Shown here: one piece after another, positions 1 to 31,784 of the stretch
Position numbering within the stretch: position 1 is the first letter of the stretch
Layout: every line of letters begins with the position of its first letter
UHGV virus genome: UHGV-0321443
Source: a virus
Reading direction: 5' to 3' (one strand)
DNA: 31,784 bases
The notes under the pieces: model-generated
The model's database searches: none
What the model was told of the DNA's origin: nothing
Seen by the model: the letters and a program-made list of their open reading frames with translations, nothing else
Program-made: the position numbers and the translations under genes

Positions 1-71
1 CGGGTGATTCGTTCAAGTAAAGATTCGGAAGGGCAGCCAGCAACAGGCCACCCTGCAATGGCATATTGCAT
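1..71 (-). CDS. Hypothetical early-left (pL operon) protein, 5' end only; gene continues beyond the window start
   Basis: ATG at 71..69 preceded by AAGGAG with 8-nt spacing on the minus strand; reading frame open to the window edge (MQYAIAGWPVAGCPSESLLERITR...). No family recognised. Confidence 0.35.
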   Translation of the reverse strand, partial: MQYAIAGWPVAGCPSESLLERIT

Positions 72-269
72 GGTGTGCTCCTTATTTATACATAACGAAA
101 AACGCCTCGAGTGAAGCGTTATTGGTATGCATATAAAAAGGCCCTCACACTGGAGGGCAAAGAAGATTTCCAATAATCAGAACAAGTCGGCTCCTGTTTA
201 GTTACGAGCGACATTGCTCCGTGTATTCACTCGTTGGAATGAATACACAGTGCAGTGTTTATTCTGTTG

Positions 270-303
270 TTTATGCCAAAAATAAAGGCCGATTATGCGG
301 CCT
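270..303 (-). terminator. Rho-independent terminator (tL-like) overlapping the stop codon of the 293..916 gene
   Basis: Hairpin aggccg-attatg-cggcct at 286..303, followed on the minus strand by a U-run (revcomp of 270..285 reads tatttttggcataaac). Confidence 0.4.
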
Positions 304-916
304 CGGAAGGAAGTCCAATCATCTTATTCAAATCTTCTACCCGTAAAGCAGGAAGTGCTGTACTTGCTTTATCTGCTTCTTTTGGTAGCAATTCTTTGCT
401 TTCAGGCCAAACTTCAATAAGTCGCTTAACTGTTGTGACTGATTTCAAAGCAGCCCATACATTTGATTCGATATCCTTTTTCTTGGCTTCAAGTTTTTGT
501 TGCAATGCGCAGATTTCATCAAACCTTTTTGTTATTTCGTGTTCTGCGTCAAACATGCATTTATCTTTGATCGGAGTAGGGAGCAATATATCTTTGCCGT
601 TGCCGTCTTCCCCATATGAATGCCATCCAACCCTTCTGCCAGATACAGTCAGATAAATTGAAGTAGAACTAACATCGTATGAGTAAAATGAACATCCCAT
701 CTTTCCAAGTTCTTCACTTATAGCTACCAACTTGGATGATAACTGACCCACTTCCTCAGTTTTCTTTTTACCGCCAAACGCAATAACTCTGGCGTCAAGT
801 GCAAGCTGGTTCTTTAACTTTGTTACTTCTTCAAGTTCAGTGAACACCCCGGACTTAATTAAAGCGTTACGAGCGATTTCCTCTTTCATTCTCGTAGTTA
901 AGCGGATTGATGACAT
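293..916 (-). CDS. Hypothetical protein (207 aa), first gene downstream of N in the pL operon
   Basis: Six-frame ORF 293..976; internal ATG at 916 has SD GAGGA with 6-nt spacing (MSSIRLTTRMKEEIARN...). Position and orientation fit the pL operon. No recognisable domain. Confidence 0.5.
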   Translation of the reverse strand: MSSIRLTTRMKEEIARNALIKSGVFTELEEVTKLKNQLALDARVIAFGGKKKTEEVGQLSSKLVAISEELGKMGCSFYSYDVSSTSIYLTVSGRRVGWHSYGEDGNGKDILLPTPIKDKCMFDAEHEITKRFDEICALQQKLEAKKKDIESNVWAALKSVTTVKRLIEVWPESKELLPKEADKASTALPALRVEDLNKMIGLPSEAA

Positions 917-977
917 ATTAATTCCTCTCAAATAAGTGGTTTGCTGCCTAATTTCATTTTCTGGCGACCAACACAAG

Positions 978-1361
978 TCACCTCGCCGTCAGTTGTTTTG
1001 ATTTCCGGTATCCTGCTGCGTAAAGAGCTACATCTGGAAGACATACACCAGTTTCTGGTTGCTTATGTCCAAACTCATTCGCGTACACAATGGCCGCTCT
1101 CTCCAGATTGCGTCTGTATTCTTTCTGTTGCCAGATCACGTCCTGTGCCATGAACTTAATTGGCTTAGCGTCTTCTATGCGCTCAGGCGTTTCGTGAGTA
1201 CCTTTAGCCTGAATCTGCGCTCTGCTTAGAGTAGGGCGGTGTAATACTTCTGAACTTATTGCTTCTTCGCGGGCCAGTACGCCGTTAGCTAATGCCTTTG
1301 CCTTTAAACGCTCACGACGACGAGAACGTGAATTGCCTTTGAACTGAGTTCTGCGTGTCAT
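978..1361 (-). CDS. N-like transcription antiterminator (P22 gp24-like)
   Basis: Arg-rich N-terminal motif (GNSRSRRRERLKAKALA) and C-terminus VALYAAGYRKSKQLTAR, close to my recollection of the P22 gp24 C-terminus; AGGAGG SD upstream; sits immediately downstream of pL and nutL. Confidence 0.7.
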   Translation of the reverse strand: MTRRTQFKGNSRSRRRERLKAKALANGVLAREEAISSEVLHRPTLSRAQIQAKGTHETPERIEDAKPIKFMAQDVIWQQKEYRRNLERAAIVYANEFGHKQPETGVCLPDVALYAAGYRKSKQLTAR

Positions 1362-1526
1362 ATAGACCTCCTGATGAACTTTGGTGGTGTGGTAGGTGGG
1401 AGACCCATTTCGACCTGTTTCGGCCTACTTCAATTCGGCAATAGTCCCGCAGGCCTCGCCGCTTTACGTGCGACATATTCCCGTCCATGAACCCTTCACC
1501 ACACCCCAAAGTTCACTTTGGTTATT

Positions 1527-1541
1527 GCGCTTTGTCAGCGC
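1527..1541 (-). promoter_or_regulatory. nutL boxB hairpin (P22-type)
   Basis: Minus-strand transcript reads GCGCUGACAAAGCGC (4-bp GC stem, 7-nt loop), matching the P22 boxB as I remember it; lies between pL and the N start. Confidence 0.55.
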
Positions 1542-1609
1542 CGTAGATTCATATTCGAATCGTTGTATATTCACCGCCCTGGTGAGTAGTGCGTCCTGCT
1601 GATGTGTTT

Positions 1610-1639
1610 AGTATCACCGCCAGTGGTATTTATGTCAAC
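1610..1639 (-). promoter_or_regulatory. pL early leftward promoter
   Basis: Minus strand reads TTGACA - 17 nt - GATACT, overlapping oL1 and oL2 as in lambda. Confidence 0.75.
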
Positions 1640-1672
1640 ACCGCCAGAGATAATTTATCGCCGCAGATGGTT
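1612..1672. promoter_or_regulatory. oL1-oL2-oL3 operator array (lambda-type CI/Cro sites)
   Basis: Three 17-bp sites: tatcaccgccagtggta (1612..1628), caacaccgccagagata (1636..1652), tatcgccgcagatggtt (1656..1672); the first two match lambda oL1/oL2 as I recall them. Confidence 0.8.
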
Positions 1673-1831
1673 ATCTGTATGTTTTTTATATAGATTTATT
1701 TTTTTGCAGGGGTGTGTGGCTTGGGAGGTGATCGAGAGATCTGAATTGCGATGTTTAGTGAGTTGTATCTATTAATTTTCAAATAAATACAATTGGTTAT
1801 GTGTTTTGGGGCGAACGTGAGGCAAAGAAAA

Positions 1832-1859
1832 CCCGGCGCGGTGGCCGGGTTTATTTATT
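1832..1859. terminator. Bidirectional rho-independent terminator (t-imm-like) closing the cI-side operon
   Basis: Hairpin cccggc-gcggtg-gccggg at 1832..1849, flanked by T-rich runs on both strands (tttatttatt on plus; ttttctttg on minus). Overlaps the stop codon of the 1855..2505 gene. Confidence 0.6.
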
Positions 1860-2505
1860 GCTTAGGAGCTTGTTGTGATGACGATTGGTTAGTTGGAGCG
1901 CTCGTTAATGGTTGCTGTGTCGGTACCTGTATTATAATTGGAGCCGGGCTGGTTACTGATGGTGACTTGTCATTGCCGGAGATAATCCAACTTGAGGCTA
2001 ACATCACGCCAGACAGAATCACAGTAACTAAAGTCAAGCCAACGGCCATCGCCCACTGAGTCGTTGTAAGTCCCGTTTTCAAACCGCCGATTTCACCTTT
2101 AATTTCAGCAATACCTCTCTCAATAGAAGAAAATTGCTGAGTATAATAGGTTTTAAAGTCAGCTGATTCGCGACGCATTTCCGCAGCAATAGACTCTACC
2201 TCTGATTTGTTTTGTGAAAGCTTTGCGTCAAGTTCTTCTCTGGACATTCCGCTCACGCTTACCTCCAGGGTATCACTCTTCATCGCTACATCTTCCTTAC
2301 TTGGGCGCAAACCCGTTTCGTCCATGGCGTATGAAACTCTATTTGATACCTTAGCATCAATACCAATACTTTGGTACTGAGATGGATCCCCATAAGGAGA
2401 AACGGTTGTCGCTGCTAGGGTTGCACTAACTATAATACTTGGAAGAACTGATGATGTTGTTCCTGAGGTAGGTTGAACTGAAGAAACTGGCTTCAGTCTT
2501 TCCAT
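1855..2505 (-). CDS. Hypothetical membrane-anchored protein (216 aa) with N-terminal Ser/Thr-rich region, central charged helical region, one predicted TM helix and a Ser/Thr/Pro/Gln-rich C-terminal tail
   Basis: Six-frame ORF; hydrophobic stretch WAMAVGLTLVTVILSGVMLASSWII; start overlaps the upstream gene's stop by 13 nt (ATGGAAAGACTGA), implying translational coupling; ends at the terminator before oL. Confidence 0.55.
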   Translation of the reverse strand: MERLKPVSSVQPTSGTTSSVLPSIIVSATLAATTVSPYGDPSQYQSIGIDAKVSNRVSYAMDETGLRPSKEDVAMKSDTLEVSVSGMSREELDAKLSQNKSEVESIAAEMRRESADFKTYYTQQFSSIERGIAEIKGEIGGLKTGLTTTQWAMAVGLTLVTVILSGVMLASSWIISGNDKSPSVTSPAPIIIQVPTQQPLTSAPTNQSSSQQAPKQ

Positions 2506-2759
2506 AGCCCATTATCCCTGAGAGCTACCTGTAATGATTTTACTAATGCAACAGCTTGATCCGGGCTCATTGAGACTGACATGTTAGGGGTCAACTCAAC
2601 TTTTACTTGGAAGCTATTCTTTCCTTGCTCATCAGACTGCATGTGATGCTCAAATTCATGGCGGTAAAAAGTAATGATTGTTTCAGCACGATCAGGCGTA
2701 ATAAGAACTGATGTGGCGGTCATGTGCTGAGGTATGATTTTAATAGTGTTATCTGACAT
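2493..2759 (-). CDS. Hypothetical small protein (88 aa; the ORF could extend to 2900 for 135 aa)
   Basis: ATG at 2759 has AAGGA about 5 nt upstream (MSDNTIKIIPQHMTATSV...); upstream in-frame Met codons lack an SD. No recognisable domain. Confidence 0.45.
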   Translation of the reverse strand: MSDNTIKIIPQHMTATSVLITPDRAETIITFYRHEFEHHMQSDEQGKNSFQVKVELTPNMSVSMSPDQAVALVKSLQVALRDNGLWKD

Positions 2760-2951
2760 AAGTATCCTTTTTGTTTCCTTAGTATTTTTTTGCATTGACA
2801 TCAGAAATAGCGAATCCACAAGAGTATGAGTAAAGCTAATCAGTTTAGTGATACGGTGACTATTAAAGTGGTAAACCACATCAAAGCTCGCAGAGTGCAT
2901 ACCAGGCTGTCACACATGACAAAGTAACGAGGATGCCTGATCTCATAGCGC

Positions 2952-3107
2952 TCAAAGAGACATGCCGATAATGGCATTAACCACGCATGACGCCATAAAC
3001 ACGCCGCCAACGATGAAGCTGGCTTGGTTCTTCCTGGTAGCGCCAAGAGTCAACAGAACCACTGAAAGGGCAAAAAAAGGTATCGCGATTATGCTGAACG
3101 TGTTCAT
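2952..3107 (-). CDS. Small hydrophobic protein, 51 aa, two predicted TM helices
   Basis: Hand translation of the minus strand: MNTFSIIAIPFFALSVVLLTLGATRKNQASFIVGGVFMASCVVNAIIGMSL; SD GAGG 5 nt upstream of the ATG; 77 bp downstream of the cI stop on the same strand. Below the ORF-track size cutoff. Confidence 0.4.
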   Translation of the reverse strand: MNTFSIIAIPFFALSVVLLTLGATRKNQASFIVGGVFMASCVVNAIIGMSL

Positions 3108-3184
3108 GTTGACCTCAACTTATTTCGATTCTCCATCACCCTTAATCCGCCGCCCCATGTGTTTGTTGTGATTCGTTGCTGGCC

Positions 3185-3901
<717 letters not shown>

Positions 3902-3908
3902 TTAAATC

Positions 3909-3972
3909 TATCACCGCAAGGGATAAATATCTAACGCCGTGCGTGTTGACTATTTTACCTCTAGCGGTGATA
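3909..3972. promoter_or_regulatory. oR3-oR2-oR1 operator array with overlapping divergent pRM/pR promoters
   Basis: tatcaccgcaagggata (3909..3925), taacgccgtgcgtgttg (3932..3948), tacctctagcggtgata (3956..3972); pR reads TTGACT (3946..3951) - 17 nt - GATAAT (3969..3974) towards cro. Confidence 0.85.
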
Positions 3973-3989
3973 ATGGTTGCATGTACTAA

Positions 3990-4199
<210 letters not shown>

Positions 4200-4237
4200 G
4201 TAACACCGCTATTTTCACAATGGACATTCGTCCTACG

Positions 4238-4252
4238 TCGCTGACAAAGCGA
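4238..4252 (+). promoter_or_regulatory. nutR boxB hairpin (P22-type); possible boxA at 4208..4216
   Basis: tcgcTGACAAAgcga stem-loop with the same GACAAA-type loop as the nutL site at 1527..1541; upstream cgctatttt resembles boxA. Confidence 0.5.
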
Positions 4253-4337
4253 GTCCCAATATATCTGACCAACTAAGGCCATATGCGTTTCCACGCATAC
4301 CTTTCAACTAACTATTCACTATTGGAAATCTTAAGAA

Positions 4338-4634
4338 ATGGAACAAACAAGTTACAGCAAACTATCACAGCGCGACGTTGATCGCGCAGAAACAGATTTA
4401 CTTATCAACCTGTCAACGCTTACCCAGCGCGGTCTGGCAAAGATGATTGGCTGTCATGAATCGAAGATAAGCAGAACGGACTGGAGATTTATTGCTTCGG
4501 TCTTGTGTGCTTTCGGAATGGCATCAGACATCAGTCCGATTAGCAGGGCTTTTAAGTATGCGCTTGATGGACTCACCAATAAAAAACGCCCGGCGGCAAC
4601 CGAGCGTTCTGAACAAATCCAGATGGATTTTTAA
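4338..4634 (+). CDS. cII: CII-like transcriptional activator (mosaic: divergent N-terminus, lambda-like C-terminus)
   Basis: C-terminal TNKKRPAATERSEQIQMDF matches the lambda CII C-terminus from memory; the N-terminal two-thirds differs; located right of cro and nutR. Confidence 0.75.
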   Translation: MEQTSYSKLSQRDVDRAETDLLINLSTLTQRGLAKMIGCHESKISRTDWRFIASVLCAFGMASDISPISRAFKYALDGLTNKKRPAATERSEQIQMDF

Positions 4635-4655
4635 CTGCTTTCTATGGAGTTAATT

Positions 4656-5456
4656 ATGGCAAAAAAACCTACACCAGACCAGGTAAAAAAGATTCGTTCC
4701 GGCATTACCAAGAAAATACGGTTTGAGGTTTTCAAGCGCGATGGCTTCAAATGCCAGTACTGTGGGAGTTCTGCGCCAGACGTCATCCTTCATGTCGACC
4801 ATATCAACCCAGTTAGCAAGGGTGGCGATAACGACATGATGAACCTTATTACTTCTTGCGATAGTTGTAATGGCGGGAAAAGCGACAAACTGCTCAGCGA
4901 TAACTCAATAATGGAAAAGCAAAGGCAGCAACTCCAGGAACTTAATACCAAGCGAGAGCAACTGGAGATGATGATCAAGTGGCGAGATGGTCTTAAGAGC
5001 CTGAAAGACGATGTTGTTGATATTGTCGCTACCAAAATTGACGACTGCATTGCACCATTTACTGTTAATGACAATGGGCGAAAATCTATCAAGAGATGGC
5101 TTCGAATATATAAGCTTGAAGAAATCCTCGATGCGATTGAGATTGCCGCAGATAAAAAACTCACCCAAGAAATAACCCATGAGCTTACTGGTGAATTCTT
5201 TGAGTACATCCCTCGCATAGCAGCGACAAAAAGAAAACCGCCAAAAGAACAAAGGATTCTATACATCAGAGGAATCCTTAAAAACCGCATATATATCAAT
5301 CAAAACCATGTAATGAGTTATCTCAAGGCATGGCTTTCATACGACTTAGATCTCGATGAACTTACTGAGTTTGCGAAAACAGTACCTAACTGGACAACGT
5401 TCAAGGAGTGGGTATCTGAACGCATTCGTGAAGCTCAGGAAGAACTCCCGTACTAA
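4656..5456 (+). CDS. HNH endonuclease-domain protein with an unknown C-terminal domain
   Basis: HNH motif region CQYCG...HVDHINPVSKGGDNDMMNLITSCDSCN; SD GGAG before the ATG at 4656; visibly AT-richer than neighbouring genes. Confidence 0.65.
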   Translation: MAKKPTPDQVKKIRSGITKKIRFEVFKRDGFKCQYCGSSAPDVILHVDHINPVSKGGDNDMMNLITSCDSCNGGKSDKLLSDNSIMEKQRQQLQELNTKREQLEMMIKWRDGLKSLKDDVVDIVATKIDDCIAPFTVNDNGRKSIKRWLRIYKLEEILDAIEIAADKKLTQEITHELTGEFFEYIPRIAATKRKPPKEQRILYIRGILKNRIYINQNHVMSYLKAWLSYDLDLDELTEFAKTVPNWTTFKEWVSERIREAQEELPY

Positions 5457-5467
5457 AGGTGGACAAA

Positions 5468-6334
5468 ATGGCACGTTCAAGAAATATCAAACCAGGCTTT
5501 TTCACCAATGATGAATTAGCTGAGTGTTCTCCATATGCCCGTCTCCTTTTTGCCGGGTTATGGACTATTGCTGACAAAGAAGGGCGGTTGGATGATCGCC
5601 CAAAGAAAATTAAAGCAATGGTACTGCCTTTCGATGATGTGGACTGCAATGATCTGCTTCAGCAGCTTCACAGTCACAAATTCATCAACCGATATCAGGT
5701 AAATGGCGGCTCATATATCCAAATCAATAACTGGAAAAAGCACCAGAACCCTCACTGCAAAGAAGCAGCCAGTGAGATACCAGAACCAGTAGAGAACAAT
5801 AACAGCACCATGCAAGTACAGTGCAAGGACGATAAAGAGGAAGAGAAGGAGGATGCCGAATCACTACAAGTCATTGAAAACAATGGAGCACCAGAAAAGC
5901 ACCATGCAAGTACAGTGCAAGAACCAGTAGAGAACAGTTTAAATCCTGCTGATTCCCTTAACCTGATTCCTGATTCCCTTTCTAACACCCAAGCCGCTGA
6001 CGCGACTTGTGAAGGGGGTGGGGCTGATGTCCATAAAATTTCAAGTCGCTATGCATTCGAAGGAAATATCGTTCGGTTAAACCACAAGGACTACGAAGCA
6101 TGGAAGCGCCTGTATCCGAACATTGACCTGAATTACGAACTGGAAAGGCTGGATATCGAATTTAGCCATGAGAAGCCAAAGAACTGGTTTATCACTGCCA
6201 GCCAGAAACTCAGCTACCAGAACAAGCAGGCGTTATCCAGACCGGTACGCAAGGTTGCTAATGGACTTAAGGCTGAAAACTTTGCCACCAAAGATTACGG
6301 ACAAACTGAAATGCCTTCATGGGCGCAGGAGTGA
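5468..6334 (+). CDS. Replication initiation protein (O-like replisome organiser)
   Basis: N-terminus MARSRNIKPGFFTNDELAECSPYARLLFAGLWTIADKEGRLDDRPKKIKAMVLPFDD resembles phage replication-initiator N-domains; SD AAGGTGG; contains internal direct repeats; followed by the helicase-loader gene. Confidence 0.65.
   Translation: MARSRNIKPGFFTNDELAECSPYARLLFAGLWTIADKEGRLDDRPKKIKAMVLPFDDVDCNDLLQQLHSHKFINRYQVNGGSYIQINNWKKHQNPHCKEAASEIPEPVENNNSTMQVQCKDDKEEEKEDAESLQVIENNGAPEKHHASTVQEPVENSLNPADSLNLIPDSLSNTQAADATCEGGGADVHKISSRYAFEGNIVRLNHKDYEAWKRLYPNIDLNYELERLDIEFSHEKPKNWFITASQKLSYQNKQALSRPVRKVANGLKAENFATKDYGQTEMPSWAQE
5781..5985. repeat. Iteron-like direct repeats inside the O-like gene (candidate replication origin)
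   Basis: gaaccagtagagaaca occurs at about 5785 and 5922; caccatgcaagtacagtgcaag at about 5816 and 5901; tgattcc(c) occurs three times in 5951..5980. Confidence 0.5.
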
Positions 6335-6336
6335 AC

Positions 6337-7182
6337 ATGACGCTGGATGAAAAGATCTCGCAACTGGAGAAAAAACTTGCAGAATTGAGTTCTCCGCCAA
6401 TTGCTATCGAGCATACAGCTGTAGAAATTGGCACTGGCATCTGTGAAAAACATGGTGAGTTTGAGCAGCGTAACCGTTATTCGACAGGGACAATTAAGTT
6501 TGCCTCAAGACCTAGCGAATGCCCGGAATGCATGAGAGATGAGCTTATTCGGCTACAGGCAGAGAAGATTAAAATCGACGAAGAATCACGTAAGCGCAAT
6601 GTCGAGTTTCTGTTGAATAATCTTGATATTCCTGAACGATTCAAGGGTTGCACACTACAGAACTACGAGCCAGTCAACGACGATGCAAAGAGAGTGCTCA
6701 GGGTGTGTCAGGCATACGCCAGCAAATGGCCTGAGAGGTTACAGAAAGGCGGTGGGCTGGTTATGTGTGGAAAGCCTGGTACTGGAAAGAATCATCTTGC
6801 ACTGGCTATCGCCCGGCACGCAATTACGGAACATCAAAGCTCAGCTATTTTCACAACGGCGCTGAAAATTGCCAGAGAATATAAATCAACATGGTCGAAA
6901 AACTCCACCCGCACAGAGGATGAAGTGATCCGACAGTTCACTAAACCTGACCTGCTAATTATCGATGAGGTTGGTGTGCAGTTTGGAAGCGAGGCGGAAA
7001 AGATGATCATGTTCGAAATCATCAACACCCGCTACGAGCGCATGAAGCCAACAATCCTGATTAGCAACCAGAGCAAAGATGAACTTTCGGCATTCATTGG
7101 TGAGCGTGTTATTGACAGGATGAATGATGGCGGCGGATGCACCCTTGCGTTTACATGGGATAGTTACAGGAGCAGATCGTGA
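6337..7182 (+). CDS. DnaC/IstB-like AAA+ ATPase (replicative helicase loader)
   Basis: Walker A GKPGTGKNHLALAIA and Walker B LLIIDEVG; start immediately follows the O-like stop, with SD AGGAG. Confidence 0.8.
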   Translation: MTLDEKISQLEKKLAELSSPPIAIEHTAVEIGTGICEKHGEFEQRNRYSTGTIKFASRPSECPECMRDELIRLQAEKIKIDEESRKRNVEFLLNNLDIPERFKGCTLQNYEPVNDDAKRVLRVCQAYASKWPERLQKGGGLVMCGKPGTGKNHLALAIARHAITEHQSSAIFTTALKIAREYKSTWSKNSTRTEDEVIRQFTKPDLLIIDEVGVQFGSEAEKMIMFEIINTRYERMKPTILISNQSKDELSAFIGERVIDRMNDGGGCTLAFTWDSYRSRS

Positions 7183-7469
7183 CTGGAAAAGAAATCATCC
7201 TGGAATATCTGAAAACTCATGAACAATTCTCCCCACATGAATTAGCTCTGATCACCGGAATACCAAATAACAGAATCGCTCAAGCAGCAAGGCATATGGT
7301 GAAACAAGGGCATTTGAGTGTTGTTGAGCGTAAGTGGAAGACGGTTATTTATGCAAAACGCAAAGTGAAGAAGGAGCCAATTAAAAGAAATCCAGATGGT
7401 ACGGGATGGGGATGTGCAAATCCAATGACGGCGTTTATTAATAGGGCGCTTATGGAGGTAAGGCAATGA
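7179..7469 (+). CDS. Hypothetical small protein (possible winged-helix DNA-binding)
   Basis: Six-frame ORF; GTG start overlapping the DnaC-like stop (GTGA). Not otherwise recognised. Confidence 0.4.
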   Translation: MTGKEIILEYLKTHEQFSPHELALITGIPNNRIAQAARHMVKQGHLSVVERKWKTVIYAKRKVKKEPIKRNPDGTGWGCANPMTAFINRALMEVRQ

Positions 7470-7547
7470 CCATCTACATCACTGAGCTAATAGCAGGGTT
7501 ATCGTTACTAATGGTTCTTACTGTATATATTATTAAGTATATTCTTT

Positions 7548-8159
7548 ATGCGAATAAAAAAACCAATTGATCACGATGAGCTTCTGTCAACATTATCATA
7601 TGACTCAGAAACAGGAATATTTAAATGGCTAAAAACAAATTCAGTAGTAAGAGTAAAAGGTAGTATTGCTGGAGGTGTTAGTGGTGGTTATATATGCATT
7701 AGCATAAATAATGTTTTGTATTATGCGCATAGGCTTGCTTGGTTCTATGTATACAAAAAATGGCCTCCTAAGTTTATTGATCATGTAAATGGGAACAGAC
7801 TTGACAATAGGATTTCAAATCTAAGACTGGCAACAGAGGAGCAGAATGCAAGAAACATTGTAGGTAATAGGTTAAACACATCCGGTGCGATTGGAGTGTC
7901 TTGGGATAAGACAACTGGCAGGTGGAAGTCTTATGTTGGTTATAAAAATAAGACAATATCGTTAGGGTATTTCGATAGCAAAGAAGATGCAGCATTCATA
8001 GCAGCACTAGCAAGAAAGAAACTATATGGAACTTATGCGAGTAAAGCACTTAATTGCGAGCATGAGCTTTTATCTCAATTTAATAATGATGAGGATAAAC
8101 TTGCGGAATATCTTAAGGAAAAATCTAAAAGGACTCGAAAGCGTGTTAAAAAAAGATAA
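7548..8159 (+). CDS. HNH homing-endonuclease-like protein with AP2-like DNA-binding domain
   Basis: HRLAWFYVYKKWPPKFIDHVNGNRLDNRISNLRLATEEQNARN is a typical HNH_3 signature; gene is conspicuously AT-rich; followed by a strong terminator. Confidence 0.65.
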   Translation: MRIKKPIDHDELLSTLSYDSETGIFKWLKTNSVVRVKGSIAGGVSGGYICISINNVLYYAHRLAWFYVYKKWPPKFIDHVNGNRLDNRISNLRLATEEQNARNIVGNRLNTSGAIGVSWDKTTGRWKSYVGYKNKTISLGYFDSKEDAAFIAALARKKLYGTYASKALNCEHELLSQFNNDEDKLAEYLKEKSKRTRKRVKKR

Positions 8160-8191
8160 AGGCCTGCTGGTAATCGCAGGCCTTTTTATTT
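8160..8191 (+). terminator. Rho-independent terminator
   Basis: ggcctgc-tggtaatc-gcaggcc hairpin followed by tttttattt. Confidence 0.7.
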
Positions 8192-8219
8192 GGGGGAGAG
8201 TAATTGGAGGATTTAAGAA

Positions 8220-8435
8220 ATGAGTACGATAGCTGAGCTTGTCAGGGCTAATTTTCGTGAAGAGTTGGCGCGTTGGTATCGGTATCGTTCATCGTCCAGT
8301 TTGCCGCTTGATGAGTTGTATGAGCATTCACCTGCCGCACGACGCTATCCGCGTGACCGTGTTCTTCGGCGGTTGTTCAGACTCAACAATGAGTTTCAGC
8401 GCAACAGAATAATCCGGAGTCTGGATTTAAAGTGA
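8220..8435 (+). CDS. Hypothetical small nin-region protein
   Basis: Six-frame ORF only. Confidence 0.3.
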   Translation: MSTIAELVRANFREELARWYRYRSSSSLPLDELYEHSPAARRYPRDRVLRRLFRLNNEFQRNRIIRSLDLK

Positions 8436-8445
8436 AGGAGTGAGC

Positions 8446-8628
8446 ATGAGCGAGCAAATATTCAGAGAGATTAAGCCACGGTTTTATCGCAAGGTAAGGG
8501 TAGTTTATCAGGACGAAAACAAGACCTGTGCATACGCCATTCATAATGGTCGGTGGTCAGTGTTCGACACCAAAAACTTCGAGAAGAACTTCGAGAGGAT
8601 TAAGGGTGATGAGGAAACTAACATTTGA
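8446..8628 (+). CDS. Hypothetical small nin-region protein
   Basis: AAGGAG SD 5 nt before the ATG at 8446. Confidence 0.35.
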   Translation: MSEQIFREIKPRFYRKVRVVYQDENKTCAYAIHNGRWSVFDTKNFEKNFERIKGDEETNI

Positions 8629-9049
8629 ACTAAGAAGCCCCATCCATCAGCAGAACGCCATTCAAGCTATCCAGCAAATCCTTCCAGACCCAACCAAACC
8701 AATCGTAGTAAGCATTCAGGAACGCAACCGCAGCTTAGACCAGAATCGAAAGCTTTGGGCTTGCCTTGGTGACGTCTCTCGTCAGGTTGAATGGCATGGG
8801 CGCTGGCTGGATGCAGAAAGCTGGAAGTGTGTGTTTACCGCAGCATTAAAGCAGCAGGACGTTGTTCCTAACCTTGCCGGGAATGGCTTTGTGGTAATAG
8901 GCCAGTCAACCAGCAGGATGCGTGTAAGCGAATTTGCGGAGCTATTAGAGCTTATACAGGCATTCGGTACAGAGCGTGGCGTTAAGTGGTCAGACGAAGC
9001 GCGACTGGCTCTCGAATGGAAAGCGCGATGGGGAGACAGGGCGGCATGA
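8609..9049 (+). CDS. ninB: NinB-like recombination protein
   Basis: Translation [57 protein letters not shown]... matches lambda NinB from memory. Confidence 0.8.
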
Positions 9050-9240
9050 GGCGACAGCGACGAAGTTTCACCGACATCATCTGCGAAAACTGCAAATACC
9101 TTCCAACGAAACGCTCCAGAAATAAACGCAAGCCAATCCCCAAAGAATCTGACGTAAAAACCTTCAATTACACGGCTCACCTGTGGGATATCCGGTGGCT
9201 AAGACATCGTGCGAGGAATACAAGGGGATTGACGCGATGA
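9046..9240 (+). CDS. ninE: NinE-like protein
   Basis: [52 protein letters not shown] matches lambda NinE from memory; ATGA overlap with the ninB stop. Confidence 0.75.
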
Positions 9241-9319
9241 TTTATCCGGGGCTATATTCCTCACACGCCAGCAAAATCTGGCGTCGGGATTGGCGTCCCG
9301 GATAGAAACCGCGACAGAG

Positions 9320-9342
9320 ACACGCCGCGAGCGTGTTTTTTA
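9320..9342 (+). terminator. Rho-independent terminator in the nin region
   Basis: acacgc-cgcga-gcgtgt hairpin followed by tttttt. Confidence 0.55.
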
Positions 9343-9502
9343 TTGTCGTATGCACGCGCACATCTGAATTATGGTGGGCTGTGTGGGGGCGGAGAGATCC
9401 GCGCCGGTCGGTTTCCCGGTTACGCCAACCCTGCACAGTTCACCGCCAGACGATTGGCGTCGTCGGTGGTGAGTCATTTAGAAACCACCGGAGAGCGTCA
9501 CC

Positions 9503-10180
9503 ATGACAACTCAAATTTCTGTCGAAACTCTTTCCCCGATCACCCACAACCAGATCCCCGTTATTACAACTGAACTTCTTGCGCAGTTATACGGAACAAA
9601 AATCAAAAACATTTCGGATAACTTTCTTAACAACACGACGCGATTCGTGGTAGGGAAGCATTACTTTAAAATTGAAAGGAACGAATTACGCGAGTTTAAG
9701 AACAGACCCGAAACAATCGGGTTAGTTGGTAAAAATGCCCGCTCCCTCATCCTCTGGACAGAACGCGGAGCAGCCCGTCACGCCAAAATGCTCGAAACCG
9801 ATCAGGCGTGGGAAGTGTTCGAAAAACTGGAAGACTGCTATTTCAGCCAGTGCGAGAAAAATACTGGCAAACAAGAGAAGAAGCCCAACGGGCTTTCCGC
9901 AAAAGAAACAGACAGCCTTGTTTGGCTGTGGGATTATGCCAACCGCTCACAGGCATTGTTCCGTGAGTTGTATCCCGCATTAAAACTGATTCAGTCTGGC
10001 TATTCCGGCATATGCCACGACTACGGCTATGAGTTCTCGTATATCATCGGGAGGGCGAGGGGCGTTTTAATTAATCACACGCGGGATATAGATATTTATG
10101 AGCCTGACGGGCCGACGAACCTTCTGGCATGGGAAAGGCTTAAGAACAAAGAGTTGCCGCCTTCACTGCATCGCTACTGA
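9503..10180 (+). CDS. Antirepressor-like protein (ORF6N/Bro-N-type N-domain fused to a P22 Ant-type C-terminal domain)
   Basis: C-terminal roughly 100 aa are near-identical to the C-terminus of the Ant-like protein at 30744..31664; N-terminal domain resembles ORF6N-type antirepressor domains. Confidence 0.55.
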
Positions 10181-10222
10181 CAATTGACAACTTAACAAAC
10201 CCAGCTTCGGCTGGGTTTTTTA
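9868..10222 (+). repeat. Direct repeat copy A (antirepressor 3' coding region plus terminator)
   Basis: Aligned by eye with 31352..31705: about 170 bp near-identical, the rest roughly 80% identical; equal length and same orientation. Confidence 0.8.
10200..10222 (+). terminator. Rho-independent terminator
   Basis: cccagc-ttcg-gctggg hairpin followed by tttttt. Confidence 0.7.
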
Positions 10223-10254
10223 TTGCTGAATTTTCAATATGAGAGGACATGACA

Positions 10255-10977
10255 ATGAATGAGCTGATAAATAGCAGCATCATCAAAATGACAAGCATTG
10301 AAATCGCTGAGTTGGTGGGAAGCCAACACGGTAATGTCAGAATATCAATAGAACGTCTGGCAAAGCGTGGGGTGATTCAACTTCCTCCAATGCAAAAAGT
10401 TGAAAATAAACAAACAATTAGCCCTAACAAATTCACAAGCGTGTATATATTCGAAGGCGAACAAGGTAAGCGAGACAGCATTATTGTCGTCGCTCAGTTG
10501 TCGCCGGAATTCACCGCTCGTCTTGTTGACCGTTGGCGAGAACTCGAAGGGGCAACCGCGAAAATACCACAAACCTTTTCTGAGGCATTGCGCCTTGCGG
10601 CCGACCTTGAAGACCAGAAGGCTGAACTGGAGAAACAGCTTGCTCTCGCAGCACCTAAAGTTGAGTTTGCCGATCGCGTTGGCGAGGCCAGCGGAATTTT
10701 GATTGGAAACTTTGCAAAGGTTGTTGGAATTGGTCCAAACAAACTGTTTGCGTGGATGCGCGATCACAAAATCCTTATTGCTTCAGGTTCCCGGCGCAAT
10801 GTGCCAATGCAGGAATATATGGATCGCGGCTATTTCACAGTGAAAGAAACAGCGGTCAACACAAATCACGGAATACAGATATCGTTCACCACAAAAATCA
10901 CCGGGCGTGGTCAACAGTGGCTGACCAGAAAGCTGCTCGATAACGGAATGCTGAAAGTAACAGGGGAGGCTGCTTAA
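10255..10977 (+). CDS. Rha-family regulatory protein / antirepressor (Rha N-domain with KilAC-type C-domain)
   Basis: N-terminus IKMTSIEIAELVGSQHGNVRISIERL resembles Rha; C-terminal region resembles antirepressor C-domains. ATG at 10255 has better SD spacing (GAGAGGA) than 10249. Confidence 0.55.
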   Translation: MNELINSSIIKMTSIEIAELVGSQHGNVRISIERLAKRGVIQLPPMQKVENKQTISPNKFTSVYIFEGEQGKRDSIIVVAQLSPEFTARLVDRWRELEGATAKIPQTFSEALRLAADLEDQKAELEKQLALAAPKVEFADRVGEASGILIGNFAKVVGIGPNKLFAWMRDHKILIASGSRRNVPMQEYMDRGYFTVKETAVNTNHGIQISFTTKITGRGQQWLTRKLLDNGMLKVTGEAA

Positions 10978-11267
10978 TGGCTAACCTACGCAAAGAAGCG
11001 CGCGGCAGAGAATGTCAGGTACGTATTTACGGCGTATGCAATGGCAATCCTGAAACTACAGTTCTGGCACATTACCGGATGGCTGGAATTTGCGGAACGG
11101 GAATGAAACCTGACGACCTGATCGGCGCATGGGCTTGTAGTGACTGCCACGCGGAGATCGACCGACGCACAAGGATTCTCGACAACAAAGACGCCAGACT
11201 TTACCACCTCGAAGGCGTGATCAGGACGCAGGCGATACTGCTGAAGGAGGGGAAGATTAAGTCATGA
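10977..11267 (+). CDS. DUF1364-like (YbcO-like) zinc-binding protein
   Basis: 96 aa with Cys/His-rich motifs (C..C....H....C..C..CH); sits immediately upstream of rusA as YbcO does in DLP12-type prophages. Confidence 0.5.
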   Translation: MANLRKEARGRECQVRIYGVCNGNPETTVLAHYRMAGICGTGMKPDDLIGAWACSDCHAEIDRRTRILDNKDARLYHLEGVIRTQAILLKEGKIKS

Positions 11268-11626
11268 ACGAATATCAGTTTGTGCTTCCATACCCGCCGT
11301 CGGTGAACACCTACTGGCGAAGACGGGGAAGCCAATACTACATCAGCGATAAAGGCCAGAAATACCGAAAAGACGTTCAGCAAATAATCCGCCAACTCAA
11401 GTTAGACATTTTCACCAAATCAAGACTCCGCATCAAAGTCATCGCAGACGTTCCAGACTCCCGCCGCCGCGACCTCGACAACATCCTGAAAGGTTTCCTC
11501 GACTCCCTTATCCACGCCGGATTTGCGGAAGACGACGAGCAATTCGATGACATTCGCGTAATTCGTGGTGTGAAAGTACCAGGCGGACGGCTTGGAATAA
11601 AAATCACCGAACTGGAGAACGTATGA
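11264..11626 (+). CDS. rusA: RusA-family Holliday junction resolvase
   Basis: 120 aa; YPPSVNTYWR...RRRDLDNILKGFLDSL...GGRLGIKITE matches the RusA pattern. Confidence 0.85.
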   Translation: MNEYQFVLPYPPSVNTYWRRRGSQYYISDKGQKYRKDVQQIIRQLKLDIFTKSRLRIKVIADVPDSRRRDLDNILKGFLDSLIHAGFAEDDEQFDDIRVIRGVKVPGGRLGIKITELENV

Positions 11627-11766
11627 ACAAAGCATTCGAACGATATATGCGCCAGCGTTATGGCAATCGCTATGACCTGACGCGAGATGTTGAAGGTTTC
11701 TACTGTAGTGAAATTGTGAAACGAATGTTTGAAGTTTGGTGTCATTGCAAAGGATGGGAGGTCTGA
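11623..11766 (+). CDS. Hypothetical small protein (47 aa) between rusA and the Q-like gene
   Basis: ATGA overlap with the rusA stop and TGATG overlap with the next gene; hand-translated MNKAFERYMRQRYGNRYDL... Position analogous to small genes upstream of Q in DLP12-like prophages. Confidence 0.3.
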   Translation: MNKAFERYMRQRYGNRYDLTRDVEGFYCSEIVKRMFEVWCHCKGWEV

Positions 11767-12380
11767 TGCGGCTAACTCCAGTATTCAGCATGGTTAACTT
11801 CATTAATGACGCGCACTTTCGCCGCGTATGGAGACACCCGAAGAAAACCATCAACTCTAGCCAGAAAGCATGGGTTCATTACATGTTACAGGTATGGGGC
11901 AAGGTTAATACCGGAGATTGCTCTCCAGGTGGTGCAATTAACGTTATCGGTCGTCTGATGATTCGCAGTCAGTGGAGCGATGACAAGGCTAAGCAGATAG
12001 AGTCTGTCGTCATGCGCCTGTACGAAGAAGATGGGCTGCGCGGAGATGAGCTATACAAGAAAGCTCGCGAACTGGTCATTCCTCAATCATCGTTTAGCCA
12101 CATCATCACTCTCGCCAAAGAATCAGATGATGCGGCTTTCGTTGAACGTGTGATGGTTAAAACGTTTCACCGTGAAAGCCCTGTCCGCGATGTAGCTATT
12201 AAGCGATATTGCAATCGCAATTGCACGCAAGATATAGCCAGGATTATTTCTTATATAACAGGTGCTGATATTCAGTATTGTCGTAAGCGAGTGGTGTGGT
12301 GTGAGAAAGTGCTGGAGTCAGAAATGTTTTATGCAATGAAACGAGAATTGGAGAAAGAATTTCCATTAATAGCGGCCTGA
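11766..12380 (+). CDS. Putative late-gene antiterminator (Q-like), assigned by position
   Basis: Last gene before the late intergenic region and lysis cassette; SD GGAGG; Cys-rich C-terminal region. Family not confidently recognised. Confidence 0.45.
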   Translation: MRLTPVFSMVNFINDAHFRRVWRHPKKTINSSQKAWVHYMLQVWGKVNTGDCSPGGAINVIGRLMIRSQWSDDKAKQIESVVMRLYEEDGLRGDELYKKARELVIPQSSFSHIITLAKESDDAAFVERVMVKTFHRESPVRDVAIKRYCNRNCTQDIARIISYITGADIQYCRKRVVWCEKVLESEMFYAMKRELEKEFPLIAA

Positions 12381-12538
12381 ACTGAAATAATTTTGTAAAT
12401 GCGTTGCTTCCGAGAAATGAAAGTGGTATTTTTTGTATATGCTCGGAGCAAAAGCGAACTGAGCAGCGAAATTGAAATCCTGATTTCCCCGGTTGCCGAT
12501 AATATTTAGGGTCGACATACTGGCTAGATTAGGTAAGA

Positions 12539-12566
12539 GCCTCGGCATAAACGTCGGGGCTTTTTT
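12539..12566 (+). terminator. Candidate tR'-like terminator of a short late leader transcript
   Basis: gcctcggc-ataaac-gtcggggc hairpin (two G-U pairs) followed by tttttt, about 160 bp downstream of the Q-like stop. Confidence 0.4.
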
Positions 12567-12857
12567 GTTTGCACAACAGGTAAGTGCATTTGTAGAGTTC
12601 GACTCTCTACCGTGGGCTTTTTCCCGCGATGCGAGCCATAAGTGCTCTTTCCGTTGTGCTGAATTAAGCGAATGCCGGAAGCAGAACCGGATCACCAAAT
12701 GCGTGCAGGCGTCATCGCCGCCCAGCAACAGCACAACCCAAACTGAGCCGTAGCCACTGGCTATCCTGAATTCATCAGTGATAGTTACGCTGCGGCCTTC
12801 TTTTTTCCCCTTCCCAATATAAGAACTACGCAATCCGTTACTGGCGGAGGCGTTGCT

Positions 12858-13073
12858 ATGAAATCAATGGACAAAATCTCAACTGGCATTGCCTACGGAA
12901 CATCCGCTGGTAGTGCGGGATACTGGTTTTTGCAGTGGTTGGATCAGGTCAGTCCATCACAGTGGGCTGCGATTGGTGTACTGGGGAGTCTGGTTCTGGG
13001 CTTCCTGACATATCTGACTAACCTGTATTTCAAAATCAGAGAGGACCGTCGTAAGGCTGCACGGGGAGAGTAA
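12858..13073 (+). CDS. S: Pinholin, phage 21 S21 type (class II holin with dual-start motif)
   Basis: 71 aa; [32 protein letters not shown]... matches phage 21 S21 as I recall it; Met1/Met4 dual starts at 12858 and 12867; SD GGAGG. Confidence 0.9.
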
Positions 13074-13077
13074 TTCA

Positions 13078-13428
13078 ATGACTCAAAACTATGAACTGAT
13101 TGTGAAAGGGATCCGCAATTTTGAGAATAAAGTTACGGTAACTTTAGCGTTACGGGACAAAAAACGCTTTGACGGTGAAATTTTTGACCTGGACATCTCG
13201 CTGGACCGTGTTGAAGGTGCCGCGCTGGGGTTTTATGAGGCAGCAGCCAGAAGGAGCATCAGACAGGTCTTCCTGGATGTTGCTGCCGGGTTATGTGAAG
13301 GGGATGAGCAGTCGCCGGAAAAGCGCCCCGTAATTTTAGAGGCGCAGAATGTGTGGATAACCTACAAAGTAAAGCTACCAGGAAGAATTACTGGTTCTCT
13401 GAAGACTCCTCCGGAATCACAACCTTAA
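13078..13428 (+). CDS. Hypothetical protein (116 aa) lying between holin and endolysin
   Basis: Six-frame ORF starting 5 nt after the holin stop; no recognisable motif; possibly related to DUF1327-type genes seen at this position in some E. coli prophages. Confidence 0.45.
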   Translation: MTQNYELIVKGIRNFENKVTVTLALRDKKRFDGEIFDLDISLDRVEGAALGFYEAAARRSIRQVFLDVAAGLCEGDEQSPEKRPVILEAQNVWITYKVKLPGRITGSLKTPPESQP

Positions 13429-13491
13429 GTCACTGACCGGAACAGATAAACCTGTCCGTGGGCAGAAACCGATAAATCCTGATAAATATCC

Positions 13492-14025
13492 ATGAACGCA
13501 AAAATCAGATACGGCCTGTCGGCTGCCGTTCTGGCACTGATTGCCGTCGGTGCGCCCGCGCCTGATATTCTCGACCAGTTTCTGGATGAAAAAGAAGGTA
13601 ACCACACAACGGCATACCGCGATGGTTCCGGCATCTGGACCATCTGTCGGGGTGCCACGATGGTGGATGGAAAACCCGTTTTTCCCGGTATGAAACTGTC
13701 GAAGGAAAAATGCGACCAGGTCAACGCCATTGAGCGTGATAAGGCGCTGGCATGGGTGGAGCGCAATATTAAAGTACCACTGACCGAACCACAAAAAGCG
13801 GGTATCGCGTCATTTTGTCCCTATAACATTGGCCCCGGTAAGTGTTTTCCATCGACGTTTTATAAGCGGCTGAATGCCGGTGATCGTAAGGGGGCATGCG
13901 AAGCGATTCGCTGGTGGATTAAGGATGGTGGGCGCGATTGCCGCATACGTTCAAATAACTGCTATGGGCAAGTTATTCGTCGTGACCAGGAAAACGCATT
14001 AGCCTGTTGGGGGATAGAGCAGTGA
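13492..14025 (+). CDS. R: SAR endolysin (T4-lysozyme-like muramidase with N-terminal signal-anchor-release domain)
   Basis: N-terminal hydrophobic, Gly/Ala-rich segment ([17 protein letters not shown]) followed by a lysozyme-like domain; position between holin and Rz. Confidence 0.8.
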
Positions 14026-14459
14026 GCAGAGTCGCCGCGATTATTTATGCTCTGGTTATCTGCACCATCGTCTGCCTGTCATGGGCTGTTAATCATTACC
14101 GTGATAACGCCATCGCCTACAAAGACCAGCGCGATAAAGCCACATCTATCATCTCTGATATGCAGAAGCGTCAACGTGATGTAGCTGAACTCGACGCCAG
14201 ATACACAAAGGAGCTTGCTGATGCTAACGCGACTATCGAAAGTCTCCGTGCTGATGTTTCTGCTGGGCGTAAGCGCCTGCAAGTCGCCGCCACCTGTGCA
14301 AAGTCAACGACCGGAGCCAGCGGCATGGGCAATGGAGAAAGCCCAAGACTTACAGCAGATGCTGAACTCAATTATTACCGTCTCCGAAGTGGAATCGACA
14401 GGATAACCGCGCAGGTTAACTACCTGCAGGAATACATCAGGACGCAATGCCTGAAATAA
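14022..14459 (+). CDS. Rz: Rz i-spanin
   Basis: [38 protein letters not shown]... closely resembles lambda Rz; GTG start overlaps the endolysin stop (GTGA). Confidence 0.85.
14215..14406 (+). CDS. Rz1: Rz1 o-spanin (lipoprotein), embedded in the +1 frame of Rz
   Basis: Signal peptide with lipobox (LLGVSAC) followed by a Pro-rich segment ([13 protein letters not shown]); wholly inside Rz as in lambda. Confidence 0.7.
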
Positions 14460-14491
14460 TTTTTTTGCAAATCACACAGTCCATTTAATGA

Positions 14492-14513
14492 GCCTCGCGA
14501 TGCGGGGCTTTTT
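14492..14513 (+). terminator. Rho-independent terminator after the lysis cassette
   Basis: gcctcgc-gat-gcggggc hairpin followed by ttttt. Confidence 0.55.
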
Positions 14514-14520
14514 GCAATAA

Positions 14521-14545
14521 ATGCGTACCGCAACGCATGTTTTTT
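14521..14545 (+). terminator. Second tandem rho-independent terminator
   Basis: atgcgt-accgca-acgcat hairpin followed by gtttttt. Confidence 0.55.
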
Positions 14546-14660
14546 ACACCGAACCTGCCCCTTTGGAATGGGCCTTTGAGGATACCAGTTAGTGCTGGCG
14601 AGCCTCGGTGGGCTGGTTTCCTGTGCGGCAAAGGTTCATTTCAAAGAGTAGGTACACGCT

Positions 14661-15158
14661 ATGAAATCATTAACCCTCTTCAATCAACCAATTCGTATCG
14701 GTGAAGATGGCATGATCTGCCTCACTGATATGTGGAAAGCCAGTGGTAAAAGTGAATCTGAATCGCCTTACCACTACCTGCGAAACAAGCAGACCAAAGA
14801 GTTCTTAGCCGAGCTGGAGAAAAACCACGAATCTGTGGTTTTTACTGAGCGCGGTGTACACGGTGGAACATATGGCGGGAAGTTTGTTGCTTATGATTAT
14901 GCAGCATGGCTAAACCCCGGATTTAAATATGCAGCCTATAAAGTCCTGGATGACTACTTCACCGGAGAACTTCAGCATCGCAACAGCTTAAGTGCGCAGC
15001 TCAATATGAAGTGTCATGAGTTTGATCAGAAAAAAGATATGGCGAGCTTCTGTGGACAAGGGCTGGCGGCATGGCGCTATACGAAGCCAGTGTTGGTCGC
15101 TGAGATTAACTCCCTGGCTAACCAGCTGCAGATAACGATCCCCGGGCTTCCGGGATGA
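14661..15158 (+). CDS. KilA-N domain protein
   Basis: N-terminal region resembles KilA-N DNA-binding domains; lies between the lysis-cassette terminators and cos, so probably a moron with its own promoter. Confidence 0.5.
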   Translation: MKSLTLFNQPIRIGEDGMICLTDMWKASGKSESESPYHYLRNKQTKEFLAELEKNHESVVFTERGVHGGTYGGKFVAYDYAAWLNPGFKYAAYKVLDDYFTGELQHRNSLSAQLNMKCHEFDQKKDMASFCGQGLAAWRYTKPVLVAEINSLANQLQITIPGLPG

Positions 15159-15412
15159 GTGATCGTGTCATTGAATGCGCTTCCAGAGCGGGGCGCGACT
15201 TCTCAGAGTTCATGAAAGGCGAGAAGGGCATGATGGAAGCATTGGCCTCGGTGGATGAGTTTGGCGAGCAGCTGCGCCTCAACGGCTGTGTCAATCATCA
15301 CTTTGTTAGCTACATGATGCGGAACTCGATCATGCAGGCATTCATGGACATGGCAAAAGCCGAGAGGAAAGAAGAGCGCCGGCGTAAGCGAGCGGAAGCA
15401 AAAGCGAAATAG
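15155..15412 (+). CDS. Hypothetical protein (85 aa), translationally coupled to the KilA-N gene
   Basis: ATGA overlap with the upstream stop; highly charged C-terminus (RKEERRRKRAEAKAK). Confidence 0.4.
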   Translation: MSDRVIECASRAGRDFSEFMKGEKGMMEALASVDEFGEQLRLNGCVNHHFVSYMMRNSIMQAFMDMAKAERKEERRRKRAEAKAK

Positions 15413-16235
15413 CCATTACAAAGCCCATCTACGGGTGGGTTTGATAATGGCTTATACCCTGCACGGGATAACTTAACTGATATCCCTTTTAACGGATAAA
15501 CGGAGCCAACAATGGCAGAGAATGTCGGCATTATGGCAGTGAAATTTGGATAAATCGGGGATTAGAAAGATAGAGGCGAGCCGGTCAGGTAGAAATGAAT
15601 CAGGCTCAAAGTGAAGCGGAAAAGGTCTGTGGCACAAACTGATGCTGCCATAATTACAGCCTGATGACTTGTGGAATGAAACATGTTGAACCTCCTTAAT
15701 TGATGTGATTCGAGTGAGGAAGGCATTCTGTCCTTCTATAGTGTCCAGTAAATCAAACAGGAAGCTTGTCTCACGTGTGAGACAAGCCTCTCCATTAGCG
15801 AGTTGTATTGATTACAACTCTTCAAAGAGTTCATTACTGGGTAGATGAAAATAGTTTCACGACGAATGGAGGAGACTATGTCGGTGGCTTCTTCATTGGA
15901 GTACATATGCTCCCTCGAACCTCAAAAGCATGCCGAGTTCGCGGCTGCCGCCATACCACCACAGATCCGTCAGGCTATTGCAAAAGCCACAAAAGCGAAG
16001 GCTGGAAGCAATACAAGCCGGGCCAGTCCTGTCATCAGCGCGGTTATGGTTCGCGAGGTTGTCCCTCATGCTCGCCAGTCCTGTGCGGGGGTGGAAGAAA
16101 CAGGACACTCACACAGATTCTTGTGGGTCGATGCTATTCCTTTCTGGATTATCCCGATGCCATTCATGCAAGGGCTGTATAAGACGTTCGTCATGGCTGT
16201 CAGGCTGACGGGTCCTCCCGGTGGGGTGGCCTGCC

Positions 16236-16255
16236 ACGGGGCGGGAGCGTCGCGG
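16236..16255. promoter_or_regulatory. Candidate cosN-like cohesive-end site, with cosB-like repeats extending to about 16420
   Basis: acggggcgggagcgtcgcgg resembles the lambda cosN context (acggggcggcgacctcgcgg, from memory), differing in the central 6 nt; downstream tttttgcat and gttcg(a/c)ac repeats precede the Nu1-like gene. Confidence 0.4.
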
Positions 16256-16424
16256 AAAAAGGCTAGTTTTTGCATTTTTATCGGCCACCATCATCTTTGC
16301 ATCTTATTGATTATTAATGGTTATTTGTTTTTTGCATGTCGAATTGAGTGTTTTTTGTTCGACATCGAACGCGTTTTCTTAAAGTTGTTCGCACGATGCA
16401 TGTTTAAAGCTCTCCGGAGGAAAT

Positions 16425-16916
16425 ATGGATCATGAGTTGAAAAACCTGGTGCTGAATATTAATCAACTGGCGGCTTTATCTGGTCTGCACCGCCAGACTG
16501 TCGTGGCAAGACTGAAAAACATTCGTCCCGCTGGTGGACATGACAAACTCAAGCTATACCGGTTGACCGATATTCTGACTGAATTTATGGGGTTACCACC
16601 GCCGGTTGCTGAGGGCGAAATGGATCCACATGAACGCAAAGCCTGGTATCAGTCTGAACGTGAGCGTCTTAAGTTCGAACAGGAAACGGCACAACTCATT
16701 CCGGCCAGTGATGTCAGACGGGAGTTTGCCATCTGGGCAAAAGCGGTCGTGCAGGTGCTGGAGACATTACCGGATATTCTGGAACGTGACTGCGGTCTGC
16801 AGCCTGCCGCTGTGAGCCGTGTTCAGTCCATTATTGATGATCTGCGCGATCAGATAGCCCTGCGGGTGACCGAAGCAGGTGCGGATGATGAGGAGGAATT
16901 ACAGCAGGAGGAGTAA
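16425..16916 (+). CDS. Terminase small subunit (Nu1-like)
   Basis: N-terminal helix-turn-helix (NINQLAALSGLHRQTVVARLKN) analogous to Nu1; SD GGAGGA; directly upstream of the large subunit with TAATG overlap. Confidence 0.7.
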   Translation: MDHELKNLVLNINQLAALSGLHRQTVVARLKNIRPAGGHDKLKLYRLTDILTEFMGLPPPVAEGEMDPHERKAWYQSERERLKFEQETAQLIPASDVRREFAIWAKAVVQVLETLPDILERDCGLQPAAVSRVQSIIDDLRDQIALRVTEAGADDEEELQQEE

Positions 16917-19018
16917 TGCTGAATCAGGAAACCGCAAAGGCAGCACGAACCGATTCAGGTTATATCCTTCGCGCACCGAGACGAATGCGGGTTGCTGATG
17001 CCGTTGCTCAGTATATGCGGGTGCCCATGGGGGCAGGGAACTCAGTCCCGTGGGATCCGCTGGTGGCACCGTATGTTATTGAGCCGATGAACTGCCTGGC
17101 CTCGCGTGAATACGACGCAGTGATATTTGTTGGCCCGGCACGAACCGGCAAGACTATCGGCCTGATTGACGGCTGGGTGATTTACAACGTGATTTGCGAT
17201 CCTGCTGATATGCTGATCATTCAGATGACGGAGGAAAAAGCCCGCGAACACTCCAAAAAACGACTTGCCAGAACGTTTCGCGTCAGCCCGGAAGTGGTCA
17301 GTCGCCTGAGTCCGAACAAAAATGACAACAACGTTTATGACAGAACATTCCTTGCTGGTAACTACCTGAAAATCGGCTGGCCGTCAGTCAATATCATGTC
17401 CTCATCAGATTATAAATGCGTCGCGCTGACGGATTATGACCGTTTTCCGGAAGATATTGATGGCGAGGGGGATGCTTTCTCTCTTGCCTCAAAACGTACC
17501 ACCACATTTATGTCCAGTGGTATGACGCTGGTGGAGAGTTCCCCCGGCAGGGATGTGAAGGATGTGAAATGGCGACGGACTTCACCGCATGAGGCTCCAC
17601 CAACCACGGGGATCCTGTCGCTCTATAACCGTGGTGATCGCCGTCGCTGGTACTGGCCCTGTCCACACTGTGGTGAGTATTTTCAGCCCTGCGGCGATGT
17701 GGTTGCTGGTTTCCGTGATATTGCCGATCCCGTGCTGGCAAGTGAGGCGGCTTATATTCAGTGTCCTTCCTGTTCAGGACGGATTATGCCTGAACAAAAA
17801 CGTGAGCTGAACGGACGTGGGGTCTGGTTGCGGGATGGTGAATCCATCAATGCGGATGGCAGTCGTTATGGTGATCCCCGACGCTCACGTATTGCGTCAT
17901 TCTGGATGGAGGGTCCGGCAGCTGCTTACCAGACACTCTCGCAACTCGTTTACAAACTGCTTACTGCAGAACAGGAATACGAGACAACCGGAAGTGAAGA
18001 AACACTCAAGACGGTTATCAATACCGACTGGGGATTACCTTATCTTCCCCGCGCCAGCATGGAGCAACGAAAAAGTGAACTGCTTGAGCAGCGGGCAGAG
18101 CCAGTTCCTTCCCGCAGTGTGCCGGATGGCGTTAATTTCCTTGTGGCGACAGTGGATGTGCAGGCGGGACGTCATCGCCGTTTTGTGGTTCAGGTAACGG
18201 GCTATGGCAGCCGTGGCGAACGCTGGATTATTGATCGTTACAACATCACGCAGTCATTGCGCGGTGACAGTGACGGGGAGAGCCAGCGAATTGATCCGGC
18301 CAGCTATCCGGAAGACTGGGATGTCCTGCTGACGGATGTTTTTCATAAAAGCTGGCCGCTGGCCTCCGATCCTTCTCAACAAATGCGACTGATGGCAATG
18401 GCGGTGGACTCCGGCGGTGAAGACGGGGTCACTGATAATGCCTATAAATTCTGGCGTCGTTGCCGTCGTGATGGCCTTGGTAAACGTATTTACCTGTTTA
18501 AGGGCGACAGCATCCGGCGCGCAAAACTGATCACCCGTACATTCCCTGATAACACCGGACGAACGGGCCGACGGGCGCAGGCCGCAGGTGATGTGCCGCT
18601 CTGGCTTCTTCAGACGGATGCACTGAAAGACCGGGTGAATAACGCGTTATGGCGTGACTCGCCAGGTCCCGGCTATGTGCATTTCCCTGACTGGCTGGGG
18701 AGCTGGTTTTACGACGAACTGACGTATGAAGAGCGGAGCAGTGACGGGAAATGGAGTAAGCCGGGTCGCGGTGCCAACGAAGCTTTTGACCTGATGGTGT
18801 ATGCCGAGGCTCTGGTCATTCTGCATGGATACGAAAAGATCCGCTGGCCGGATGCACCGGAGTGGGCGAGCCGGGAAACCTGGCTGGAGTGTGTCCAGGA
18901 CAGTACCGAACCGTCATCCTCACCGGAACCGGTATCCACGCCTGTTAAAAAACAAAAACGGAAGAAAACAGTAACTGACGATGTTAACCCCTGGCTGACT
19001 TCCGGAGGATGGTTATGA
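16916..19018 (+). CDS. Terminase large subunit (lambda gpA family)
   Basis: 700 aa; Walker A GPARTGKT; CPHCGE motif as in lambda gpA. Confidence 0.9.
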   Translation: MLNQETAKAARTDSGYILRAPRRMRVADAVAQYMRVPMGAGNSVPWDPLVAPYVIEPMNCLASREYDAVIFVGPARTGKTIGLIDGWVIYNVICDPADMLIIQMTEEKAREHSKKRLARTFRVSPEVVSRLSPNKNDNNVYDRTFLAGNYLKIGWPSVNIMSSSDYKCVALTDYDRFPEDIDGEGDAFSLASKRTTTFMSSGMTLVESSPGRDVKDVKWRRTSPHEAPPTTGILSLYNRGDRRRWYWPCPHCGEYFQPCGDVVAGFRDIADPVLASEAAYIQCPSCSGRIMPEQKRELNGRGVWLRDGESINADGSRYGDPRRSRIASFWMEGPAAAYQTLSQLVYKLLTAEQEYETTGSEETLKTVINTDWGLPYLPRASMEQRKSELLEQRAEPVPSRSVPDGVNFLVATVDVQAGRHRRFVVQVTGYGSRGERWIIDRYNITQSLRGDSDGESQRIDPASYPEDWDVLLTDVFHKSWPLASDPSQQMRLMAMAVDSGGEDGVTDNAYKFWRRCRRDGLGKRIYLFKGDSIRRAKLITRTFPDNTGRTGRRAQAAGDVPLWLLQTDALKDRVNNALWRDSPGPGYVHFPDWLGSWFYDELTYEERSSDGKWSKPGRGANEAFDLMVYAEALVILHGYEKIRWPDAPEWASRETWLECVQDSTEPSSSPEPVSTPVKKQKRKKTVTDDVNPWLTSGGWL

Positions 19019-19227
19019 ACCAGAATGATATCGAAGCCATGATTCAGCGTTATATGGAAGCTGAAATGGCGGTGCTGGACGGAAAATCCGTCACCTTTAA
19101 TGGTCAGCAGATGACCATGGAAAACTTATCTGAGATCCGGCAGGGACGGCAGGAGTGGGAGCGCCGCCTTGCGGCTCTGATTACACGACGACGGGGGCAT
19201 CCCGGGTACCGGCTGGCGAGGTTCTGA
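19015..19227 (+). CDS. Head-tail joining protein (gpW-like)
   Basis: Small protein between terminase and portal, ending ...RRRGHPGYRLARF (lambda gpW ends RRRGPAGFYV, from memory); ATGA overlap with the terminase stop. Confidence 0.55.
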   Translation: MNQNDIEAMIQRYMEAEMAVLDGKSVTFNGQQMTMENLSEIRQGRQEWERRLAALITRRRGHPGYRLARF

Positions 19228-20735
19228 TGGCAATTCTTGATGATGTGATTGGCGTTTTTTCACCTGGATGGAAAGCGGCAAGGCTGCGTTCCCGTGCGGT
19301 GATCCAGGCTTATGAAGCCGTAAAAACGACGCGGACACACAAAGCCCGACGGGAGAACCGAACTGCCGACCAGCTAAGCCAGTACGGGGCCGTGTCGTTA
19401 CGTGAGCAGGCCCGTTACCTTGATAACAACCACGATCTGGTTATTGGTGTATTTGACAAGCTGGAAGAACGGGTGGTGGGGAAAAACGGGATTATTGTCG
19501 AGCCACATCCGGTATTACGCAATGGGGCCATTGCCCGTGATCTGGCAGCGGAGATTCGCACCCGATGGAGTGAATGGTCTGTCAGCCCGGAAGTCACCGG
19601 GCAGTTTACCCGTCCGATGCTGGAACGTCTGATGCTGCGTACCTGGCTGCGCGATGGTGAGGTGTTTGCCCAGATGGTTTCCGGGCGCATAAACAGCCTG
19701 ACGCCTTCTGCCGGTGTTCATTTCTGGCTGGAGGCGCTCGAGCCGGACTTTATTCCCATGACCAGTGATGAGAGCAACAGGCTGAATCAGGGCGTGTTTG
19801 TTGATGACTGGGGGCGTCCCGAAAAATATCTGGTGTATAAAAGCCGTCCCGTATCCGGACGGCAGATGGAAACCAAAGAAGTGGATGCAGAGCGAATGCT
19901 GCATCTTAAATTTGTTCGCCGTCTGCACCAGATACGCGGGACGTCTTTGTTGTCCGGTGTGCTGATCCGCCTCAGTGCCCTGAAAGATTATGAAGATTAT
20001 GAGCTGACTGCAGCAAGGATCGCCGCTGCTCTGGGGATGTACATCCGCAAAGGCGACGGGCAGAGCTATGAACCGGATGGTAATGGCAGCAAGGATAAGG
20101 AACGCGAGCTTACCATTCAGCCAGGCATTATTTACGACGATCTGAAACCCGGCGAAGAAATCGGAATGGTGAAGTCGGATCGCCCCAATCCTAACCTTGA
20201 AACTTTTCGTAATGGTCAGTTGCGTGCCGTGGCGGCGGGCAGTCGTCTGAGTTTTTCCAGTACAGCGCGCAACTATAACGGCACTTACAGCGCCCAGCGC
20301 CAGGAGCTGGTTGAATCTACTGATGGCTACCTGATCCTGCAGGACTGGTTTATTGGTGCCGTCACCCGCCCGATGTATCGTGCCTGGCTGAAACAGGCTG
20401 TGGCATCCGGTGTTATCAGGCTACCCCGCGATCTTGACCGTTCTTCACTGTATACCGCGGTGTATTCCGGACCAGTGATGCCGTGGATTGACCCTGTTAA
20501 GGAGGCTGAGGCCTGGAAAATCCAGATTCGTGGTGGAGCGGCGACAGAATCAGACTGGGTACGTGCTGGTGGTCGTAATCCGGATGATGTCAAACGTCGG
20601 CGCAAGGCCGAAATTGATGAAAACCGCAAGCTGGATCTGGTATTTGATACCGATCCGGCCAGTGATAAAGGAGGCAGCAGTGCCGCAACGAAACGACAGG
20701 AGCCGCAGCACACCGACGACCAGTCCGAAGAATAA
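19227..20735 (+). CDS. Portal protein (lambda gpB family)
   Basis: About 500 aa immediately after the W-like gene; start overlaps its stop (TGATG). Confidence 0.8.
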   Translation: MAILDDVIGVFSPGWKAARLRSRAVIQAYEAVKTTRTHKARRENRTADQLSQYGAVSLREQARYLDNNHDLVIGVFDKLEERVVGKNGIIVEPHPVLRNGAIARDLAAEIRTRWSEWSVSPEVTGQFTRPMLERLMLRTWLRDGEVFAQMVSGRINSLTPSAGVHFWLEALEPDFIPMTSDESNRLNQGVFVDDWGRPEKYLVYKSRPVSGRQMETKEVDAERMLHLKFVRRLHQIRGTSLLSGVLIRLSALKDYEDYELTAARIAAALGMYIRKGDGQSYEPDGNGSKDKERELTIQPGIIYDDLKPGEEIGMVKSDRPNPNLETFRNGQLRAVAAGSRLSFSSTARNYNGTYSAQRQELVESTDGYLILQDWFIGAVTRPMYRAWLKQAVASGVIRLPRDLDRSSLYTAVYSGPVMPWIDPVKEAEAWKIQIRGGAATESDWVRAGGRNPDDVKRRRKAEIDENRKLDLVFDTDPASDKGGSSAATKRQEPQHTDDQSEE

Positions 20736-20748
20736 TTCCTGGTTCAGG

Positions 20749-22707
20749 ATGCAGGCTGGTCACCAGAGTGACGCGGATATTTATATTTATGACGAGATTG
20801 GTTTCTGGGGTGTTACAGCGAAGCAGTTTATCAGTGATCTGAATGCACTGGGCGATATCACCCACATTAATCTCCATATCAATTCACCGGGTGGCGATGT
20901 CTTTGAAGGCATCGCCATTTTTAATGCGCTGAAAACACATGGTGCGTCCATTACCGTTTATGTCGACGGTGTGGCGGCGTCAATGGCGTCGGTCATTGCG
21001 ATGGTGGGAAACCCGGTCATTATGCCGGAAAACACCTTCATGATGATTCATAAACCATTTGGCTTTACGGGCGGTGATGCGGAGGACATGCGCACCTATG
21101 CCGACCTGCTCGATAATGTTGAGGCGGTTCTGTTACCCGCTTATGCACAGAAAACCGGGAAAACCACCGATGAAATTGCTGCCATGCTGGCGGATGAGAC
21201 CTGGATGTCCGGTGCCGAATGTCTGGCACATGGATTTGCTGATCAGGTGACGCCAGCCGTTAAGGCAATGGCATGTATTCAGTCAAAACGTACAGAGGAA
21301 TTTAAAAAGATGCCGGAATCCATTCGAAACATGATTACTCCGCCACGCAACAGTGCTCCACGCGTACAGGATGATGAACCTGCAGCCTCCCGGACGCCAG
21401 TGCAGGCAGCAGCACCCGTGGTGGATGAAAACAGTATCCGTGCGCAGGTACTGGCAGAGCAAAAAGCGCGTGTAAACGGTATTAATGATCTGTTTGCCAT
21501 GTTTGGCGGGCGTTATCAGACGCTGCAGGCTCAGTGTCTTGCCGATCCTGAATGTTCGCTGGAGCAGGCCCGCGAAAAGCTGTTGAACGAGATGGGGCGC
21601 GAGTCCACGCCATCCAATAAAAATACACCGGCTCATATTTATGCCGGTAACGGTAATTTTGTGGGGGACGGGATCCGCCAGGCGCTGATGGCGCGTGCCG
21701 GATTTGAAAAAACCGAACGTGATAATGTCTACAACGGGATGACCCTGCGTGAATATGCCCGTATGTCACTGACTGAACGGGGTATTGGGGTTTCCAGTTA
21801 TAACCCGATGCAGATGGTCGGTGCGGCGTTCACACACAGTACGTCTGACTTCGGTAATATTCTGCTGGATGTTGCGAACAAAGCCATTCTGCAGGGCTGG
21901 GAAGATGCTCCTGAAACCTATGAACAGTGGACGCGGAAAGGTCAGTTGTCTGATTTTAAAATTGCCCATCGTGTGGGTATGGGGGGCTTCAGTGCTCTGC
22001 GTCAGGTGCGTGAAGGGGCGGAATATAAATACGTCACCACCGGAGATAAACAGGCCACTATTGCACTGGCGACCTATGGCGAGCTGTTCAGTATCACCCG
22101 TCAGGCCATTATCAATGATGATCTGAATATGCTGACCGATGTCCCGATGAAACTGGGCCGTGCGGCGAAATCCACTATTGCCGATCTGGTTTATGCCATT
22201 CTGACGTCTAACCCGAAAATCTCCACAGATAATGTAAGTCTGTTCGATAAAGCGAAACATGCAAACGTACTGGAGAGCGCTGCAATGGACGTGGCATCGC
22301 TGGATAAAGCCCGCCAGTTGATGCGCGTTCAGAAAGAGGGGGAGCGTCATCTGAATATTCGTCCTGCGTTCGTACTGGTACCGACGGCGATGGAGTCTGT
22401 TGCTAACCAGGTCATTCGCTCCTCAAGTGTCAAGGGGGCTGACATTAACGCCGGTATTATTAACCCGGTGAAAGATTTTGCGACCGTTATTGCAGAGCCT
22501 CGTCTTGATGATAACAGCCAGACCACCTTCTACCTGGCTGCGTCAAAAGGCTCCGATACGATTGAAGTGGCTTATCTCAACGGTGTGGATACGCCATATA
22601 TTGATCAGATGGAGGGCTTCAGTGTGGATGGCGTGACAACGAAAGTGCGTATTGACGCCGGTGTCGCGCCAGTTGATCACCGCGGTCTGGTGAAATGTAC
22701 GGCGTAA
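20749..22707 (+). CDS. Prohead protease (ClpP/S49-like) fused in one ORF to a scaffold/major-capsid-like C-terminal region
   Basis: N-terminal IYIYDEIGFWGV...INSPGGDVFEGIAIFNAL...ASMASVIAMVG is a ClpP-like serine protease signature; long C-terminal region is in the major-capsid position. Confidence 0.7.
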   Translation: MQAGHQSDADIYIYDEIGFWGVTAKQFISDLNALGDITHINLHINSPGGDVFEGIAIFNALKTHGASITVYVDGVAASMASVIAMVGNPVIMPENTFMMIHKPFGFTGGDAEDMRTYADLLDNVEAVLLPAYAQKTGKTTDEIAAMLADETWMSGAECLAHGFADQVTPAVKAMACIQSKRTEEFKKMPESIRNMITPPRNSAPRVQDDEPAASRTPVQAAAPVVDENSIRAQVLAEQKARVNGINDLFAMFGGRYQTLQAQCLADPECSLEQAREKLLNEMGRESTPSNKNTPAHIYAGNGNFVGDGIRQALMARAGFEKTERDNVYNGMTLREYARMSLTERGIGVSSYNPMQMVGAAFTHSTSDFGNILLDVANKAILQGWEDAPETYEQWTRKGQLSDFKIAHRVGMGGFSALRQVREGAEYKYVTTGDKQATIALATYGELFSITRQAIINDDLNMLTDVPMKLGRAAKSTIADLVYAILTSNPKISTDNVSLFDKAKHANVLESAAMDVASLDKARQLMRVQKEGERHLNIRPAFVLVPTAMESVANQVIRSSSVKGADINAGIINPVKDFATVIAEPRLDDNSQTTFYLAASKGSDTIEVAYLNGVDTPYIDQMEGFSVDGVTTKVRIDAGVAPVDHRGLVKCTA

Positions 22708-22793
22708 ACGTCGCAGACAACAACTCTGATGGCCCGTAAGGGCTTTTTTTGTACCTGAAATCAGCCCCTGAACGGGGCTGTGCGGAGACAGTT

Positions 22794-23117
22794 ATGGCAA
22801 AGAATTTTGTAGAAGAAGGAAAAACGGTGGCGATTGTTGCCAGTGCAGCCATCAGCAGCGGAGATCTGGTGCAGGTGGGTGATGTTTTTGCGGTGGCGCT
22901 GACCGATATTCCACAGGGTGAAACAGGCGACGGCATGACCGAAGGTGTGTTTATGCTGCCTAAGCTGAAAACGGATGACATGAAAACGGGTAAGAAGGTT
23001 TATCTGAAGTCCGGAAAAGTTCAGCTGACTAACAGCGGCTCTGATCCGCTGGTCGGGGTTGTCTGGGCAGATGCCGGAACCAGTGCAGAAGAAGTGCCGG
23101 TAAAACTCAATGTCTGA
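22794..23117 (+). CDS. Putative head decoration/stabilisation protein
   Basis: Small Gly/Val-rich protein immediately after the capsid gene; SD GGAGA before the ATG at 22794. Confidence 0.45.
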   Translation: MAKNFVEEGKTVAIVASAAISSGDLVQVGDVFAVALTDIPQGETGDGMTEGVFMLPKLKTDDMKTGKKVYLKSGKVQLTNSGSDPLVGVVWADAGTSAEEVPVKLNV

Positions 23118-23385
23118 TCCCTTTTCCCGGCTGGCAGCGCGTATGGATGCGATCACGGTCAGAAAGATGGGAAAGACAGCCTCGATTAATGATGTCGATA
23201 TGACTGTGATCCCGGGAGAAACACTGGCAGAGCTGAATGCTCTGTCCGGACCTGCGGTCTCTCTGGTGGTGTTTTCTTCGGGATACCGCCCACGGCGCGG
23301 GGATCGCGTTGTTTATGACGGACAACAATGGACGGTCACACGGCATGAACGCTTTAACGGTAAACCAATGATCTTTATTGAGTAA
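23110..23385 (+). CDS. Head-tail connector (FII-like)
   Basis: Position and size; C-terminal RRGDRVVYDGQQWTVTRHE resembles gpFII-type proteins. Confidence 0.5.
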   Translation: MSDPFSRLAARMDAITVRKMGKTASINDVDMTVIPGETLAELNALSGPAVSLVVFSSGYRPRRGDRVVYDGQQWTVTRHERFNGKPMIFIE

Positions 23386-23396
23386 AGAGGTGTGGG

Positions 23397-23987
23397 ATGA
23401 AGGGGCTTGAGAATGCCATCCGCAATCTGAACAGCCTTGATACCCGTATGGTGCCACAGGCCAGCGCATGGGCGATAAACCGTGTGGCACAGAAAGCGGT
23501 CTCGGTTGCCACCCGGCAGGTTGCCGGGAATACCGTTGCGGGAGATAACCAAGTGAAAGGGATCCCCCTGAAACTGGTACGTCAGCGTGTCCGGGTGTTT
23601 AAAGCCAGTCCGTCAGGAAAAATGACGGCCAGGATCCGCGTTAACCGGGGCAATCTGCCCGCCATCAAACTGAACACAACACGGCGGCGTGCTGGTGAAG
23701 GACTGAGAGTGGGAAAATACTTTTTCCGGGGGGCATTTGTTCAGCAACTGGCGAATGGCCGCTGGCATGTTCTGAGGCGTCTTCCTGAAGCGCGTTTTGC
23801 AACAGGGCATGACCATCAGGGCAGGCCAAGAAAAAATCGTCTTCCTGTGGAGGTAGTGAAAATCCCGCTGTCCGGACCGCTGACACAGGCATTTGAAGAT
23901 GCCCGCGACCGCATCATTGCTGCGGAAATGCCGAAACAGCTGGGGTATGCACTGAAACAACAACTGAGATTATGGCTGACCCGATGA
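23397..23987 (+). CDS. Tail completion protein (gpZ-like)
   Basis: Position between the head-tail joining and tail-terminator genes; assigned by gene order. Confidence 0.5.
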   Translation: MKGLENAIRNLNSLDTRMVPQASAWAINRVAQKAVSVATRQVAGNTVAGDNQVKGIPLKLVRQRVRVFKASPSGKMTARIRVNRGNLPAIKLNTTRRRAGEGLRVGKYFFRGAFVQQLANGRWHVLRRLPEARFATGHDHQGRPRKNRLPVEVVKIPLSGPLTQAFEDARDRIIAAEMPKQLGYALKQQLRLWLTR

Positions 23988-24385
23988 ACCGACATACACA
24001 AATCCGCCAGGTCGTACTGGCACGCCTTCGGGAACAGTGTGGAGACAGCGCCACGTTTTTTGACGGGCTTCCGGCATTTATTGATGCGCAGGAACTGCCT
24101 GCCGTGGCGGTGTGGCTGAGTGATGCTCAGTACACCGGAAAAATGACGGATGAAGATGACTGGCAGGCTGTTCTGCATATTGCTGTCTTCATCCGGGCAC
24201 AGGCACCGGATTCAGAGCTGGATATGTGGATGGAGAGCACCATTTTCCCGGCCCTGAATGATGTACCGGCACTTTCCGGACTCATCGACACCCTGATCCC
24301 ACTCGGTTTTAACTATCAACGTGATAATGAGATGGCCACCTGGGCGATGGCGGAAATCACGTACCAGATCACGTACACGAATTAA
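23984..24385 (+). CDS. Tail terminator protein (gpU-like)
   Basis: ATGA overlap with the upstream stop; immediately precedes the major tail gene. Confidence 0.5.
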   Translation: MNRHTQIRQVVLARLREQCGDSATFFDGLPAFIDAQELPAVAVWLSDAQYTGKMTDEDDWQAVLHIAVFIRAQAPDSELDMWMESTIFPALNDVPALSGLIDTLIPLGFNYQRDNEMATWAMAEITYQITYTN

Positions 24386-24395
24386 GGAGGTGGCA

Positions 24396-25139
24396 ATGAC
24401 CACACCAAATCCACTGGCAAAGACGAAAGGTGCGGGGACGACGTTCTGGATGTATACCGGCAACGGCGACGCATTTGCGAACCCTTTGTCGGACACTGAC
24501 TGGCTGCGTCTTGCGATGGTGAAGGATCTGCAACCTGGCGAAATGACCGCTGATGCAGAAGATGATACTTATCTCGATGATGAAGATGCAGACTGGAAAA
24601 CGACAACCCAGGGGCAGAAATCAGTCGGTGATACTTCGGCGACGCTGGCCTGGCGTCCGGGTGACAGCGGGCAGAAAAAACTGGTTCAGTTGTTCGACTC
24701 CGGTGAAGTCTGCGCGTTTCGTATCAAATATCCCAACGGTACTGTTGATGTTTTCCGTGGCTGGCTGAGTTCACTGGGTAAAACCATTGCCTCAAAAGAC
24801 GTGATGACCCGCACTGTGAAAATCAGCGGTGTGGGGCGTCCGTATCTGGCAGAGGAAGGCACTGAAACAGTGAGCGTTACCGGGCTGACGGTGGCACCGG
24901 CATCTGCCAGTGTAAAAGTGGGAGCAACCACCACGCTGACCTTTACAGTAAAACCTGACGGAGCCAGTGACAAAGCGATCAGTGTGCATTCGTCAGATCC
25001 ACAGACTGCCACGGTGACCCTGAACGGGCTTGTAGCCACGGTGAAAGGCGTGAAGCAGGGCAGTGTCAGCATTGTGGGTATGACTTCTGACGGCGATTTT
25101 GTGGCCGTGGCTGCGGTGACTGTCAGCGCCGCAGGTTAA
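24396..25139 (+). CDS. Major tail protein (gpV-like) with C-terminal Ig-like (Big_2-type) domain
   Basis: SD GGAGG; C-terminal VTGLTVAPASASVKVGATTTLTFTVKPDGASDKAISVHSSDPQTATV is a typical Big_2 pattern. Confidence 0.75.
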   Translation: MTTPNPLAKTKGAGTTFWMYTGNGDAFANPLSDTDWLRLAMVKDLQPGEMTADAEDDTYLDDEDADWKTTTQGQKSVGDTSATLAWRPGDSGQKKLVQLFDSGEVCAFRIKYPNGTVDVFRGWLSSLGKTIASKDVMTRTVKISGVGRPYLAEEGTETVSVTGLTVAPASASVKVGATTTLTFTVKPDGASDKAISVHSSDPQTATVTLNGLVATVKGVKQGSVSIVGMTSDGDFVAVAAVTVSAAG

Positions 25140-25196
25140 CAGGACGATACTCATCATTTGCCCCGGTTATCCGGGGCTTTTTTGCAGGTGGAGAAC

Positions 25197-25586
25197 ATGA
25201 TGTTTCTGAAACAGGGCACGTTTAATTATGAAAAACAGTCCGTGGTGCTCAGTGAGCTGTCCGGGCTGCAGAGAATTGAATATCTGGCGTTTGTTCAGCA
25301 GCGAACGGCAAAGTTTGATGCCGGTGAGGGAGAACTGCCGGAGGCTGAACGACAGATTGCTTTTCTGCGGATGGGGATGGATATCAATGCCTGGCTGGTT
25401 TCCCGCTCACTGTGGAATGCGGAACAGTCTCAGGATGTTGAGACGCTTTACGCATCCGTTATTACAACATGGTCGTATGATGCCCTGGGTGCGGGGGCGG
25501 AGATGGTTCTGTCGCTGAGCGGTATGGGGGCCATTGATAATGCCGGGGATGATGAGCATGAGGCGCTGACGCCGGAAAAGTCATGA
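25197..25586 (+). CDS. Tail assembly chaperone G
   Basis: MMFLKQGTFNYEKQSVVLSELSGLQRIEYLAFVQQR resembles the lambda gpG N-terminus (MFLKTESFEHNGVTVTLSELSALQRIEHLA, from memory). Confidence 0.75.
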   Translation: MMFLKQGTFNYEKQSVVLSELSGLQRIEYLAFVQQRTAKFDAGEGELPEAERQIAFLRMGMDINAWLVSRSLWNAEQSQDVETLYASVITTWSYDALGAGAEMVLSLSGMGAIDNAGDDEHEALTPEKS

Positions 25587-25924
25587 CGCGGGAAATGCAG
25601 TTTGTCATGCGGCTTGCCCGGGAGTTCCGGCGGGCAGACTGGCGGCGGATGCTGTCGGAAATGTCGGCCACTGAGCTTGGTGAGTGGGGCGATTATTTCC
25701 GGATGCAGAGCTTCAGTGATGTGTGGATGGATGCGCAGTTTGCCTCGCTGAAGGCATTGATCGTGAGAATGGTGTCCGGCAGCAGTGATGCTGCGGTGGC
25801 TGATTTCAGCCTTTTACCGGAAGAGAACGGGATACCGGAGCGAACGGACGAAGAACTGATGCATCTTGGGGAAGGTATTTCCGGAGGTGTGCGTTATGGA
25901 CCAGATAGCCAACCTGGTCATTGA
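25562..25924 (+). CDS. T segment of the G-T tail assembly protein, reached by -1 programmed frameshift from G
   Basis: -1 frame is open from 25562 and overlaps the end of G; GGAAAAG at 25574..25580 is one nucleotide off the lambda slippery site GGGAAAG. Confidence 0.5.
   Translation, partial: GADAGKVMTREMQFVMRLAREFRRADWRRMLSEMSATELGEWGDYFRMQSFSDVWMDAQFASLKALIVRMVSGSSDAAVADFSLLPEENGIPERTDEELMHLGEGISGGVRYGPDSQPGH

Positions 25925-31784: not shown

What the first reader, a model, noticed from the sequence alone, without database searches (positions are those of the whole stretch)
25562..25586. G-T programmed -1 frameshift confined to an 8-codon window, with a non-canonical slippery heptamer
The T frame opens at 25562 and G terminates at 25584..25586, so the shift must occur within 25562..25586. 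The only plausible slip site is GGAAAAG (25574..25580), one nucleotide different from the lambda GGGAAAG. The P-site re-pairing would be weaker than in lambda, which may change G to G-T stoichiometry.
Basis: partly seen in the sequence, partly recalled or inferred. Interest (0 to 1): 0.45.

Follow-up and report, generated by a model that had tools for sequence, protein, structure and literature searches.

The report
Ordinary phage tail G-T frameshift site
This is the usual -1 ribosomal frameshift that tailed lambda-like phages use to make a small amount of a G-T tail-assembly fusion protein; its GGAAAAG slip site looks odd next to lambda's GGGAAAG, but it is as common as lambda's in this gene family and is already annotated in phages phi80 and LLS.

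Summary
G (25197..25586, Pfam Phage_TAC_2) and the -1 frame T ORF (open 25562..25924, Pfam Phage_tail_T) overlap by 25 nt. G_GAA_AAG (25574..25580) is in the right phase and is the only heptamer there whose A-site tRNA re-pairs perfectly.

The window is an mEp460/cdtI-like lambdoid prophage of E. coli, present in 1846 of 5426 complete genomes.

Comparison shows the heptamer is not unusual:
- In 119 IMG/VR loci found from a T-domain motif alone, the position 27 nt upstream is GGAAAAG in 56 (35 distinct contexts), GGGAAAG in 53, AAAAAAG in 8, and something else in 2.
- GenBank already marks GGAAAAG as the -1 slip site in phi80 and phage LLS, and the Gifsy-1 record describes T as made by frameshifting.
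- The T-frame protein aligns without gaps from the first codon after the heptamer, and no start codon is conserved.
- The ATG at 25583 is a rare allele (2 of 80 close relatives) with a weak ribosome-binding site.

Published in vitro work used G GAA AAG as the poorly slippery control against G GGA AAG. I found no conserved stimulatory element.

Verdict: real, already known, low interest.

The parts
24396..25139 (+). Major tail tube protein gene (lambda V homologue) with a C-terminal Ig-like domain. It marks the upstream boundary of the G-T-H module.
   Evidence: Pfam Phage_TTP_12 5.9e-67 and Big_2 7.2e-12. ATG 24396 is preceded by AAGGAGGTG. It matches the mEp460 major tail protein.
25160..25183 (+). 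Intrinsic-terminator-like hairpin (GCCCCGG TTAT CCGGGGC followed by T6) between V and G.
   Evidence: Terminator scan. The mEp460 record NC_019716 annotates the same feature as a rho-independent terminator. A role in lowering G/T/H expression relative to V is inferred, not tested.
25197..25586 (+). Gene G, the tail assembly chaperone (129 aa, 14.3 kDa). This is the zero-frame product and ends ...ALTPEKS.
   Evidence: Pfam Phage_TAC_2 1.8e-40. It is 32% identical to lambda G and 59% to Gifsy-1 G. PGAP names it 'phage tail assembly chaperone G'. Mass.
25559..25561 (+). TGA in the -1 (T) frame. It sets the 5' limit of the region where the shift can occur.
   Evidence: Sequence and frame analysis.
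25574..25580 (+). Slip site G_GAA_AAG. P-site tRNA-Glu moves from GAA to GGA (middle G.U pair); A-site tRNA-Lys moves from AAG to AAA (cognate).
   Evidence: It is the only in-phase candidate in the overlap. It is invariant in 36 distinct sequence contexts of the family. The same heptamer is annotated as the -1 slip site in phi80 FN582354 and LLS PQ299149.
25584..25586 (+). G stop codon (TGA), one codon after the heptamer. It sets the 3' limit of the shift region. In this allele it overlaps a T-frame ATG at 25583 (ATGA).
   Evidence: Sequence. The allele TCA TGA occurs in 2 of 80 close IMG/VR relatives; the other 78 have TCC TGA.
25580..25924 (+). T-frame part of the fusion: 114 codons, VMTREMQFVMRLAREF..., plus its stop at 25922..25924. 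It overlaps the start of H by 29 nt.
   Evidence: Pfam Phage_tail_T 5e-15. It aligns without gaps with the T parts of lambda, phi80, Gifsy-1 and others from the first codon after the heptamer.
25197..25924 (+). Predicted G-T fusion product (242 aa, 27.2 kDa), with junction ...HEALTPEK|VMTREMQF...
   Evidence: Conceptual translation with a -1 shift after AAG 25578..25580. No protein evidence is available here.
25896..28952 (+). Tape measure protein gene (lambda H homologue). It marks the downstream boundary of the module.
   Evidence: Pfam TMP_2 5.1e-48 and Tape_meas_lam_C 3.6e-23. Strong SD GGAGGTG upstream, -13.3 kcal/mol.

Best explanation
Genes G and T of an mEp460/cdtI-like lambdoid prophage are expressed as in phage lambda. 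Most ribosomes translate G to its stop at 25584..25586 and make the 14-kDa chaperone gpG. A small fraction slip back one nucleotide on G_GAA_AAG (25574..25580): tRNA-Lys re-pairs from AAG to AAA, and tRNA-Glu re-pairs imperfectly from GAA to GGA. Those ribosomes continue in the T frame and make a 242-aa G-T fusion (...TPEK-VMTREMQF...).

By analogy with lambda, the G part binds the tape measure protein, the T part recruits the major tail protein, and the fixed low GT:G ratio is what tail assembly needs.

Shown here: the gene identities, the frame geometry, the unique in-phase heptamer, its conservation, and the lack of a conserved T start codon. Inferred: that slippage actually occurs, its efficiency (probably lower than lambda's roughly 4%), and the function of the two proteins.
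For: 1. Context. The order V - G - T - H is backed by family-specific Pfam domains: Phage_TTP_12, Phage_TAC_2 1.8e-40, Phage_tail_T 5e-15, TMP_2.

2. Geometry. T is in the -1 frame of G, and the overlap is only 25 nt.

3. Unique site. G_GAA_AAG is the only in-phase heptamer with cognate A-site re-pairing.

4. Unbiased survey. 119 IMG/VR loci were found by a T-domain DNA motif alone. Position -27 always ends in AAAG, and the heptamer is GGAAAAG in 56 loci (35 contexts), GGGAAAG in 53 (23), AAAAAAG in 8 (5), AGAAAAG in 1 and AGGAAAG in 1 (same result).

5. The flanks vary but the heptamer does not. The preceding codons seen are CCG, GCG, ACG, GTG, CTG and TTG, all ending in G.

6. Relatives narrow the shift region from both sides. 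In L199-201 the T frame opens 3 nt before the heptamer. In L321 the G stop follows it directly. In Edwardsiella the overlap is 16 nt.

7. The T-frame proteins of 19 lineages align without gaps from the first residue after the heptamer. No position carries a conserved Met, Val or Leu start.

8. T-frame ATGs have weak anti-SD pairing (-1.1 to -4.3 kcal/mol), against -15.3 for V, -7.0 for G and -13.3 for H.

9. Annotators of relatives already mark this. The phi80 record has 'slippery sequence for -1 translational frameshift' on GGAAAAG with a joined gpG-T CDS. LLS has 'minus-one programmed translational frameshift site GGAAAAG'. Gifsy-1 T is described as made 'by translational frameshifting'.

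10. Lambda G-T biology is taken from Atkins et al. 2016 (PMC5009743) and Maynard et al. 2012 (PMC3296357).
Against: - No protein or reporter data exist here for this phage or, as far as I could find, for any GGAAAAG-type G-T site.
- In a reconstituted E. coli system, AUG GAA AAG gave mainly zero-frame product and served as the poorly slippery control (PMC6924986).
- In vivo, A_AAG tetramers without a stimulator were barely above background: 0.147% against 0.112% (PMC4066793).
- I found no conserved stimulator. The downstream fold has z = -1.12 and z = 0.01 and there is no consensus structure. The upstream SD-like GAGG is not unusual for this ORF and is absent in the phi80 and Atlantibacter clades.
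- The same in-phase heptamer occurs in three ordinary ORFs of the window, so the motif alone does not imply programmed shifting.
- In every record of the mEp460 clade that I checked, T is annotated as a separate gene.
Confidence: 0.85

Rival explanations
1. T is translated on its own, either by termination-reinitiation at the ATGA overlap (ATG 25583 / TGA 25584) or from the ATG at 25595 that PGAP uses. It would be a free 110-113 aa protein, and no frameshift would be needed.
For: This allele has an ATG at 25583 overlapping the G stop, a classic coupling arrangement. PhiR40_1 annotators start T there. PGAP and the mEp460 and Tritos annotators start T at the ATG equivalent to 25595.
Against: - The 25583 ATG is a rare derived allele. 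78 of 80 close IMG/VR relatives have CTG there, and only 6 of 1849 E. coli records match the exact 55-mer.
- The homologous codon is L, F or H in other lineages. The 25595 position is L or V in the Gifsy-1, Citrobacter, phi80, lambda and Serratia lineages.
- Anti-SD pairing before all three T-frame ATGs is weak, -1.1 to -4.3 kcal/mol.
- Three different start choices by different annotators show there is no obvious start.
- T-frame conservation begins upstream of these ATGs, directly at the heptamer.
- In lambda, the T domain acts as part of the fusion (PMC5009743).

Some free T may still be made in this particular allele as a side product.
Confidence: 0.07
2. The shift is real but involves only tRNA-Lys slipping on the A_AAG tetramer, in the A site or later in the P site with UCA waiting. 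tRNA-Glu does not re-pair, so the first three bases of the 'heptamer' are irrelevant. The fusion protein would be identical.
For: A_AAG is the most shift-prone tetramer in E. coli and is used alone in some IS elements (PMC4066793). The AAAG part is the only fully invariant part of the site across all 119 loci. The P-site re-pairing GAA to GGA has a middle-position mismatch.
Against: - Heptamer position 1 is G in 109 of 111 loci with GGAAAAG, GGGAAAG or their position-1 variants, although it is the third base of six different preceding codons (CCG, GCG, ACG, GTG, CTG, TTG).
- Positions 1-3 are limited to GGA, GGG or AAA in 117 of 119 loci. That is the pattern expected if P-site re-pairing is under selection.
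- Tetramers without a stimulator are barely shifty in vivo, and no stimulator was found.
Confidence: 0.15
3. No recoding occurs. The T frame is a decaying or unexpressed remnant in a defective prophage, and the heptamer is a coincidence.
For: GGAAAAG is common in the window, with 10 copies, 3 of them in slip phase in ordinary ORFs. Many E. coli prophages are defective.
Against: - The T frame stays open for 120 codons and has a significant Phage_tail_T match.
- It is conserved at protein level across lineages with about 30% G identity.
- The same module at 98-99% identity is present in plaque-forming phages: mEp460, cdtI, Ayreon, Tritos, HannyBb and the PhiR40_1 isolates.
- 77 of 80 close relatives keep the full 120-codon T frame.
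Confidence: 0.03
4. The frame change happens at the RNA level, by transcriptional slippage of RNA polymerase on the A run, rather than on the ribosome.
For: The site contains a run of four A (25576..25579).
Against: From general knowledge (reviewed in PMC5009743), productive transcriptional slippage in bacteria needs runs of about 8-9 or more identical bases, and four A is far too short. The G_GGA_AAG variant in relatives has only three A, yet occupies the same position.
Confidence: 0.01

Closest known systems
Bacteriophage lambda G / G-T programmed -1 frameshift (Levin, Hendrix and Casjens 1993; Xu, Hendrix and Duda 2004, 2013, 2014, as cited in PMC5009743)
   Same: Same gene order V-G-T-H and same Pfam families, Phage_TAC_2 and Phage_tail_T. 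T is in the -1 frame with no start of its own. The slip site is at the homologous position, 27 nt before the conserved F-x-(L/M)-x-LARE motif. The A-site codon is the same, AAG to AAA, read by tRNA-Lys. No stimulatory structure is evident.
   Different: The heptamer is G_GAA_AAG instead of G_GGA_AAG. The zero-frame residue is Glu instead of Gly, and the P-site tRNA is tRNA-Glu with a middle-position G.U after the slip, instead of tRNA-Gly with a wobble-position change. The G stop lies 3 nt rather than 15 nt after the heptamer. The T part is shorter, 114 against 144 residues. G is only 32% identical.
Phage phi80 (FN582354) and phage LLS (PQ299149) G-T genes, annotated with GGAAAAG as the -1 slip site
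   Same: Identical heptamer in identical phase and at the homologous position. A joined G-T CDS is annotated in both records.
   Different: G is only 33-34% identical. The overlap is longer, 82-85 nt, and the G stop is 15 nt after the heptamer. The preceding codon is GCG or GTG rather than CCG. I found no experimental measurement for phi80 or LLS.
Salmonella prophage Gifsy-1 G/T (NC_010392; T annotated as made by translational frameshifting)
   Same: Closest divergent relative, with G 59% identical. It has the same local sequence ACG CCG GAA AAG TCC TGA, with the stop 3 nt after the heptamer.
   Different: CTG rather than ATG at the stop overlap, and CTG at the position of window ATG 25595. 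The overlap is 31 nt.
E. coli dnaX A_AAA_AAG -1 frameshift
   Same: The same shift-prone A_AAG A-site codon is read by the single tRNA-Lys (mnm5s2UUU). In this window a GAGG lies 10 nt 5' of the heptamer, which is the spacing of the dnaX SD-like stimulator.
   Different: dnaX has a fully cognate heptamer, a strong downstream hairpin and about 50% efficiency. Here there is no significant downstream structure. The SD-like element is weak, not unusual for the ORF, and not conserved across GGAAAAG clades.
A_AAG tetramer sites in IS elements, and CGA_AAG in Bacillus subtilis cdd (the latter recalled from memory, Mejlhede et al. 1999, not checked here)
   Same: These are precedents for -1 shifting where only the A-site Lys codon re-pairs perfectly and the P-site codon is non-canonical (tetramers: PMC4066793).
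   Different: Those sites depend on stimulators such as a pseudoknot or an SD-like sequence. None is evident here.

Membership tests
Lambda-type G/G-T tail assembly chaperone with programmed -1 frameshift (Xu, Hendrix and Duda 2004 class) | Two overlapping ORFs located between the major tail protein gene and the tape measure gene | tested here: met
   V 24396..25139, G 25197..25586, T frame 25562..25924, H 25896..28952, with matching Pfam domains.
Lambda-type G/G-T tail assembly chaperone with programmed -1 frameshift (Xu, Hendrix and Duda 2004 class) | Sequence homology of both parts to lambda gpG and gpT | tested here: met
   Phage_TAC_2 1.8e-40 and Phage_tail_T 5e-15. G is 32% identical to lambda G. 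The T part aligns with lambda T from the junction onward.
Lambda-type G/G-T tail assembly chaperone with programmed -1 frameshift (Xu, Hendrix and Duda 2004 class) | The downstream ORF is in the -1 frame and lacks its own conserved start codon and ribosome-binding site | tested here: met
   Frame analysis. No conserved start in 19 lineages. Weak anti-SD pairing before all T-frame ATGs. The ATG at 25583 is a rare allele.
Lambda-type G/G-T tail assembly chaperone with programmed -1 frameshift (Xu, Hendrix and Duda 2004 class) | A slippery sequence inside the overlap, in the phase X_XXY_YYZ | tested here: inconclusive
   The strict X_XXY_YYZ rule is not met: G_GAA_AAG has GA where XX is required. 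It is nevertheless in phase, its A-site re-pairing is cognate, and it is conserved in 35 contexts at the position where lambda has G_GGA_AAG. GenBank records of phi80 and LLS accept it as the slip site.
Lambda-type G/G-T tail assembly chaperone with programmed -1 frameshift (Xu, Hendrix and Duda 2004 class) | A G-T fusion protein is made at a low fixed fraction of G (about 1:30 in lambda) and is required for tail assembly | not testable with these tools
   This needs a western blot, mass spectrometry or a reporter, plus genetics. The lambda values come from PMC5009743 and PMC3296357.
dnaX-type stimulated -1 frameshift (SD-like element 10-14 nt upstream plus a downstream hairpin) | An upstream SD-like element at the right spacing that is unusual for the gene and conserved | tested here: not met
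   GAGG sits 10 nt upstream (25560..25563) but pairs at only -5.6 kcal/mol, which is percentile 0.17-0.32 within the G ORF. The GAGGTG allele reaches -9.2 (percentile 0.04-0.12). The element is absent in the phi80, Atlantibacter and Pluralibacter clades.
dnaX-type stimulated -1 frameshift (SD-like element 10-14 nt upstream plus a downstream hairpin) | A stable downstream stem-loop 5-8 nt after the heptamer | tested here: not met
   The fold of 25581..25680 has z = -1.12. The first 60 nt have z = 0.01, and there is no consensus structure across 12 GGAAAAG lineages (alifold -2.9 kcal/mol).

The most novel reading that the evidence does not exclude
GGAAAAG is co-dominant in this family, yet it behaves as the 'non-slippery' control in a purified E. 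coli system. One reading is that phages of this type run tail assembly at a several-fold lower GT:G ratio than lambda. The other is that they rely on a stimulator not yet recognised, such as codon context, the nascent peptide, or in some clades an SD-like element at the dnaX spacing.

Both slipping tRNAs here, tRNA-Glu and tRNA-Lys, carry mnm5s2U34. In lambda only tRNA-Lys does. The ratio in GGAAAAG phages could therefore be more sensitive to the host's tRNA thiolation state (Tus/MnmA/IscS) than lambda's. This extends the host-resistance link described by Maynard et al. 2012.
Probability: 0.2. Interest if true: 0.45.

Novelty: already known. Interest (0 to 1): 0.15.

Why it matters
The practical value is mainly for annotation. 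In the five records of this prophage clade whose annotation I inspected closely (mEp460, Ayreon, PhiR40_1, Tritos and two E. coli genomes annotated by PGAP), T is a stand-alone gene with at least three different arbitrary start codons. The clade is present in about a third of complete E. coli genomes. The correct product is almost certainly a 242-aa G-T fusion joined at 25580.

Scientifically, the survey shows that the gpG/gpT family uses essentially three heptamers: G_GGA_AAG, G_GAA_AAG and A_AAA_AAG. The 'imperfect' one is as common as lambda's.

This gives a natural, well-controlled pair of sites for measuring how much a middle-position P-site G.U pair costs in vivo, and for asking whether the GT:G ratio differs between phage lineages. 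The question is modest and incremental, not a new phenomenon.

Tried and rejected
1. Upstream SD-like stimulator. GAGG sits 10 nt 5' of the heptamer, at the dnaX spacing, and SD-like tetramers occur 10-12 nt upstream in the Gifsy-1, Citrobacter, Superficieibacter and Phytobacter lineages. Anti-SD duplex energies compared with the rest of each G ORF show nothing unusual for the window allele (percentile 0.17-0.32). The phi80, Atlantibacter and Pluralibacter clades have none. I rejected it as a general feature. It is not excluded for the GAGGTG majority allele.

2. Downstream stimulatory structure. No significant fold and no consensus structure. The only lineage-specific hairpin, in the Atlantibacter-like clade, starts immediately after the heptamer, which is too close for a classical stimulator.

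3. Other slip sites in the overlap. All six in-phase heptamers were enumerated and none of the others is plausible.

4. Association between heptamer type and distance to the G stop. Both +3 and +15 occur with both heptamers.

5. Literature search for GGAAAAG or 'G GAA AAG' in phage tail frameshifting. No phage paper was found, only the Rodnina-lab in vitro work. The phi80/Lula genome paper was not available, and Xu et al. 2004 is not in the library, so I could not check whether its tables already list GGAAAAG.

6. I did not run the large protein-database searches, structure prediction or the metagenome scan. The Pfam assignments and DNA-level comparisons were already decisive.

Full report
**1. 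What is at the coordinates.** The sequence and a frame analysis confirm every element of the observation.
- G reads ATG 25197 ... CCG GAA AAG TCA TGA and stops at 25584..25586 (129 aa).
- The -1 frame has TGA at 25559..25561 and is then open from 25562 to 25924.
- The two frames overlap by 25 nt, which is 8 T-frame codons.
- GGAAAAG (25574..25580) lies in the phase G_GAA_AAG.
- Of the six in-phase heptamers in the overlap, only this one lets the A-site tRNA re-pair perfectly (AAG to AAA). Its P-site change (GAA to GGA) is a single mismatch.
- An ATG at 25583 in the T frame overlaps the G stop (ATGA).

**2. What the genes are.**
- Pfam assigns the zero-frame ORF to Phage_TAC_2, the lambda gpG family (1.8e-40), and the -1 ORF to Phage_tail_T (5e-15).
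- The upstream gene is a lambda-type tail tube protein with an Ig-like domain. The downstream gene is a 1018-aa tape measure protein.
- The rest of the window is a lambdoid prophage. It has a cI-like repressor, a DnaC-like loader, a gpA terminase, a lambda-family portal, a ClpP-capsid fusion, and the Z and U tail genes.
- The G-T region is 98-99% identical to phages mEp460, cdtI, Ayreon, Tritos, HannyBb and several PhiR isolates.
- It occurs in 1846 of 5426 complete E. coli genomes.

**3. Is the heptamer more than chance?** On its own it is not. GGAAAAG occurs 10 times in the window against 5.7 expected. It is in slip phase in three other ORFs, at 4913, 6996 and 13317. The evidence for function is comparative.

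**4. Comparison with relatives.**
- *First survey.* I collected G-T loci from GenBank phages, one-genome-per-species bacterial contigs and IMG/VR.
  - Lineages whose G proteins are only 32-59% identical carry one of two heptamers at the homologous place.
  - GGGAAAG is found in lambda, E. albertii, Serratia, Symbiopectobacterium and Edwardsiella.
  - GGAAAAG is found in this clade, Gifsy-1, Citrobacter, Atlantibacter, phi80/LLS, Superficieibacter, Pseudocitrobacter, Phytobacter and Pluralibacter.
- *Unbiased survey.* I then scanned IMG/VR with a DNA pattern built only from the conserved T motif (F-x-(L/M)-x-LARE...DWR), leaving the heptamer free.
  - In 119 loci the seven bases 27 nt upstream were GGAAAAG in 56 (35 distinct contexts), GGGAAAG in 53 (23), AAAAAAG in 8 (5), AGAAAAG in 1 and AGGAAAG in 1 (same picture).
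  - GGAAAAG is therefore co-dominant in the family, not an exception.
- *The flanks diverge freely.*
  - The codon before the heptamer is CCG, GCG, ACG, GTG, CTG or TTG, and always ends in G.
  - The codon after it is TCC, TCA, CCC, CCT, CGT, CGC, CTT or a stop.
  - The G stop lies 0, 3 or 15 nt downstream.
  - The T frame opens between 3 and more than 80 nt upstream.
  - Taken together, the relatives confine the shift to the heptamer plus or minus 3 nt.

**5. No independent start for T.**
- T-frame translations of 19 lineages align without a gap from the first codon after the heptamer: (V/A)(L/F/M/H)xx(E/Q/A)(L/M/V)xF(V/A)(L/M)xLARE. No column has a conserved initiator.
- The ATG at 25583 is a derived allele caused by TCC to TCA, which is silent in G. 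78 of 80 close IMG/VR relatives have CTG there.
- Only 6 of 1849 E. coli records match the exact 55-mer.
- The allele is shared with phage PhiR40_1.
- Anti-SD pairing before the three T-frame ATGs is -1.1 to -4.3 kcal/mol, against -15.3 for V, -7.0 for G, -13.3 for H and -10.2 for L.
- Annotators have chosen three different starts for T in this clade, which is itself a sign that there is no real one.

**6. Already annotated elsewhere.**
- The phi80 record FN582354 carries a joined gpG-T CDS and a misc_feature 'slippery sequence for -1 translational frameshift'. I verified that this feature is GGAAAAG.
- Phage LLS (PQ299149) says 'minus-one programmed translational frameshift site GGAAAAG'.
- In Gifsy-1, T is described as 'part of ... 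gpG by translational frameshifting', and its local sequence ACG CCG GAA AAG TCC TGA is almost identical to the window's.

**7. Mechanism.**
- *Best-supported model.* This is the lambda model (PMC5009743). About 96% of ribosomes stay in frame in lambda and the rest make G-T (PMC3296357).
- *The slip here.* tRNA-Lys (mnm5s2UUU) shifts from AAG to its preferred AAA. tRNA-Glu shifts from GAA to GGA, keeping the first and third pairs and putting a G.U in the middle.
- *Two tRNAs or one.* Heptamer position 1 is conserved as G although it is the wobble base of six different preceding codons. Positions 1-3 are limited to GGA, GGG or AAA in 117 of 119 loci. Both facts argue that P-site re-pairing is under selection. 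This favours two-tRNA slippage over a pure A_AAG tetramer mechanism.
- *Product.* The predicted product is a 242-aa, 27.2-kDa fusion with junction ...ALTPEK|VMTREMQF....

**8. Efficiency.**
- Peng et al. 2019 used AUG GAA AAG as the sequence 'unfavorable for slippage' because of exactly this second-position mismatch. They saw mainly zero-frame product, whereas G GGA AAG was slippery (PMC6924986).
- Sharma et al. 2014 found A_AAG tetramers barely above background without a stimulator (PMC4066793).
- Bock et al. 2019 measured about 5 kJ/mol for a first-position A.U to G.U change in the P site. [quoted passage not shown] They did not test second-position mismatches (PMC6787027).
- I therefore infer a lower GT:G ratio than lambda's. 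This is not measured.

**9. Search for compensating stimulators.** Nothing convincing was found.
- A GAGG lies 10 nt upstream of the heptamer, at the dnaX spacing, and the majority allele has GAGGTG. Its anti-SD energy is ordinary for this Glu/Asp-rich ORF, and several GGAAAAG clades lack any such element.
- Downstream RNA folds no better than shuffled sequence, and there is no consensus structure.

**10. Verdict.**
- The feature is the ordinary, conserved G-T recoding site of lambda-like siphophages, in a heptamer variant that is abundant and already annotated in relatives.
- The remaining open point is quantitative: the in vivo efficiency of G_GAA_AAG relative to G_GGA_AAG, and whether it depends on mnm5s2U on both tRNAs.
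- The practical outcome is an annotation correction for a prophage clade found in about a third of E. coli genomes.

Noticed in passing
window 25160..25183 (+): A strong intrinsic-terminator-like hairpin (7 G-C pairs, GCCCCGG TTAT CCGGGGC, then TTTTTT) sits between the major tail gene V and G. It is also annotated in mEp460. It would lower transcription of G/T/H relative to V, adding a second layer of stoichiometry control beside the frameshift.
   Followed up: partly
window 25582 (C to A; TCA TGA, giving ATG 25583): A substitution that is silent in G creates an ATGA stop-start overlap in the T frame (L to M in T). It is a rare allele: 2 of 80 IMG/VR relatives, and 6 of 1849 E. coli records match the exact 55-mer. 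It is shared with phage PhiR40_1 induced from ECOR13. It could allow a little free T to be made by reinitiation in this allele only. It also extends a weak inverted repeat, CATGAC (25582..25587) with GTCATG (25604..25609).
   Followed up: partly
window 25560..25563 (+): A GAGG lies exactly 10 nt 5' of the heptamer, the spacing of the dnaX SD-like frameshift stimulator. Most close relatives have the stronger GAGGTG (25564 C/T polymorphism; in 52 of 80 IMG/VR relatives). It is not statistically unusual within the ORF and is absent from other GGAAAAG clades.
   Followed up: yes
L031-L043 (genome-contig hits): G-T sequences identical to lambda's turn up in assemblies labelled Kitasatospora, Pseudomonas, Shewanella, Paenibacillus, Oceanobacillus, Neobacillus, Leeuwenhoekiella, Pseudoxanthomonas, Psychrobacter, Chromatium and others. 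They are mostly on short contigs with coverage near 1. This is almost certainly lambda control-DNA contamination of those assemblies, not real prophages.
   Followed up: no
L017, L188, L191 (Atlantibacter-like clade), the 42 nt directly after the heptamer: An 11-bp hairpin (UCCUCGCCGGC...GCUGGCGAGGGA) begins at the first base after GGAAAAG. Fold z is -1.3 to -2.5 against shuffles, and the hairpin is specific to this lineage. It is too close to the slip site for a classical stimulator, and its meaning is unknown.
   Followed up: no
window 4685..4691 (+), in ORF 4644..5456: A_AAA_AAG, the most slippery E. coli heptamer, is in slip phase 14 codons into an ORF for an HNH-endonuclease-domain protein (Pfam HNH 1.1e-13). 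A -1 shift would terminate at 4726. It is probably incidental, but it would cost some expression. G_GAA_AAG is also in slip phase at 4913 in the same ORF, at 6996 in a DnaC/IstB-like ATPase ORF, and at 13317 in a DUF1327 ORF.
   Followed up: partly
L296 and L297 (IMG/VR): These are the only two loci of 119 where heptamer position 1 is not conserved: AGAAAAG in a phi80-like context and AGGAAAG in a lambda-like context. They may be defective prophages or sequencing errors. They would be natural tests of the importance of position 1.
   Followed up: no
L260, L268, L325, L334, L337 (IMG/VR): A third heptamer class, A_AAA_AAG, occupies the same position in 8 loci (5 contexts) of the gpG/gpT family. 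The family therefore uses three heptamers, all with the A_AAG A-site part.
   Followed up: partly
window 20488..22707 (+): A single long ORF combines a ClpP-type protease domain (residues 95-255) with a phage capsid domain (residues 441-736), as in mEp460 and cdtI. The mEp460 record annotates it only as 'head maturation protease'.
   Followed up: no
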